From assembly GCA_016213845.1 (NCBI GenBank), contig JACQZN010000129.1, positions 13,268 to 77,267 on the forward strand: DNA of 64,000 nucleotides. The letters are read 5' to 3'. Positions within the stretch are counted from its first letter, which is position 1, and the number at the start of each line of letters is the position of its first letter. This DNA comes from Candidatus Wallbacteria bacterium (lineage in GTDB: Bacteria; Muiribacteriota; UBA6191; JACPRK01). Positions 1 through 64,000 of the stretch are shown here, piece after piece. The position numbers and the translations under genes were made by a program. The notes under the pieces are model-generated. The model had not been told where the DNA came from, ran no database searches, and worked only from the letters and a program-made list of their open reading frames with translations.

Positions 1-2
1 TC

Positions 3-2462
3 AAGGCCGCCCTGGACCACTCGCGGGCCCACAAGCAACGCCTGGGAGAGGCGCTGGTGGAGATGGGAACGGTCAAGGAGCGCGACATCGCGATGGCGCT
101 CTCCAAGCAGCTCGCGCTCCCCTACGTCAATCTGGCCAAGACTCCCCCCGACGTCACGATCTTCGGGAAGGTCCCCAAGCGGCTCTGTCTCAAGAACCAG
201 CTGATCCCCTTCCGGCTCGAGGGCCGGATGCTCACCGTGGCAATCGTCGACCCGCTCAACGTGCTCGCGCTCGACGATATCCAGAACATCACCAGCTTCA
301 CGGTCCTGCCGGTCATCATCACCAAGTCGGACTACGACGCCGCCGTCAAGAACTTCCTGGGCGAAGAGGACGAGCTGCTCAGCATGCTCGACACCACTTC
401 CTCGGGCGGGCCCGCCGCATCCGACACCGGCTTCACCGAGGAAGCGACGCCGATCGTCAACCTGATCAACAAGATCATCGGGTTGGCCGTCCAGAAGGGC
501 GCCAGCGACATCCACTTCGACCCTGCCGAGACGGAGCTGCGCGTACGCTTCCGCATCGACGGAGTCCTCTCGGACGTGATGAAGCCGCCGATCGAGGCCG
601 CGCCCGCCATCTGCAGCCGCATCAAGGTGATGTGCAATCTCGATATCGCCGAGATCCGCCTGCCCCAGGACGGCAAGTTCCGGATGCGCGTCGACAACAA
701 GGTCATCGACTTCCGCGTCTCCATCTGCCCCATCGTCTGGGGAGAGAAGATCGTGATCCGGCTGCTGGACCAGAGCCGCTCTCAGGTGTCGATGGATGAA
801 TTGGGTCTCGAAGAGAAGGCGCTGACCGACCTGCGGGCCGGCATCCACGCCCCCAACGGCATCGTGCTCGTCACCGGCCCGACCGGCAGCGGCAAGAGCA
901 CCACCCTCTACAGCGCCTTGCACGAGCTGCTCGACCCGAAGGTCAACATCCACACCGCGGAGGACCCGGTGGAGTACTCGGTCCACGGGATCACGCAGGT
1001 GGCGATCAAACCCGAGATCGGCCTCACCTTCAGCGCCGTGCTGCGCTCCTTCCTGCGCCAGGACCCGGACATCATCCTGCTGGGCGAGATTCGCGACCTC
1101 GACAGCGCCTCGATCGCTTTCAAGGCCGCCATGACGGGCCACCTGGTGCTCTCGACGCTCCACACCAATGACGCGGTGGGCACCATCGACCGGCTGATCA
1201 CGATGGGGATTGACCGTTTCGTCATCGCCTCGGCCGTGCGGGTCATCCTGGCCCAGCGGCTGATCCGCAAGGTCTGCACGCAGTGCCGCGTCGCCGTGAT
1301 GACGCCACGGGAGGAGCTGCTCCAGTGGGGGCTTTCGCCCAGGCTCCTCGCGCTCGCGGGGCATGCCGCCGACGCGCCGGCGCTGCCGATGTTCGAGCCC
1401 AAGGGCTGCAACGAGTGCAACGAGGGTTACAAGGGCCGGATGGGCATCCACGAAGTGCTCTTCTTCACCGAATCGTTCCGGGAGAAGATCATCGCGGGCG
1501 CCGGGAACTTCGCCCTCTACCAGACAGCGCTCCAGGAGGGGATGCTGACGCTGCGGGATTCCGCGCTGGTCAAGGCACTGCGCGGTATCACGTCGCTCGA
1601 CGAGGTGAAGCGGCTGACGATGTCCGCCCAGCCGCAGCCCGCAGAGGCAGCACCGGCGGCGGCCGGGCCGCTCGAAGGTTTGCCCGGCGAAGCGGTGCCG
1701 GGGGAGCCGGCGGCCTCAGACGCCCCCATCGCCCAGGCCGCTACCTCTCCGCAGGTAAGCGAGCTCATCGATCACCTCGAGAGGCTCTCCCGGGTGACCA
1801 ACCTGGTCGACTTCCATCGTCCCCTGACACTCGCCGCGTCTCTGGCTGCCGACGTGCTCCGGGCGCTGGATCCGCGCTCGGGCGCGCAGGAGTCCGCCGC
1901 TGCCCGGGAGAAGGCCTCTCTGCTTGGCATCTACCTGGACAACCTCAAGTCCTTCTCGGACGCGACGCAGTCACGCGCGGAGAAGGTGGACGTCAACTCG
2001 CTGCTCAAGGAGAAGCTGCTGACCCGGCTCGCCGACCTTGCGGAGCGGGCTCGGCTGGTCTCCGGCAATGCGGTCGCCATCGACGCCATCACGCTGACGA
2101 CCTCGCTCGACCCTCAGCCCCTGGCCGGCGCCGCGGACGGCAAGCGGCTCCTGGAGTGCCTGGAGCAGGTCGTGGTAAACAGCTTCTGTTTCCTGCCGGC
2201 CGGGGGGAGGCTCGGGTTCACAACGAAGCGGATCGGCGAGGGCGGACGCGACTTCGCCGAGATCAGCATCCTCGACAGTGGCCCGGGCCTCAAGGAGGGC
2301 ATCGGAGACGTGACGGCGCCCGGAGTGAGCGGCTGCAAGAACGGGCTGGGGCTGGGGCTGGCGATCGTGCAGCGTTACGTCGGCCAGATGAAGGGTCGCG
2401 TCGAAATCAAGAGCAAGCCCGGCAAGGGATGCCTGGTCAAGTTCCGCATCCCGGTCGCCTGA
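3..2462 (+). CDS. pilB: PilB/GspE-type secretion/pilus assembly ATPase (5' truncated by window edge) with N-terminal MshEN motif and a C-terminal degenerate histidine-kinase core
   Basis: Frame is open from nt 3. MshEN-like RLGEALVEMGTVKERDIAMALSKQ at nt 39-110; Walker A GPTGSGKS; Asp box TAEDPVEY; Walker B LRQDPDIILLGEIRD; His box GHLVLSTLH; CTQC...CNEC zinc motif. After an Ala/Pro linker: DSGPG and GLGLGLAIV HATPase_c boxes. Confidence 0.9.
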   Translation, partial: KAALDHSRAHKQRLGEALVEMGTVKERDIAMALSKQLALPYVNLAKTPPDVTIFGKVPKRLCLKNQLIPFRLEGRMLTVAIVDPLNVLALDDIQNITSFTVLPVIITKSDYDAAVKNFLGEEDELLSMLDTTSSGGPAASDTGFTEEATPIVNLINKIIGLAVQKGASDIHFDPAETELRVRFRIDGVLSDVMKPPIEAAPAICSRIKVMCNLDIAEIRLPQDGKFRMRVDNKVIDFRVSICPIVWGEKIVIRLLDQSRSQVSMDELGLEEKALTDLRAGIHAPNGIVLVTGPTGSGKSTTLYSALHELLDPKVNIHTAEDPVEYSVHGITQVAIKPEIGLTFSAVLRSFLRQDPDIILLGEIRDLDSASIAFKAAMTGHLVLSTLHTNDAVGTIDRLITMGIDRFVIASAVRVILAQRLIRKVCTQCRVAVMTPREELLQWGLSPRLLALAGHAADAPALPMFEPKGCNECNEGYKGRMGIHEVLFFTESFREKIIAGAGNFALYQTALQEGMLTLRDSALVKALRGITSLDEVKRLTMSAQPQPAEAAPAAAGPLEGLPGEAVPGEPAASDAPIAQAATSPQVSELIDHLERLSRVTNLVDFHRPLTLAASLAADVLRALDPRSGAQESAAAREKASLLGIYLDNLKSFSDATQSRAEKVDVNSLLKEKLLTRLADLAERARLVSGNAVAIDAITLTTSLDPQPLAGAADGKRLLECLEQVVVNSFCFLPAGGRLGFTTKRIGEGGRDFAEISILDSGPGLKEGIGDVTAPGVSGCKNGLGLGLAIVQRYVGQMKGRVEIKSKPGKGCLVKFRIPVA

Positions 2463-2501
2463 GCACCGCCCCCGTCGGCGTGGCGGGCACACGCATGTGA
2501 A

Positions 2502-2526
2502 AGGCCCCGGCGCGGGGCCGGGGCCT
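2502..2526. terminator. GC-rich hairpin between convergent genes (possible bidirectional terminator)
   Basis: AGGCCCCGGC (2502-2511) is the exact reverse complement of GCCGGGGCCT (2517-2526), 5-nt loop; U-tracts are weak. Confidence 0.6.
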
Positions 2527-2550
2527 CTTAGTCATTCGGTTGCTCTACTA

Positions 2551-3615
2551 CTACTGGGCCGATTCGGCTCGGCGACGAGCGGCCTCGTAGGCCTTCATCG
2601 CTTCCTGGAAGGCCTTCGTGGCCGCCTGGATGGCCGCGTTGTCCTTGGAGCCGACGGCCGCCTGCAGGTTCTTGTAGGCCGTCAGGTAGGCCTCTCGCTT
2701 GGCCTTGAGGTCATCGGCAGGGGCAGCCGTGGAGGATGGCTGGGTCGTTGCGACGGTCGCGGTCGGCTGCGTCGAGGTCCCACCGGTGGTGGAGGCCCGA
2801 GGATCCGGTGTCGTGGCGACTGCGGGGGCTGGCGCGGGCACGGAGGCCGCAGCGGTTTCCGAGGGGGCCGGCGTGTGGACGCCCGTGACGACCGTACCGG
2901 CTCCGACTGAGCCCTCGGTCGGGATGCGTTGCAGCAACCGCTCGAGCTCCGCGGGGGTGAGCGAGTAGGTGTCCGAGGCGCGGGCGCCGCCGCCGCTGCC
3001 GACGGGCGGGATGAGGTATCGCGGATTGAAGCCGTCGGAGAGCTGCTGGGCCTGGGTAAGCTGCTTCTCGGCGTTCTTCAGGTCCCTCCAGGCGAAGAAC
3101 TTCGTGATGAAGCTGAAGAACGGCGTGCTGTGGTAGCGCCATTGGAAGTACATCACGGCTTGCTGGGCCTGGCTAAGGGCCAGGTCGGCTCGGCTCTTGA
3201 GCTCCAGGTAGCTCGTGCGCGCGGCGGCGACGGAGTCGGGATCGTTGTTGCGAGAGAGGACTTCCTCCATGCAGGTCTTGGCCAGCTCCGTATTGCCCTT
3301 GGCCATGTAGCCCTTGGCGAGGCCCAGCCAGCCCTTGCTGACGGTGGGCGAGCTGTCCGGCGCAAGGTTGATGGCCTTCTGGAAATCCTGCAGAGCCGCG
3401 TCGATGTAGCCGGCGGCGAGCAGCGCGTTTCCCTCTGCGATGAGGAACTCGGCGCTGGCGTTGGGGGGCGGACCAGGCTGTGGCGGAAGGGCAGCCGAGC
3501 CCCCGAGCAGGCTGGCCCGGGTGGTGGCGGACGTCGACTGAGCGCTCTGGGCCTGCAGATTGACACTGCAAGCGAGAGCAGCTAGAATCGCCAGTCCGAT
3601 GACTCCGTACCTCAT
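2551..3615 (-). CDS. Exported TPR-containing protein with Thr/Ala/Pro-rich linker and C-terminal helical hairpin
   Basis: Signal peptide MRYGVIGLAILAALACSVNLQA; two TPR-like helices (LIAEGNALLAAGYIDAALQDFQKAINLAPD; GWLGLAKGYMAKGNTELAKTCMEEVL). Confidence 0.75.
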   Translation of the reverse strand: MRYGVIGLAILAALACSVNLQAQSAQSTSATTRASLLGGSAALPPQPGPPPNASAEFLIAEGNALLAAGYIDAALQDFQKAINLAPDSSPTVSKGWLGLAKGYMAKGNTELAKTCMEEVLSRNNDPDSVAAARTSYLELKSRADLALSQAQQAVMYFQWRYHSTPFFSFITKFFAWRDLKNAEKQLTQAQQLSDGFNPRYLIPPVGSGGGARASDTYSLTPAELERLLQRIPTEGSVGAGTVVTGVHTPAPSETAAASVPAPAPAVATTPDPRASTTGGTSTQPTATVATTQPSSTAAPADDLKAKREAYLTAYKNLQAAVGSKDNAAIQAATKAFQEAMKAYEAARRRAESAQ

Positions 3616-3693
3616 GACTCCTCCTCCATCTTTGCTATGTGGGGTAACCGGCCCTCTGGTGCGGCCATGATTTCATACGGCCGAGCGAGCCAA

Positions 3694-4671
3694 ATGTTTC
3701 AAGACGATCAGAAACCGCTCGTTTTGGCTCCCATGGCCGGTTTCACCGACCCGCCGTTCCGGGCGCTTTGCCATGAAGGCGGAGCCGACGTCGTGGTCGC
3801 CGAGATGGTGAGCGCCAAGGCCGTGTGCCACCGCAACGCCAAGACGCTCCAGATGCTTCGGAGCTTTCCCGGGGAGAGGCCGGTCGTCTGGCAGATCTTC
3901 GGGTGCGACGCCGGAGAGATGGCGGATGCCGCGGCCTACATCGAGAGCCTTGGGGAGGCCGACGGGATCGACGTCAACATGGGCTGCCCGATGCCGAAGA
4001 TCACGGGCCCGGGCGCCGGCGCGGCGCTGCTGCGGGATGTCGATGCGGTGCTCCGGATGCTGGAGCGTATCGTCCGGGCTGTACGGCTGCCGGTGTCTAT
4101 CAAGATGCGGACCGGGTGGGATTCCAGGTGCATCGTCGCTCCCGACGTGGCGCAGGCGGCCGGAGCTGCCGGCTGCGCTTACGTCCACGTCCACGGCCGG
4201 ACCAGCAAGCAGCTCTACGAAGGCAAGGCCGACCTCGAAGTCCTGGCCCGCGTCAAGGCCGCCAGCCCCGTACCCGTCATCGGCAACGGCGACGTGAACA
4301 GCCCGGAAGCCGCGCTGCGGATGTTCCGGGAGACGGGTTGCGACGGCGTCGGCATCGCCCGGGGCGCGCTCGGCAATCCGTGGATCTTCAGCCGGATCAA
4401 GAGCTACTTCCGCACCGGCCACATCGACCCCGAGCCGACCTGGCAAGAAAAAGTCGCCGGCGCAGCCCGGCACTTCCGGAGGGCACTCGAGTTCTACAGC
4501 GGCGACGAACACTGCTACCGCGGCCTGAAGGGACACCTGGTGAAGTACTTCACAGGCCACCCGGGCGCCGCGCAGCTGCGCAAGCGGATCGGTACCGTCA
4601 ACTCCAACCAGGAAATGGCCCGCCTGATCGACGAGGCCGCGTCGGAGGATCGCGGGGCGCTGGCGGCCTGA
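3694..4671 (+). CDS. dusB: tRNA-dihydrouridine synthase (DusB family)
   Basis: LAPMAG, DVNMGCP (catalytic Cys), GAGAALL, VHGRT, IGNGD and IARGALGNPW motifs. Start at ATG 3694 preferred over 3637. Confidence 0.92.
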   Translation: MFQDDQKPLVLAPMAGFTDPPFRALCHEGGADVVVAEMVSAKAVCHRNAKTLQMLRSFPGERPVVWQIFGCDAGEMADAAAYIESLGEADGIDVNMGCPMPKITGPGAGAALLRDVDAVLRMLERIVRAVRLPVSIKMRTGWDSRCIVAPDVAQAAGAAGCAYVHVHGRTSKQLYEGKADLEVLARVKAASPVPVIGNGDVNSPEAALRMFRETGCDGVGIARGALGNPWIFSRIKSYFRTGHIDPEPTWQEKVAGAARHFRRALEFYSGDEHCYRGLKGHLVKYFTGHPGAAQLRKRIGTVNSNQEMARLIDEAASEDRGALAA

Positions 4672-4677
4672 AGCCGT

Positions 4678-5067
4678 TCACCGGCGGGGACGCCGGGGGG
4701 CCAGCGGAGCGAGCGGCGCCGTGAGGTCGTCGGAGGTCTCGGCAACGCCGTCTGGCCCCGAGGAGTACACGAGCAGTCGAGGACCCGAGACAGCATACGG
4801 CTGTCCCCACGGGTCGACGAGGCTCTGCCCGCGGAGAGCCGGCACGGCCGCCAGGTCGGTCGGCAGCCGGTCCGGCCCGGGCGTGACCAGCCGTTCGGCC
4901 TCGATGGCGTCTCGAATCCCGTGCACCTCCGCCACCGCTATGCCGCTCAACCTGCGCTCCTTGACCGCACCGTACTCCATCGCCAGGAACCCGACGAGCA
5001 ACAGGAGCAAAGCCAGGGCCAGGAGCAGCTCCATGAGGGTGAAGCCGGCTCGTTCGCGCGTCGACAT
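4678..5067 (-). CDS. GspG-like pseudopilin / type IV pilin-family protein
   Basis: Class III signal G|FTLMELLL with E5, hydrophobic helix, DPWGQPY and YSSGPDG...SDD GspG C-terminal motifs. Confidence 0.85.
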   Translation of the reverse strand: MSTRERAGFTLMELLLALALLLLLVGFLAMEYGAVKERRLSGIAVAEVHGIRDAIEAERLVTPGPDRLPTDLAAVPALRGQSLVDPWGQPYAVSGPRLLVYSSGPDGVAETSDDLTAPLAPLAPRRPRR

Positions 5068-5078
5068 CCGATGGGAAT

Positions 5079-5465
5079 CTACGGCTTCAATCCCGCCCCG
5101 AACTCCAGCGCGCTCAGGACCCGAGTGATCTTCACCTCGTCGAATGGTTTGACGATGAAGTTCTCGGCTCCGAGCGACAGCGCGTCCATCACGTTCTTGC
5201 GCTGCCCCATCGCGCTGACGACGATGACCTTGATGCTGGAGTCGATGGTCTTGATCTGGCGGAGCGCCTCGAGCCCGTCCATGTTGGGCATCAGGATGTC
5301 CATCGTGACCAGGTCGGGACGGCTCTGGCGGCAGAAGTCGACCGCGAGCACGCCGTCAGCGGCCTCGCCGATGACGTCGAAGCCGTTCTTCGACAGGATC
5401 TGTCTCAGCGCCAGGCGCATGAAACCGCTGTCGTCGACTATCAGGACCCTCGGCTTGGCAGACAC
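5079..5465 (-). CDS. Single-domain CheY-like response regulator
   Basis: VLIVDD, TMDILMPNMDG (phospho-Asp), VSA and FIVKPF conserved. Confidence 0.9.
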   Translation of the reverse strand: MSAKPRVLIVDDSGFMRLALRQILSKNGFDVIGEAADGVLAVDFCRQSRPDLVTMDILMPNMDGLEALRQIKTIDSSIKVIVVSAMGQRKNVMDALSLGAENFIVKPFDEVKITRVLSALEFGAGLKP

Positions 5466-5489
5466 GCGAATCGACCTCCGGAGGCAGGG

Positions 5490-5498
5490 AAGATAGCA
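5490..5498 (-). promoter_or_regulatory. Extended -10 element for the cheY-like gene
   Basis: Minus strand reads TGC-TATCTT about 25 nt upstream of the GTG start. Confidence 0.45.
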
Positions 5499-5590
5499 GG
5501 AGCCTAGGAGCCCGTCAAGCCGATCGGGCGGTGCGGGAGCGCCTTGGAGCTCTTCGCTCGGCCCGGCAGCGGACCGGGTATGCTGCAGCC

Positions 5591-6328
5591 GTGATCCGGG
5601 TCGAGGTGATCGTGGTGAACCACGGGACGGCGCCGCTGACGCTGGCGTTGGTCGAGTCGATCGAAGGCTGGGCGAGGCTGCGCGGGGCCACGATCCACGT
5701 GCTCGACAGCGGCTCGCCGGGAGATCCGGGTCGCGAGCTCGCAGGGCTGGAAGGCCGCGCGCGGCTCACCTTGCTCACTCAGAACCGGGGCTTCGGAGCT
5801 GCCGCAAACCACGGAGCTCGCGCTTCCGAAGCCGACTGGCTGCTGTTCGCCAATCCGGACGTCACGCTCTCCCCCCAGACGCTCGATCGACTGGCGGAAG
5901 CCGCGGCGCGCGGTCGCGCCGTGCTAGGCGGAGTGAGCACCGGCGGACCGCGGGCGCACGGTCCTACCGGAGAGGAAGGACCCGACGGGTGCATCGAGAC
6001 TGAATGGGTCGCCGGAAGTCTGATGCTGGTGCCGCGCCGAGATTTCGTGGAGGCCGGCGGGTTCGACGAGGGCTACTTCATGTATCTCGAGGACGTCGAC
6101 CTCTGCCGCCGGCTGGCACGGGCCGGCCTGCCGATCCGCGTCGTGTGCGGGGCCGCCTACCAGCATCCGGGCGGAGCTTCCTACGGTGCCACGGGCCGCG
6201 ATCGCAAGGCGGACTGGCGGGCCTCACGGCGCCGCTACCTTTCGCGCCACCACGGGCCGGCCGCGGCGTGGCTCTACGCGCTCTACGCGCGGGCTGACGA
6301 CTTCTTGAGGCGACTGCGCCGAGGGTGA
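5591..6328 (+). CDS. GT2 family glycosyltransferase (WbbL/rhamnosyltransferase-like)
   Basis: VIVVNH, VLDSGS, NRGFGAAANHG, LFANPD, WVAGSLML and GGFDEGYFMYLEDVDLC motifs. Start inferred at GTG 5591. Confidence 0.85.
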   Translation: MIRVEVIVVNHGTAPLTLALVESIEGWARLRGATIHVLDSGSPGDPGRELAGLEGRARLTLLTQNRGFGAAANHGARASEADWLLFANPDVTLSPQTLDRLAEAAARGRAVLGGVSTGGPRAHGPTGEEGPDGCIETEWVAGSLMLVPRRDFVEAGGFDEGYFMYLEDVDLCRRLARAGLPIRVVCGAAYQHPGGASYGATGRDRKADWRASRRRYLSRHHGPAAAWLYALYARADDFLRRLRRG

Positions 6329-6347
6329 GGCCGTGCGCAGGGCCGGC

Positions 6348-7589
6348 TCAGGCGCCCGGGAGCTCGCCCGCGCCGGACGCCGCTGGCTCGCCCTGCGGCT
6401 CGCTCGTACGGGCGAAACCGACAGCGCGCAGCCAGAGGATCACGGCAGCGATCCAGGGGAAGTAGTCGTGAAACACTTCGAGCAGGAAGTGCGCGGGCAT
6501 CGGGTTGTAGATGCCCGGGAAGACGGCGCAGATCAGGGCCAGGTCCACCAGAGGCGTGCCCGAGCCGACCGGCAAGGTCAGCACGTAGAGTGCAGGGCCC
6601 AGCAACTGGACATACGCGTAGCTCTTGAAGCGCGGCGCCGCCACGGCGAAACCGATGCAGAGGAGCGCCGCGATGAACCTGGGGGGCAGCGGCCGCTCCT
6701 GCACGTGCCGGCGCAGAACGACCTCCGCCGTCCGCCAGCAGATGGCCAGCGCGAACAGACCGTACACGACAAGGGCGGTCTTCGAGGAAGTGCCAGCTGC
6801 AGAGCCGCGGGCATGATCGAAGACATCCCGGATGAGCGAGAGCAGACACGGCGTATGGTGCCCCCGCTCGTCGACCGCTGCGGCCGCCCGGAAAAACTCC
6901 GCCGTCAACGCCGGGTGCATCAGCGCCCCCAGGGCGAGCGAAGAGCCGAAGATTGCCCAGCTCGCCAGGAACGGCTTCAACCCGCGAGCCGGCGCCACGA
7001 GCAACAGGGCAATGGAGAGTACCTGCGGCATCAACTTGAACTGCGCAGCCAGGGCGACGCAGATCGCAAACTCCCAGTTTCTCCCCCGGAACAGCGCCGC
7101 GAAGCCGCACCAGAGGATGAACTGCTCGAAGATGGCGACGTTGCCGGCCTCCAGGTCCCAGAGCAAGGTCGAGTTGAAGGCGAGCACCATGAAGGGCACC
7201 GTCAGCACGGCTGGCCGCAAATCCACCAGGTCGCGGTGCCAGATCCAGAGCAGCCCGGCCAGCATCGCCAGCTTTGCGAGCAGCCAGAGCGTGTACGCCG
7301 CCTCCCGGGGCATCGACGCCATTGCCGCGAAGACGTGCAACGTCAGTGGCGGATAGAGGAACGGCTTGTCGATCGGCTGCGAAGCCTGCTTCTGCAGACT
7401 TGCGAGCAGGTAGGGATCGTCACCCGCCGCGAAGGCCTTCCCGGCCAGGAAGTAGGTGTTGAAGTCCCACTGGTACTGCGCCTGGTCGGTCGCCACGATC
7501 CAGAGCGTGCTCACGAAGAGCCAGGCAAACGCCAGCGCCACCACGGTCGTCAGGCCGCTCGAACGGCCACCCGCCCGTCGAGCCGTCAC
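6348..7589 (-). CDS. GT87/DUF2029-like polytopic membrane glycosyltransferase (GT-C fold)
   Basis: WDFNTYFLAG...DPY, FLYPP, GN and K(L)MP motifs; about 10 hydrophobic segments. Confidence 0.75.
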   Translation of the reverse strand: MTARRAGGRSSGLTTVVALAFAWLFVSTLWIVATDQAQYQWDFNTYFLAGKAFAAGDDPYLLASLQKQASQPIDKPFLYPPLTLHVFAAMASMPREAAYTLWLLAKLAMLAGLLWIWHRDLVDLRPAVLTVPFMVLAFNSTLLWDLEAGNVAIFEQFILWCGFAALFRGRNWEFAICVALAAQFKLMPQVLSIALLLVAPARGLKPFLASWAIFGSSLALGALMHPALTAEFFRAAAAVDERGHHTPCLLSLIRDVFDHARGSAAGTSSKTALVVYGLFALAICWRTAEVVLRRHVQERPLPPRFIAALLCIGFAVAAPRFKSYAYVQLLGPALYVLTLPVGSGTPLVDLALICAVFPGIYNPMPAHFLLEVFHDYFPWIAAVILWLRAVGFARTSEPQGEPAASGAGELPGA

Positions 7590-7748
7590 AGCGCGCGCCC
7601 CTCGTGCCTTCCGGGTCCGAACACGCGGCCAGAGTAGCGGGCGCCCTCTTCGCGATCAAGACGCGCCTTCCTGCCCCCCGCCAGGTTCGACCGTGCTGCG
7701 CAGTGCCTCGCCACGTGGTAGCATTGTCGGCTCCGGACCGTAAGCACC

Positions 7749-9251
7749 ATGCGTACCCGTAGGCATTCGCGGCTGCTCGAAACCGTCCTCCTGTTCGGGA
7801 CGGTGCTGGCCGGGCTCGGGCTCGAGCCCGCATCGGCGCGCCCGCCCTACGTCAACTCGGGCCGGCTGCCGCACGAGTTCGAGGTCCACGCTCCGTTGCC
7901 CCGGAACTACTACGGCGGCCCACCTCGCATCCCCATCTACAAGAACCCCGACGCCCGGCACTGGGTCTCCTCCATCTTCACCCGCATCGCCAGTGCCGCG
8001 AATCTCCCCGTCATGCCCCAGCTCTCCGACGAAGAACAGCGCGAGCGCGACCGGCGCGAGGAGAAGAACATCCCCGAGGACGAGAGCAACCGCACTGACA
8101 AGCGCCGCCGCGGCAGCTCCATCACCATCCTCGAGTGGGACATCGTGAACGCCTTCGCCACCCCGGGCGAGAAACTCTATGTCACCACCGGCCTGCTGGA
8201 GTTCGTGGAATCCGACGACGAGCTCGCCGGCGTCATCGCCCACGAAATCGCGCACGTCCGCCTCAACCACATCGAAAAGCGCGCCAAGCGCCAGATGATC
8301 TCGAGCTTTCTGATGGCCCTGGCCACAATCCGCTCGGGCAGCGATGCCTTTCTCACCGGGCAGGCCCTCTCGCAGCTCCCCATCCTCCCCTACGGCCAGA
8401 AGCAGGAGCTCGAGTCCGACAACGTCGGCATGACCTACATGCGAAGCGCCGGCTACGATCCCAACGGCATGGTCCGCTTCCTCGAGAAGATGTCGACCAT
8501 CGACAAGGACGAGGCCAAAGCCGGCGGCGTCGCCAGCATCTTCAACACGCACCCGCCCACTCCCAGACGCATCCAGCTCTCGCAGCAGAAGCTCTCCGAG
8601 CTGGGCGTCTCACCTGGCAAACCCACGCAGATCAGCTACGACTTCAAGCTCGAGCGGCTGGCCATCGACCTGTCGCAGTTGCATCTGGCCGGGTCGAAGC
8701 TCGCCGAGCCGGGCACCGAGCCGGGCGGCAAGGTCTACACCAGCCAGCCCGTCATCCGCGGAAACCTCATCGAGGACGGAGACTTCGAGCTGCGCGCCAC
8801 CCCGGGCAAGCCCCCAGGCGGCTGGCTCACCACCGCGGGCACGGCCACCGCTGTCGAGGGAAACGCCGCCTCCGGGGAGCGTTGTCTGCGGCTTTCGCCC
8901 CCCCAGGAGGGTGGACCGGCCGAGGCCTCGGGACCGATGGCCGCTCTCGATCCGGAGCAGGACTACCTGCTCTCCGGACACCTGCGCTCAGGCGACCCGC
9001 GAGTCCGGCTCTCCCTGGGGCTCCGCTACTACGACGCAAAGAAGAAGGAGCTGCGCACGGACTTCCCAGCGGCCTGGAAAGTCTTCGTGCCCGGCACCTG
9101 GAGCCGCTACCAGGGCGTGATCTTCTCGAGCGGCAACAATTTCTCTTTGCCACCCACGGCGAGGTACGTCAGAGTCGTCGCCACTGGAAGCTTCCCCAGA
9201 GGGACGACGAGCTGGTTCGACGACCTGACCCTGGTGAAGATCCGCAAGTGA
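7749..9251 (+). CDS. Exported M48 family zinc metalloprotease with C-terminal carbohydrate-binding-like beta-sandwich
   Basis: Signal peptide; VNAFATPG, HEIAH (HExxH), QELESD third ligand, GYDPNGM and THPPT motifs. C-terminal domain starts NLIEDGDFE...GW (CBM_4_9-like). Confidence 0.85.
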   Translation: MRTRRHSRLLETVLLFGTVLAGLGLEPASARPPYVNSGRLPHEFEVHAPLPRNYYGGPPRIPIYKNPDARHWVSSIFTRIASAANLPVMPQLSDEEQRERDRREEKNIPEDESNRTDKRRRGSSITILEWDIVNAFATPGEKLYVTTGLLEFVESDDELAGVIAHEIAHVRLNHIEKRAKRQMISSFLMALATIRSGSDAFLTGQALSQLPILPYGQKQELESDNVGMTYMRSAGYDPNGMVRFLEKMSTIDKDEAKAGGVASIFNTHPPTPRRIQLSQQKLSELGVSPGKPTQISYDFKLERLAIDLSQLHLAGSKLAEPGTEPGGKVYTSQPVIRGNLIEDGDFELRATPGKPPGGWLTTAGTATAVEGNAASGERCLRLSPPQEGGPAEASGPMAALDPEQDYLLSGHLRSGDPRVRLSLGLRYYDAKKKELRTDFPAAWKVFVPGTWSRYQGVIFSSGNNFSLPPTARYVRVVATGSFPRGTTSWFDDLTLVKIRK

Positions 9252-10603
9252 TGGAACTCGTCATAAAGAACGGCGTGCTGGTCGGCCCGGTTTCCCACTA
9301 CGAGGCCGACCTCGGCATCGAAGGCGGCCGCATCGTCCAGATCGCCGAAAAGCTCGATCCCGGCGACGCGGAGGTGCTCGACGCCAACGGCCTGTACGTC
9401 CTCCCCGGGGTCATCGACCTCCATACGCACCTGGGGAGCGGAGCAGCGGACGATTTCGAGTCGGGTACTCGTGCCGCGGCCCGTGGCGGCGTGACCTGCA
9501 TCGTCGACTGCGCGGCCCAGGCTGCCGGGAAGACGATTGCGGAGTCGGTCGAGGCCAGGCGCGCCGAAGCCGCGGGCAAGGCGCTGGTCGACTACGCACT
9601 GCACGCCGCCCCGAGCATCTGGACCGAAGCCGTCCGCCGCGAGATCCGCGAGCTGGTGAACGAGGGGATCACGACCTTCGAAGTCCAGATGGCGCCCGGA
9701 TGCGGGCCGGCGGCGGCCTTCGAGGATGCGGCGCTGCACGACCTGCTACACGAGACGGCGAAGTTCGGAGCGACCGTGATCGCCCGGCCCGGCAATGCCG
9801 GGGTCGCCGCGGCGGTCGCGGCGCAATTGAGGCAAGACGGGCTGGCGGACGCGCGAAAGCTGGGCGAGGTCTTCTCGCCGGCGGCCGAGGCCGAGGGGGT
9901 CCGGCGAGCGGCGGCGCTGGCCGAGATGGTCTCTGGAAACCTGATCGCCGGGCCTATCAGCGGGCGAGATGCGGCCGCGGCTCTGGCCGAGGCGCGGGGC
10001 CGGGGAGTCAGCGTCACGGGGGAAACTTCGCCGCACTACCTGCTCCGCGGGCTGCTGGGCGAGGCCAGGCCCGAGCTGGCCACCTCTCCACCGTTGCGGG
10101 ACCCGTCGGAGTGCGAGGCGCTCTGGCACGCCTTGGCCTGCGGCGAGCTCGAGCTCGTGTCGAGCGGCCACCGCGCACGCCCCCGGGAGCTCCCAGCGGG
10201 CAAGGACGTCCTGGAGGTCGAGACCGGGTTACCCGGGTTGGAGCTGCTGCTTCCGCTGCTGTTCAGCGAGGGAGTCCGGCGCGGCCGACTGACGATGTCG
10301 CGGCTGTCACTGGTCCTGGCTACGCAGCCGGCGATGGTCGCCGGTCTCTTCCCGACGAAGGGCATCCTGCAGGTCGGAAGCGACGCCGACATCGCGCTGC
10401 TCGACCCCGAGAGGGACTGGACCGTCACCGCTGCCGGGCTCGGCACCGCGGCCGGCTGGTCCCCGTACGAGGGCGCGAGTCTCAGGGGCCTGGTGACCGC
10501 CACGATCGTGCGCGGAAAGGTCGTGCGCCTGGGGGAGGAGTTCCGCGTCGGGCCGGGCCACGGCGCCTTCGTTCGCCGCCGGCCTCTCGAAGAGGTCTAC
10601 TGA
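9251..10603 (+). CDS. Dihydropyrimidinase/dihydroorotase-family amidohydrolase homologue with degenerate metal site
   Basis: ATG overlaps the upstream TGA (TGATG). PGVIDLHTH, DDFESGTRAAARGG, ETSPHYL, SPPLR, KG.LQVGSDADI and ATIVRG motifs are present, but the Lys/His/His/Asp ligands are substituted. Confidence 0.85.
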   Translation: MELVIKNGVLVGPVSHYEADLGIEGGRIVQIAEKLDPGDAEVLDANGLYVLPGVIDLHTHLGSGAADDFESGTRAAARGGVTCIVDCAAQAAGKTIAESVEARRAEAAGKALVDYALHAAPSIWTEAVRREIRELVNEGITTFEVQMAPGCGPAAAFEDAALHDLLHETAKFGATVIARPGNAGVAAAVAAQLRQDGLADARKLGEVFSPAAEAEGVRRAAALAEMVSGNLIAGPISGRDAAAALAEARGRGVSVTGETSPHYLLRGLLGEARPELATSPPLRDPSECEALWHALACGELELVSSGHRARPRELPAGKDVLEVETGLPGLELLLPLLFSEGVRRGRLTMSRLSLVLATQPAMVAGLFPTKGILQVGSDADIALLDPERDWTVTAAGLGTAAGWSPYEGASLRGLVTATIVRGKVVRLGEEFRVGPGHGAFVRRRPLEEVY

Positions 10604-10751
10604 GCAGTAAGGGGCGGCCTCGACGCCACCCGCCTCTGGAGGCCTCGAACCGGTCACCTCACCGGACGCTCCGGCCGATGATCGAATTGGAGTCATCGGC
10701 GCTGCCGCGCCGGAAGGGAGTCCTGCCGTCGCTACCCGTGGAGCCCCGAAG

Positions 10752-12218
10752 ATGAGGCCCGCCGCGCTCGGAGCAGCGCTTCTGCTGACTTGCCTCGGAA
10801 TCCTCCCAAGCCGCCTGGACGCCGCGCGCCTCTACCCGGCCCTGGCGGCCGTCACTCCGGGCGTGCAGGCCGAGGTCGACCGGATCCTGGCCGAGGAGCG
10901 TGCAAAACTCAATCGCTCCTCCGAGGCCGGGGGCCCGACGCTTGACGAGGTGCTGCGAGAGCTGGAAGCCGCCGAAGGCTCGGCGGCGGCGCCCGCGGAT
11001 CAGCCCCCCGAGCCCAAGCCCACTCCGCCCGCACCCGAGCGCGTGCTGCTCCAGCAACTGCGCACCGGGTACTCCCAGATCGATCTCGAGGCAGCCAACC
11101 TCACGGTTCCGACCACCCAGGACGCCTTCGTGCAGTACCAGCTCGACTACCGTGCGGTGAAAGACCCGCGAAACGAGCTGGACCTGCTCAATGTGTTGCA
11201 AGCCGGCACGCTGAAGACGGAGAACTTCCTGGACGCCATCTACGTCTACACCCCCGACGAGCGGCTGCGCGTCCGGGCCCGTCAGCGGCTGGAGCTCCAG
11301 AAGAACAGTGCCCAGCGCCTGACCAACGACTACGATCTGAACGCCACCGAGCTCACCTTCGACTACAACTTCCCGGTGCGACTCCGAGCGCTGGTCCGCG
11401 GATTCGTCGAAAACAAGTCCTTCGATCGGGAGGGCGCCTTCAACTTCAACAGCCGGACGAAGCACACGGAGTTTTACCTGGAGCGCCCGTTCATGGCCGG
11501 AACCTACTCCGCCGACCTCATCAACGAGGCCCAGTACTTCGACAGCGATCCGGCCAGCAACTTCAAGCGCCAGACTCTGAACGTCTCGGCGCGGGGCAAC
11601 CTGTCCAGGCGGTTCGACGCCGAGGCGCGTTACGTGCGCCAGCGCCACGACCGCAACCTGGCCGGAGAGGTCCTCGACTACGACGACGGGCTCTGGATCT
11701 TCCTGGTCGACTACCGTATGACGGAGAAGCTGATCCTGCGCGCCGAGCGCGACCTCGAGGACAAGGTCTTCGAAGTTCCCGACGACATCAACTTCAACTT
11801 CCGGCGCCGGCTCTGGCGGCCCTCGCTGACGTATCTGCCGAGCCAGGCGCTCACACTCATACTCGATGCCTCTTTCGAATCCAAGAGACACTTCGACGTC
11901 GACGCGCAGGACCTGATCCTGGAGCGCGACGAGGACTTCGACACGACCGGCGCCACGCTGACGGCGACCTACGTCCGAGACAAGCTCTTCGTCACCGCTT
12001 CACTGGGCGCCTTCGCGCACGACCACATCCTGCCAGACACGGCGCTGCAGGCCGACTTCGTCAGCCGCGAGCTGAGCGGCTCGGCCACCTACAACTTCAG
12101 TGCAGCCAAGTCGCTCAGCCTCTCCTACAGCCGCACTGAAGACAGCTTCGAGAGCCTCGCCTCCACGAACGACAGCGCCAGCACGATCTTGACGGGAGAT
12201 CTCACGTACAGGTTTTAG
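10752..12218 (+). CDS. Outer-membrane beta-barrel protein of unknown family
   Basis: Signal peptide, Pro/Ala linker, alternating aromatic beta-strands, C-terminal BAM-type signal GDLTYRF. Confidence 0.75.
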   Translation: MRPAALGAALLLTCLGILPSRLDAARLYPALAAVTPGVQAEVDRILAEERAKLNRSSEAGGPTLDEVLRELEAAEGSAAAPADQPPEPKPTPPAPERVLLQQLRTGYSQIDLEAANLTVPTTQDAFVQYQLDYRAVKDPRNELDLLNVLQAGTLKTENFLDAIYVYTPDERLRVRARQRLELQKNSAQRLTNDYDLNATELTFDYNFPVRLRALVRGFVENKSFDREGAFNFNSRTKHTEFYLERPFMAGTYSADLINEAQYFDSDPASNFKRQTLNVSARGNLSRRFDAEARYVRQRHDRNLAGEVLDYDDGLWIFLVDYRMTEKLILRAERDLEDKVFEVPDDINFNFRRRLWRPSLTYLPSQALTLILDASFESKRHFDVDAQDLILERDEDFDTTGATLTATYVRDKLFVTASLGAFAHDHILPDTALQADFVSRELSGSATYNFSAAKSLSLSYSRTEDSFESLASTNDSASTILTGDLTYRF

Positions 12219-12281
12219 GCTCGAGGCTTGAGGCTTGAGGCTCGAGGCTCGAGGGGTGAGGCTCGAGGGGTGAGGCTCGAG
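12219..12281. repeat. Nine tandem 7-bp units (GCTCGAG / GCTTGAG / GGGTGAG)
   Basis: Read directly: GCTCGAG, GCTTGAG, GCTTGAG, GCTCGAG, GCTCGAG, GGGTGAG, GCTCGAG, GGGTGAG, GCTCGAG, starting right after the stop codon. Confidence 0.9.
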
Positions 12282-12388
12282 GGGGCTGACGGGGGCGCGC
12301 CCCGATTCCGCTCACCCGACCGCGCAGCGGTCGGGTCGAAGGGCCCCTGCCCGAGGCCTGCCCTCGGCCTACTCGCTACTGCCTTCCC

Positions 12389-13921
12389 TCACAGGCTCGT
12401 GCGGATCGCAAGGCCGAAGTCGCCAAAGCCGTCGGTGAACAGGCGGTGGGCGAAGACGTCGATGGTAGCGAAGCGGAACGCAGAGCGGACTCCGAGATCG
12501 AAAGAGAAGTGTCCGGTGTCGGAGACGGCGCCGAAACGCCCGACCCGAGCAGTGTCGAGCTGGTTGAAGACCAGCTCGCCCAGCAGCCTCAGCCGCTCGG
12601 AGAGCCTGTAATCGACCCCTGCGCCCGCCTTGAAGAGCGTGTTGTCGGGCGAGCCGGCGGGAACGTCCAGCGGCGACCAGGCGAGCGCCAGGTGCCACGA
12701 GGAAGTCTCGCCGCCCGGATGCGATATGGCGAAGTGGAAGTCTCTGAGCCTCTCGAAGTCGTCCGGGAGGTAGTACTGGCGATCCGCGTCCTGGATGATC
12801 GAGAAGTCGGCGCCCACGGCCATGTGGAAGAGCTTCTCGTAGTAGGGAAGACGGTAGCGCAGGCCGAAGGACGCCGCGCCCTGCTCGGAGGAGAGCGCTG
12901 AGAAGCCGCCCGTGTTCGGAGCGGAGAGATCGAGCGTCGTGTAGTAGGGGCGGACTCGCGCTTCCAGCCGGCTCGTCAAGCCGATCCTGAAGTCGAACTC
13001 CTGGACCCGCTGCGAGACGCTGGTGACATTGGAGTACTGGCCGCGGCCCAGCTCCCGGAACCGCGTCTGGGCGTGCGCCAGGACCTTGTGCTTGGGAGCG
13101 ATCCGAGCAGTCGGCAGCTCCATCAGGTCCGCCAGGACCAGCGGCGGCACGTACTCGGGCGGCACCGCAACCTGGGGCGCCGGCAGCTGCATGCGCTCCC
13201 ACGGCCGGCCCGGCTCCTCGCCCTTGAGAGCATCGAGCTCTGCCCTTTCCTTGCGCAGCGCTTCTTCCTCCAGGCGTCTCGCATCGACGACCTTGCCGTC
13301 GGTCTTGCCCGACCGGCCGCGCGCGGGTGACTGCTTGCGAGGCCTGCCCGCCACTTCGTCGAGCAACTCCAGCGGAGCGCCTTCCTCCTTCGACTCCGAA
13401 ATCTTTTCGGAAAGAGCTGCGCCCGGCACGGGGACGGTGGGGCGCACGGCCGGCCCCGAAGCCGGTGGTGGGCGCGAAACGGCACGTCGCGCGGCCGGGA
13501 CGGCACGTGCGCGAAGGCCCCCCAGGTCCACCGCGCGACGCGTCAAGACCTTGCCGTCCGCTCGCGCGGCAAACGTGGAATCGTTGGTGAGCTGGAACCC
13601 GGGCGCGTGGAGCTCCACATTGGACGCCGCCAGATTCTTCACGGTCTCCAGAACGTCCAGCGCAGCTTGCTCGCTCATCCCTGGCGTGTCGACCTCGACG
13701 CTCATGCGGACCCGGCGGTCCTCCATCGCAACGCGCACACGCGCGTCCGGGAAGGTCTCAGCCAGGTCGCCCAGCAGCGCCCGGCGCACCCGCTCCGAAA
13801 AGTCGCGGTCCGAGAGGCTCCCGCGCCCGAACGCCTCCCGGCTCTGAGCGAGCGCCAGCGCAGGCGTCAGAGCGGCGATCACCGCGGAAGCTAGCAAGAA
13901 GGCTCGGATGGACATGCGCAT
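12389..13921 (-). CDS. Exported protein with BON-like N-terminal domain and YjbH-like C-terminal beta-barrel
   Basis: Signal peptide MRMSIRAFLLASAVIAALTPALALA (start 13921 or 13915); LMELPTARIA motif ahead of amphipathic beta-strands. Confidence 0.65.
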   Translation of the reverse strand: MRMSIRAFLLASAVIAALTPALALAQSREAFGRGSLSDRDFSERVRRALLGDLAETFPDARVRVAMEDRRVRMSVEVDTPGMSEQAALDVLETVKNLAASNVELHAPGFQLTNDSTFAARADGKVLTRRAVDLGGLRARAVPAARRAVSRPPPASGPAVRPTVPVPGAALSEKISESKEEGAPLELLDEVAGRPRKQSPARGRSGKTDGKVVDARRLEEEALRKERAELDALKGEEPGRPWERMQLPAPQVAVPPEYVPPLVLADLMELPTARIAPKHKVLAHAQTRFRELGRGQYSNVTSVSQRVQEFDFRIGLTSRLEARVRPYYTTLDLSAPNTGGFSALSSEQGAASFGLRYRLPYYEKLFHMAVGADFSIIQDADRQYYLPDDFERLRDFHFAISHPGGETSSWHLALAWSPLDVPAGSPDNTLFKAGAGVDYRLSERLRLLGELVFNQLDTARVGRFGAVSDTGHFSFDLGVRSAFRFATIDVFAHRLFTDGFGDFGLAIRTSL

Positions 13922-14094
13922 GACGGTCCGCGCGATCGACACGGACCCGGTTTCCTTATCGGACGGAGCGCCGGCGAAGAAGAGGCGGATGATGGGAAGT
14001 TGGGCGAGAGTAGTCAGTAGCCAGTAGGGGTAGTGCGCACGCCGACTTCGTAGGCCTGGCCTGCCACGCCCTCCGAAATCCACTCGAAGCATGA

Positions 14095-14148
14095 CCCCTG
14101 CCCCTGCCCCAGCCCCTGCCCCAGCCCCTGCCCCTGCCCCTGCCCCTG
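14095..14148. repeat. Nine tandem 6-bp units CCCCTG/CCCCAG
   Basis: Read directly; intergenic, downstream of the ABC ATPase. Confidence 0.9.
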
Positions 14149-14203
14149 CCCTCCCGCACTCCGACCAGGCCGCGCTGCGGCCGTGCGGCGCACCCCCGCC
14201 TCC

Positions 14204-14977
14204 CTACTCTGGCACGACCTCGTCAGTGCCCTCGGTGAGCTTCAGGAAGATGTCCTCGAGATCGCCCGAAGGCGATTCGGACATGCGCCTCAGGTCGTCC
14301 ACGCTTCCGAGCGCTCGCAATCGGCCGGCCTGGATGATCCCAACTCGGTCGCAGAGCGTTTCGGCGATGGCCAGAGTGTGTGTGCTCAGGAACACGGTGA
14401 CCCCCTTCTTGCAGAGGGAGCGGAACAGATCCTTCAGCGTCCGGGCGCTCTTCGGGTCGAGCCCGACCATCGGTTCGTCGACCACGAAGATCTCGGGCTT
14501 GTGGAGCAGAACCGAGCTGATGACGAGTTTCTGCTTCATGCCGTGCGAGTACCCCTCGATCAGCTCGTCGGCCACGGCCAGCAGGTCGAACATCTCCAGG
14601 TACTGTTGCCCTTCCCGCTGCACGTAGGACTTGTCCAGCCCGTACAGTCCGCCCATGAAGTGCATGAACTCGATCCCGGTCAGCTTGTCGTACAGGAACG
14701 GCCTGTCGGCGACGTATCCCGTGATCTTCTTGACGCTCACCGGGTCCTTCTGGATGTCGAAGCCCTTCATGAGGACCTGGCCGGAGGTCGGCGTGAGCAG
14801 GCCGTTCAGGATCTTGATGGTGGTCGTCTTTCCCGCGCCGTTGGGCCCCAGGAAACCGAAGAGCTCCCCCCGGGGGACGTCGAGATTGAGCTCGCTGACG
14901 GCCAGCGTCTTTCCATAGCGCTTGGACAGCCCCTTGATGGCGATCACGGGGTCGGCGCCGCTTCGAGGTTCAGCCAC
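14204..14977 (-). CDS. ABC transporter ATP-binding subunit (ABC-2 exporter type)
   Basis: GPNGAGKT, YSHGMKQK signature, VVDEP, STH. Confidence 0.93.
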   Translation of the reverse strand: MAEPRSGADPVIAIKGLSKRYGKTLAVSELNLDVPRGELFGFLGPNGAGKTTTIKILNGLLTPTSGQVLMKGFDIQKDPVSVKKITGYVADRPFLYDKLTGIEFMHFMGGLYGLDKSYVQREGQQYLEMFDLLAVADELIEGYSHGMKQKLVISSVLLHKPEIFVVDEPMVGLDPKSARTLKDLFRSLCKKGVTVFLSTHTLAIAETLCDRVGIIQAGRLRALGSVDDLRRMSESPSGDLEDIFLKLTEGTDEVVPE

Positions 14978-16709
14978 CGGTCTCCTCCAGGTACCTCAGA
15001 ATCTGGGCGCTCTTCTTGAGCGGCCAGATCCAGAGAAACACCCCCAAGGCCACGGACAGGACGAGGCTGCCTATGAGCGCCGCCGTCTGCAGCGCCCCGG
15101 CCCGCCAGATGAGGAAAGGACCGAAGACGTAGAAGTAGACGTACATCGGGTAGGCCTGCAGACAAAGGAACACGACCACGAAAGCCATACACGCGACCAT
15201 GAAGACCATCCCGCCGAAGCCGGACGGAATCTGAGCGAAGTTCTCGGCTTTGAAGTTCCGGTAGTAGGACCCGAACCCGATGGCCATGGCCGACACCGCC
15301 AGCGTCACGATGACGGCGTCCGCCAGCGAGAGCCAGAAGATTGCGGACCGCACTCCCAGGAGCCCATTGGAGACGACGACCAGGACCAGGGCGATCGCCA
15401 GGAGCGGTACGAAGTTCATCCAGAACTTGATGCGCAGGTAACGTTCCAGGGCCAGCGGCGACGCGTGGATCCGGTAGAACACCGTTCCCTCCATGCTGAC
15501 GGCCGGGTAGCCGAACCGCAGGGCGCACGCCACGATGATGAAGGCGACGAAGCCGATGTTGAGAAAACAGAGCAGGTCGGGGAATAGCGGGTGGATGTAG
15601 CCCAGCTCCGACAGCGGTAGCAGGTAGACGTTGTAGATGTAGATCGCCACGATCACCAGCATCAGCAGGAACTGCGTCCAGAGCACGGGCGAGCGCACGA
15701 AGACCTTGATGTCCTTCTCGACCAGGGCCCTTGATTCCACCGGTAGCCTGGCCAGGAGCCGCTCGATGATGCCCAGGCTCTGCAGGCCCCCCTTGCGGCC
15801 GCGTTCTCCGGACTCCTGGAACTTGAGCCAGCCCTCGAAGTGCACCTTCGATGCCAGCCACCAGGTGAACAGGAAAGTGACGAGCGCCCCGCCAAAGAGC
15901 TTGAGCGAGTCGACCCAGACCCGCGAGATGTCTAACCCCATCGCCTCCAGCAGCGCGTTGGCCGTCCATGCGCTCGGGAAGTACTCGATGCGGGGGTTGT
16001 GGAGGCTGAGCAGGAAGTTCGTGAAGCTCTTGAACTTCTCGGGCCGCATGAGTTGCTCGGGGCGAAGCATCCGCAGGAAGAGCACGAGCAACCCGATGGC
16101 GATGGCGCCCAGGAAGCGCAGCATGTTGCGCGTCTGGTGCACCGGCAGCACGCGCGCCAGCAGGAGAGAGATGCAGATACCGGCCGAGGCGCTGAACATG
16201 CAGTAGGGCACGAGCGGAACCCAGCAGACCAGGTAGAAGTACCCCGGGGACTGGTAGGTCCTTCCGTAGGCCAAAGACAGCGTCAGCAACATCGAGAAGA
16301 CCATCCACGAGCTTATGAACGTGGTCTCGACGTACTTGGCGATGAAGACCTTCCAGTAAGCGACGGGGCTGGCAAAGATCACGTCCAGCTCGTCAGAGCC
16401 GTAGAAGGTCGACAGGGAAGCGATCACGTTTGAGAAGACGAGCATCAGCAGCAGGCTGAAAAGCGTCATCGAGAGCAGGTATCGCTTCAGCAGCGGCCCG
16501 ATGATCGTGACCCCGTCGATGCGCGTCAGCAGGCGGAACGCCCCGTAATAGAGACAGAAGGCGACTGCCAGGGCGATGGCGGCGAAGAGGACAACGCTCT
16601 TCCAGTCCTGGCTCAGGACGAAGTTCCGCGCGATCTGCAACTTTGGCCGCAACAGCATGAGCGCCCCCTGGGGGCGCCCCTGTGGCGGCAGGTCTTCCCG
16701 CTCGCTCAT
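14970..16709 (-). CDS. ABC-2-type exporter permease (about 12-14 TM)
   Basis: Polytopic membrane protein overlapping the ATPase start; DELDVIFASPV and ALVEKDIKVFVRSP repeats typical of duplicated permeases. Start inferred at ATG 16709. Confidence 0.8.
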   Translation of the reverse strand: MSEREDLPPQGRPQGALMLLRPKLQIARNFVLSQDWKSVVLFAAIALAVAFCLYYGAFRLLTRIDGVTIIGPLLKRYLLSMTLFSLLLMLVFSNVIASLSTFYGSDELDVIFASPVAYWKVFIAKYVETTFISSWMVFSMLLTLSLAYGRTYQSPGYFYLVCWVPLVPYCMFSASAGICISLLLARVLPVHQTRNMLRFLGAIAIGLLVLFLRMLRPEQLMRPEKFKSFTNFLLSLHNPRIEYFPSAWTANALLEAMGLDISRVWVDSLKLFGGALVTFLFTWWLASKVHFEGWLKFQESGERGRKGGLQSLGIIERLLARLPVESRALVEKDIKVFVRSPVLWTQFLLMLVIVAIYIYNVYLLPLSELGYIHPLFPDLLCFLNIGFVAFIIVACALRFGYPAVSMEGTVFYRIHASPLALERYLRIKFWMNFVPLLAIALVLVVVSNGLLGVRSAIFWLSLADAVIVTLAVSAMAIGFGSYYRNFKAENFAQIPSGFGGMVFMVACMAFVVVFLCLQAYPMYVYFYVFGPFLIWRAGALQTAALIGSLVLSVALGVFLWIWPLKKSAQILRYLEETGG

Positions 16710-16770
16710 CGGCTGACAAAGGTACCACAGCCCGCCCGCGACGGCCGGTCCCGCTCTGCGGGCCAGCACC

Positions 16771-16799
16771 TTGACACTCGAACCGGGGTGCGCTAAGCT
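16771..16799 (+). promoter_or_regulatory. sigma70-type promoter for the methyltransferase
   Basis: TTGACA (16771-16776), 17 bp spacer, TAAGCT (16794-16799). Confidence 0.7.
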
Positions 16800-16851
16800 C
16801 CGCCGCTCCCCAGGGCGCGCCGGCCTCCCCGCGCCGATCGGGTCGTGAACC

Positions 16852-17916
16852 ATGCGCGCCAGGCTCCTCGACTTTCTCTGCTGTCCCGGCTGCAGGGCGC
16901 CTTTTCGCCTCGAGGAGCAGGCCCGTGAGGACGACGAGATCCTCGAGGGCGAGCTGGTCTGTACCGGTTGCGCGGCGAAGTACCCGGTCACAGGCGGCGT
17001 GCCCCGGATCTTGCCGGCTCAGATGCGCAAGGACACCGAGCAATCGGCCCTCAATTTCGGGGGCTCGTGGGAGCGCTTCGGCAGCCTGAAGGAGGCGTAC
17101 CGCAATCAGTTCCTCGACTGGATCCGGTTCCATTCGCTCGACGAGGAGTTCTTCCGCGGCAAGGTGATCCTGGACTTCGGTTGCGGCAAGGGCCGTCACT
17201 CCTATCTGGCGAGCAGGTTCGGCGCCAAGGAAGTGATCGGTATCGACGTCAGCTCGGCCGTGGACGTCGCCTACCGCAACACGCGCCACCTGCGCAGCGT
17301 CCACATCATTCAAACGGACATCTACGCGCTGCCGCTGAGGAGCGCCTCGTTCGACTACGTCTTCAGCATCGGCGTGCTGCACCACCTGCCGTTTCCGGAG
17401 CAAGGCTTTCGGATTACGCTGTCGATGGTCAGACCGGGCGGCAGCATCAGCATCTGGGTCTACGGCCGGGAGAACAACGGGTGGATCATCTACTTCATCA
17501 ATCCAATCCGGATGCTCACCAGCCGCATGCCGCTGACGCTGCTCTACTGGTTGAGCGTCCCGCTGGCCCTCTTTCTGCACGCCCTGCTCCAGCTCGTCTA
17601 CCAGCCCGTCGACGACCTGCTGCCGCGGCTCGGAAAACACCTCTTCTACCGGGACTATCTGCTCTACATCAGCCAGTTCAACTTCAACGAGATCCACCAC
17701 ATCATCGTCGATCACCTGACGGCGCCGATTGCCTACTACTTGCGCCGCGACGAGGTGGAGGGTTGGTTCCACCGCGCCGGAGTACGTCAGGTGTTGCTTC
17801 GCTGGCACAATGCAAATAGCTGGAGCGCTCTGTGCACCGACGTGCAGCTGAGCCCCGAACAACTGCTGCACAGCGCCGAGATCCAGGCCGACTCCAAGAA
17901 CCAGCTCCCGGCCTAG
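16852..17916 (+). CDS. Trm112-like zinc-ribbon domain fused to a class I SAM-dependent methyltransferase
   Basis: LLDFLCCPGC...LVCTGCAAKYPVTGGVP; motif I LDFGCGKG, GIDVS, FDYVFSIGVLHH. Confidence 0.85.
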   Translation: MRARLLDFLCCPGCRAPFRLEEQAREDDEILEGELVCTGCAAKYPVTGGVPRILPAQMRKDTEQSALNFGGSWERFGSLKEAYRNQFLDWIRFHSLDEEFFRGKVILDFGCGKGRHSYLASRFGAKEVIGIDVSSAVDVAYRNTRHLRSVHIIQTDIYALPLRSASFDYVFSIGVLHHLPFPEQGFRITLSMVRPGGSISIWVYGRENNGWIIYFINPIRMLTSRMPLTLLYWLSVPLALFLHALLQLVYQPVDDLLPRLGKHLFYRDYLLYISQFNFNEIHHIIVDHLTAPIAYYLRRDEVEGWFHRAGVRQVLLRWHNANSWSALCTDVQLSPEQLLHSAEIQADSKNQLPA

Positions 17917-18141
17917 TGGGCCGGCTCAGCGCACGGCGAAGAGCAGACACCGGGGACTCATCGCGAGCTGCAGGCCCGCGCTCGACATCATGTCTGCGCC
18001 CCGTTCTTGAGCCTGAGCTACAGGGCGAAGTCAGGAGCCCGGTGGATCTCAACGCCGTGAGATTCGAAGTTGCCTCCGCCGGCGGGGCGCTTGAACTGGT
18101 TTCGGCGCAGTGATACTGTTGAATCCCTGACCGAAACACCG

Positions 18142-19914
18142 ATGCCCGATTCCGCGACCACGCAGCCCGCACCACCCGCCGTGGTGTCCGAGGCCGAGCT
18201 TTCCTCGCTCAAGGAGCGCCTCGACAAGATGGCGGTGCTCCTCGACGTCAGCAAGGTCATGAGCTCGGAGCGCAACCTGGACGCGCTCCTGTTCTACATC
18301 GCAGAGCAGGTCACCTTCGTGACCGACTCGGATCGCTGCAGCATCTTCCTGCTCGACCCACGCACCAACGAGCTCTGGTCCAAGGTCGCCCTCAAGGAGA
18401 AGAAGGAGATCCGGATTCCATCCAACGCCGGCCTCGTGGGCCACACGGTCACCACGGGCGAGATCGTCAACATCGAATCGGCCTACGACGATCCGCGCTT
18501 CAATCGGGACGTCGACATCGCCACCGGCTACCGCACCCGCAACCTTCTCTGCCTGCCCCTGCGCAACCTGTCGAGCAAGATTGTCGGCGCGCTCGAGGTC
18601 ATCAACAAGCACGAGGGCGCCTTCACGGAGCTCGACCGTGAGCTCCTGCAGATCTTCTGCTCACAGGCCGCCGTCGCCATCGAGAGCGCGCAGCTCTACC
18701 AGGAGAAGGAGCGCGCGCTGCTGGAGATCCGCCACAAGGTCCGCCAGCTCGACATCCTCTACAGCGTGGAAAAGGAGATCAACCTCTCCGACAACCTGGA
18801 CGAGTTCATGACGAGCGTGCTGTCGAAAGCCGCCGTCGCGCTGGCGGCCGAGGCCGGCTCGATCCTGATGCCGCTAGGGGCGGGCGGCAAGCTCTGTTTC
18901 CGCTACGTCGTCGACCAGCGGGCCGAGAAGCTGCGAGGCCTGGAGCTGGGTGCCGAAGAGGGTATTGCCACCGCGTGCTTCAAGAGCGCCCAGCCGATCA
19001 CCGTCAACGCGCCCGAGCACGAGGATCGGCATGCGGATCGCTTCGGGGAAGCGCTGGGCGTGAAGGTGCGGAACCTGGTGGCCGCCCCCTTGGTCCAGGG
19101 CGGTGAGGTCATCGGAGTGCTGGAGCTGGTCAATCGCAAGGGCGGAGACTTCACACACGAGGACGAGCGGATCGTCGACATGATCGCCACGCAGGTCTCC
19201 ACCGCCATCAACCGGCTGCGCATGCTCGAGGAAAAACAGCGGGCCACCCGGCTGGTCACGATCGGGCAAATGGCGGGAAGCATCATCCACGATTTCAAGA
19301 ACCCGATGGCCATCATCCGGGGACTGGGCGAGCTCCTGCAAAAGAGCCAGCTCCCCGAGGAAAAGCGGACGCGCTTCAGCAACATCATCATCGAGGAGGT
19401 CGATCGCTGCGTGAACATGACGCGCGACATCCTCGAGTACTGCAGCGGCGAAAAGAACTACCGCTTCCAGGCCGTGAACGTCAGCGACTTCGTCGAGGGC
19501 GTGTCGATCATCCTGGAGCACGACTTCGAGTCCGCCAACATCCGTTTCGAGCGAAAGCTCGACTACAAGGGCCCGCTGATGCTGGACATCGACAAGATGA
19601 AGCGGGTCGTCTTCAACATCTCCAACAACGCCCGCAGCGTGATGAGCGCCGGCGGCGTCTTCGCCTTCGAGTGCCGCCAGGACGGTGGGGAGATCGAGCT
19701 CCGGCTCTCGGATTCGGGCCCTGGAATCCCCCAGGAGATCCGGGCGACGGTCTTCCAGCCCTTCGTCACCATGGGAAAGAAGCACGGTACCGGACTGGGC
19801 CTGGCCATCGTGAAGGAAATCGTGGAGGCCCACAGCGGCCGGATCGAGCTGCTGGACGTCCCAGGCCGGGGCGCCGTCTTCAGCATCCGCATGCCGGTTC
19901 CGCCCCAGACTTGA
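18142..19914 (+). CDS. Cytoplasmic GAF-GAF sensor histidine kinase
   Basis: Two GAF domains; H-box HDFKNP, N-box NISNNA, DSGPG, F-box VFQPF, GTGLGL; no TM segments. Confidence 0.9.
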   Translation: MPDSATTQPAPPAVVSEAELSSLKERLDKMAVLLDVSKVMSSERNLDALLFYIAEQVTFVTDSDRCSIFLLDPRTNELWSKVALKEKKEIRIPSNAGLVGHTVTTGEIVNIESAYDDPRFNRDVDIATGYRTRNLLCLPLRNLSSKIVGALEVINKHEGAFTELDRELLQIFCSQAAVAIESAQLYQEKERALLEIRHKVRQLDILYSVEKEINLSDNLDEFMTSVLSKAAVALAAEAGSILMPLGAGGKLCFRYVVDQRAEKLRGLELGAEEGIATACFKSAQPITVNAPEHEDRHADRFGEALGVKVRNLVAAPLVQGGEVIGVLELVNRKGGDFTHEDERIVDMIATQVSTAINRLRMLEEKQRATRLVTIGQMAGSIIHDFKNPMAIIRGLGELLQKSQLPEEKRTRFSNIIIEEVDRCVNMTRDILEYCSGEKNYRFQAVNVSDFVEGVSIILEHDFESANIRFERKLDYKGPLMLDIDKMKRVVFNISNNARSVMSAGGVFAFECRQDGGEIELRLSDSGPGIPQEIRATVFQPFVTMGKKHGTGLGLAIVKEIVEAHSGRIELLDVPGRGAVFSIRMPVPPQT

Positions 19915-20065
19915 GGCCTCGTCGGCGCTTGTCGGCAACCCGTCGGTGCGGGGCAGACCGCCCCTTCGACACAACCGCTAGGCAGCCGCCCTTTGCCGAC
20001 CGGACCTGGTGTAACCACCTTGGCTCGGGATCGGGCAGAAGACGCCCCGACCCGCCCGCAGCCCC

Positions 20066-20100
20066 CCTTCCCCCTTCCATCTTCTACCTTCCACCTTCTC
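20066..20100. repeat. Five degenerate 7-bp pyrimidine-rich units upstream of the tRNA promoter
   Basis: CCTTCCC, CCTTCCA, TCTTCTA, CCTTCCA, CCTTCTC. Confidence 0.7.
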
Positions 20101-20101
20101 C

Positions 20102-20130
20102 TTGCCTTGCCCCCTCCTCTCTGCTAGTAT
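20102..20130 (+). promoter_or_regulatory. sigma70 promoter of tRNA-Pro
   Basis: TTGCCT (20102-20107), 17 bp spacer, TAGTAT (20125-20130) with extended TG. Confidence 0.65.
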
Positions 20131-20159
20131 GGTCTGACTGAATGGAATCCTGAAAATGT

Positions 20160-20236
20160 CGGGGCGTGGCGCAGTCTGGTAGCGTACTTGAATGGGGTTC
20201 AAGTGGTCGCTGGTTCGAATCCAGTCGCCCCGACCA
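20160..20236 (+). tRNA. tRNA-Pro (GGG)
   Basis: Acceptor stem CGGGGCG/CGCCCCG + A-CCA; anticodon stem CTTGA/TCAAG with loop ATGGGGT; T-loop GGTTCGAATCC. Confidence 0.97.
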
Positions 20237-20243
20237 CCAAGGC

Positions 20244-20280
20244 AGGGGCCTGGGCTGCACTAGGAGCCCCGGCCCCTTTT
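20244..20280 (+). terminator. Intrinsic terminator after tRNA-Pro
   Basis: AGGGGCC-TGGGCT pairs with AGCCC-C-GGCCCCT, followed by a T-run. Confidence 0.7.
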
Positions 20281-20326
20281 ACTCCCTAGCGGTGACCCGC
20301 CGCGACGCGGGAGAGGCAAGAGGGCC

Positions 20327-20722
20327 ATGGCCGACTACCAGAATCCCATCCTGATCGTCGATGACGACAGTCTCATCCTGGAGACCGTCACCGACGTGCT
20401 TCGGATGGAGGGCTTCAACACCATCGGCACCACCGACAGCCTCTCGGTCCCTTCGATCCTGGAGGCCAACCCCGTCGAGATCGTCGTCAGCGACGTGAAC
20501 ATGCCGAACATGGACGGCCTGCAGCTGCTCGACGAGATCAACAAGCTCGAGCCCAAGCTGGGTCGCCACTTTCTGGTGATCATCCTGACGGGGACCGGCA
20601 ACGAGTGGAAGGCGCTGGAGGCCGTCAAGAAGGGCGCGTTCCAGTACCTCTCCAAGCCGTTCAACATCGACTACTTCACCAACACCGTGAAGCGCGCCAT
20701 CCTGCAGCTGCGGCTGCCCTGA
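20327..20722 (+). CDS. Single-domain response regulator
   Basis: ILIVDDD, VVSDVNMP, ILTG, YLSKPF. Confidence 0.9.
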   Translation: MADYQNPILIVDDDSLILETVTDVLRMEGFNTIGTTDSLSVPSILEANPVEIVVSDVNMPNMDGLQLLDEINKLEPKLGRHFLVIILTGTGNEWKALEAVKKGAFQYLSKPFNIDYFTNTVKRAILQLRLP

Positions 20723-20759
20723 GCGCTCCCTGAGCGCGGAAGTCCCAGGGTGCATCGAC

Positions 20760-23015
20760 GTGCGTGAGCGGTCTGCAGTCGCAGGGAAGGCCTGGCTCGC
20801 TCTTGTCTTCGCCCTCGCCCTGGCGACACCCGCCGAGGCCAATCTGGAGGAGGCCCGGGCCTACTTCAGGCTCGGCAAGTTCCAGAAGGCGCTCGAGGTC
20901 ATCGAGCAGGTCTCCCCACCGCCGCCCGAGCTGCTCCTGATCAAGGCCGATTGCCTGCAACAGCTGGAGCGCTTCTCCGAGGCGCTGACCGTGCTGCGCG
21001 ACCTCATCCGAAAGTTCCCGACGAACGCGCACGCCGTACGCGCACGCCAGAAGGAACTTGAGCTTCTGGAACGTATGCGCGACTTTCCGGCCCTGGTGAC
21101 CGCGCTGGAAGCCGCTTTCGCGGCCGACGGCCAGCCCGATTCGCCCTTCCTCAAGGATCTGGCGCTGGCCCACGTGCGGGCCGGCCACCCTCAGAAAGCC
21201 ATCGAGCTCCTGGAGAAGCACCCGACGACCCGCAATCTGAACCTGCTCTGCGGCATCCTCAAGGACAGCGGACTGCTCGCCTCCTTCCTGACCGACCGGG
21301 AGAAGGCCTTTGACGGCGAGCTGCAGCGAGCCCGCATCCTCGGCGAGCTCTTTGCCGCCGCGCAGGACCCTGCCAAGGCCAAGAAGTACCTGGAGCTTGC
21401 AGCACCCGTCGAGGAGACGCTGCTCCGTCTGGCCGAAGTGTCGAAAGCTCTGAAGGACCTTCCGGGTCAGATTGCCTGCTACGAGAAGCTCATCGCGCTC
21501 GCCAAGAAAGGCCCCTACTACGAGAAGCTGGGAGAGCTGTACCTGGCGCGCGGCGAGACGCCTCGGGCCCACGCCACCTGGCGCGGACTGCTGGCGTCCC
21601 AGGGCGACACCCCGGAGACCTACACCTGGCTGGCACGCGTCTTCCTCGATCACGGCTTCAAGACGGAGGCGCTCGAGGTGCTGATGCAGGGCCGGCTGAA
21701 GCTGGCCGACCCGAACCTGTTCCGCAAGGAGGCCGCAGAGTGCCATGCCGCGCTCGCCAACTTCCAGCAAGCCTGCGCCGAGTATCTGGAGCTGGCCCCG
21801 AGCGGATTCGACGCCGTCAAGGCGCCGCTGATCGCCCTTGCCGGCACCTCGGAGGAGGCCTTCAAGGCCTGCGCCGCAACTCTCACCGCCGCCGTCACCG
21901 CCACCCCCCGATTGCCGGAGTACTACTTCCTCGCCATCGAAGTGCTGAGAGTCCGCGGTTACGGCCCCGAGATCCAGGCGCTCGTCGACCGGCTCTGCGA
22001 CACCTTCGAGTCGATCCCCCGAGAGCTCCTCGGCTTCGGTCTGGAGCTCCAGTCGGCCGGCCGCCTGGAAGAGGCCTTGCGAGTCTACGGCCGCCTGGCC
22101 GCCGTGGCCCGGGAGGCAGACCTCTGGGACACCCTGCTGGCCCAAGCCTCGGCCTTGCGCGCCTGGGGCAAGCAGGCCGACGCGCTCTCGAGCCTCGATC
22201 GACTCAAGTCGGCGGGCGCCATCGCCGCGTTCCTGACGCGCGCCGAATCCCTCCGCGGCGAGATCCTGCTCTACGACTTGCGGCGGTTCTCCGATGCCCG
22301 CATCGTCTTCGAGTCCCTGGTGGCGGCGAACCCGGCGGCCATCGACCGCCCCCTGTGGATGCTCTCGTCGGCTCGCGCGGCGATGGGCACCCTCGACTAC
22401 ACCTCGGCCAGACGCCTCCTGGAATCCCTTGCCGAAAACGCCAGGGTCGACGTCCGGCTCCCTTCCGTGTTTCTCCTGGGATACCTGGCGCGGCTCGACG
22501 GCCGATTCGACGACGCCCTGGAGCGCTTCACCTCGATCACGATGGAGGACACGGCTTCGACCGTCGCCAACGACGCCCTGGCGAGCATCCTGTTCCTGAC
22601 GACCCACCCGGTACCGAAGGATGACCAGCCGCTATTGCGCGCGTACTTCCAGCTGGAGCACTTCCTGGAGCTGGGCCTTCTCGATCGCTACGAGCAGGCC
22701 GCCGCCGCCGTGGATCCGTCGAAGATCCCGCCGGCGCTAGCGGCCGACTTCCTCTACCTGCAAGGCCGGGCGTTCCGCATGCAAGGCAAGCCCGAAGACT
22801 CGGCGCGATCCTACGAGCTCTTGCTCCAGAAGTTCGCCGACAGCCCTCGCGCCCCCGAGGCGATGCTGACGTTGGCCGAGCTGTTCGAGGGCGAGCTGAA
22901 GCATCCGGAAAAGGCGTCGAAAGTCCTGAAGGACTACCTGCTGGCGAATCCTTCCAGTCTCCGGCTGGAGGAGGTCCGCGGCCGAATCGAAAAGTTGGAC
23001 AAACCCAGGAGTTGA
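20760..23015 (+). CDS. Large exported TPR-repeat protein
   Basis: Signal peptide ending PAEA; many TPR-like helical pairs; C-terminal KFADSPRAPEAML resembling YbgF/BamD-type TPRs. Confidence 0.75.
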   Translation: MRERSAVAGKAWLALVFALALATPAEANLEEARAYFRLGKFQKALEVIEQVSPPPPELLLIKADCLQQLERFSEALTVLRDLIRKFPTNAHAVRARQKELELLERMRDFPALVTALEAAFAADGQPDSPFLKDLALAHVRAGHPQKAIELLEKHPTTRNLNLLCGILKDSGLLASFLTDREKAFDGELQRARILGELFAAAQDPAKAKKYLELAAPVEETLLRLAEVSKALKDLPGQIACYEKLIALAKKGPYYEKLGELYLARGETPRAHATWRGLLASQGDTPETYTWLARVFLDHGFKTEALEVLMQGRLKLADPNLFRKEAAECHAALANFQQACAEYLELAPSGFDAVKAPLIALAGTSEEAFKACAATLTAAVTATPRLPEYYFLAIEVLRVRGYGPEIQALVDRLCDTFESIPRELLGFGLELQSAGRLEEALRVYGRLAAVAREADLWDTLLAQASALRAWGKQADALSSLDRLKSAGAIAAFLTRAESLRGEILLYDLRRFSDARIVFESLVAANPAAIDRPLWMLSSARAAMGTLDYTSARRLLESLAENARVDVRLPSVFLLGYLARLDGRFDDALERFTSITMEDTASTVANDALASILFLTTHPVPKDDQPLLRAYFQLEHFLELGLLDRYEQAAAAVDPSKIPPALAADFLYLQGRAFRMQGKPEDSARSYELLLQKFADSPRAPEAMLTLAELFEGELKHPEKASKVLKDYLLANPSSLRLEEVRGRIEKLDKPRS

Positions 23016-23036
23016 CCCACCACACGGAGGAGCCCC

Positions 23037-24215
23037 TTGAAAATCCACGAGTACCAGGCCAAGGAGATCTTGAGAAAGTACGGACTTCCGGTCCCTCGAG
23101 GCGCCATCGCCCGGACGCCTGCCGACGCCGCGAAGGTGGCGCAGGAGCTGGGCGCGCCGAAGATCGTCGTGAAGGCCCAGATCCACGCAGGCGGGCGCGG
23201 CAAGGGCGGCGGCATCAAGCTGGCGTCCAGCCCCGCCGAGGCCGGGGAGCTGGCCGAGAAGATGCTCGGCATGACGCTCGTCACGCCGCAGACCGGCCCC
23301 AGCGGACGCAAGGTGCATACGCTCTTGATCGAGGAAGGGCTCGAGATTGCGCGAGAGCTCTACCTGGCCGTGGTGCTGGACCGTGCCAGGGAGCGGCTGG
23401 TCCTGATGGCCAGCCCCGCAGGCGGCATGGACATCGAGGAAGTCGCCGCGCATACGCCGGAGAAGATCTTCCGCGAGCACATCGCTCCGGACGTGGGGCT
23501 CTGCGACTTCCAGGCGCGCAGCCTGGCCTATCGCCTCGAGCTGCCCCCGGAGGCCGTCCGGTCCTTCTGCAGCGTGGTCAGCGCGCTGGTGCGCGTCTTC
23601 ATCGGTGAGGACGCCAGCCTGGCCGAGATCAACCCTCTGGTCTTGACCAAGCAGAACACGGTCCTGCCACTCGACTGCAAGCTCAACCTGGACGACAACG
23701 GCCTCTACCGCCACCGCGACAACGCCGCCTATCGGGACCTGGCCGAGGAAGACGCGCTGGAGGTGCAGGCCTCGGAGCATAACCTCAACTACATCCGGCT
23801 CGACGGCAACGTCGGCTGCATGGTGAACGGCGCCGGCCTGGCGATGGCCACGATGGACCTGATCAAGCTGGCGGGGGGGGAACCGGCCAACTTCCTCGAC
23901 GTCGGCGGAGGCGCCTCGGCCAAGTCGGTCGAAAACGCCTTCCGCATCATCCGCTCCGACCCCAAGGTGAAGGCCATCCTCATCAACATCTTCGGCGGCA
24001 TCGTCCGCTGCGACCGCGTGGCGAGCGGCGTCATCGAGGCGGCGCGCAAGATCGAGCTCGACATCCCCGTCGTCGTGCGGCTGGAAGGCACCAATGCCGA
24101 GGAGGCCGAGAAGCTCCTGGCCGGCTCCGGACTGAAGATCGAGCAGGCCAAGGGACTGGCCGACGCGGCGCGCAAGGCAGTCGCCGCGGCGACTGCGACG
24201 CCGTCAAACAAGTGA
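23037..24215 (+). CDS. sucC: Succinyl-CoA synthetase beta subunit
   Basis: [49 protein letters not shown]. Confidence 0.98.
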
Positions 24216-24249
24216 GCGGACCCATCGAGTCGAAAAGGACACGCAAGAC

Positions 24250-25125
24250 ATGAGCATCCTCGTAGATCGCAACACCCGCCTGGTCGTGCAGGGAATCACC
24301 GGCAGCGAAGGCAGCTTCCACACCCGCCAGGCCGTCGAGTACGGCACCAAAGTCGTCGCCGGCGTCACGCCCGGCAAGGCCGGCGAGAAGTTCGACGGCA
24401 TTCCAATCTTCAACACCGTGCGCGACGCCGTCCGCGAGTCCGGCGCCAACACGAGCGTCATCTTCGTCCCGGCGCCCTTCGCAGCCGACGCCGTGCTCGA
24501 GGCCGCCGACGCGGGCGTGGAGCTCGTCATCTGCATCACAGAAGGCATCCCGGCACTCGACATGGTGCGCGTGAAGAACCACATCCGCGGCACACGCACC
24601 CGAATGATCGGCCCCAACTGCCCGGGCGTCATCTCCCCCGGCAAGTGCAAGGTCGGCATCATGCCCGGCTTCATCCACCGGGAGGGCTCCATCGGCGTGA
24701 TCAGCCGCAGTGGGACTCTCACCTACGAAGCCGTCGCCCAGCTGACCGCCCAGGGGCTAGGCCAGTCGACCTGCGTCGGCATCGGGGGCGACCCCGTCGC
24801 CGGCAGCCAGTTCGTGGACATCCTGAAGCTCTTCAAGGACGATCCCGCTACCGAGGCCGTCGTGATGATCGGCGAGATCGGAGGCAGCGCCGAGGAAGAG
24901 GCCGCCGCCTTCGTGAAGGCCGGCTTTACAAAGCCCGTCGTCGGCTTCATCGCCGGCCGCACGGCCCCTCCCGGCCGGCGCATGGGCCACGCAGGCGCCA
25001 TCATCGCGGGCGGCAAGGGGACGGCCAAGGAGAAGATGGAGGCCCTGGAGCATGCCGGGATCCATGTCGCGGAGAGCCCCGCGGATATCGGCGTCACGAT
25101 GGCGCGCGCGCTGAAGAAGAACTGA
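24250..25125 (+). CDS. sucD: Succinyl-CoA synthetase alpha subunit
   Basis: [28 protein letters not shown] (phospho-His). Confidence 0.98.
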
Positions 25126-25130
25126 TCGCG

Positions 25131-26360
25131 ATGGCAGCCCCCAGAGCCTTCGAGCTGACCATCGACGAGGAGCTGGCGGTCTTCGCCAAGGGGTCCGTCG
25201 ACCTCATCGAAACCGGCGAGCTCCGTGCCCGGCTCGAGCAGTGGCGCAAGGACTCCGTGCCCTTGAAGATCAAGCTCGGGGCGGATCCCAGCGCGCCCGA
25301 CATCCATCTGGGACACACCGTCGTCCTGTACAAGATGGCGGAGCTGCAGCGGCTGGGGCACGAGGTCCATTTCCTCATCGGTGATTTCACCGGCCGCATC
25401 GGTGACCCCACCGGCCGCTCCGAGACGAGGCGCCAGCTCACCGAGGACGAGATCCGCGCCAACGCCGAGACCTACGCTCGCCAGATCCACAAGATTCTGG
25501 ACCCCGAGCGGACCGTCATAGACTTCAACTCGAGCTGGCTGGCCCCGATGAGCTTCGTCGACGTCATCGGACTGGGCGCGCGCTACACCGTGGCCCGATT
25601 GCTGGAGCGCGACGACTTCTCGAAGCGCTTCGCCGACGGCCGCCCCATCCACGTGCACGAGCTCTTCTACCCGCTGATGCAGGGCTACGACTCCGTGGCC
25701 ATGAAGACCGACGTGGAGCTCGGCGGCACCGATCAGAAGTTCAACCTCCTGGTGGGCCGCGACCTGCAACGAGCCTGGGGCCAGCGCCCTCAGATCGTGT
25801 TGACCATGCCGCTCCTCGAAGGACTCGACGGCGTCCAAAAGATGTCCAAGAGCCTGGGCAACACCGTCGGCATCGACGAGCCTCCCGAAGCCATGTACGG
25901 CAAGCTGATGTCCGTGTCCGACGAGCTCATGTGGAAGTACATGCTGCTGCTGACCGACAGGACGGCCGCCCAGGTGGAGGAGCTCCGAAGACAGGTGAAA
26001 GAAGAGTCGGCGCATCCAATGAAGGTGAAGGCGGACCTTGCGGCCCGGATCGTGGCGTCCTACCACGGCGAAGCCGGCGCCCGTCGCGGTGCGGAGGAGT
26101 TTGCGCGTGTCCACCAGAAGCGCGAGATGCCGGCGGAGATGCCCTCGATCGCCCTGGAAGAGCTCGAGGGGCCGACCATCTGGATCGTCCGACTCCTTTC
26201 GCGACTCTTCGCGATCTCCTCTAGCGACGCGCGCCGCCAGGTGGCCGCGGGCGCCGTTCGCGTCGACGGCGAGCGCGTCTCCGACGCCGCCGCGCAGATC
26301 CCGCTGACACGCGGAATGGTCGTGCAGCTCGGCAAGCACCGCTTCCATCGCGTCGTTTGA
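25131..26360 (+). CDS. tyrS: Tyrosyl-tRNA synthetase
   Basis: DPSAPDIHLGH, YPLMQGYD, GGTDQKFN, KMSKS, C-terminal S4 domain. Confidence 0.97.
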   Translation: MAAPRAFELTIDEELAVFAKGSVDLIETGELRARLEQWRKDSVPLKIKLGADPSAPDIHLGHTVVLYKMAELQRLGHEVHFLIGDFTGRIGDPTGRSETRRQLTEDEIRANAETYARQIHKILDPERTVIDFNSSWLAPMSFVDVIGLGARYTVARLLERDDFSKRFADGRPIHVHELFYPLMQGYDSVAMKTDVELGGTDQKFNLLVGRDLQRAWGQRPQIVLTMPLLEGLDGVQKMSKSLGNTVGIDEPPEAMYGKLMSVSDELMWKYMLLLTDRTAAQVEELRRQVKEESAHPMKVKADLAARIVASYHGEAGARRGAEEFARVHQKREMPAEMPSIALEELEGPTIWIVRLLSRLFAISSSDARRQVAAGAVRVDGERVSDAAAQIPLTRGMVVQLGKHRFHRVV

Positions 26361-26423
26361 CTTCGCTGCCCTGCCCAGGACACTCTGGACGAATCCACTC
26401 GGATCAGGAAAGGAACCCCGGAG

Positions 26424-28382
26424 ATGAGCGAACCCAACTCCATCCAGGTCACACTCCCCGACGGCAAGGTCGTCCCAGCGGCCTCCGGCAGCACCCCGCT
26501 CGACATCGCCAGCGGCATCGGCAAGGGCCTGGCCAAGGCCGCCATCGGCGCCCGCGTCGACGGGCAGCTCGTCGACGTCACCCGTCCGCTCACGGCCGAC
26601 TGCGTGCTGGAGATCGTGACGCTCAAGTCGAAAGGCGCCGAGGAGATCTTCCGCCACACGATGACGCACATCATGGCCGCCGCCGTGAAACGCCTCCATC
26701 CGGGCACGGCGCTCGGCGTCGGCCCCGTCATCGAGAACGGGTTCTACTACGACTTCGGGCTCCCCTCGGCAATCACCGAGGAGGAGCTCGAGAAGATCGC
26801 CCGCGAGATGGAGAAGATCATCGCCGAAGACTCCCCCGTGATCCGGGAGGAGCTTTCCCGCGACGCTGCGCGCGCCCTAATGGAGAAGGAAGGAGAGCCG
26901 CTCAAGGTCGAGCTCATCGACGGCTTCGGCGACCCCCGCGTCAGCTTCTACCGCATGGGCGATTTCGTGGACATGTGCCGGGGACCCCACCTGCCCCGCA
27001 CCGGCGTACTGAAGCACTTCAAACTGCTCTCCGTCGCGGGCGCCTACTGGAAGGGCGACGCCAAGAACCGCCAGCTCCAGCGCGTCTACGGCACGGCCTT
27101 TGCCTCCAAGGAAGAGCTGCAGGCGCACATCGACTTCCTGGAAGAGGCCCGCAAGCGTGACCACCGCAAGATCGGCAAGGAGATGGATCTCTTCAGCTTC
27201 CACCTGGAGGGGCCCGGCTTCCCGTTCTTCCACCCCAAGGGGACGCTGCTCTATCAGACACTGCTCGACTTCTGGCGTGCCGAGCACCGCAAGCGCGGGT
27301 ACGTGGAGGTGACGACGCCGCTGGTGCTGAACGAGCAGCTCTGGCACCGCAGCGGCCACTGGGACAACTACAAGGAGAACATGTATTTCGTCGACATCGA
27401 GGGCGAGGGGTACGCCATCAAGCCGATGAACTGTCCCGGCCACTGCCTGATCTACAAGAATCGCGGCCACTCCTACCGAGACCTCCCGATCCGGATGATG
27501 GAACCCGGGCGCGTCCATCGCCACGAGCTCTCGGGCGTGATGCACGGGCTGTTCCGGGTCCGCACGTTCGCCATCGACGACGCGCACATCTACTGCGCCC
27601 CCGATCAGATCCAGGACGAGGTGCTCGGCGTGATCGAGCTGATCCTCAGCACCTACCGCACCTTCGGATTCAGCGGCTTTCGCATCGAGCTGTCGACACG
27701 GCCCGCCAAGCGGGTCGGTACCGATGAGATGTGGGACAAGGCGGAGGCCGCCTTGGAGCAGGCGCTGGTTCTGGCTCGCGACAAGGTCAAGGCCGATCTC
27801 GGGATGGAGCTGCCCGAGCACGCCATCAACCCCGGCGACGGTGCGTTCTACGGTCCGAAGATCGACTTCCACATCAAGGACTGCATCGGCCGTACCTGGC
27901 AGTGCGGGACGGTGCAGCTCGACTTCTCGATGCCCGAGCGATTCGACCTGGAGTTCGTCGGCAGCGACAACGCCAAGCACCGGCCCGTCATGATCCACCG
28001 CGCTGCGTTCGGCAGCTTCGAGCGCTTCCTGGGAATCCTCATCGAACACTACGCAGGCAAGTTCCCGCTCTGGCTGGCGCCCGTGCAGGCCCTGGTGATG
28101 ACGGTCACGAGCGATCAGAACGAGTACGGCCGCGAAGTGGGGAAGGCTCTCAGGGAGCTGGGAGTCCGCGTCGAGGAAGATCTGCGCAACGAGAAGATCG
28201 GCTACAAGATTCGCGAGGGCCAGCTGGCGCGAGTGCCGCTGATGATCGTGCTGGGCAAGGCCGAAGCGGAGAAGCGCTCATTGACGGTGCGGCTGGGCAA
28301 CGGCCGCAACATCGGAGATCTGAACCTCGACACGTTCATGGAGCAGGTTTTCCGCAAGCACTTCAGGGAAGTCCCCCAGTAG
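26424..28382 (+). CDS. thrS: Threonyl-tRNA synthetase
   Basis: TGS domain, DMCRGPH, RDHRKIG, KPMNCPGH, GAFYGPKID, WQCGTVQLDF. Confidence 0.98.
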   Translation: MSEPNSIQVTLPDGKVVPAASGSTPLDIASGIGKGLAKAAIGARVDGQLVDVTRPLTADCVLEIVTLKSKGAEEIFRHTMTHIMAAAVKRLHPGTALGVGPVIENGFYYDFGLPSAITEEELEKIAREMEKIIAEDSPVIREELSRDAARALMEKEGEPLKVELIDGFGDPRVSFYRMGDFVDMCRGPHLPRTGVLKHFKLLSVAGAYWKGDAKNRQLQRVYGTAFASKEELQAHIDFLEEARKRDHRKIGKEMDLFSFHLEGPGFPFFHPKGTLLYQTLLDFWRAEHRKRGYVEVTTPLVLNEQLWHRSGHWDNYKENMYFVDIEGEGYAIKPMNCPGHCLIYKNRGHSYRDLPIRMMEPGRVHRHELSGVMHGLFRVRTFAIDDAHIYCAPDQIQDEVLGVIELILSTYRTFGFSGFRIELSTRPAKRVGTDEMWDKAEAALEQALVLARDKVKADLGMELPEHAINPGDGAFYGPKIDFHIKDCIGRTWQCGTVQLDFSMPERFDLEFVGSDNAKHRPVMIHRAAFGSFERFLGILIEHYAGKFPLWLAPVQALVMTVTSDQNEYGREVGKALRELGVRVEEDLRNEKIGYKIREGQLARVPLMIVLGKAEAEKRSLTVRLGNGRNIGDLNLDTFMEQVFRKHFREVPQ

Positions 28383-28396
28383 GAGGGTCCGCCGAC

Positions 28397-29044
28397 CTGA
28401 GCGTCAAGCTGATCCTCGCGTCGAGCTCGCCCCGGCGGCGAGAGATCCTGCGCTCCCTGGGAATCGCTTTCGAAACGATTGACCCCGCGGCCGAGGAGCT
28501 CGACGGACCCCGAGCGGCCCGGCTGGGACTGGCCCCCGTTCAACTGGTGCGCGAGAACGCGCGGCGCAAGGCCGAGGCGGGACGGGTGGCGTTTGCTCTT
28601 GCGGGCGCACCGGCGCACGTAAGGAATCTGTTTCTGGGTGTCGATACAATCGTTGTGAAGGATGGTATCGTTTTGTCGAAACCTGGAAACGAGTCGGACG
28701 CTCGCCGGATGTTGAGCCGATTGCAGGGCGCCCGACACGAAGTCCTGAGCGGACTTTGCCTGGCCTCCAGCGACGGCCTGGAAGTCGTCTCCAGCTGCCG
28801 GACGGAGGTCGAGTTTGCGCCGATGAGCGGCCCGGAGCTCGACTGGTACCTCTCGACAGGTGAGTACAGTGACAAGGCAGGCGCCTACGGCATCCAGGGG
28901 CTGGCCTCCCTCTTCGTCAAGGAGATCGAGGGCTGCTACTTCAATGTCGTGGGTTTGCCGGTGCGGACCCTCTACGAGGCGCTCTCGAAGCTGAACGTCC
29001 CGGTCGCCGGTTTGAGGACCGGCCAGGGAGGTGCTGATCGGTGA
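28397..29044 (+). CDS. maf: Maf family nucleotide pyrophosphatase (start codon uncertain, probably CTG 28397)
   Basis: ILASSSPRRREIL, GVDTIV, SKPG, DKAGAYGIQG, NVVGLP; AGGAGG at 28381. Confidence 0.93.
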   Translation: MSVKLILASSSPRRREILRSLGIAFETIDPAAEELDGPRAARLGLAPVQLVRENARRKAEAGRVAFALAGAPAHVRNLFLGVDTIVVKDGIVLSKPGNESDARRMLSRLQGARHEVLSGLCLASSDGLEVVSSCRTEVEFAPMSGPELDWYLSTGEYSDKAGAYGIQGLASLFVKEIEGCYFNVVGLPVRTLYEALSKLNVPVAGLRTGQGGADR

Positions 29045-30111
29045 ATCGCAGGACCAGACGCGCACTCATGATTGGAGCCGTCATTTTCATCGTGATTCTT
29101 CTAGTGAGCACGATGACGGGGGGTCCCGAGGCACCTCCGCCGGCCGGGTCCGACGGGACGCAGGGTCAGCCCGGCGACGCCGCGGGAAAGCCGCCGGCCC
29201 CTCCGGAAGACCTCATCGAGACCGTCGTCGCGAAGGTGACGATCCCGAAACAGAAGCAGATCAAGCCCGAGATGATCGACGTCGTCAAGGTGCCGTCGAG
29301 CCTCCGGAGCTCCGACGCCGTGACCAACGTCAAGGACGTGCTGGACCACTACTCGCTGGTCAGGATCTTCGAGAAGGAGCAGATCCTGCGAGTGCGCCTC
29401 GGAGAATCCGCCAGCGCCGACGTCGGGATGGCTTATGTCATCGGCAGAGGCAAGCGAGCAGTCTCCGTGCCGATGCAGACGGATCGCGCCGTCGGCGGCT
29501 ACGTGAGCCCGGGCACGACTGTCGACATCCTGGGGACCTTCCGCACGACCGGCGGGATGATCACGCGGCGGGTGCTCTCGAAGAAGAAGATCCTGGCCAT
29601 CAACGACAAGCACATCATCGAGAAGGCCGGCGCCAAGCCGGCGCCGAAGGCACCGGAGCCGGGCAAGGATGGCGAGCCCGCCAAGGAGCAGGGCTTCCAG
29701 CAGATCGAAAACATCCAGTCCGTGACTTTCGAGCTCTCTCCCGTCGAGGGCGAGAAGCTCCTGATGGCTTCGCAGAACGGCTCACTGACCCTGGAGATCG
29801 TGCATCCGGAGTCGGCCAGCACGGAGCTGAGGCCGGTGCACGAAGGCCAGTTCAAGACCGAGCCCGGCCAGGATGCGGCGGCCACGGAGGCCACGCCGAC
29901 ACAGCAGGTCGGCCCGCCCCCTGTGCGAATGGTCGAAATCATCCGATACAAGACTAAGGACGTCCAGGCCGTCGGAGTTCGTCCTCCGACCACCAGCGCT
30001 CCCGCGGGTGCCGTCGCAACCGGCACACCACCAGCCGTCGCACCACAAGCCCCATCCGCCACGGTCCAGGGCCAGCTCCCAGTGGGGCAGGCCCCCTCTC
30101 CGAGGCAGTAG
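29041..30111 (+). CDS. cpaB: Flp pilus assembly protein CpaB/RcpC
   Basis: N-terminal TM, SAF domain (VVAKVTIP...I...MI), GKRAVSV, VGGYVSPGTTVDI, VTFELSPVEGEKL. Confidence 0.85.
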   Translation: MNRRTRRALMIGAVIFIVILLVSTMTGGPEAPPPAGSDGTQGQPGDAAGKPPAPPEDLIETVVAKVTIPKQKQIKPEMIDVVKVPSSLRSSDAVTNVKDVLDHYSLVRIFEKEQILRVRLGESASADVGMAYVIGRGKRAVSVPMQTDRAVGGYVSPGTTVDILGTFRTTGGMITRRVLSKKKILAINDKHIIEKAGAKPAPKAPEPGKDGEPAKEQGFQQIENIQSVTFELSPVEGEKLLMASQNGSLTLEIVHPESASTELRPVHEGQFKTEPGQDAAATEATPTQQVGPPPVRMVEIIRYKTKDVQAVGVRPPTTSAPAGAVATGTPPAVAPQAPSATVQGQLPVGQAPSPRQ

Positions 30112-30174
30112 CCACACCACGAGACTCCCCCGCTCATGAGACGTAGCACCCGCTTCCACCCATCGGAGGTCGTC

Positions 30175-32826
30175 ATGGTTTCACGAGGTAGCGCGCTGAC
30201 AATGGCCCTACTGGTCCTGCTTTCGGCCTGCGCGCCGGTCGATGCCGCTCCGCGAGCGCGCAAGCCCAAGCGCGGCTCGACGCCTCCCCTCGTGCTTGCC
30301 CAGGCAACGCAGCAGCCCGCGGCCAAGCCCCTGGTGGAGGCACCGGCACCCACCGCAACTCCGGCAGCTCCGAGTTCCTCGGCTGCCACTGCGGCCCTGA
30401 CTGCACCCGCCCCCGAAGAGGTCCGCGGCGCAATCGCCCTCGATCAGACAGGCAGCTCCACCCCGGTGCGGGTCAACGACCGCGGCGAGAAAATCCCGGA
30501 CGTGCTGCGGCTCTACCCCAACGAGTCGAAGATCATCAAGGTCGAGGGCCTCAAGCGCGTATCGATCACCAATCAGAACATCGCCGACGTCGTCATCGTC
30601 AGCCCGGACGAGATCCTGGTCCTTCCCAACCAGGGCGGCGCCGGCGGCCGGACGTCGGCCTACTTCTGGGACAAGGACGGTCGCAAGGAGATCCGCATCG
30701 TCGTGATCGGGCGCGCCGAGGAGAGCAGCATCGCCGAGCAGATCCAGCGGGACATCAACCTGTCCAACGTCTCCGTCGAGTACATCAACAACCGCATCAT
30801 CCTGCGCGGCAAGGTGAGAAACGGCGCCGAGAAGCAGTACGCGACCGATATCTCGGGGCTCTACGGCGGGCCCATCCTGAACCTGCTCGAGGTCGAGGGC
30901 GTCTCCGTCGACCCGAAGGAAGCGCTGATCAAGCTGCTCAACCTGCCAGACGTCAAGATCACAGTCGTGAATACGGCGCTGCAGGCCAGCGCGGCGCAGC
31001 TCGCCCCGGCACCCGGCCAGATTCCGGCCGCCGCGGCGGCGCAGCCGCAGCAGTCCGGCATCAGCGTCACGCCTCCCCTGTACGTCTCCGCCAACACGCC
31101 ACCCTCGTCTTCGGCCAGCTCCACAATCGGCGGGCAGCCAGCGGGCGGCGTCACCAACCAGGCGCCCTCGCAGTCGAGCACCCCTGGGATTCCCGCCGCG
31201 GCGCCCCCTCAGACGGTGATGGTGCTTCTGGAAGGCACGGTCGATGACGAGCAGGACAAGGCCCGCGCCGACGAGATCACACGCGCCTTCTTCAACGGCG
31301 CCAACCAGAACTCGACGTTCGGCAACTTCGCGATCGTCATCAACCACATCGAGGTCGTGAAGCCGGTACAGGTGCTGGTGGAGGGCATGCTCCTGGACAT
31401 CAACACCGACAACAGCAAGCAGTTCGACTTCAAGTGGGGCACCAACCAGATCACCGGCATCCAGCCTGGCGGCGAAATTCCGTCGCCTCCGGCCGTGCTC
31501 CCCGTGGCCAACCAGAACTCCATCAACTTCATGGAGACCCCGGTCGCCAATGTGTTGGGCCAGTTCGCGCACACGGGCGGCGAAGTGAGCCGCAACGGGT
31601 TCTGGCCGCCGTTCCCCTTCCCGATGCAGCGGTTCAACCGCATGGACCCCCTGCTGGTGCAGGTCTCCTGGGCCATCAAGAACAACAAGGCCAAGCTCAT
31701 CGCCAGCCCCAAGGTCGTCACCCGCAGCGGCCTGCCCGCGACGATAAACGTCGGAGGCACGGTGCCCCTGCCGGTTCCCGCAGGGCTGGGCGTGACCGGC
31801 ATCCAGCTCCTGCGCTTCGGCACCCAGATGCGAATCACCCCGACCGTCGACCACCGGGGCAACATCGACACCACCGTCAACATCAGCGTCAGCGACGCCA
31901 AGCCCGGCGGCGAATCGACCAACCGCGACACCGACACGCGGGTGACGGTGCGTGACGGCCAGCACATCGTGGTCAGCGGCCTGGTGCAGAACACGACTCA
32001 GCTGCAGGTGACCAAGGTGCCCTTCTTCGGCGATCTGCCGTGGGTGGGCCGGCTCTTCCAGACGAAGACCAACTCGGACGTGCAGCGTGAGACGGTCGCG
32101 ATCATCACGCCTCGCCTGCTGGATGCGGTCGAGAAGGAAGAGATGTTTGCGGGCAAGACCCCGTATGGCGAAGCGGGCCCCTCGGCGGCCGACCTGAAGG
32201 CCGCGAACAAGGGTGCGAAGGGCACGTCCAGGGCCTCAGGCGCCCAGGCGGCCAAGCCGGCTCCTGGCAGCCCCGAAAGCACCGGCAACTCCGCCATCGA
32301 GCGAGCTCGTCTCGAGACTCAGGCCCGGATCGCGAAACTCACGACCTCCTCGGGGACACTGGAGCCGAGTTCGTCCGCCCCGGTGACCGAGCGCCAGCAG
32401 CGCGTCAGGGCGATGTTCGAGAAGATGAAGCAGGAAGAGAAGGCCGCGGCCACCAAGCCCGTCGCCGTCGCTCGCGCCGCGGCCCCGCGCAAGGTCAACG
32501 CGCCCGAGACCGAGCTTCCTCTGATGACCCTGGCACCGTCGCCGGTGACCCTCCAGGCGGAGGCCGGCAAATCCCGGCTCCCGGCCTGGGGAGACGACCT
32601 CGGTGGCGACGGCGCCCCCAGCCCGTTCGCCGCCGCCGGCAGCGGCCCGGACCGCACGCACTCCGCTGACGGGAAGATCGCCACGGTAACGATTGAAGAA
32701 GTCCGCGCCGCGACTTCGAGCGCGTCGAGCTCGGGCGAGAAGGACGATTCGATCGAACAGGTATCCCGGAAGATCGACGACCTCTTCGACCGTATCGACC
32801 GGAGCATGACCGGCCAGGCGCAGTAA
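30175..32826 (+). CDS. cpaC: Tad secretin CpaC/RcpA with BON domains and long C-terminal extension
   Basis: Signal peptide; pilus-formation N domain (RVSITNQNIADV), BON domains, secretin core (SPKVVTRSG.PA.INVGG; KVPFFGDLPWVGRLF; IITPRL). Confidence 0.88.
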   Translation: MVSRGSALTMALLVLLSACAPVDAAPRARKPKRGSTPPLVLAQATQQPAAKPLVEAPAPTATPAAPSSSAATAALTAPAPEEVRGAIALDQTGSSTPVRVNDRGEKIPDVLRLYPNESKIIKVEGLKRVSITNQNIADVVIVSPDEILVLPNQGGAGGRTSAYFWDKDGRKEIRIVVIGRAEESSIAEQIQRDINLSNVSVEYINNRIILRGKVRNGAEKQYATDISGLYGGPILNLLEVEGVSVDPKEALIKLLNLPDVKITVVNTALQASAAQLAPAPGQIPAAAAAQPQQSGISVTPPLYVSANTPPSSSASSTIGGQPAGGVTNQAPSQSSTPGIPAAAPPQTVMVLLEGTVDDEQDKARADEITRAFFNGANQNSTFGNFAIVINHIEVVKPVQVLVEGMLLDINTDNSKQFDFKWGTNQITGIQPGGEIPSPPAVLPVANQNSINFMETPVANVLGQFAHTGGEVSRNGFWPPFPFPMQRFNRMDPLLVQVSWAIKNNKAKLIASPKVVTRSGLPATINVGGTVPLPVPAGLGVTGIQLLRFGTQMRITPTVDHRGNIDTTVNISVSDAKPGGESTNRDTDTRVTVRDGQHIVVSGLVQNTTQLQVTKVPFFGDLPWVGRLFQTKTNSDVQRETVAIITPRLLDAVEKEEMFAGKTPYGEAGPSAADLKAANKGAKGTSRASGAQAAKPAPGSPESTGNSAIERARLETQARIAKLTTSSGTLEPSSSAPVTERQQRVRAMFEKMKQEEKAAATKPVAVARAAAPRKVNAPETELPLMTLAPSPVTLQAEAGKSRLPAWGDDLGGDGAPSPFAAAGSGPDRTHSADGKIATVTIEEVRAATSSASSSGEKDDSIEQVSRKIDDLFDRIDRSMTGQAQ

Positions 32827-32852
32827 CGTAGCGGTCTGCCCCAGTCGGAAAG

Positions 32853-32882
32853 TTGCCACGGGCCCGTGAAGGGTGCTAGCAT
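32853..32882 (+). promoter_or_regulatory. Internal promoter upstream of cpaE
   Basis: TTGCCA, 18 bp spacer, TAGCAT with extended TG. Confidence 0.5.
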
Positions 32883-32943
32883 GAATCGCCGTTTGCCGCG
32901 CCGCTGGACCCCCTAGCTCCTCGACGGTCCGACACTGCATCCT

Positions 32944-34227
32944 ATGCCAGCCGAGTCCATCCGAATCCTCCTCGCCGATGACAAGATCGAGCTGAGGCAG
33001 AACATCAAGCGTCTGCTTTCGTTCGAGGAGTCGATCGAGGTCGTCGGAGAAGCCTCCAATGGCCAGGAGGCAATCGACGTCGCCAAGATCTGCCGGCCGG
33101 ACCTGTTGATCATGGACATCAACATGCCCGTGATCGACGGCATCACGGCCACGGAGATCATCACCAGCGAGTTGCCGAGCGTGTCGGTGATCTTGACGTC
33201 CGTCCAGGGCGACCAGGAGTTCATCCGCAAGGCGATGAAGGCCGGCGCCCGCGACTTCCTGATCAAGCCGTTCTCCAACGACGAGCTGATCGACACGATC
33301 AAGAGCGTCTTCAAGTCCGATCAGCGCAAGCGGCAGCTCTACACGGCCCCGACCGCGGGCGCAGCGGAGGGAACGGGGACGGCCCGTGCGAAGGGCAAGA
33401 AAGAGGGCGAGGTCGTCACTCTGTTCGCCACCAAGGGCGGAGTCGGCAAGACGACCGTGCTGCTGAACCTGGCCGTGACGCTCTCGAAGTACGGCGGCTA
33501 CAAGGTGGCTGTCGTCGACTTCGACCTCCAGTTCGGCGACGTGGCGATCATGCTGAACCTGATCCCGAGCCGCAACGTGATCAGCCTGCTGGAAGAGCCG
33601 CCGCCATGGACCTCCAACGTCGTGCTGGACTACATGATCCCGCACGAGCAGTCCGGCATCGAAGTTCTCCTGGCGCCATCCCGCCCGGAGTACGCCGAAA
33701 TCGTTCAAGTCGAGCACATCGAGCAGACGCTGATGCTTCTGCGCGAGCAGTACGACTACATCCTGGTCGATACCTCGAGCATGTTCCGCAACATCGAGCT
33801 GTCGGTGCTCGACGCCAGCCAGCAGATCCTGGTCGTGACGACCCTGGAGCTGTCCGCGATCAAGGACATGAAGCTCTGCCTGGACCTGCTCGCGAATCTG
33901 AACTACAACCCGGACAAGATCCGGCTGGTCCTCAATCGCGGTAAGCCCAACGTCGGCGGCATCACCTACGAGGATGTCCAGAGCGGCTTGAAGAAAGAAA
34001 TTTCCGCGCTCATCCCGACCGAAGGCCGAGTCTGCATCGAAGCGATCAACAAGGGCACGCCATTCATGCTCAATGACACCAGCTCTGAGCTGGCGGTGAG
34101 CTTCCTGAAGCTGGCCGAGATCGTGACCGGGCAGAAGGTCCGCTCGAGCGAACCGGCAGCCGCAAAGGCCGGTGGCGGTCTCTTCGACCGCTTCAGCAGC
34201 ATATTCTCCGGCCAGGGCGGCCGCTGA
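32944..34227 (+). CDS. cpaE: CpaE/TadZ: receiver domain plus ParA/MinD-like ATPase
   Basis: ILLADD, IMDINMP, FLIKPF; TKGGVGKT, DFDLQFGDVAIML. Confidence 0.88.
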   Translation: MPAESIRILLADDKIELRQNIKRLLSFEESIEVVGEASNGQEAIDVAKICRPDLLIMDINMPVIDGITATEIITSELPSVSVILTSVQGDQEFIRKAMKAGARDFLIKPFSNDELIDTIKSVFKSDQRKRQLYTAPTAGAAEGTGTARAKGKKEGEVVTLFATKGGVGKTTVLLNLAVTLSKYGGYKVAVVDFDLQFGDVAIMLNLIPSRNVISLLEEPPPWTSNVVLDYMIPHEQSGIEVLLAPSRPEYAEIVQVEHIEQTLMLLREQYDYILVDTSSMFRNIELSVLDASQQILVVTTLELSAIKDMKLCLDLLANLNYNPDKIRLVLNRGKPNVGGITYEDVQSGLKKEISALIPTEGRVCIEAINKGTPFMLNDTSSELAVSFLKLAEIVTGQKVRSSEPAAAKAGGGLFDRFSSIFSGQGGR

Positions 34228-34354
34228 GGGTCAGTCCGCCGGCGGACCCGGCGGTCCCCGGGATGCGCTCTGGTGCACCCGGTCCGTGGCGCTGCGCTTC
34301 GCCGCGCCGGTTTGACGTGCCGGTCCGGGCGCAGTAGCCATTCCGGTGCAAGTT

Positions 34355-34383
34355 TTGTAATTCACCGCGCCGGGCTATATACT
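34355..34383 (+). promoter_or_regulatory. Internal sigma70 promoter upstream of cpaF
   Basis: TTGTAA (34355-34360), 17 bp spacer, TATACT (34378-34383). Confidence 0.7.
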
Positions 34384-34456
34384 TTTGGAGCGGTAGCGGC
34401 CGCTGCAGGCGAAGACCGCCTCCCAGGTGTGCGCGCGTGGATGGAGGTAGTGCATC

Positions 34457-35992
34457 GTGTCCCTGCTCGACAGGCTGAAAGGTACGCAGTCCGGCGTCAA
34501 GAAAGAGGAGTCGCCAGGCACCTCTCCTGGCGTACCGGCTCAAACGAACAAGCCGCACACGATCAGCCCGACTCAGGCCCCGACCGAGGCTGGCGGCGCG
34601 CTCGAGGGAGGCCTTGCCAAGGTCGACAAGATGACCCTTGGCGGGGTCAAGGAGCGCCTGCTGCAGAAGAAGGGCGCCGAGACGGTCACCGCGCAGGAGG
34701 ACCCGTACTACGAGCTGAAGGCTCAGATCCAGGACATGCTGGTCGACAACCTCGACACCGAGGCGATGAAGTCGGTCGACGAGCGCGAGAAAGAGAAGAT
34801 GATCCGCCAGAAGATCGAGGAGCTGATCGGCTCGATCGGGGCGGACCAGGGATTTGCACGCACCAGCCTGGGGCTGAAGAACCTGGTGCAGGACGTGGTC
34901 GACGAAGTGATGGGGCTGGGGCCGATCGAGACGCTGCTCCGGGACGACGAGATCTCGGAAGTCATGGTCAACGGTCCCAAGAAGATCTACGTGGAGAGGC
35001 ACGGCAAGCTCGTGCTGACCGAGCGCCACTTCCGCGACGACGGCCATGTGATGCACATCATCCACAAGATCGTGGCGCCTCTGGGCCGCCACATCGACGA
35101 ATCGAGCCCGATGGTGGACGCGCGCCTCAAGGACGGCAGCCGTGTCAACGCCATCATCCCGCCGCTGGCCCTCTGCGGACCTGTTCTGACCATCCGCAAG
35201 TTCAAGAAGGACCAGCTGACGCCCAAGGACCTGATCAAGTACGGCACCCTCACCGAGGAGATGTGCGATTTCCTGGCCGCGTGTGTGCGGGTGAGGCTCA
35301 ACGTGCTGGTCAGCGGAGGAACGGGCTCCGGGAAAACGACCACGCTGAACATTCTCTCGAGCTTCATCCCGCCCGACGAGCGCATCATCACCGTGGAAGA
35401 TGCCGCCGAACTCCAGCTGCGACAGGAGCACGTGGTCAGCATGGAAACCCGTCCGCCCAACATCGAAGGCAAGGGCGAGATTTCCATCAGAGACCTGGTC
35501 CGCAACTGTCTCCGAATGCGGCCCGAGCGAATCATCGTCGGCGAGATCCGCGGCGGCGAGGCCCTCGACATGCTCCAGGCGATGAACACCGGCCACGACG
35601 GCTCCTTGACCACGGGCCACGCCAACAGTCCGCGCGACATGATCGCCCGCCTGGAGACGATGGTGATGATGGCCGGAATGGACCTGCCGTCGAAGGCCAT
35701 CCGCGAGCAGATCGCCAGCGCCATCGACCTGATCGTTCAGCAGAACCGCCTTCGGGACGGCAGCCGCAAGATCACTCACATCACCGAGGTTGCAGGTCTC
35801 GAGGGCGACGCGGTGGTCTTGCAGGACATCTTCAGGTTCGAGCAAACGGGTGTCGACGAGAAGGGAAAGATACTGGGCCGCCTCAAGCCGACGGGCATCC
35901 GCCCGAAGTTCATGCACAAGTTCCAGGAGGAGGGAATCGTCCTTCCCGCCCGTATCTTCATGTCCAAGGACGAGGAAGGCACGACCTGGTAG
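34457..35992 (+). CDS. cpaF: Tad secretion ATPase CpaF/TadA
   Basis: GLGPIETLL, GGTGSGKTT, ITVEDAAEL, LRMRPERIIVGEIRG, MNTGHDG. Confidence 0.95.
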   Translation: MSLLDRLKGTQSGVKKEESPGTSPGVPAQTNKPHTISPTQAPTEAGGALEGGLAKVDKMTLGGVKERLLQKKGAETVTAQEDPYYELKAQIQDMLVDNLDTEAMKSVDEREKEKMIRQKIEELIGSIGADQGFARTSLGLKNLVQDVVDEVMGLGPIETLLRDDEISEVMVNGPKKIYVERHGKLVLTERHFRDDGHVMHIIHKIVAPLGRHIDESSPMVDARLKDGSRVNAIIPPLALCGPVLTIRKFKKDQLTPKDLIKYGTLTEEMCDFLAACVRVRLNVLVSGGTGSGKTTTLNILSSFIPPDERIITVEDAAELQLRQEHVVSMETRPPNIEGKGEISIRDLVRNCLRMRPERIIVGEIRGGEALDMLQAMNTGHDGSLTTGHANSPRDMIARLETMVMMAGMDLPSKAIREQIASAIDLIVQQNRLRDGSRKITHITEVAGLEGDAVVLQDIFRFEQTGVDEKGKILGRLKPTGIRPKFMHKFQEEGIVLPARIFMSKDEEGTTW

Positions 35993-36043
35993 CGCGCGAA
36001 TCGCCCAGGTCCGTTGGGACCGACCGATGGAGGTAGCTCGCCG

Positions 36044-37033
36044 ATGGGTATGATGCCGATGCTGCTGGGGATAGGGGCTGTCGTGATGATCGCGGCCGTC
36101 TTCTTCTTCGGCAAGGACGAGGACCAGGAAGTCAAGGACCGCATGGCGCAGTTCGCCTCGCTGGAAGGCGAAGGCGGCGAGAAGGCCGAGGGTGCCGCGG
36201 TCAAGACCGAGGACACCAGCCAGGCGGTCATCAAGAAGCTCGGGGCGTTCGCCAAGCCCTTCACTCCCGACGCGCTCAACGAACGGTTCGGGAAGCTGAT
36301 CGAGAAGGCAGCCGTGAAGTGGCGGCCCAACGAGTTTGCCGCGCTCGTCTACATCTCGTTCATCCTGGGCGGCGCTGTCGGCTACGGCTACGGAGGCGGA
36401 CTCTTTCTCCTCATCTTCGCACCCGTGGGCGCAGGCCTGCCGTTTCTCTGGCTCAAGATCTGCTTCATGCGCCGGATGTCCGCCATCAGCAACCAGATGC
36501 TGGACACCCTCATCCTGCTGTCCAACGCCATCAAGGCCGGCGACAGCCTCCTGCAGGCGATGGACATGATCTCCAAGGAATCACCGCCGCCGATGGGCGA
36601 GGAGTTCAAGCGAATCATTCGCGAGATCGCGTATGGCGTGCCGGTGGAGGATGCGCTGACGGCCTTCAAGGAGCGCATCCCGAGCGAGGACCTGGACCTG
36701 ATGGTGACGGTCGTCCTGATCCAGCGGCAGATCGGAGGAAACCTCTCCGAGATCCTCGACAAGATCGCCCACACCATCCGCGAGCGCATGCGCATCCGAG
36801 GGCAGATTTCTACGCTCACCGCCCAGGGCAAAATCTCTGGGGCGGTCATCGCGGGCATGCCGATCGCGCTGATCGGCGTGCTCAGGTTCGTCAATCCCGG
36901 CTACATCAGCCTGCTCTGGAACTACTCGCCGAAGGACAACTCCTGGCACAGCTGGTACATCCTGGTGGTCTGCGGGATCATGGAGATTGTCGGCTTCATG
37001 GTCATCATGAAGATCGTCAACATCGAGGTCTGA
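36044..37033 (+). CDS. tadB: Tad inner-membrane platform protein TadB
   Basis: T2SSF-like: NAIKAG.SL.QA, QRQIGGNLSEIL, TAQGKISG; GGAGG at 36029. Confidence 0.9.
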   Translation: MGMMPMLLGIGAVVMIAAVFFFGKDEDQEVKDRMAQFASLEGEGGEKAEGAAVKTEDTSQAVIKKLGAFAKPFTPDALNERFGKLIEKAAVKWRPNEFAALVYISFILGGAVGYGYGGGLFLLIFAPVGAGLPFLWLKICFMRRMSAISNQMLDTLILLSNAIKAGDSLLQAMDMISKESPPPMGEEFKRIIREIAYGVPVEDALTAFKERIPSEDLDLMVTVVLIQRQIGGNLSEILDKIAHTIRERMRIRGQISTLTAQGKISGAVIAGMPIALIGVLRFVNPGYISLLWNYSPKDNSWHSWYILVVCGIMEIVGFMVIMKIVNIEV

Positions 37034-37059
37034 GGCCTCCGTCCCCGAGGTAAGGTCGC

Positions 37060-38019
37060 ATGCTGAAGCTCATCTTCGTCGCCGTCATCATCTTCGCGGG
37101 TGTCTACGCCATCCTGCAGCTGATGGCGCCTGAGGACCGCGACGTCCAGGAGCGGCTTGGCCGGCTCGACTCCATCACCGCCACCGGCGAGGACAAGTCG
37201 GCCTTCGTCTTCAACGAGGAGCTCCAGAAGCCGTTCTCGGAACGGATCCTGATGCCTGTAGTCCGGTCGGTTTCGAAAGTACTCACGAAATCGACCTCCA
37301 GCGACTTCGTCGGTCAGCTCCAGAAGCAGCTGGCCCAGGCAGGCTACCCTGGCGAGCTCAAGCCCCAGGAGTTCTTCGCCATCCAGGTGATCGTCTTCGT
37401 GGTCTTCCTGCTGATGGGCATCGGCATCTGCGCCCTCTGGATTCGCGGCAACTTCATGCTCGCTCTTCAGGTCATCGGTGCCCACGCCATTTTCGGCATC
37501 CTGATCCCCCGGCTCTGGCTGACTCGGCGCATCTCGGATCGGCAGCATGTGGTGCAGTTGCAGCTGCCGGACATCATGGACCTGCTCACGGTCAGCGTCG
37601 AGGCGGGCCTCGGATTCGACGCGGGCCTCGGCAAGGTGATCGAGAAGATGAAGGGCCCGCTACCCGACGAGTTCCGAGTGATTCTCCGTGAGATCCGGGT
37701 AGGCAAGACGCGCAAGCAGGCGCTGAAGGACTCGATGGAGCGAATCGGTGTAGTGGACGTGGAAGCGTTCTTCTCGGCGGTCATCCAGGCTGAGCAGCTG
37801 GGCGTGTCGCTGGCGAAGGTCCTGCGCGTGCAGTCCGACCAGCTCCGCCAGAAGCGCCGCCAGCGCGCCGAGGAACAGGCCCAGAAAGCGCCGGTCAAGA
37901 TGATGTTCCCTCTGGTGCTTTTCATCTTCCCCGTGATCCTCATCGTGCTGCTGGGCCCCGCAATCATCCGGGCCTACGACATCTTCATCGAGAAGGGCCA
38001 GGGGCCGGGCGGAAAGTAA
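37060..38019 (+). CDS. tadC: Tad inner-membrane platform protein TadC
   Basis: LPDIMDLLTVSVEAGLGFD, QAEQLGVSL, AEEQAQKAPVKMMFPL. Confidence 0.92.
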   Translation: MLKLIFVAVIIFAGVYAILQLMAPEDRDVQERLGRLDSITATGEDKSAFVFNEELQKPFSERILMPVVRSVSKVLTKSTSSDFVGQLQKQLAQAGYPGELKPQEFFAIQVIVFVVFLLMGIGICALWIRGNFMLALQVIGAHAIFGILIPRLWLTRRISDRQHVVQLQLPDIMDLLTVSVEAGLGFDAGLGKVIEKMKGPLPDEFRVILREIRVGKTRKQALKDSMERIGVVDVEAFFSAVIQAEQLGVSLAKVLRVQSDQLRQKRRQRAEEQAQKAPVKMMFPLVLFIFPVILIVLLGPAIIRAYDIFIEKGQGPGGK

Positions 38020-38038
38020 CCGCCCCCGGCGTCCCGCA

Positions 38039-38380
38039 ATGCGCGAAATCCGAAACGTCACCCGCGGGACCGTGCTGGCAACCGGCGCCCGCTGGGCGGA
38101 CACGTTCCTGACCAGGCTCAAGGGTCTGTTGCTTCGGCTAGAGCTGGAGCCGGGAGAGGCGCTGGTCCTGACCCCCTGCAACTCGGTTCACATGTTCGGG
38201 ATGCTCTTCAGCCTGGACGTCGTTTTCTGCGACGCCGCCAAGCGAGTCGTGCGCGTGGTCAGGAGGTTGCGCCCCTTCCTGGCGACGCTGCCCGTTTCGG
38301 GCGCCGTCTACGCGCTCGAGATGGCCCCAGGCGCCGTCGACGCCAGCCGGACCGAACCCGGCGACCAGCTCGAGTTCTAG
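38039..38380 (+). CDS. DUF192 family protein
   Basis: ADTFLTRLKGLL, CNSVHMFGMLFSLDVVF, ALEM motifs; this family is often found next to tad loci. Confidence 0.85.
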   Translation: MREIRNVTRGTVLATGARWADTFLTRLKGLLLRLELEPGEALVLTPCNSVHMFGMLFSLDVVFCDAAKRVVRVVRRLRPFLATLPVSGAVYALEMAPGAVDASRTEPGDQLEF

Positions 38381-38390
38381 CCAGCCCGGC

Positions 38391-38412
38391 GTTTCCCCCG
38401 GGGGGGGGAAAC
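38391..38412. other. 9-bp-stem hairpin containing a G9 homopolymer
   Basis: GTTTCCCCC / GGGGGAAAC with 4-G loop. Confidence 0.6.
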
Positions 38413-38507
38413 TGCGCGCGATGCGACAAGATTGCGGGGGCAGCCGGCCCGTTTTTGGCTGCGATGCATAAACTCGTCGAATCAACGAGCCGATGGAGTA
38501 GTGAGTC

Positions 38508-38570
38508 GGGTCTGCCAAGTCCATGCGCGCCGTCTGGTTCTCCGGCGCGGGCCGGATTCGAGGCAGACCC
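38508..38570 (+). promoter_or_regulatory. Long imperfect hairpin ending right at the RBS of the giant lipoprotein
   Basis: GGGTCTGCC (38508-38516) / GGCAGACCC (38562-38570); inner CGCGCCG / CGGCGCG; AGGAGG follows at 38571. Confidence 0.5.
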
Positions 38571-38584
38571 AGGAGGCCAACTCC

Positions 38585-41500
38585 ATGTTGCTGACGCTCC
38601 AGAAGATCGCCCTGTTGTTGCCGCTCTGCGCCCTTTCACTGTGGCTCGCGGGTTGCGGCGAAGGCGCCGGACTGCAGTCCACGGACACTGTCTTCACGGT
38701 GAGGCAGAAGTCTCCAGCCAGGATCGAGCTGGAGGTCTTTCCAGCGCTGATGCCTGCTGACGGGATCTCGACCGCTCAGGTGCTGGCGCGCGTCTACAAT
38801 GACGAGGGCTCCCTCTCGGGACCCGACGTGGCCGTCTCGTTCGGTCTGACGAGCCGCCTGGGAACCGTCACGCAGAACGGCAACGTCAACCAGTCGGGCG
38901 TGGCACCTGCCATCTACACGGCCGGCACCGTTCCCGGGACAACCACGATCGTGGCCCGCGCCGGAAACGCCTCGGCCACCGTCAACATCACGCTCGTCGA
39001 GCAGGTGTCGCGAAACTTCTCGGCCAGTGTCGTCCAGAGCGCCGGCAGCACCAACAGCCTGGACGTCGCGGTCACCGTTCCCGGCGTGCCGCCGCAGCAG
39101 ACCGGCGGCGTGGCCGTTTCGGTGCAGGCAATCGATCAAGACGGCGTGGCGCTTCCGGCAACGTACTACCCGACCGGTGGAGCCGGCGTCACGGACCTTG
39201 CCGGCAACTTCACCTCTCGCATCTTCCTGGGCCCGCTCACCACAGCGCAAATTCAGAACGGCGTCCAGGGCTTCGTCGTCGTCACCGTCAACAGCCGGAA
39301 CCTGACGCTCATACCGTTCAGTATCGCCGGCGGCGGCGGCGGCAGCGGCTCGGGTCCACGAGCCCCGACCTTCCCAGACTCCGTCGTCTTCACACCCTCG
39401 CAGATCAGCTTCGGTGTGCGCGACAATTCGACGATTTCCATCCCGCTCCGCGCCCAGTTCCCCCAGAACGCACGCGGGTTCGCCGCCGTCTTCACCCTGA
39501 ACCCTGGCTTCGGAACCGCAGCGGCCGGCGGTATCACCGGATTCTTCACACCCTCCACGCCCGGCGGCGCAACCGGCCCGACGCAGTCGGTCGTCGTCAG
39601 CGCAGACGGCACGGCCTCGACGACACTCGTCCTGACGAACGTCCGCTCCAGCCAGATCGGGAGCGGTCTAGTCCTCGCGGCCAACACACGCGTCGACGCC
39701 ACCATCAACGGCGTCCCGTTCCAGTTCGCGGGAAGCGCTCCCGTAACGCTCTTGCCGAACACCCAGCCGCTCTCGCTCTTGGCCCTCACGGCGACGCCGA
39801 CCCGACTGTCCGTATCCGCCGGCGCCAGCTTCTCGGTGACGATGACGGCACGGGTCCAGGCGCAAGACGGCTCCTTCCCGGCCGGCGTCTTCGTCACCTT
39901 CGGCAGCGATCAGAGCCGAGGCGTCATCTTCCCGACCACCCAGGCCACCGACGCCAGCGGCGTCGCCAGGGCCACGTTCAGCATCGATCAGGTCCCCGCA
40001 TCGCTCCTGGCCAACGGCCTGTTCCTGACTCTGCGAGCCTCGGCGCCGTCGGGCTCGGGCACGAACCTTCAGGCCACGACATCGGTCTTCGTCTCTCCCT
40101 CGTTCGGACCGCCGGACCACCTGGTCCTGTCGTCAAACGTGCGACCCAATCCGACGACCAGCACCATCTTCGTGCAGGGCTCCTCCTTCCCCACCGTCAC
40201 GCAGATCACCTATGACGTGCTCGACATCAACGACAACGTGGCGCGCTCGGCAACGGAGCGCGTCCAGTTCGTCCTCGAGAACGGCGGGTTGAAGGGCGGC
40301 GAGAGCCTGGAGCCGGGAGCCGGCACGTCGTTGACCACGGGCGCGCTCATCCTCAACGGACGCGCCACGACCACGCTCAGATCCGGCATCCGGGCCGGCA
40401 CCGTCCGCATCATCGCCTTCATCGACAACGTCATCAGCAACGGTCAGCCCGATCCGGGTGAACCGCGCTCCGAGCCGATCACCATCAGCATTTCCGGCGG
40501 CCTCCCGTCCGGCCAGAACCTCAGCATCGTCCCGGGCGTCCTCAACATCAGCGGCCTCATCCGGGCCGACCTGACCGACCTACTGACGGCGTACCTGGCA
40601 GACCAGTTCAACAACCCCGTCATCGCCGGCACGCGCGTCAGCTTCCGATCCTATGATCGCGTGACCCTCGACAGCGCTGCATCGGTCACGGCCAATGGCG
40701 TCGTCACCTCCACGTCCAGTCGGGCCACGGGAGTCCTGGTCAGCCAGCTCCCCTCCCCCGTCAGCGGGTTCGTGGGCGTACAGGCCCAGACCAACGCCGG
40801 CGTCGACGCCACCGCGCTCACCATCGCCCAGGATCCGGCGCGCACCAATCAGCTCTACGTCGGCACCGACGGCGGCGGCGTGTACCAGGGCGTCTTCAAC
40901 CCGAGCGGCTTCCTCCCCTTCGGCAACCTGGCCTGGCAAAACGTCGGCACAGGTCGCACCGGCCTGGAAAACGGCTACGTCCGCGCGCTGGCGATCGATC
41001 CGCGCACGGGCTTGAACGGAATCCTCTACGCCGGCACGGAGCGCGGCCTCTTCCGCTCCACCGGTAGCGGCGGCGTCTGGCTTGCCCGCAGCGGCAGCGG
41101 CCGCGTCGAAAACGAGATTCCCACGCCGGGCTTCAGCACGCCGCCGGCCACTCCGACCACCTTCACGTTGACCCGGGCTTCGACGATGAGCCGCGCCCGC
41201 ACCATCATCCGCGAGAACGGCGTCCGCCGCTTCGATTTCGTCTACGATTCGCCGACCCAGATCCGCTTCATCCAGACACGCGGTGAACCGGCGCCCGTCG
41301 CCGCCAACCTCCGGGTCAGCTACGACTTCGATCAGGCCCTTCCCGACCGCGTACCGGTCACCTCGATCGTCGTCAGCCGCAACACCTTCCAGAACGCCAC
41401 GCCCAACGAGGACAACGCAATCGTCTACGCGGGAACCCTCGGCGGCGGCGTCTTCCGGTCGACCGACGGCGGCACGACCTGGGTCGCCATCAATACCGGC

Positions 41501-42679
41501 CTCAAGAACCTGAACGTGCTGACCCTGGTCCACGCCCGGATGCCGAGCCGCACCCAGGACATCGTGCTTCTGGCGGGTACCCAGGGCGGCGGCGTGTTCA
41601 AGCTGACGGGCGGCAATCCCGCGCTGGGCGGCCAGTTCCGCGTGCTCGACGAGGCGCTGGTCACAGACGCCCAGGCCGGCACCTCGCTGCGGTGGGACAG
41701 CGCCAACTTGAACCTGACCGCGACTCACATCCTCTCGATGGCCAGCGACCCGGACCGCCCGATCGACAACGGCCTTCCCTTCCGGGTCTACGTCGGCACC
41801 GACGTGGGCGGCGTCTTCCGGACCCTCACGAACAACCTCTTCACGGCCCTGCCAGCAGCGCTCAGCTGGTCGCCCGCAACGCGCAACGTCTCAGCGGCCA
41901 ACCTCTCCAACACGCGGGTCACCGGCCTGGCCGTCGACCCGCAATCGCTGGCCGTCTTCGCCTCCACACTCGACGACGCCGACCCCAAAAACCCGATCGG
42001 CGGGATGTTCCGCAGCACCGACAACGGCAGCCTCTTCTTCCCGATTGGCTCCCCGCTCTCGGGCAGCGCCCAGCCCCTGCAGAATAGCCGTCTCCGCAGC
42101 GTCAGTATCGCCGGCGGCCTCCTCTTCGTCGGCGGCGACGGACGCCAGATGTGGCTGTCGCGAAACCCGCTCGACGCGGTGACCGCCAGCGTGCAATTCA
42201 CCGAGGTCGGCAGGATCGGCTCGCTGGCGTCGGCAACCATCACGGTCAACCCGCAGATCGACAACAACATCTACGACACCACTCGGGTGCTCTTCAGCGG
42301 CTCCCCTCAGGTCGTGATCACTCCGCTCTCAGGCAACTTCACGATCGGCGCAGCCGGCGCGCAGGACTTCCTGGTGACGATCTCCGACGCCAACGGCAAC
42401 CCGCTGCCCGGCTCCACGACGGTGACCATCACCAGCTCTCCGAAGGGCACGCCGTCGCGCACCACCATCTCCATCCCCGACACGCTAGAGGGCGGCACGG
42501 ACTTCGCCTTCAACGTCGTCAACGACCTGGCCGCCGTCACGGCCACCAGCGGCACAGCCACCGGTGCTACCGGCATCACCATCAGCGTCAAGGCGACCAT
42601 CAACTTGCCGAGCGGAGGGACCTCCACCGCGGAGGACTCCATCGCCCGCCAGCTCGTTCCGCCCGTCACCGGACCCTGA
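38585..42679 (+). CDS. 1364-aa surface lipoprotein with invasin/intimin-type Ig-like domains and a BNR/Asp-box beta-propeller
   Basis: Lipobox LAG|C; Big_1-like units (ADGISTAQVLARVYN; LADQFNNPV; ISDANGNPL); about 7 xYxGTxGGGVF blades including STDGGTTW. Confidence 0.8.
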   Translation: MLLTLQKIALLLPLCALSLWLAGCGEGAGLQSTDTVFTVRQKSPARIELEVFPALMPADGISTAQVLARVYNDEGSLSGPDVAVSFGLTSRLGTVTQNGNVNQSGVAPAIYTAGTVPGTTTIVARAGNASATVNITLVEQVSRNFSASVVQSAGSTNSLDVAVTVPGVPPQQTGGVAVSVQAIDQDGVALPATYYPTGGAGVTDLAGNFTSRIFLGPLTTAQIQNGVQGFVVVTVNSRNLTLIPFSIAGGGGGSGSGPRAPTFPDSVVFTPSQISFGVRDNSTISIPLRAQFPQNARGFAAVFTLNPGFGTAAAGGITGFFTPSTPGGATGPTQSVVVSADGTASTTLVLTNVRSSQIGSGLVLAANTRVDATINGVPFQFAGSAPVTLLPNTQPLSLLALTATPTRLSVSAGASFSVTMTARVQAQDGSFPAGVFVTFGSDQSRGVIFPTTQATDASGVARATFSIDQVPASLLANGLFLTLRASAPSGSGTNLQATTSVFVSPSFGPPDHLVLSSNVRPNPTTSTIFVQGSSFPTVTQITYDVLDINDNVARSATERVQFVLENGGLKGGESLEPGAGTSLTTGALILNGRATTTLRSGIRAGTVRIIAFIDNVISNGQPDPGEPRSEPITISISGGLPSGQNLSIVPGVLNISGLIRADLTDLLTAYLADQFNNPVIAGTRVSFRSYDRVTLDSAASVTANGVVTSTSSRATGVLVSQLPSPVSGFVGVQAQTNAGVDATALTIAQDPARTNQLYVGTDGGGVYQGVFNPSGFLPFGNLAWQNVGTGRTGLENGYVRALAIDPRTGLNGILYAGTERGLFRSTGSGGVWLARSGSGRVENEIPTPGFSTPPATPTTFTLTRASTMSRARTIIRENGVRRFDFVYDSPTQIRFIQTRGEPAPVAANLRVSYDFDQALPDRVPVTSIVVSRNTFQNATPNEDNAIVYAGTLGGGVFRSTDGGTTWVAINTGLKNLNVLTLVHARMPSRTQDIVLLAGTQGGGVFKLTGGNPALGGQFRVLDEALVTDAQAGTSLRWDSANLNLTATHILSMASDPDRPIDNGLPFRVYVGTDVGGVFRTLTNNLFTALPAALSWSPATRNVSAANLSNTRVTGLAVDPQSLAVFASTLDDADPKNPIGGMFRSTDNGSLFFPIGSPLSGSAQPLQNSRLRSVSIAGGLLFVGGDGRQMWLSRNPLDAVTASVQFTEVGRIGSLASATITVNPQIDNNIYDTTRVLFSGSPQVVITPLSGNFTIGAAGAQDFLVTISDANGNPLPGSTTVTITSSPKGTPSRTTISIPDTLEGGTDFAFNVVNDLAAVTATSGTATGATGITISVKATINLPSGGTSTAEDSIARQLVPPVTGP

Positions 42680-42698
42680 CCCGTTCGAAATCTCGGAG

Positions 42699-42734
42699 CA
42701 GCCCCGGCCCCCGCGGTCCGGGGCTGTTTCGTTT
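42699..42734 (+). terminator. Intrinsic terminator
   Basis: CAGCCCCGG / CCGGGGCTG stem followed by TTTCGTTT. Confidence 0.75.
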
Positions 42735-42783
42735 CGGTGCAGGGGCCGAAAGTGCGCTCTCCCGCTGTGCTATCCTTGCACCT

Positions 42784-43092
42784 ATGGCAGAGCTCGAAGC
42801 GGGCGAGCCGGCGATCGACGAGAAGCTGGTGCGGTACCTGTGCCGGCTATCGCGGCTCTCGCTCACAGACGAAGAGATCCCGCGTTACGCCGCCCAGCTG
42901 GAGCAGATTGTCGGCTACGTGCGGATGCTGGATGAAGTGCCGACCGATGGTATCGAGCCGACCAGCCACGTGCTCGAGCTCGCAAACGTCACGCGTCCCG
43001 ACGTGCCGGTCGCCTCCGCGCCGCGCGAGAAGATCCTGGCCAACGCGCCGTGCGCGACCGAAGACTCGTTCAAGGTCCCGAAGATCGTCTGA
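42784..43092 (+). CDS. gatC: Asp/Glu-tRNA amidotransferase subunit C
   Basis: VRYLCRLSRLSL, VPTDGIEPTSH, R.D, ILANAP....FKVPKIV. Confidence 0.9.
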   Translation: MAELEAGEPAIDEKLVRYLCRLSRLSLTDEEIPRYAAQLEQIVGYVRMLDEVPTDGIEPTSHVLELANVTRPDVPVASAPREKILANAPCATEDSFKVPKIV

Positions 43093-44903
43093 GCGCGCCC
43101 TTCTGGGGGGTCGCCGGGTTGGCGGCCGCGGGGCCGCTCTTGGCTTCGGTCAATACCGTCGCCTGGCTGGCTGCGGCAATCGCCGCCCTGGCCACGGCAG
43201 GGGCGGCAGCACTCCGGGAGGGCGCCACCATAGGCGCCCAGGCGACCCTCACGGCGCGGATCTGGGTGGCGTGGCTGGCCTTCCTCGTCGCCTCGCTGGC
43301 GTGGGCGCCGTGCTTTCATGGTTCGGCCCTGGGAGTGGCGAAGCTCCTGGCCATCCACCTGGCCGCGATGGGCATCGCGTTCGCCCCGTCCTTGCGCGCC
43401 CGCCACGCCGCACTGCTGGCCACCTGCCTGGCGGTGGCGGTGGTAATCGCCCTCTTTGGCCTGCAGGAAGTGGCTGCCGGCAAGGAGATGCTTCCGGGCT
43501 GGGTCGACCCGGCACATCAGAGCTCCATCCGGACCCGCGCGGCCTCGACGCTGGCGAACCCGAACCTGCTGGCCGGGTATCTGGCGCTCTGGCTTCCGGT
43601 CGCCGCCGGTTGCGCGCTCGACGGGGCCTCGCCCATCGCCCCGATCGCGATGGTGGTCGTGCTGTTCGCGGCGCTGCTCTTCACGTTCTCCAGGGGCGGC
43701 TGGCTCGGCGCAGCGGCCGGAACTGTCCTGCTTCTTTGGCTGACGCGCCGGCATCCCAAGCTGGGCCGGCTGAAGTGGGTCCTGGCCGGCGCGTTGGCTG
43801 TCTCGGTCTTCGTTGCACCCCAGCTGATGGAGCGCACTTCCAGCGCGGGGCGCTCCGGGGAACTGGGCGTCCAGCAAAGGCTCCAGCTCTGGGCCGGGGT
43901 AGTCGACTGCATCCGGGAGCGTCCCCTCGCCGGCTCCGGATTCAACAGCTTCGAGACGGCCTACCCGAGGAGCCGCAAGGTCGGCGGCTACTACCCCCTC
44001 GACGCTCACAACGACTTGCTTCACGTCGCCGTCGAGGGGGGACTCCCGGGCGCGCTCTTGTACGCTGTGCTGCTGGCGGCCGTCGTCCTGTCCGCGCTCC
44101 GCTCCCGGGCCGGCGAGGCCGACGCCACCGGTGCCGGCCTTGCCGCCGGGCTCCTCGGCGCCATCGTGGCATCCTTCTTCATGGGGTCGATCCGCTACCT
44201 GGGAATGCAGGTGCCATTCTGGTTCGCCGCAGCCCTGGCGACGGGAAGGAGTCACCCCACTCCCGGGGACCAAGGGCGCTTGGCCTCCCGGCTTCCCGCC
44301 GCAGCCCTGCTCCTGGCCGCCGCCGCCACGCTCTACTGGGTAGCCACCTGGATCACGGACCCATCGCTGTCCGACGGGCAACGGCCGACCGCAAGGATGC
44401 TCCAGGCGCGGCTAGCGTGGATGCCGTGGCGCCACGAGCTGCGGCTGATTCATGGTCGGCTGCTCGCCGCGGAAGGAAACTCGCAGGCGGCCCTGGAGGA
44501 GTTTAAACGGGCTCAATCGCTCGATCCACTCCAGGGAGACTACGACCGCTGGCAGGCTCAGGTCCTGGCCGGCAGCGGCCGGGCGCAGGAAGCCCTGGAG
44601 GCCATCGATCGGGCGCTTGCCGCGGACCCGATGTCGGAGGAGTACCTTCTCTTGAAGGGCAGGCTGCTGGCCCGGATGGGCCGGCTGGCGGATGCGGCGG
44701 CCGCCCTGGAGCGGGCGCTCGCGACCAACGAGCAGTACCTGAAGATCAACACGGCCGTCTATCCGCGAGTGTTCGGGGAGCTGACGGCACTCTATGGCCG
44801 GATGGGACGCGCTGCCGACATGGCGGCGACAGCGGCCCGCGCCCGCGCTCTTTACCCGGACCTGCCGGCGCCGCCCGTTGCCATCACGCCCACGATGCGA
44901 TAA
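43050..44903 (+). CDS. O-antigen ligase (Wzy_C)-like membrane protein with C-terminal TPRs; start uncertain (GTG 43050 or TTG 43119)
   Basis: RAASTLANPN, TFSRGGWLG, R..LW, PLAGSG..SF, AHNDLLH...EGG; three to four TPRs. Confidence 0.8.
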   Translation: MRDRRLVQGPEDRLSAPFWGVAGLAAAGPLLASVNTVAWLAAAIAALATAGAAALREGATIGAQATLTARIWVAWLAFLVASLAWAPCFHGSALGVAKLLAIHLAAMGIAFAPSLRARHAALLATCLAVAVVIALFGLQEVAAGKEMLPGWVDPAHQSSIRTRAASTLANPNLLAGYLALWLPVAAGCALDGASPIAPIAMVVVLFAALLFTFSRGGWLGAAAGTVLLLWLTRRHPKLGRLKWVLAGALAVSVFVAPQLMERTSSAGRSGELGVQQRLQLWAGVVDCIRERPLAGSGFNSFETAYPRSRKVGGYYPLDAHNDLLHVAVEGGLPGALLYAVLLAAVVLSALRSRAGEADATGAGLAAGLLGAIVASFFMGSIRYLGMQVPFWFAAALATGRSHPTPGDQGRLASRLPAAALLLAAAATLYWVATWITDPSLSDGQRPTARMLQARLAWMPWRHELRLIHGRLLAAEGNSQAALEEFKRAQSLDPLQGDYDRWQAQVLAGSGRAQEALEAIDRALAADPMSEEYLLLKGRLLARMGRLADAAAALERALATNEQYLKINTAVYPRVFGELTALYGRMGRAADMAATAARARALYPDLPAPPVAITPTMR

Positions 44904-45041
44904 TGAGCCAGTCGAGTCGGAGCCACAGCAGGACTCGCTCAACTCGCGGAAGCTCTAACCTGATCCTGCGATTCCGGCTCTGTCCGACGGACGGCGGTTC
45001 ATGCGGGCCGCGCGCCGGGCGGACACAGGAGGAGACAGCCC

Positions 45042-46082
45042 ATGAACCGGAACATGATGATTGTGCTGGTGCTGGTCGCAGGAGCGCTCGGGTTTCTGTT
45101 CATCCAGAACCAGCGGGAGCGCGAGCGGCAGCGTGTGGCCGAGGAAGAGGAGCGCCGCAAGAAGATCGAGCTCCAGCTGCGCCAGGCGCAGGAAGGCAAG
45201 GTCACCGTGTTGCGCGCCAACGTGGCCCTTCCCGCCAACACGCGCGTGCCCGACACCGCCATCCGCTCCGAGACCATCAGCAAGGACTTCGCTCCGCGTG
45301 ACGCCATCCTGAAGGTCGAAGACGTCGTCGACAAGTTCACCACCGAGCAGATCCCCAAGGACGATATCGTCAACCGCAATCGCCTGACGGACGCCGCGCG
45401 GACGCTGGAGTCCTTCCTCCAGGAGGGCGAGCGCTTCTACAGCATCCGCGTCGACGGCGTCAATGCGGTGAGCGGGTTCATCAAGCAAGGCGACCACGTC
45501 GACATCGTCGCCATCCTCACCTACGGCGGCATCCAGGTCTGCCGGACGGTGCTGTCCAACCTCGAGATTTTCAGCGTCAACGCCTACAAGTGGGAGATCA
45601 GCGCCGAAGACAAGAAGAAGGGCGACCTCGGCAACATGACGGTCACCTTCCGGCTCAACGGCGATCAGGCCAGCCGGCTGATCCAGTTGATCCAGCTCGG
45701 CATCCAGCCGCGCTTCATGCTCCGGCCGCCGAGCGATATCGATCCGACGCTCACGTACGGCTGGACCGTGGAGCACATCGTCAACGACGAGGACCCGTCC
45801 AAGCCCAGAGGACCGCAGATGCCCGTGCGCAAGGAGGGCGAGCCGCCGCCGATGGTGGCCATCGAAGTCATCCGCCACAGGACCGTGAGCCAGGAGACGT
45901 TCCCGCTCACCACGCCGGAGGCCGAAGTCTACGATGCCAACAAGGCTCCACTGCCCGCCAGCAGCGACCTGCCGGCGCCACTGGGGACACCGCGGCCCGG
46001 CATGGCTCCAGCGACGACGGCGCCGGCGAGCGCTCCCCTCCAGTCGGGTGGGCCCATCCAGGGAGTCGCGCCGGCCCGGTAG
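45042..46082 (+). CDS. cpaB: Second CpaB/RcpC paralogue
   Basis: TM plus coiled coil; SAF-like domain; GERFYSIRVD, VSGFIKQGDHVDI, VLSNLEIFSV, VTFRL; strong RBS. Confidence 0.8.
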   Translation: MNRNMMIVLVLVAGALGFLFIQNQRERERQRVAEEEERRKKIELQLRQAQEGKVTVLRANVALPANTRVPDTAIRSETISKDFAPRDAILKVEDVVDKFTTEQIPKDDIVNRNRLTDAARTLESFLQEGERFYSIRVDGVNAVSGFIKQGDHVDIVAILTYGGIQVCRTVLSNLEIFSVNAYKWEISAEDKKKGDLGNMTVTFRLNGDQASRLIQLIQLGIQPRFMLRPPSDIDPTLTYGWTVEHIVNDEDPSKPRGPQMPVRKEGEPPPMVAIEVIRHRTVSQETFPLTTPEAEVYDANKAPLPASSDLPAPLGTPRPGMAPATTAPASAPLQSGGPIQGVAPAR

Positions 46083-46092
46083 CCGATTCGCT

Positions 46093-47643
46093 TCATCTCT
46101 TCCGCCGGCCGTAGTACGTGAGCGTGAGCGTCCCCGTCCGCGTCGCAGCGTAGCGAGCGTGGTCAGGAGACGGAGCCAGCGGGATTGTGACGCGCTCCAT
46201 CGAGTAGCGCTCCTGGAAGGCTGAAAGGCGGGCCAGCTCCAGGTCCCCGAGAAACCTGGGGCGCCCGGCGGGGTCCCCTTCCGCGTAGCCCAGGATGATG
46301 AAATCGGGCCGCCGGGCGAGGACGTAGGCGCCATCGCCCTTGGAGTGACCGGGCACGCGCTGCCACGGGAGCTCCGTCGCGGGCGGGCGCCTGCGGGCGA
46401 TGACGCGGTCGGTCAGCCCCAGCATGTCGAGGAACGCGAGCCTGGGAGCGAAGTAGGGTGTCGAGCCGGCCGTGTTGAGCGCCACGAGGGAGCCGGCCGG
46501 CCAGCGGGCGTCGATGTAGCGACCGACGAGCTCGCCGACGTGGGCTGCGGGATCGCGATACAGAGCTGGAGTCGAGTGAACCTGGAGTGCAGCCAACGAC
46601 AGGGCCGCCATGAGCCGGACGGACGGACGGACGTGGGCACGCAGCTCGTGCGCGGCAAGCCCCGCCAGCAAGGCAATCAGCCCGACGACGGGAACGAGCA
46701 ACCGATGTGCCGGCATGTGGTCCCCGCCCGCAGCCGCCGCCATCGCAGCGACCGCGAGACCGAGCAGAGCGGGAATCAGGGCGCGCGCCGCCCGTCCTCG
46801 GCCCAGGAGCAGGCCCGCCGCCAAGACCCCCGCTACGGCCAGCCACGGGGGGGCGGAGACCCAGCTCCAGACGTAGCCCAACCCACGCGGCAGAAGCTCC
46901 GACTCGAGCCCCCAGACCTTGGCGTAATAGGTGTTGGGCAGCCACTCGCCGTAATAGCTGCGGCGCCAGGCCAGATGGGAAGCCCAGAACGCGCCGGCCA
47001 CCAGGGCGAAGGTGGCCAGTGCCCGGAAGCGGGCCCGCCGGTCAGCATCGCCCAGGCACGCGAGAAGCACCGCGCAGCTCCCGGCCAGCCCCGCGCCCTC
47101 GGGGCGCGTCCAGCAGGCTAACCCCGCGGCCAGGCCAGCGGAGGCGACCCACCTGGGTTCGTGCGCTCGCTCGACCGCGCCGACCGCAGCGATGGCCTGC
47201 ACCGTCACCACCAGCGCCATCAGCGGCGCCTCGAGCCCTCCCATCGTCCAGGCCGCAAGCGGACCCGACGCCGCGGCCACCAGAGAAGCGATCGTCCAGG
47301 CGAGGGGTGTCAGTCCAAGGGCCCTTCCGCTGCCGGGGCCCAGCACCGCCAGCAGCGCGCCGAACGCCGCCAGGTTCACCAGCCGTGCGGCTGAAGGCAG
47401 CTCCATCCAGGTCCCTGCCAGGGCGGAGAGGCCGAGGTGCAGAAAGCTCGTGTAGCCCTCTACCCGCTCACCCGGGTTCCAGACGGGACCGTACCCGGCA
47501 AGCAGGTTGCGCGCGTACCTAAGCATCACGAAGGCATCGTCGTGGAAGAAGCCGGCGACCCGCGCGAAGACGATGGCAGCCGCCACCGTCAGCCCCACCC
47601 AGCCTGCCACCGCCCACCCGCGCTCCTCCGCGTCGCTCCGCAC
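46093..47643 (-). CDS. GT-C-type membrane glycosyltransferase (DDA...RYA family)
   Basis: [50 protein letters not shown]. Start inferred at GTG 47643. Confidence 0.75.
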
Positions 47644-47742
47644 GCCCCCACCGTAACACCCGCCGGCGCGCGCCCGGTGAGTCCTTTGCGGGGGCGGGCG
47701 GGGGTGGTACGATCCAGGCATCCCGGCGAGGCCGCGGCGACG

Positions 47743-50280
47743 ATGAGCGAGACAAAGCAGCTCCTGGAGATGCTACGGCACTCCAATCCGGCCGTGAGGC
47801 GATTTGCGCTGCAGCGGCTGGGCGAGGCGGGCGATCGCACGGCGATCCTGGAGCTCAGGCGCGCCACGGAGGACGAGGATGCCGGGGTCGCCAGCCAGGC
47901 AGAGAAGTCGCTCTACCTGTTGCTGCAGCGCAGCACAGTCGGAGTGGGGCCGACGGAACGGGTGGTCTCCATTCCGGGGTCGGTCGCGGGCAAGCCGGTC
48001 GACATCTTCGAAGTCGACTCGCTGAAGTCGGCCGGTCGCGCCCTTCTGCGCCCGCACGCGGCGCGGATGGCGCGTGAAGTGGCCGGCAGCGATCCCGCAC
48101 TGGCCAGGGCGTGCGCTGCGGCGCTCGGGAAGGTCCGGGACCCCGACTTCATCCCCGCGCTCGTCGCTGGCCTGGGGCACGAGGACAGGCGCAGCGAGTG
48201 CGCCTACGCGCTGGCTGGATTCGACGAACCCGTGGCGACTCGCGCGCTGCTTGCGCTGCTCGACGCGGCAGACCGGTCCGCGGTCAGGCTCGGCTGCTTC
48301 GCGCTCGGCTCCAACCGCCAGCCCGAGGTGACTCGGCGGCTCGTTTCACTCTTGATGCATCCCGACCCGGAAGTGCGCGCCGACGTCGTCTTCGCGCTGG
48401 GCGAGTGCGGCGATGCGCAGGTCGCCCGCAAGATCGCCCCGCTGCTGGACGACCGCAGCGACCAGGTCGTACTGCGGGCCCTGGCGGCCCTGAAGAAGCT
48501 GGCCGACCCGGAGCTCCAGGGCGCCATACTGGCCCGGCTGCCGCGCACCCGCAGCGACAAGATCCGAGCCACGCTGGTCGGTTCGCTGGCCGGCGCCCAG
48601 GTGGAGCCTCGCTTGCTGGCTGCGCTGGAGCGCGCGGTCCAGGACACCGACACGCGCGTGCGCGCCAACGCCGTGGAAGTCATCGGCTCCCTGGCCTGTC
48701 CCCGCGAGGACAAGGTGCGCCTCCTGAACCCCGTGCGCGAGGACCGCAACAACCGCGTCATGGCCAACCTCGCGATCGCCATGGGGCCGATCGATCCGCT
48801 CCACTCGCTGCGCGTGCTGTCGGAGATGCTCAACAGCGGCGACAAGTGGGAGCGCGCTTCGGCCGTCTACGCAGCGGGCTTCATCCGAGAGCAGCGGGTG
48901 GCGCTCTGGCTGGCCAACATCTTCATGTTCGAAGAGGACGCCGACGTCCTGCGCAACACGGTCTCCAGCCTGTCGCGGTTCCGGGGGCACGACATAAGCG
49001 AGCAGCTGGTCAAGGCGTTGCGCCACCACAACCCGGCGGTCCGTTCGGGCTCGGCCCGGGTACTGGGGGCGCTGGGCGACCGCGTCGGGCGCGAGGCGCT
49101 CGTGCACGCCCTCGAGCAGGAGAACGACCCCTCGGTGAAGACCGACATCCTGGGCGCGCTCTCGAAGCTGTGCGACGCCAGCCACATCCCGGCGATCGCG
49201 ACGGTGCTGAAGGACTCCTCGCCCAAGGTCCAGGCTCGCGGCCTCGAGGCGCTGGAGCAGATCGGCTCCGTCGAAATCCTGCCCCTGGTCGAGCCATTCC
49301 TCAGCAGCCTCGACCCGCGCGTGAAGGCCAATGCCGCCCGCGCGCTCTGGAAGCTCGGGCAGCTCGACGTCGCCGCCGTGCTGGGCGGGATGCTCCACTC
49401 GCCCAACTCTCTGGAAGTGCGCAGCGCCGTCTACGCCCTGGGCGAGCTGGGGGACACGCTCGAGGTCATCGCGGATCTGCGCCATTACTACCTCCTCGCC
49501 TCCGCGCTGCGCGCCCGCACGCGAGAACCCTCCCCCGGAGCGGTGGATGGCGCTGCGCAGACCCCCGCGCCCAGGATTCTCGCCGACCTTCTCGATGCCG
49601 AGCTGCCGCTGCGCCATATCTACGCAGGCCGCTACCCCGAAGCGATCAACACCTTGCAGGCCTACCTACAGTCCAACCCGCACTCGCTTCCCGCCAACTT
49701 CCTGGTCGGCGATCTCTACCGGCGCCTGGAGAACCTGGAGCTCGCCCTCAAGCACCTGGAGGCCTGCCGCGGCGCCTCCGAGAGCTTCGTCAACCTCGAC
49801 CTCCACCTGGCCAGCGTGCGCGCCGGACTCAATGACACCAGCGGCTCCATTCACCATTACCTGGCCGCGCTACGTTCCAAGCTCGAGATCGTGGAGGGCA
49901 TGCTCGCCAGCGCTCAGGAGCTGTTGCGCCACGAGCGGGTCGGCGATGCGAGCCTCTTGCTCAAGGCCCTGGTGCAGCAGGTCCCCATCGACGCCAAGAT
50001 CCACTTCAAGATCGGCGTCCAGCTTCTCAACAACGGGATCTACGAGGAGGCACTGACTCACCTCTTCAAGGCGTTGATGGCCGATCCCAAGGACGTCCGG
50101 ATCTTGCTGCAGCTGGGCGTGCTGATGGCGCGACTGGGTCAAGGAATGGTATTGCAGAAGATCCACGACTGGATCGTGGAGCTCGTGGGCGCCGACGACC
50201 CGATCGCCCGTGAAGCGCGCAAGCTCCTCGACGCCAGCCTCGAATCCTTGGGCGGCGAAGAGACACGCGACATCGGGTAA
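47743..50280 (+). CDS. HEAT-repeat (PBS-lyase type) protein with C-terminal TPRs
   Basis: Many D/P.VR..A..ALG units (for example [13 protein letters not shown] and [13 protein letters not shown]), then TPRs. Confidence 0.85.
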
Positions 50281-50301
50281 GCACTCGAAGAGGCGGTAGC
50301 G

Positions 50302-50469
50302 GTGTTGGAAGAAATCAGGAAGAACTGGTTCGTCAGGGCGCTCATCGCGCTCGGAGTCGTGGCCGCCCTGATCGGGGTGATCCTGCCTCTGCTGGTCGAT
50401 TCCCCGCCCTACCCCGAGGGCCGGCCGGCGCCCGCGCGGAGCCTGCTCGACAGGATGATCGGCCGGTGA
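50302..50469 (+). CDS. Small (55 aa) single-pass membrane protein, absent from the ORF track
   Basis: GTG 50302 to TGA 50469: MLEEIRKNWFVRALIALGVVAALIGVILPLLVDSPPYPEGRPAPARSLLDRMIGR. It fills the gap between two genes, and its stop overlaps the sigma factor GTG (GTGA). Confidence 0.65.
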   Translation: MLEEIRKNWFVRALIALGVVAALIGVILPLLVDSPPYPEGRPAPARSLLDRMIGR

Positions 50470-51641
50470 AATCCGTGGCTGACAACTCCCGGAAGGCTCC
50501 GGCTTCCCCCGCTCTGGCCAACGCCAGCCCGCTGGCTCGAAGCATCGCAGAGCGGCTCGCAGGCGAGCATGCGGTGACGCTACAGGCGCTCGAGCGGTTG
50601 CTCCCGGAGGACGTCTCGGCCGACGAGATGGACGAGGTCTTCTTCGTCCTGGGCGAGCTCGGCGTCAACGTGGCAGAGGCCGAGCCGGCTCCGAAAGAGC
50701 CCGCTCCCGCGCAGGCCGCCGCCGAGCCGGCACGCTCCGAGATCCCCGCGGCGGCGCCCTCGTCGGCACCCACGCGCGCCGCGCGCAAGTCCGACGACTC
50801 GCGCATGCACGGCGTGGTGGCCCAGTACCTCTCCGAGATCTCAGGCATCCGCCCGCTCTCCGAAGCCGAAGAGGAGTCGCTGGCACGGCTGGCCGCTTCG
50901 GGCGACGAGCGCGCCATCCGGGCGCTGGTGGAGTCGCACCTGAGGCTGGTCGTCAAGATCGTGCGCGAGTACCGCCACTCGGGGCTGGCCAGGATGGACC
51001 TCATTCAGGCCGGCAACATGGGGCTGCTCGACGCCGCGCACCACTTCCGCCCGGGCAAGTCGGGCCGCTTCTCGCACTTCGCCAGCTGGTGGGTCCGGCA
51101 AGGGATCACCCGCCACGTCGAGGCCGCCGGGCTGCTCATTCGCCTGCCCAGGAAGCTCGTCAAGGAGCTGCATTCGCTGGGCCGGGAACGCGCCCGGACG
51201 CGCGCCCGCCTCAAGCGAGAGCCGACGGATCAGGAGGCTGCCGACGCGCTGGGCTGGCCGGTGTCGAAGGTCCAGTACCTGGACAGCATCGGCCACAACC
51301 CGCTCAGCCTCGACAGCCCGCTGCCGCGCGACGAGGAGAAGAGCTTCGAGGAAGTGGTCGTCGACCTCAAGGCCTCCGAGCAGGCCAAGCTCACGCGCAA
51401 GCGCCATGTGGTCGCCTCGTTGCACCCTCTGCTGGCGCAGCTCACCACGGAGCAGCGCGGCGTTCTGTCGCTCAGGTACGGACTCTCGGACCAGGTCGAG
51501 CACTCCGTCAACGAGGTGGCCGACCTCACCAGCCTCTCACGCGAGGAGGTGCGCGCGCTGGAACGGGAAGGGTTGCGGCGCCTGGCCGAGCTGACCGGCA
51601 CGCAGCTCTCCGCCTCTCTCGAGGACGACGACCTGGAGTAG
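50466..51641 (+). CDS. Divergent sigma70-family sigma factor (regions 1.1, 1.2, 2, 3, 4)
   Basis: YLSEI, LVESHLRLVVKIVREY, DLIQAGNMGL, WWVRQGI, REPT, SLDSP, VL.LRYGL. Confidence 0.88.
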   Translation: MKSVADNSRKAPASPALANASPLARSIAERLAGEHAVTLQALERLLPEDVSADEMDEVFFVLGELGVNVAEAEPAPKEPAPAQAAAEPARSEIPAAAPSSAPTRAARKSDDSRMHGVVAQYLSEISGIRPLSEAEEESLARLAASGDERAIRALVESHLRLVVKIVREYRHSGLARMDLIQAGNMGLLDAAHHFRPGKSGRFSHFASWWVRQGITRHVEAAGLLIRLPRKLVKELHSLGRERARTRARLKREPTDQEAADALGWPVSKVQYLDSIGHNPLSLDSPLPRDEEKSFEEVVVDLKASEQAKLTRKRHVVASLHPLLAQLTTEQRGVLSLRYGLSDQVEHSVNEVADLTSLSREEVRALEREGLRRLAELTGTQLSASLEDDDLE

Positions 51642-51705
51642 CCCCCCGGGCGGCCGAAGCACCAGACACGCTCTTGGCGTAGAATAGGAGCGGTCGCGAC
51701 CTGCC

Positions 51706-52782
51706 ATGCCAACCGAGAAAGACTTCTACAAGACGCTGGGCGTTTCCGAGAAATCGACGCCGAAGGAGATCCGCAGCGCCTACCACAAGCTCGCCAAGCG
51801 GCTGCATCCGGATCGTAACCCGGGTAACAAGGAGTCGGAGCGCAAGTTCAAGGAGGTCAACGAAGCCTACGAAGTGCTCTCCGACCCGAAGAAGAAGTCC
51901 CAGTACGACCAGTTCCGGGACCTGTCGGCGCGGGGCTTCCGGTTCCAGGGCGACCCGGGCTCGCAGGGATTCGAGGGGTTCGATTTCGGCAATCTGGGCA
52001 ACTTCGGCGGGGGTAAGGACGGGGGGCTCGGAGGGTTTTCCGACATCTTCGAGCGTCTTTTCAACACCGGCGGCCGCGGCCCGGGCCAGCCGGCGAGCGG
52101 CGGAAGGACCGGCGGCGACGTTCGAGCCACTGCCCAGGTGCCACTCACGACCGCGGCCCGGGGCGGCTCCCTGGCTCTGTCGGTGGAACTTCCGGGGGTC
52201 TGCCCGGCGTGCCGGGGAAGCGGCGGAGCCGGCCCGGTCGCCTGTCCGCAGTGCCACGGCAGCGGCAAGAGCGCAGGGCTTCGCGGCGGCAGTCCGTGCG
52301 TGCGCTGCGGCGGTAGCGGTCAAGTCCCGAGCGCGGTCTGCCCGGGCTGCGCAGGGCGCGGCGAAGTCCAGCAGGCCAAGCGGCTGACGGTGAAGATCCC
52401 GGCCGGAATCGAGGACGGCACCGAGATGCGGCTGACGGGCCAAGGGGGCGCCGGGCCGGGCGGGCCGGGAGATCTCTTTCTGAAGATCCAGCTGGTCGCA
52501 GACGGCCCCTTCCGGCTCGAGGGGCAGGACGTCGTGAGCACGGCGCAGATCGGCGTGTTCGAGGCAATCCTCGGCACCTCGGTCGCCGTCACCACGCTGC
52601 AGGGCGAGTCGCTTCGCCTCAAGGTTCCGCCGGGCACGCAGCCCGGGACGCGGATGCGGCTACGCGGCAAGGGACTCGGCGGCCGCGATCACTTCGTCGA
52701 GGTGCAGGTGCGAATCCCGACCCGGCTCACCGCCGGTCAGCGTGAGCAGATCGAGCAGCTGGCGAGCCAGCTCGGAGACTGA
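51706..52782 (+). CDS. dnaJ: DnaJ chaperone (J domain, G/F region, zinc finger, C-terminal domain)
   Basis: HPD motif, four CxxCxGxG repeats, KIPAGIEDG, GDL, PGTQPG. Confidence 0.88.
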   Translation: MPTEKDFYKTLGVSEKSTPKEIRSAYHKLAKRLHPDRNPGNKESERKFKEVNEAYEVLSDPKKKSQYDQFRDLSARGFRFQGDPGSQGFEGFDFGNLGNFGGGKDGGLGGFSDIFERLFNTGGRGPGQPASGGRTGGDVRATAQVPLTTAARGGSLALSVELPGVCPACRGSGGAGPVACPQCHGSGKSAGLRGGSPCVRCGGSGQVPSAVCPGCAGRGEVQQAKRLTVKIPAGIEDGTEMRLTGQGGAGPGGPGDLFLKIQLVADGPFRLEGQDVVSTAQIGVFEAILGTSVAVTTLQGESLRLKVPPGTQPGTRMRLRGKGLGGRDHFVEVQVRIPTRLTAGQREQIEQLASQLGD

Positions 52783-52785
52783 CGA

Positions 52786-55700
52786 GTGACTGTGCTGCCG
52801 CCGCCACGCAGACGACGCCTCTGGCGGCTGGCCGGGTTCGCGCTGCTGGCGATGGTCGCCCTGGCCGTGTTGGTGGCAGTTCGCTTCCGTCAGGTGGTGG
52901 CGACCGGGGAGCTGGCGAAGATCCTCTGCGAGCGGCTGGAAGAGGAGCTGGGGATGCCGGTCACGGTCGGCTCGGCCTCGGTGCGGGGGCTGACGCGCGT
53001 GACAGCGGCCCAGCTCGCGATGAGGCCGCCGGCAGGCGAGATGCCGATCGAGGCGCAGTCGCTCTCCATCAAGTTCGACGGCTGGTCGCTTCTGATGGGG
53101 ACGCTGGAGCCGCTCACGTTCGAGCTTGAGGGCCTGGAGTTGAATCTGACGTCGGCCGCGCTGAGGCTGGAGCTGAAGCGCACGCTGGAGCGCATCGAGA
53201 GGCAGTCGCACCGCTTCAAGCCGACGATCCACGTGACCCTGGTCAGGGCCGAGCTAGAGCGCGGGCGTTTCACGGGTGATCGGCTGACGCTGGAGAGGCC
53301 GCGCTTCGGCGCGCGTGCGTTCCGCGTTCATGGCATCTTCGAGCCACCGGGCACGGAGCCCGTGGCGATCGTGGCGCGCGGCGTGTCGACGGCGTCACCG
53401 GAATCGGTCTCCCTCGATCTGGCGTTGCGCTCGCCCTGGCTGGAGCTGCACGCCGAGGGCGGGCTGGCCGGTATGTCGAGCAAGCCCAGGGTAAGGGGTG
53501 AGGTGCGCGTGGATCGCCTCGACGCCGCGGTCGCGGCGCGGCTGGCGATGCCGAACACGTCGCCCGTGCGGGGCGGGCAGGTGACCGGGCGCTTGACGCT
53601 CTCCGGAGACGCGTACTCACCGGCCATCGAGGGCGATTTCTCCCCGAAGGAGTTGCTGGTGGAGCTGCCGGAAGTCGGGCTATCGACCGTGAAGTCGGGC
53701 TCGCTCGACCTCGGGCCGGGGCAGGCGCTCTGCCGGGACCTGGTGGTCGAGACGAAGTACGGGCTCTTCGGCGTCCAGGGAAGCGTGCGGGGTCCGCTGA
53801 TGGACCCGACAGTGTCGTTGAGGGCCGACTGCGCCAGCTTCGACCTGGTGCCGATCCTCGAGAAGCGCAAGTTGCAGGCGGCGATGGAGGGCGGCTGCTC
53901 GGCTGTGATCGGGCTGGAGGGCAAAGCGAAGCGGCCGTCGGTGCGCGCCGAGCTCGACTTGCGGGGGCTGGCGCTGGACTGGCCGTCGGAGAAGATCGGA
54001 GGGATTCCGATCCGGGTGGTGCTGGCGAAGGTCCAATACTCGGGAGATGCTTTGAGGGCGAAGGACGCCGACGTCACGGTCTGGAAGGTGCCGGCGACCG
54101 CGGGCATCCAGATCGAGGGGCTCTCGGGGTCGATGCGATTGGCGGCCGAGGCCCGTGCGGCCGACGTGGATCTGGGGCGGCTGGCGAAGAACCTGCCTGC
54201 GCCGATCCGCAAGGCGCTGGAGCAATACCGGGTGCAGGGCAGGACGGCCGTGACGGCCGAGGTGGCCGGGAGCCGCGAGGACACGACCGTCGTGCTGGAC
54301 GCTCCGGGGGCGGGGCTGTCTCTGGCGGTGCCGCTCGGCACCGAGTCGCTGGCCGTGACGCTGCAAGGCGGGCGGGTCACGCTGGCGCGGCAGACGCTAT
54401 ACGGCAGCCGGCTCACGGGGCTGGTGAACGGCACGCCGTTCGCGGGGGACGTGGCGGTGACGAACATCATCGACCAGCCCCGGGTGAAGGGGGAGGTCAT
54501 GCTGAGACGCGCGAGGCTGGACAAGCTGGTGCCTGCGGTGGCTTCCAGATACGACGTTCGCGGAACGCCCGACCTGCGAGTGGTGCTTTCGGAGTCGAAA
54601 GAGACGCCGTATGAAGTGAGTGCTCCGGCAGGAGGACTCTCGATGGCGCTTGCGGTGGAGAGCGGGACGAAGCTGCCGCTGGCGTTCGAGGCCGGAGAGC
54701 TGCGTCTGGCGGCCGGCAGCCTGGAGGGTAGGCGCCTGGCGGGCGCGCTGGCGGGCGGCACGTTTCACGGTGAGCTGACGGTGCACTCGGCCCTGAGCGG
54801 CAAGCCCCGCCCTGTCGGAAAGGCCAGCCTCCAGCGAGTCTGGATCGAGAAGCTGCTGCCCGAGCTTGCCAGGAGCTACAGCGTCGAAGGGCCCGTCGGC
54901 GCCGACGTGACCTTCGACGGCAGCCGCGTGGGGCTGTCCTGCAGCCTGGCGGGAATGCGAACGCGCGTGCCGGCGGGCAAGTCGTTCGTGACGTTGGAGT
55001 TCGAGGGCGGGCGCGTCGACCTGGCCGACGGAGGCGCCCGGATGTCGAAGGTCGCGCTCACGCTCGGAGGAAAGGGCACCATCCGCTTGGACGGCGATGC
55101 CACCCGCGGACGGATGGACCTCGCACTGACAGCCCAGGGCCTCGAGGTAGGCCGGCTCATGTCGGCGGCCACGGGCGGCGAATCCCGCTCCAAGCGCCCG
55201 CTGGCATTCGACGGCCGGATTCGCACCGTTCACCAGTCCCCCCTCCTCACCGGCCGCTTCGTGCTGGGCGCCGAGCCCGCCCCCGCGACCACGGCCAGCA
55301 AGCTGCTCGACGGCAGCTCGGGCGAGCTCACCTGGGACGGAACGATATTGAAGACCCAGAAGCTGAAACTGCTCGGTGTGCCAGCAACTCTCGAGATGGT
55401 TCGCGCTCCGGATGGGAGCCGGCTGAACTTCGAGATGAAGAACGCCGCGCTCGAGACGATCCTCGAGAAGTCGGGGGCATGGGCAGGCATCGCCTCCGGG
55501 TCCGCCGACGCTTCCTTCGTCATCCGGAGCTCGCAGTCCGACGAGGGCGGGTTCTCGGGCAGCGGCCATGTCGTCATACGGCAGCTGATCGTGCGCGGCG
55601 AGAAGGTCGCCAAGGCGGCCGGCATACAGAACCCCTCGACCAAGCTGCGCGGGGCGGGCGGATTCCTCAGTCTGGGGTTTCTTCCGAGCTTCCTCAGCCT

Positions 55701-56250
55701 GCCGGGCCAGGTCGCCGCCGGTCAGCTCCACATGAACGCGGCCTACGTCGACTTCGCCTTTGCGGACCACGACCTGGGCAACCTGCGCTGGGACGCCCAG
55801 CTCAAGGGCGGTCGAATGGCCGGCCCCCTGTCGACCTCGCCCGATGCCAGCCACGTCTCCGGGCATCTCGCCTTCGACATGCGCCAGGCCTTCGCCGAGG
55901 GCAGCTTCGGAATCGCCGACAGCAACAAAGGCATCTCGATGAAGGTCAACCCGCTGCTGCTCGATACGCGCCGCTCGCCACCAATGTGGACACCGGGCGG
56001 CCTGAAAGACTTCGAGTTCGCAGGCGCCGGCGACGCCTTCAACATCGTCGGGACAGCCGGCAGCGCCGTTCTGGGCGGCATTCTGCGCGGCGGCTCTGCG
56101 GCGCTCGGGCCCGCTAGCCTCGTCCCGATGATCTTCCTGGGAGACAAGAAGCCTCATCGCCCTTACACGGGCAAGCCCGGCGAGCGCCCCAGCTCCGCCG
56201 AGGCCACCGTGCGAACAACCGCCGAGATGCTCGATCGGCCCAGGAAGTAG
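52786..56250 (+). CDS. AsmA-like/TamB-YhdP-type periplasm-spanning beta-taco protein
   Basis: N-terminal TM anchor followed by about 1100 aa of repeating amphipathic beta-strands. Confidence 0.6.
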   Translation: MTVLPPPRRRRLWRLAGFALLAMVALAVLVAVRFRQVVATGELAKILCERLEEELGMPVTVGSASVRGLTRVTAAQLAMRPPAGEMPIEAQSLSIKFDGWSLLMGTLEPLTFELEGLELNLTSAALRLELKRTLERIERQSHRFKPTIHVTLVRAELERGRFTGDRLTLERPRFGARAFRVHGIFEPPGTEPVAIVARGVSTASPESVSLDLALRSPWLELHAEGGLAGMSSKPRVRGEVRVDRLDAAVAARLAMPNTSPVRGGQVTGRLTLSGDAYSPAIEGDFSPKELLVELPEVGLSTVKSGSLDLGPGQALCRDLVVETKYGLFGVQGSVRGPLMDPTVSLRADCASFDLVPILEKRKLQAAMEGGCSAVIGLEGKAKRPSVRAELDLRGLALDWPSEKIGGIPIRVVLAKVQYSGDALRAKDADVTVWKVPATAGIQIEGLSGSMRLAAEARAADVDLGRLAKNLPAPIRKALEQYRVQGRTAVTAEVAGSREDTTVVLDAPGAGLSLAVPLGTESLAVTLQGGRVTLARQTLYGSRLTGLVNGTPFAGDVAVTNIIDQPRVKGEVMLRRARLDKLVPAVASRYDVRGTPDLRVVLSESKETPYEVSAPAGGLSMALAVESGTKLPLAFEAGELRLAAGSLEGRRLAGALAGGTFHGELTVHSALSGKPRPVGKASLQRVWIEKLLPELARSYSVEGPVGADVTFDGSRVGLSCSLAGMRTRVPAGKSFVTLEFEGGRVDLADGGARMSKVALTLGGKGTIRLDGDATRGRMDLALTAQGLEVGRLMSAATGGESRSKRPLAFDGRIRTVHQSPLLTGRFVLGAEPAPATTASKLLDGSSGELTWDGTILKTQKLKLLGVPATLEMVRAPDGSRLNFEMKNAALETILEKSGAWAGIASGSADASFVIRSSQSDEGGFSGSGHVVIRQLIVRGEKVAKAAGIQNPSTKLRGAGGFLSLGFLPSFLSLPGQVAAGQLHMNAAYVDFAFADHDLGNLRWDAQLKGGRMAGPLSTSPDASHVSGHLAFDMRQAFAEGSFGIADSNKGISMKVNPLLLDTRRSPPMWTPGGLKDFEFAGAGDAFNIVGTAGSAVLGGILRGGSAALGPASLVPMIFLGDKKPHRPYTGKPGERPSSAEATVRTTAEMLDRPRK

Positions 56251-56255
56251 CGGGA

Positions 56256-57917
56256 GTGACCGCGTCTCAGGACTCTCCGGGCGCAGGCGTCCTGGAGCAT
56301 GCCGCCCGGACCATGCTCGACCCCAGGCCCGTCGGCTGGCGATTCCTGGCGCTGGTCGCGCTCCTGCTGGTCGCCGCCGCGGCGCTGCCCTGCGCGGTGG
56401 GCTACGTGCGCGCTGCGCCGGGGGAGACGTTCCTCGGATTCGTCGACGACTGGCCCGACGTGCTGATGTACTTCTCCTTCGCCGAGCGAGCCATGCGAGG
56501 CGAGATCGTGACGACGGTCCCGTGCGGAACGCCGGATCAGCGCCCCCGCATCCTGAGCGGCCTGTCCGTGGCCATGGGCTGGGTCGCCACAGCCACCGGA
56601 ATGGAACCGCCGACTGCCCACCTGGCCACGCGGCTGCTGGCGGCCGCGGTCCTGGTTCCCGTGCTGGCTCTCTTCTTCCGAGGGATGCTGGGAAACGGGG
56701 CTCCGCTCAGGTTCGCGGTCCTGTCCGTGGCCCTCGGCTCGGGGCTGGGGTGGGTCGTGGGCCCCGTCGAGACGAGCGGATGGAACCCGACCGACCGCTG
56801 GCATATCGGCACGGTGGCGCTCTACGCGGCCAGCACGCTGGCGCACCTGACCACGAGCTGGTGTCTGCTCCTGCTGTCCTACCACTGGCTGGGCTGCGCG
56901 GTCCGGACGGGGTCCCGCCGTTTCGCCGCGGCCGGTGGTGCCGCAATATGCGTCAACGGACTTCTCCACCCCTATCACTTCGTGAGCGCCTCCGTGGCCG
57001 CCTTCGCGCTGACCGCCTGGCGAGCCCGGGAGGCCGGGTGGCGACGGCCCGGGGGTGTGCTCCTGACCTTCCTGGCGACGGGCTGCCCGGCGTTCCTTGG
57101 ACAGGCGTGGCTGACCTATAGCCAGCCCGTGATGCGACACGTCGTCGAGCAATCCATGAACCTGTCGCCGCACCCGCTCGAGTATGTCCTGGGCTTCGGT
57201 GTGGCCGGAATGCTGGCCGCGGGGGCACTGCTGGACCGGCGACGCATCCCCGGGCGCCAGCGCGTGGCGGTGGTCTGGATCGTCGTCTGCGGGGCGCTGC
57301 TCTACTCGTATCGCACACCGCTGGGACTGCGATTCGAGCGCCGCTTCGCGGACGTGCTGGTGGTGCCGCTCATGGCGCTCGGCACACGGTTCCTCTTCGG
57401 CCGCGTCCTGCCCGCCATCGAAGCCGCCCGCGGCCGCACGGCGGCCGGGTTGGTCGTCGCGCTTCTCCTGGTGGCCCAGATTCCGAGCAACGTCTTGCTG
57501 GTGCAGCGTCTCTGCGAGAAGGTCAACCTGGGCCTCCGCCCCTACTCGACGCCGACGCCGGAGGTACACGCCAGCCGGGCCCTCCGGACTTTGGCCACCG
57601 ATGGCGACACCGTGCTTTCCCACGTGCCGGCGAGCCTGGTCATCCCGGCCCTGTCCGGCACGGCGACCGTGCTGAGCCACCCCCACTGGCGCCCGGGCCA
57701 TCACCGGCTGCAGAAGCGGGCCGTGGCCGAGTACTGGGGCGAGCCGTCCGCGTCCGCCCGGGCGGCTTTCCTGCGCGAGGTAGGCGCGACGATGGTCTAC
57801 ATCGGCCAGGTCGAGCGGGAGCTGCTGAAGTTCGCTCCGGCCTCGGACCCGTCGATGATCCCGATCTACGAAAAAGACGGCGTTTCCATCTACCGCATCC
57901 ACGCGCCCCCTCGCTGA
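56256..57917 (+). CDS. Polytopic membrane protein, probable GT-C glycosyltransferase
   Basis: Acidic loop DDWPDVLMY after TM1, about 12 TM segments, C-terminal soluble domain. Confidence 0.55.
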   Translation: MTASQDSPGAGVLEHAARTMLDPRPVGWRFLALVALLLVAAAALPCAVGYVRAAPGETFLGFVDDWPDVLMYFSFAERAMRGEIVTTVPCGTPDQRPRILSGLSVAMGWVATATGMEPPTAHLATRLLAAAVLVPVLALFFRGMLGNGAPLRFAVLSVALGSGLGWVVGPVETSGWNPTDRWHIGTVALYAASTLAHLTTSWCLLLLSYHWLGCAVRTGSRRFAAAGGAAICVNGLLHPYHFVSASVAAFALTAWRAREAGWRRPGGVLLTFLATGCPAFLGQAWLTYSQPVMRHVVEQSMNLSPHPLEYVLGFGVAGMLAAGALLDRRRIPGRQRVAVVWIVVCGALLYSYRTPLGLRFERRFADVLVVPLMALGTRFLFGRVLPAIEAARGRTAAGLVVALLLVAQIPSNVLLVQRLCEKVNLGLRPYSTPTPEVHASRALRTLATDGDTVLSHVPASLVIPALSGTATVLSHPHWRPGHHRLQKRAVAEYWGEPSASARAAFLREVGATMVYIGQVERELLKFAPASDPSMIPIYEKDGVSIYRIHAPPR

Positions 57918-57984
57918 GCCCGGCTCTGCTACCATCGGATCGTGGGCGGCCAGACTCGCCGCCTGGGCACTCCGGAGGATCAGG

Positions 57985-58569
57985 ATGATGAAGGCACGCA
58001 CGATCATGGCACTGGCACTGGTGGTCACGGTGAGCGCGGGTGCAGCGCACGCGCAGGGCCGGGGCAAAGGCGCCTCGGCGGCGACCAAGACCTGGTCCGG
58101 CTCCAAGTCGGTCACGGGCCCCAGAGGCGGGACCTCCACGGCAGCCGGCCAGGGGACGTACAACGTGCTCTCGGGCGAGTACCAGGGCACCGGAACCCTG
58201 ACCGGCCCCCGGGGCAAGACGGGCACGGGCGAGGTCTCGGGGACCTACGACCCACGCACGGGTCAGCTTCAGGGCTCCGGTAGCGCCACCGGCCCCGAGG
58301 GCAAGTCGGTCGGGTGGCAGACAACAGGGCAGCTCCTATCAGGACAGGCTTCCGGCACGACGACCTGGACCGGCCCCAATGGCCAGACGGGCACGACCTC
58401 TTACGATGGAACCTGGGACAAGGCGACCAAGCAGTTCCAGGGAACCGTCACCGGCACGGGCCCCAAGGGCAAGACCGCCACCCGGGCAGTCGACTCGACA
58501 GTAGCCCACCCGCGCGCCCGGGCAGCCGGGGGCGGAGCTCGGCCGAGAGCCTTCCGGCCGCGCCGGTAA
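57985..58569 (+). CDS. Secreted Gly/Thr-rich protein with five TGPxG repeats
   Basis: Signal peptide ending AHA; TGPRG, TGPRG, TGPEG, TGPNG and TGPKG spaced about 27-30 aa apart. Confidence 0.75.
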   Translation: MMKARTIMALALVVTVSAGAAHAQGRGKGASAATKTWSGSKSVTGPRGGTSTAAGQGTYNVLSGEYQGTGTLTGPRGKTGTGEVSGTYDPRTGQLQGSGSATGPEGKSVGWQTTGQLLSGQASGTTTWTGPNGQTGTTSYDGTWDKATKQFQGTVTGTGPKGKTATRAVDSTVAHPRARAAGGGARPRAFRPRR

Positions 58570-58617
58570 CGGCTGGTCCGAGAGGGTAGCCAGCGACTCC
58601 GGCCTCATGCCGGAGCG

Positions 58618-58653
58618 CCCCTGCCCGTGCCCGCGCCCGAGCCCGCGCCCGAG
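58618..58653. repeat. Six tandem CCCNNG hexamers
   Basis: CCCCTG CCCGTG CCCGCG CCCGAG CCCGCG CCCGAG. Confidence 0.7.
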
Positions 58654-58838
58654 CTGGGGCGTCGCCCCCCCTCGCCATACAGGGTCCCGGCAAAATCGCG
58701 CGCCCGGAGGCGAAAAACGGGGACTGGCTCCGGAAGTCCGATTGAAATCTGGCAGTCGTCCGGTCGGTTGGCCGGGCTTCCGGTGCCTGGACCCGCATTT
58801 CGCCGACTTTGTCCGCCGCCCCGCGCGCCGTTTCAGGC

Positions 58839-58867
58839 TTGACTAAAGGGCCATGTCATGAAATAAT
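58839..58867 (+). promoter_or_regulatory. sigma70-type promoter for the 58963 gene
   Basis: TTGACT, 17 bp spacer, AATAAT with extended TG. Confidence 0.55.
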
Positions 58868-58962
58868 TGCGCGACTTTTCGAAACAGCGAGAGGCGAGCA
58901 GTCGAGTATCTCGCAACCTGGAGTACCCTGAGTATCCTGCGCTTGACCCTTCGGAGGCTCGT

Positions 58963-61056
58963 ATGAGGCATGGCTTGCGGCGGACTTTTCTTTGCCTGCT
59001 CCTCCTCGTTTCGTTCACGCCCAGCCTGCTCCTTTGCGGACAGGTGGACCTGAGCCCGCAGCTTCTGAAGCTGGCCATGGGCCAGCAGCCCGCGCGCGAT
59101 CACCAGGAGTACACGCCGATACTGCCCCCGGCCTCGGCGGCGGAGTTCCTGACCCAGGCGGCCGAGGCCACCAAGTACTTGGGCGATCTGCCGATCGACC
59201 AGGTCATGGCTCGGGATCTGCTCGAGAAGCTCCTCGGCGCATTCCTGGTCGAGTTCAACGACGAGATCGCCACGCTCCTGAAAGCGTTCGGCATCAACCT
59301 GCCGCCCAACTGGGCGACGATCCCGCTCAAGTACCTGCTCGACCTCATCAAGTTCAAGAGCTACAACCAGGATCTCGCCAACCAGCTCCTCACGCAGTGG
59401 CAGGGCTCGATGACGCCGGAGCAGGAAGAGACGCTCAAGCGGCTCTGGCTCTCCCAGACGGTCGTCAAGACCGGGTTCGATTCCTCGCTCTCCATGGCCG
59501 ACGACGCCACGGAGGGCATCTACGATTTGATCGATCTCATCTACGGGGCCTGCAACGTCCTCAAGAAGATCGGTGACAAATTCGAGAACCTGCCGATCGT
59601 CGGCGCGGTGATCAAGAAGATCCGGCTGATGATCTCGCAGCGTGTCATCTTCGCCCTCAACAACGCGGTCGACCTCGTGACGGCGAAGATGAAGGAGCCG
59701 GCGAAATCTCGCGTGCGCGGGATTTTCACGGCCCTCACGACGACCTACATCAAGTGGGCGGGCATCCAGATCGGCGACGGGTTCGGGGGCATCAACCCCG
59801 AGACCCTGACCAAGATCGGCGCCAAGATCCTCGGGAAGTTCCTGCTCTTGATGCCGCCGAAGATCGGATACGTGTCGCTCACGAAGACGCCGGCACAGTA
59901 CGGCGCCGAGCACGCCCTGGCGGGCGCCCAGACCGGTGACTTCTCGCAAGCCGCTGCGCAGGTGCTCGACGACGGCGTGGATGCCTCCGAAAACGCTGTG
60001 CTGGAGTCGATGGTGAAGACCGTCATCCGCAAACAGAAGCTCTCGCGGCAAGAGCGCCAGATCGCCAACGTCGCCGGCGCCATTTCGCAGATCGCGCAGC
60101 TGGTCCACTTCGTCGATCCCACCAGCTTCGCACGCATCATCGCCATCGGCGCCGGCATCCTGGCTGGCGGGCTGCAGCTGCACACCGTCTTCAACTCCGG
60201 GATCACGCTCTACCGGTTGCCCGGCCAGGTCGATCAGGGCGTGCGGCTGGCGTTCGACCCGCAGGCGGGCCCGCCATCGCCGCCGACCTCGGGCTCTGCC
60301 TTCGAGGACCAGGAGGTCGTTGCAGCCCCGACCGGCTACATCGAGATGATCGCGGGCCGCATTCGCGCTTCTGACGAGCAGTTCACAGCAGCAGCCGACA
60401 AGCTGAAGGCCGCTGTCGACACCACGGACGCAACCCGCGTCGAGCACGGGCTGGCCGCAGTCGAGGACGCTTCCCACGGAGTACGCCACAACATCAAGTT
60501 GCTGGCCAGCTTCCTGGTCCCCTCCGACGGCGGGCCCGAGGAGATGCGCAGTCTCTTCGGTCAGGGCCTGATGGATCACGATCTGAAGTCGGCGGCGGTC
60601 TACGGCGACGCGCTGGCCTACGTCTTCCGCCCCAGCGCCTCGCAACGCCCGGCCCTGAAGCAGAAGATTGACGCGCTGCGGCAGCAGACCTCCGGGTTCT
60701 TGGCCAGTGTGGCCGAGATCGCCGCATCGGGACGGATGCTGAAGGGCGCCTACCTGGGCTTGCTGGCTCCGTCGGCGGTTTTTGCCGGCGACAGCTTCGA
60801 GGTGTCGGCGACGATCGTGAGTGCCGGCACCCAGGCGGCCAGCAAGGTCCGCGTCCAGCTGGCCCTGCCAAAGGGCTATACGCTTTCGTCCGGCCCCGCC
60901 GCCTTCGAGCTGGAGTCGCTGGAGCCCGGCAAGGAGACTGCCTTCAAGTGGACGGTCAAGAAACCCGCGGGTCCGTTCCGCCGGAGCATGCTCGTGCTGA
61001 ATGTCATGAGCCGTAACGCTCCCGAGGCGAACCACAGCGTCCTGGTTACGGAGTGA
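58963..61056 (+). CDS. Exported mostly alpha-helical protein with C-terminal Ig-like (CARDB/NPCBM-associated-like) domain
   Basis: GGAGG at 58953; signal peptide MRHGLRRTFLCLLLLVSF; C-terminal GDSFEVSATI...LALPKGYTL...LEPG. Confidence 0.75.
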   Translation: MRHGLRRTFLCLLLLVSFTPSLLLCGQVDLSPQLLKLAMGQQPARDHQEYTPILPPASAAEFLTQAAEATKYLGDLPIDQVMARDLLEKLLGAFLVEFNDEIATLLKAFGINLPPNWATIPLKYLLDLIKFKSYNQDLANQLLTQWQGSMTPEQEETLKRLWLSQTVVKTGFDSSLSMADDATEGIYDLIDLIYGACNVLKKIGDKFENLPIVGAVIKKIRLMISQRVIFALNNAVDLVTAKMKEPAKSRVRGIFTALTTTYIKWAGIQIGDGFGGINPETLTKIGAKILGKFLLLMPPKIGYVSLTKTPAQYGAEHALAGAQTGDFSQAAAQVLDDGVDASENAVLESMVKTVIRKQKLSRQERQIANVAGAISQIAQLVHFVDPTSFARIIAIGAGILAGGLQLHTVFNSGITLYRLPGQVDQGVRLAFDPQAGPPSPPTSGSAFEDQEVVAAPTGYIEMIAGRIRASDEQFTAAADKLKAAVDTTDATRVEHGLAAVEDASHGVRHNIKLLASFLVPSDGGPEEMRSLFGQGLMDHDLKSAAVYGDALAYVFRPSASQRPALKQKIDALRQQTSGFLASVAEIAASGRMLKGAYLGLLAPSAVFAGDSFEVSATIVSAGTQAASKVRVQLALPKGYTLSSGPAAFELESLEPGKETAFKWTVKKPAGPFRRSMLVLNVMSRNAPEANHSVLVTE

Positions 61057-61976
61057 ACAGCTCCTTCGGCTCCGAAATCGGCGAGCGGCCGGGTTTCCGC
61101 TCCGGGTTCATTGCGGTGCTGGGACTGCCCAACTCGGGCAAGTCCACGCTGATCAACGCGTTCTTCGACCGGCAGCCGCTGATCGTCAGCGCCAAGCCGC
61201 AGACGTCGCGCTTCCAGGTGCGCTGTATCTCCACGACAGACGAGCGGCAGGCCATCCTGGTCGACACCCCAGGTTGGCACGCGGAAGGGCGGACCCTGGG
61301 GAAGTTCATGCGCCGCGAGATCGCGCGGTCGGTCGAAGGCACCGACGCGACCTTGTTCGTCGTCGACGCCGCCCGGCCGCAGGTGGAGCGCGTGCGCTAC
61401 GCGTGGGGCGTGCTGCTGAAGGATTCTGAGGCGCCCGTGGTGCTGGTGCTCAACAAGATCGACCTCGTCGGCCGGGGCAAGCTGCCCGAGTTGCTGGACA
61501 AGCTCTGCAAGATCTTCGAGCCCAAGGAGATCGTGCCCGTATCGGCCCTGAAAAAGGAGAACCTGCTGGAACTGGATCGCGTCGTGACCTCGCTGCTGCC
61601 CGAGGGACCGCTGCTCTACCCGCCGGACACGCAGATCGACAAGCCCGACGAGTTCCTCTTCGGAGAGTTCATCCGGGAGCAGGTCTACCGGGTGGCCCGT
61701 GAGGAAGTGCCGTTCTCGTGCGCAGTGCACGTGGAGACTGTCGAGCAAGGCGAAGCGTCCGTCCGCATCGAGGCCGAGCTGCTCGTGGAGCGCGATTCGC
61801 AGAAGGCGATTCTCATCGGCGCCGCCGGCCAGAACATCTCGAAGATTCGCACGCTGGCGCGCGACCGCATCCGCCGGTTCACGGGCGGCAAAGTGCAGCT
61901 GGAGCTCCGGGTGAAGGTCCACGCGCGTTGGGCCTCCGACGAGAAGCTGCTGGAGCGGATGGGGCATTCGGTCTGA
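61053..61976 (+). CDS. era: GTPase Era
   Basis: GLPNSGKST, PQT, DTPG, NKID, E.IRE...REEVPF, KH domain (ERDSQKAILIG). Confidence 0.93.
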   Translation: MNSSFGSEIGERPGFRSGFIAVLGLPNSGKSTLINAFFDRQPLIVSAKPQTSRFQVRCISTTDERQAILVDTPGWHAEGRTLGKFMRREIARSVEGTDATLFVVDAARPQVERVRYAWGVLLKDSEAPVVLVLNKIDLVGRGKLPELLDKLCKIFEPKEIVPVSALKKENLLELDRVVTSLLPEGPLLYPPDTQIDKPDEFLFGEFIREQVYRVAREEVPFSCAVHVETVEQGEASVRIEAELLVERDSQKAILIGAAGQNISKIRTLARDRIRRFTGGKVQLELRVKVHARWASDEKLLERMGHSV

Positions 61977-61989
61977 GGAGGCAGCGGCG

Positions 61990-62532
61990 ATGGCCGAGAT
62001 CGAGGTCAAGGTGCTGGGGGTCGACCCGGGCGAGCTGCGCCGCAAGCTCTTCGAACTGGGCGCCGAGCGCGTCAAAAAAGGGCGCGAGGTCAACCAGATG
62101 TTCGACTTTTCGGACGGCCGCCTCTTCGCGCGCGGCGGGTACGTGCGGGTGCGATCGTTCTCAGGCAGATGCACACTCACCATCAAGGAACGCATAGGGT
62201 CGGGCCCGTTCAGGGAGAGCCGCGAGCACGAGACCGAGGTGAGCGATCCCGGCGAGACTCGGCTGTTCCTGGAGGCGCTGGGGCTCGGGCTCCGCAGGGT
62301 GGACGAGAAGGACCGCGAATCCTACCGGCTCGGCGACATCCTCTACGAGATTGACGAGTGGCCTGGATATCCGCCGTACCTCGAGGTCGAGGCACCGACG
62401 CGGGAGGCCGTGGAGGCAGGGCTCGCGAAGCTCGGGTACCACCTGTCCGACTCCACGAGCAAGCATTTCCACGAGCTCGCCTCCGAGGTCTACGGCAAGC
62501 CGCTCCCCCCGAACCTGAAGTTCGAGGACTGA
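61990..62532 (+). CDS. CYTH-domain protein (class IV adenylate cyclase/triphosphatase-like)
   Basis: N-terminal EIEVK (ExExK), REHET, EKDRESY, YLEVE. Confidence 0.88.
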   Translation: MAEIEVKVLGVDPGELRRKLFELGAERVKKGREVNQMFDFSDGRLFARGGYVRVRSFSGRCTLTIKERIGSGPFRESREHETEVSDPGETRLFLEALGLGLRRVDEKDRESYRLGDILYEIDEWPGYPPYLEVEAPTREAVEAGLAKLGYHLSDSTSKHFHELASEVYGKPLPPNLKFED

Positions 62533-62712
62533 CGGTCAGGATTTCTCCGGGCCGGTACCGGGGTCACCGGGCAACGGCCTGGGGCCCGCATCTTTGCTTG
62601 CCATGCGGCGGCTCGCGGTACTATGCTTTCCCCCGCGTCGCGAGCCCCGAACGGCCCTCCGGGCACAAGCGACGACTCCACTCACAGGCCGCTGGCACCG
62701 GGGTGTGCAGAG

Positions 62713-64000
62713 ATGGACAAGATCGCGCCGGAGAACGTCCGGACTCTCGCTTTGGTCGGTCACGGGGGAACGGGCAAGACATCGCTGACAGAGGCGATGC
62801 TCTTCGACACCGGGGGAATCACCCGGATGGGCAAGGTCGACGACGGCACAGCCCACACCGACTACGATCCCGACGAGATTCACAGACGGATCTCCATCAA
62901 CGCGGTCCCGATCACCGCCACCTGGCGCGAGACCGAGCTCAACGTGGTCGACTGCCCCGGCTACGTCGACTTCCTGCCGGAAGTGCAGACCTGCCTGCAA
63001 GACATGGACGCCGCCATCCTCGTCGCCAACGCCGTGCACGCCAATGAAGCCCAGAACGCCAAGGTCTGGAGCTTCTGCTCCCAGCTGGAGCTGCCGGCCG
63101 CCTGCTTCCTCAGCAAGATGGACAAGGAGAACGCCGATTTCGAAAAGGCCATCGGCGAGCTCAAGGCCGACCTCGAAGGCAACCTCGTCCCGATCGCCGT
63201 GCCGATCGGCGCCGCGGGGACCTTCAAGGGCTACGTCAACCTCCTCACGATGAAGTCGCACGTCTTCACCGACGACAGTGGCAAGTCGAAGGAAGGCCCC
63301 ATCGACAGCAGCATGGAGACCGTCGTCCAGAAGTACCGCGAGGCCCTCGTCGAGGCTGCAGCCGCGGCGGACGACGCCCTCACGGAGAAGTACCTGGAAG
63401 GCGACGAGCTGACCGCCGAGGAGATCGACCGGGGCATCCGGATCGGCGTACTCGCCCGCAAGCTGGTTCCCGTGGTCCCCGGCTCGGGCACGCGCAACAT
63501 AGGCGTACAGCTCCTGATGGACGTCATCGTGAAGTTCCTTCCGTCGCCCGTCGACCGCACGCCCGCCGTGCCGCTGGCCGGCAAGGAAGAGAAGGTCTTC
63601 CTCAAGGCCGATGGCTCCGAAGAACTCTGCGGCCGAGTCTTCAAAGTGCTGACGGAAGCGCACGTCGGCGAGCTCTTCCTGGTCCGCATGTACTCGGGCA
63701 CGTTGACGCCCGGCAGCGCCATCGTCAACACCACCCGGGACGAAAAGGAAAAGATCGGTCCCATCATGCGGCTCAAGGGCAAGGAGCGCGTCGAAGCGCA
63801 GTCCCTCTCCGCCGGCCAGATCGGCGCCCTGCTCAAGGTCAAGGGCCTCCACTGGAGCGACACCATCGCCAGCGACAAGCGCCCCGCTCGCTTCCCGGAC
63901 AGGAAGAAGCCGGACACCTACCTCTCCGTGGCGCTCCGCCCCCAGACAGCCCAGGACACTGAACGCCTCTCGACCGCCCTCGCCAAGCTGCGCGCCGAGG
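62713..64000 (+). CDS. Elongation factor G paralogue (EF-G2 type), 3' truncated; absent from the ORF track because no stop lies in the window
   Basis: Translated by hand: MDKIAPENVRTLALVGHGGTGKTSLTEAML, TDYDPDEIHRRISI, DCPGYVDF, SKMD, EKYLEG, RMYSGTL. Confidence 0.9.
   Translation, partial: MDKIAPENVRTLALVGHGGTGKTSLTEAMLFDTGGITRMGKVDDGTAHTDYDPDEIHRRISINAVPITATWRETELNVVDCPGYVDFLPEVQTCLQDMDAAILVANAVHANEAQNAKVWSFCSQLELPAACFLSKMDKENADFEKAIGELKADLEGNLVPIAVPIGAAGTFKGYVNLLTMKSHVFTDDSGKSKEGPIDSSMETVVQKYREALVEAAAAADDALTEKYLEGDELTAEEIDRGIRIGVLARKLVPVVPGSGTRNIGVQLLMDVIVKFLPSPVDRTPAVPLAGKEEKVFLKADGSEELCGRVFKVLTEAHVGELFLVRMYSGTLTPGSAIVNTTRDEKEKIGPIMRLKGKERVEAQSLSAGQIGALLKVKGLHWSDTIASDKRPARFPDRKKPDTYLSVALRPQTAQDTERLSTALAKLRAE

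Follow-up and report, generated by a model that had tools for sequence, protein, structure and literature searches.

A PilB-type motor ATPase paralogue fused to a histidine-less kinase-like module in Candidatus Wallbacteria

The fusion gene and its neighbourhood

The window analysed here is a stretch of 64,000 nucleotides from a Candidatus Wallbacteria contig, and it opens with the gene of a long paralogue of PilB that ends in a pseudokinase tail (Table 1). The open reading frame shows no interruption within the window, the edge of which truncates its 5' side. The full gene codes for 1033 amino acids (C123:12628-15729) and the window holds its 3' four-fifths; translation actually begins 639 nt before the window, at the ATG at G000:C123:12628, a start that full-length orthologues have as well. 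From the N- to the C-terminus, the protein contains tandem MshEN_N motif pairs, an MshEN domain, a T2SSE domain, a Pro/Ala-rich linker, a DHp-like hairpin and a HATPase_c (CA) domain. A previous reading of this DNA, made from the sequence only, had proposed that a PilB-type motor with MshEN and a C-terminal DHp-like/GHKL module are translated as a single protein, and the continuous frame bears this out; all the sequence strings it quoted were located at verified coordinates. Its domain assignments stand, but the N-terminus is longer than it described and carries extra c-di-GMP motif pairs.

Table 1. Features of the fusion gene and of the genes next to it (positions in the window)
Feature	Position	Strand	Remarks
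Fusion gene, 3' 819 codons and stop	3..2462	+	Long PilB paralogue with pseudokinase tail
End of the second tandem MshEN_N motif pair (aa 198-250, RLGDILVEQK... / RLGEALVEMG...Q, 5-residue spacer)	3..110	+	Motif scan
MshEN (Pfam PF05157)	114..374	+	66.6 bits; window-ORF aa 38-124
T2SSE core, PilB/GspE type (PF00437)	438..1613	+	441.6 bits; window-ORF aa 146-537
Pro/Ala-rich linker, about 44 aa	1620..1751	+	dN/dS 0.96
DHp-like helical hairpin	1752..1976	+	Profile, AlphaFold2, Foldseek; dN/dS 0.16
HATPase_c (CA/GHKL)	2136..2456	+	Pfam; dN/dS 0.048
Convergent TPR protein, signal-peptide-like N-terminus	2551..3615	-	Weak PilW-like match, 25 bits (cut-off 154)
Small prepilin-type (N_methyl) protein	4678..5067	-	Synteny with the fusion gene only within f1
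CheY-like single-domain response regulator	5079..5465	-	Synteny only within f1; candidate partner

The MshEN_N motif consists of two 24-residue RLGxx(L/V/I)(L/V/I)xxG... units separated by a 5-residue gap (PMC5013675). Compared with a relaxed form of this motif in our motif scan, the two units of the pair at the window edge (aa 198-221 and 227-250) show one and no mismatch, respectively. Upstream of the window, another pair is present at aa 131-183, with one and two mismatches in its units (aa 131-154 and 160-183), as well as a degenerate pair at aa 21-73. The NCBIfam model NF053729 (c-di-GMP_motif) scored 29.2 bits, under its 38-bit cut-off. Judged by these motifs, two or three tandem MshEN_N pairs together with the MshEN domain most likely bind c-di-GMP. 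The ATPase that follows was previously described as an intact MshEN plus PilB ATPase ending at about nt 1620, in agreement with the T2SSE match, which stops at about nt 1613-1620. The Walker A motif (GPTGSGKST, 876-902), the Asp box, the Walker B motif and the His box are all present and invariant among orthologues, and the cysteines C639, C642, C683 and C686 of a Cys4 zinc motif (1275-1418) are invariant in the orthologue alignment. The linker evolves neutrally with its frame kept, as seen from an in-frame 2-codon indel relative to a 95%-identical MAG. In most members of the fusion family, this linker includes the aromatic motif G(A/T)(Y/W)KL, a short element that the window's own genus has lost.

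The fusion gene is an accessory PilB paralogue without an adjacent platform gene. Its product scored 613.1 bits with the PilB equivalog model TIGR02538, below the cut-off of 675.65, and it is 49% identical to the canonical PilB of the same genome, whose gene adjoins those of PilT and PilC on contig C94. A canonical PilB, about 580 aa long, is likewise encoded in every genome surveyed. No PilC or PilT gene was found among the neighbours of the fusion gene within about 12 kb, and PilMNOPQ are not adjacent either; the nearest T2SSF matches belong to Tad-type genes about 34 kb downstream, and PilC adjoins other PilB copies instead. Compared with PilB, MshE and GspE ATPases, the N-terminal three-quarters of the fusion protein are alike, with an MshEN region bearing the tandem RLGxxLLxxG...Q motif, all the ATPase boxes and the Cys4 motif, whereas the fusion protein falls below the equivalog cut-off, lacks adjacent pilus genes and is extended at the C-terminus by a module of about 280 aa. 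The N-terminus of Thermus thermophilus PilF, a homologue of PilB, bears several GSPII/MshEN modules, and these multiple tandem modules of c-di-GMP type are a trait shared with the fusion protein. PilF is not known to have a kinase-like C-terminal module.

The genes around the fusion were compared between the four families of the phylum in which it occurs (f1, the closest one, f3, f5 and f10). TPR neighbours recur in f1, f3 and f10 at differing positions. A divergent upstream HTH_17 gene, with clear orthologues, is present in f1, in f3 and on the P0043 contig; f5 has only a MerR_1 gene at this position and f10 has none. In the f5 and f10 flanks that we inspected there is no receiver gene, and in f3 none was recognised. 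The response regulators at 5079 and 20327, with which the sequence-only reading suggested phosphotransfer assays, are at most candidate partners. None of the neighbours considered as a conserved partner (HTH_17, receiver, pilin-like or TPR) was conclusive.

The kinase-like tail

By sequence, the tail matches NtrB, DivL and ZraS in phmmer searches, the CA domain of NtrB at 2.8e-22, and a family profile aligned with ZraS across DHp and CA (E=1.8e-27) and also with the DHp of HK853. An AlphaFold2 model of the tail monomer, built from 15 sequences, reached a pLDDT of 85 and a pTM of 0.84, with helices at 2-41 (kinked at RPL) and 52-72; it replaced an earlier model from 3 sequences in which the DHp region was weak (pLDDT 57-75). 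Foldseek aligned full DHp-CA cores of HK853, ZraS, YycG, DivL, RetS and CckA with this model (probability 1.00, TM 0.60-0.68). The predicted structure resembles complete histidine-kinase cores, as had been proposed for the C-terminal DHp/GHKL fold, and descent from an NtrB/ZraS-type histidine kinase core appears to be the best explanation for the tail. An ordinary kinase of the window served as a control. Encoded at 18070-19914, it is a GAF-GAF-HisKA-HATPase_c protein that keeps IHDFKNP and VFQPF, consistent with the HDFKNP and VFQPF strings first attributed to it. Searching the tail with Pfam for HisKA or a related domain gave nothing at E<=10; the control kinase scored 43 bits.

A remnant of the H-box, LVDFHRPLT, is present at 1803-1829. 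The assignment of its Val (1806-1808) to the phospho-acceptor position is confirmed by two independent alignments: YELRTPLT of DivL aligns with VDFHRPLT, and the His of HEIRNPL in ZraS falls on the same family-profile column as the Val of the tail. This column holds V, I or A in f1, K, S, A or Q in f10 (His in 1/8) and R or Q in f5. The His that had been pointed out three residues after this position is indeed present, but it is not conserved, the close orthologues having H, S, A or T. Among 17 representatives of the four families, no column of the tail reaches 50% His, and because of this the tail is to be considered a pseudokinase and not a kinase with a shifted His. Lacking an acceptor His, it would be incapable of histidine-to-aspartate phosphotransfer and is therefore a pseudokinase, which was one of the three options initially offered for it and the one that fits the data.

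The HATPase_c domain was detected by Pfam with 41.7 bits (cut-off 26.4) over window-ORF aa 712-818, and the scores ranged from 41.7 to 66 bits over the family members scanned. It contains the N-box Asn (2178-2180), a G1 box DSGPG (2274-2288), a G2 box GLGLGL (2343-2360) and a GKG close to the C-terminus. Residues N940, D972-G976 and G995-L1000 show no variation within f1 and are likewise retained in f3 and f10; in f5, the glycines of the G1 box are gone (QDNSSN and similar). The F-box, first reported as missing, is degenerate in the window lineage (VTAPGV), together with part of the ATP lid, but it is present in sister lineages, as LFTPF in f10, APFHS in P0043 and QPFHT in f3. From these boxes, the CA domain of the tail may bind a nucleotide. 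With the G1 glycines lost in f5, what the whole phylum conserves may be a function that needs no nucleotide; alternatively, as DxGxG is strongly constrained in f1 and f10, true catalysis could persist in these two families.

Several kinases and pseudokinases resemble the tail in part. In sequence, the true kinases nearest to the tail are those of the ZraS, NtrB and AtoS type, and the tail has a short ATP lid, as in NtrB, but these kinases display HE(I/L)RNPL with its His, an F-box and a HisKA domain detected by Pfam, and the tail in the window lineage is devoid of all three. In Caulobacter, the His-less DHp-CA core of DivL (PDB 4Q20) senses a phosphorylated single-domain receiver and is not a phosphodonor (PMC4211667). 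In the DHp-CA core of the tail, the acceptor site is likewise occupied by a residue other than His. DivL has all the boxes, a conserved Tyr as its acceptor-site residue and PAS inputs (PMC4211667), whereas the fusion family has a variable residue at this site (V/I/A/K/S/Q), no PAS domain, and a motor followed by a disordered linker. Finally, RetS from Pseudomonas, a structural match with a Foldseek probability of 1.00, has a DHp that acts without its own His, by heterodimerising with real kinases; unlike the fusion protein, RetS is a membrane-bound hybrid kinase that contains receiver domains.

Distribution and selection

The fusion of a motor ATPase with a His-less kinase-like module is a real, conserved gene. 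We found it in at least 48 of the 87 genomes of this candidate phylum: in 5/5 genomes of f1, 1/1 of f3, 8/10 of f5 and 34/51 of f10. A genome was counted when it had a frame of about 980-1080 aa aligning into the tail, or a tail homologous by hhalign (99.1%). The same fusion occurs in the independent assemblies P0004, P0005, L012, L015, P0041-43 and P0073, the P0043 copy sitting on an unclassified metagenome contig. Relative to the 95%-identical MAG, dN/dS was 0.037 for T2SSE, 0.96 for the linker, 0.16 for the DHp-like hairpin and 0.048 for CA.

The number of relatives recovered depended on the search. Word-indexed searches with the P0003, P0043 and P0073 tails returned two close relatives, the rest being ordinary kinases, and badly under-reported the family. 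When the phylum was scanned with a tail profile from f1 (E<=1e-25), f1 alone was recovered. An exhaustive profile search gave 113,706 matches at E<=0.001, mostly ordinary kinases, of which the best 150 were inspected, so the fusion may also occur outside this phylum. The true spread was revealed by a full-length protein search combined with frame lengths. The statement in the sequence-only reading that this architecture was not recognised as described is supported, since neither full-text literature searches nor a PilB cofactor review yielded a description of it, and the C-terminal module of about 280 aa is absent from that review and from the MshEN paper (PMC5013675). The combination of T2SSE and HATPase_c appears undescribed, but rarity is not supported, the architecture being common in this phylum.

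Possible roles of the tail

We propose, with a probability of roughly 0.55, that the fusion protein is an accessory PilB-type hexameric ATPase with regulatory modules at both ends, the His-less tail acting through protein contacts. The tail is most likely a built-in regulatory or docking module. The disordered linker of about 44 residues would tether the kinase-derived module to the motor, and the tail hairpins would pair into four-helix bundles, six tails giving three dimers per hexamer; as the structure models are monomers, bundle formation is proposed by analogy with class I kinases. The DHp/CA surface may be a docking site for a partner, either a receiver or a second kinase, or it may link adjacent subunits of the motor; the activity of the motor, its placement or the signalling output would then be adjusted jointly with c-di-GMP. 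A more tentative extension, which we consider possible at best, is that the protein is a signal-integrating motor, in which the fused pseudokinase would read or sequester phosphorylated receivers or pair with sensor kinases and the MshEN modules would read c-di-GMP, as the CA domain might do too by analogy with CckA. If true, two-component and second-messenger signalling would converge on one hexamer, and the state of the motor could be reported to the network.

Another explanation, rather unlikely in our opinion, could be that the tail is still an enzyme, either a GHKL ATPase or a protein kinase with a non-histidine acceptor such as a Ser, Thr or Tyr located in the motor, in the linker or in a partner protein. 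Non-histidine acceptors are used by SpoIIAB/RsbW, PDK/BCK and the kinase-like domains of plant phytochromes or ethylene receptors. The N-box Asn, DxGxG and GLGLGL, all invariant in f1, f3 and f10, the canonical F-box of f10, a dN/dS of the CA domain as low as that of the motor core and the G(A/T)(Y/W)KL motif in the linker of most members would all agree with such an activity. However, neither the acceptor column nor its surroundings contain a conserved Ser, Thr or Tyr, the window's genus no longer has the linker motif, f5 lacks the G1 glycines, and the window lineage shows a degenerate F-box and a partly degenerate ATP lid. Moreover, the tail gave no match to the anti-sigma-type HATPase_c_2 (PF13581) at E<=10, a domain that several ordinary kinases do match.

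It is likewise doubtful that the tail signals in reverse as DivL does, its His-less DHp docking the phosphorylated form of the receiver encoded at 5079-5465, so that this input would gate the motor or the motor would sequester the receiver. Over DHp and CA, few proteins match the tail better than DivL in sequence and structure, the receiver gene lies 2.6 kb downstream of the fusion gene and is conserved in f1 with the pilin-like gene, and receivers are reported to act on PilB in other bacteria. Nevertheless, the synteny of the receiver stops at f1, and the conserved Tyr and intact H-box of DivL are not mirrored in the tail.

The two other options initially offered for the tail fared less well. 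A phosphatase dedicated to a phosphorylated receiver, with its kinase activity lost, is improbable. The DHp fold and the acidic D817 next to the acceptor position, retained in f1, would suit this activity, and some kinases, EnvZ for instance, remain active as phosphatases when the His is gone, which also counts in its favour. But the HisKA motif E/D-x-x-T/N is not kept: the corresponding site reads V-D-F-H-R in f1, with an Arg at +4, the +1 residue of f10 is not acidic, and the RPL segment is wholly missing from f3 and P0043. A kinase using the His of LVDFH, three residues past the canonical site, as its phospho-acceptor is very improbable and, as an option, refuted, since this His is found in the window protein and the 95%-identical MAG but gives way to S, A or T in close orthologues, the P0004 and P0041 tails have no His at all, and the 17 representatives show no column at 50% His. 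Lastly, although the sources are metagenome-assembled genomes and the junction DNA is low-complexity and GC-rich, an artefact or decaying remnant (an assembly chimera, frameshift-joined genes or a relic of a neighbouring kinase) is hardly conceivable, and the objection of an assembly join or frameshift is contradicted by dozens of independent assemblies with the same uninterrupted fusion, in-frame linker indels and strong purifying selection on a tail with a confidently predicted kinase-core fold.

A motor ATPase with a built-in regulatory or docking tail can be compared with PilB from Myxococcus xanthus, in which the nucleotide state of the ATPase is read as a regulatory signal apart from pilus assembly (PMC5544727). 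The output of the M. xanthus protein passes through separate proteins, whereas in the fusion protein the signalling-type module is on the motor itself. Described pilus extension motors rely on separate cofactors (PilZ/FimX, the receivers PilG/PilH or PATAN proteins) and on N-terminal c-di-GMP binding. A kinase-derived module at the C-terminus of the motor, selected across four families, would be a new wiring for this class of ATPases, and it is unusual for a bacterial pseudokinase to follow an enzyme instead of sensor domains. The erosion of the module in different lineages provides natural variants, with a full CA domain in f10, no F-box in f1 and no G1 glycines in f5, which helps to dissect the key activity. 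The family offers a compact and expressible test case for the roles of His-less kinase cores and for the coupling of the PilB hexamer state to signalling.

Frame, domains and c-di-GMP motifs of the fusion gene

The long PilB paralogue of the window lies in a single stop-free frame (3..2462, + strand), which is open at the window's 5' edge and continues upstream in contig JACQZN010000129.1 to give a full protein of 1033 aa. The start of the gene is most likely the ATG at position 12628 of the contig, and alignment shows that the N-terminal start sequence is common to the protein and its orthologues. Pfam matches in the window frame were MshEN (66 bits), T2SSE (441 bits) and HATPase_c (41.7 bits, above the gathering cut-off of 26.4 bits), and no HisKA-type domain was detected by Pfam in the fusion protein even at E<=10. 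The sequence-only reading of 3-2462 as a motor ATPase fused to a degenerate kinase core is thus confirmed, and every string it quoted was found where it had been placed. The kinase it used for comparison is indeed ordinary (18070-19914, GAF-GAF-HisKA-HATPase_c with IHDFKNP and VFQPF). The top NCBIfam model was PilB (TIGR02538), at 613 bits under a cut-off of 675.65. The front part belongs to the T2SSE/PilB superfamily without being a PilB equivalog, and its PilB-type ATPase is intact.

A motif scan based on the MshEN_N definition of PMC5013675 detected two full tandem motif pairs in the N-terminus (aa 131-183 and aa 198-250), each with the canonical spacer of 5 residues, and a third, degenerate pair at aa 21-73. 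The related full-length proteins P0004, P0005, P0043 (from an unclassified metagenome contig) and P0073 keep the same layout, whereas members of f10, another family of the window's candidate phylum, have two full MshEN Pfam domains in the N-terminus instead. Judged by these motifs, the protein likely binds c-di-GMP, and because of the pairs present besides aa 198-250, each subunit may bind at least two molecules of it.

Occurrence and constraint of the fusion

Identical uninterrupted architecture was found in other Candidatus Wallbacteria-labelled MAGs, with tails 95% and 84% identical, as well as in two further NCBI MAGs and metagenome fragments, and the divergent full-length proteins P0043 and P0073 share it. 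Using the 95%-identical MAG as reference (dS ~0.2), we obtained dN/dS values of 0.037 for the motor core (T2SSE), 0.96 for the linker, which also carries an in-frame two-codon indel, 0.16 for the DHp-like helices and 0.048 for the CA (HATPase_c) domain. The tail is under strong purifying selection, and these values by segment indicate that it is translated and constrained while the linker serves as a free tether. Independent assemblies with an uninterrupted fusion, the constrained tail and the in-frame indel exclude, for practical purposes, an assembly or frameshift artefact.

We also searched the phylum's 87 species genomes with the full-length protein and scored the nine best candidates in each, which makes the counts lower bounds. 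Besides a canonical copy of ~580 aa, survey genomes contain a second, long PilB occupying frames of ~980-1080 aa, measured from stop to stop and not from gene models. It is present in at least 48 of the 87 genomes: at least 5/5 in f1 (the window's own family), 1/1 in f3, 8/10 in f5 and 34/51 in f10, with 0/20 in the other six families among the best nine candidates each; the design may also occur beyond the phylum. The f5 tails are beyond the reach of BLAST, yet homologous by hhalign (99.1%, E=1.3e-18).

Two side observations were made. Directly after the PilB C-terminal domain, P0004, P0005, P0042, P0043 and all f5 members carry a short aromatic motif, G(A/T)(Y/W)KL, which in f5 is embedded in an extended conserved stretch, LIDEIxIRSGxWKL...PFF; in the genus of the window, Pro/Ala-rich sequence has taken its place. 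GCA_021772705.1, a record titled 'Candidatus Cloacimonadota', groups in one family with the window's genome and shares its locus synteny, so that label may be wrong.

Accessory status and gene neighbourhood

The fusion gene is an accessory PilB paralogue. Its genome encodes about a dozen PilB/GspE-like genes and many PilT-like ATPases, with the canonical pilB-pilT-pilC cluster on another contig (C94). PilC adjoins several, and only some, of the other PilB paralogues, and none was found near the fusion gene in this genome. Surrounding features are listed below.

Features at the fusion locus (L009, the contig stretch around the fusion gene, in contig coordinates; other positions are those of the window)
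Feature	Position	Strand	Remark
Cyclic-nucleotide-binding domain fused to ParA/MinD-type (CbiA/AAA_31) ATPase	L009:4158-5414	+	~7 kb upstream of fusion gene
DnaB-like helicase C-terminal domain protein, N-terminal zinc ribbon (UPF0547)	L009:9253-11016	+	
Zinc-dependent phospholipase C-like protein	L009:11056-11949	+	follows DnaB-like gene
HTH_17 (excisionase/MerR-like) small gene	L009:12136-12450	-	178-492 nt upstream of gene start, divergent
Fusion N-terminus with extra full (aa 131-183) and degenerate (aa 21-73) MshEN_N pairs	L009:12628-13267		upstream of window, protein aa 1-214
G(A/T)(Y/W)KL linker motif	corresponds to ~1640-1700		in relatives' loci L010, L011, L024, L031-L035
TPR protein, signal-peptide or lipobox-like N-terminus, long Pro/Thr/Ala-rich C-terminus	2551-3615	-	
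Pilin-like gene	4678-5067		synteny with fusion gene only within f1
CheY-like receiver	5079-5465		synteny with fusion gene only within f1

Orthologues of the HTH_17 gene (46-70% identity) lie directly upstream and divergent in f1, f3 and the contig of P0043, and f5 has a MerR_1 gene at this position; the HTH_17 protein could be a transcriptional regulator of the fusion gene, or a partner. The phospholipase gene adjoins the HTH_17 gene in L010 too. In f1 and f3 TPR neighbours lie downstream in convergent orientation, in f10 directly upstream on the same strand; the best NCBIfam match of the window's TPR protein is PilW (type IV pilus biogenesis/stability), at 25 bits against a cut-off of 154. 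Across the neighbourhoods in f1, f3, f5, f10 and P0043's contig, gene order names no partner for the fusion protein. In one f10 genome (L040:5996-8999), the fusion gene is followed by FlgK-like hook-associated and flagellin-N (FlgL/flagellin) genes and so borders a flagellar cluster.

Nature and possible role of the kinase-like tail

Searched alone, the C-terminal 279 aa matched the CA domain of NtrB (3.8e-8), DivL across DHp and CA (6.3e-8) and also ZraS. With a 15-sequence family profile, ZraS was matched (1.8e-27) along profile positions 29-245 and HK853 along positions 9-244; both matches take in the helical region, which makes this region a sequence-level homologue of a real DHp. The AlphaFold2 monomer model built from the 15-sequence alignment (pLDDT 85, pTM 0.84) predicts a two-helix, DHp-like hairpin kinked at the RPL segment, then an alpha/beta CA domain. 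All Foldseek matches at probability 1.00 (TM 0.60-0.68) were complete histidine-kinase cores, among them HK853, ZraS, YycG/WalK, CckA, DivL and RetS, of which DivL and RetS are kinase-like proteins that do not act via their own His. The tail works like, and derives from, class I histidine kinases, the nearest being ZraS, NtrB and AtoS. The modelled CA domain (2136-2456) also superposes on that of CckA with c-di-GMP (PDB 5IDM) with a predicted rmsd of 2.5-2.7 A and a TM of 0.73 on the target, and might conceivably offer another c-di-GMP site.

The tail has no acceptor histidine; the sequence-only reading had already placed Val at the canonical position. VDFHRPLT pairs with YELRTPLT of DivL, and the column matching the His of ZraS HEIRNPL holds V/I/A in f1, K/S/S/S/A/Q/Q/H in f10 and R/Q in f5; no tail column reaches 50% His among 17 representatives of four families. 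Failing both the acceptor-His and HisKA tests, the tail is not to be filed as a kinase. The 15-sequence alignment shows no variation at the N-box Asn, G1 Asp and G2 LGLGL; the G1 glycines are retained in f1, f3 and f10 and gone in f5, whose tails score only 19-29 bits against HATPase_c, and the F-box is absent from f1 and canonical in f10 (LFTPF). Nucleotide-binding residues are kept in most lineages.

Our general reading, to which we give a probability of about 0.55, is that the tail is a pseudokinase with a regulatory role. From its residues it would be unable to act as a phosphodonor, and so would work through contacts. As in class I kinases, its hairpins would be expected to pair into four-helix bundles, whose DHp/CA surface could dock a receiver, following the DivL paradigm (PMC4211667), or another kinase, as for RetS; alternatively, this surface could couple neighbouring motor subunits, and the CA pocket might serve as a sensor of ATP or ADP. 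Docking of a receiver specifically as in DivL is unlikely. The likeness to DivL is one of principle, and acceptor residue, inputs and context differ. That the tail retains a non-His kinase or ATPase activity is likewise doubtful. A phosphatase is highly improbable, the E/D-x-x-T/N motif of HisKA phosphatases not being retained, as is the shifted acceptor proposed earlier, which was not borne out: the position three residues on is H/S/A/T across close orthologues, and the tails of two orthologues have no His at all.

Full-text literature searches, a 2024 PilB cofactor review and the MshEN paper (PMC5013675) yielded no account of a PilB/GspE ATPase with a kinase-like module attached. The sequence-only reading did not recognise the architecture as a described one either, and a PilB with a kinase-like tail is an uncharacterised design that is common in one candidate phylum.
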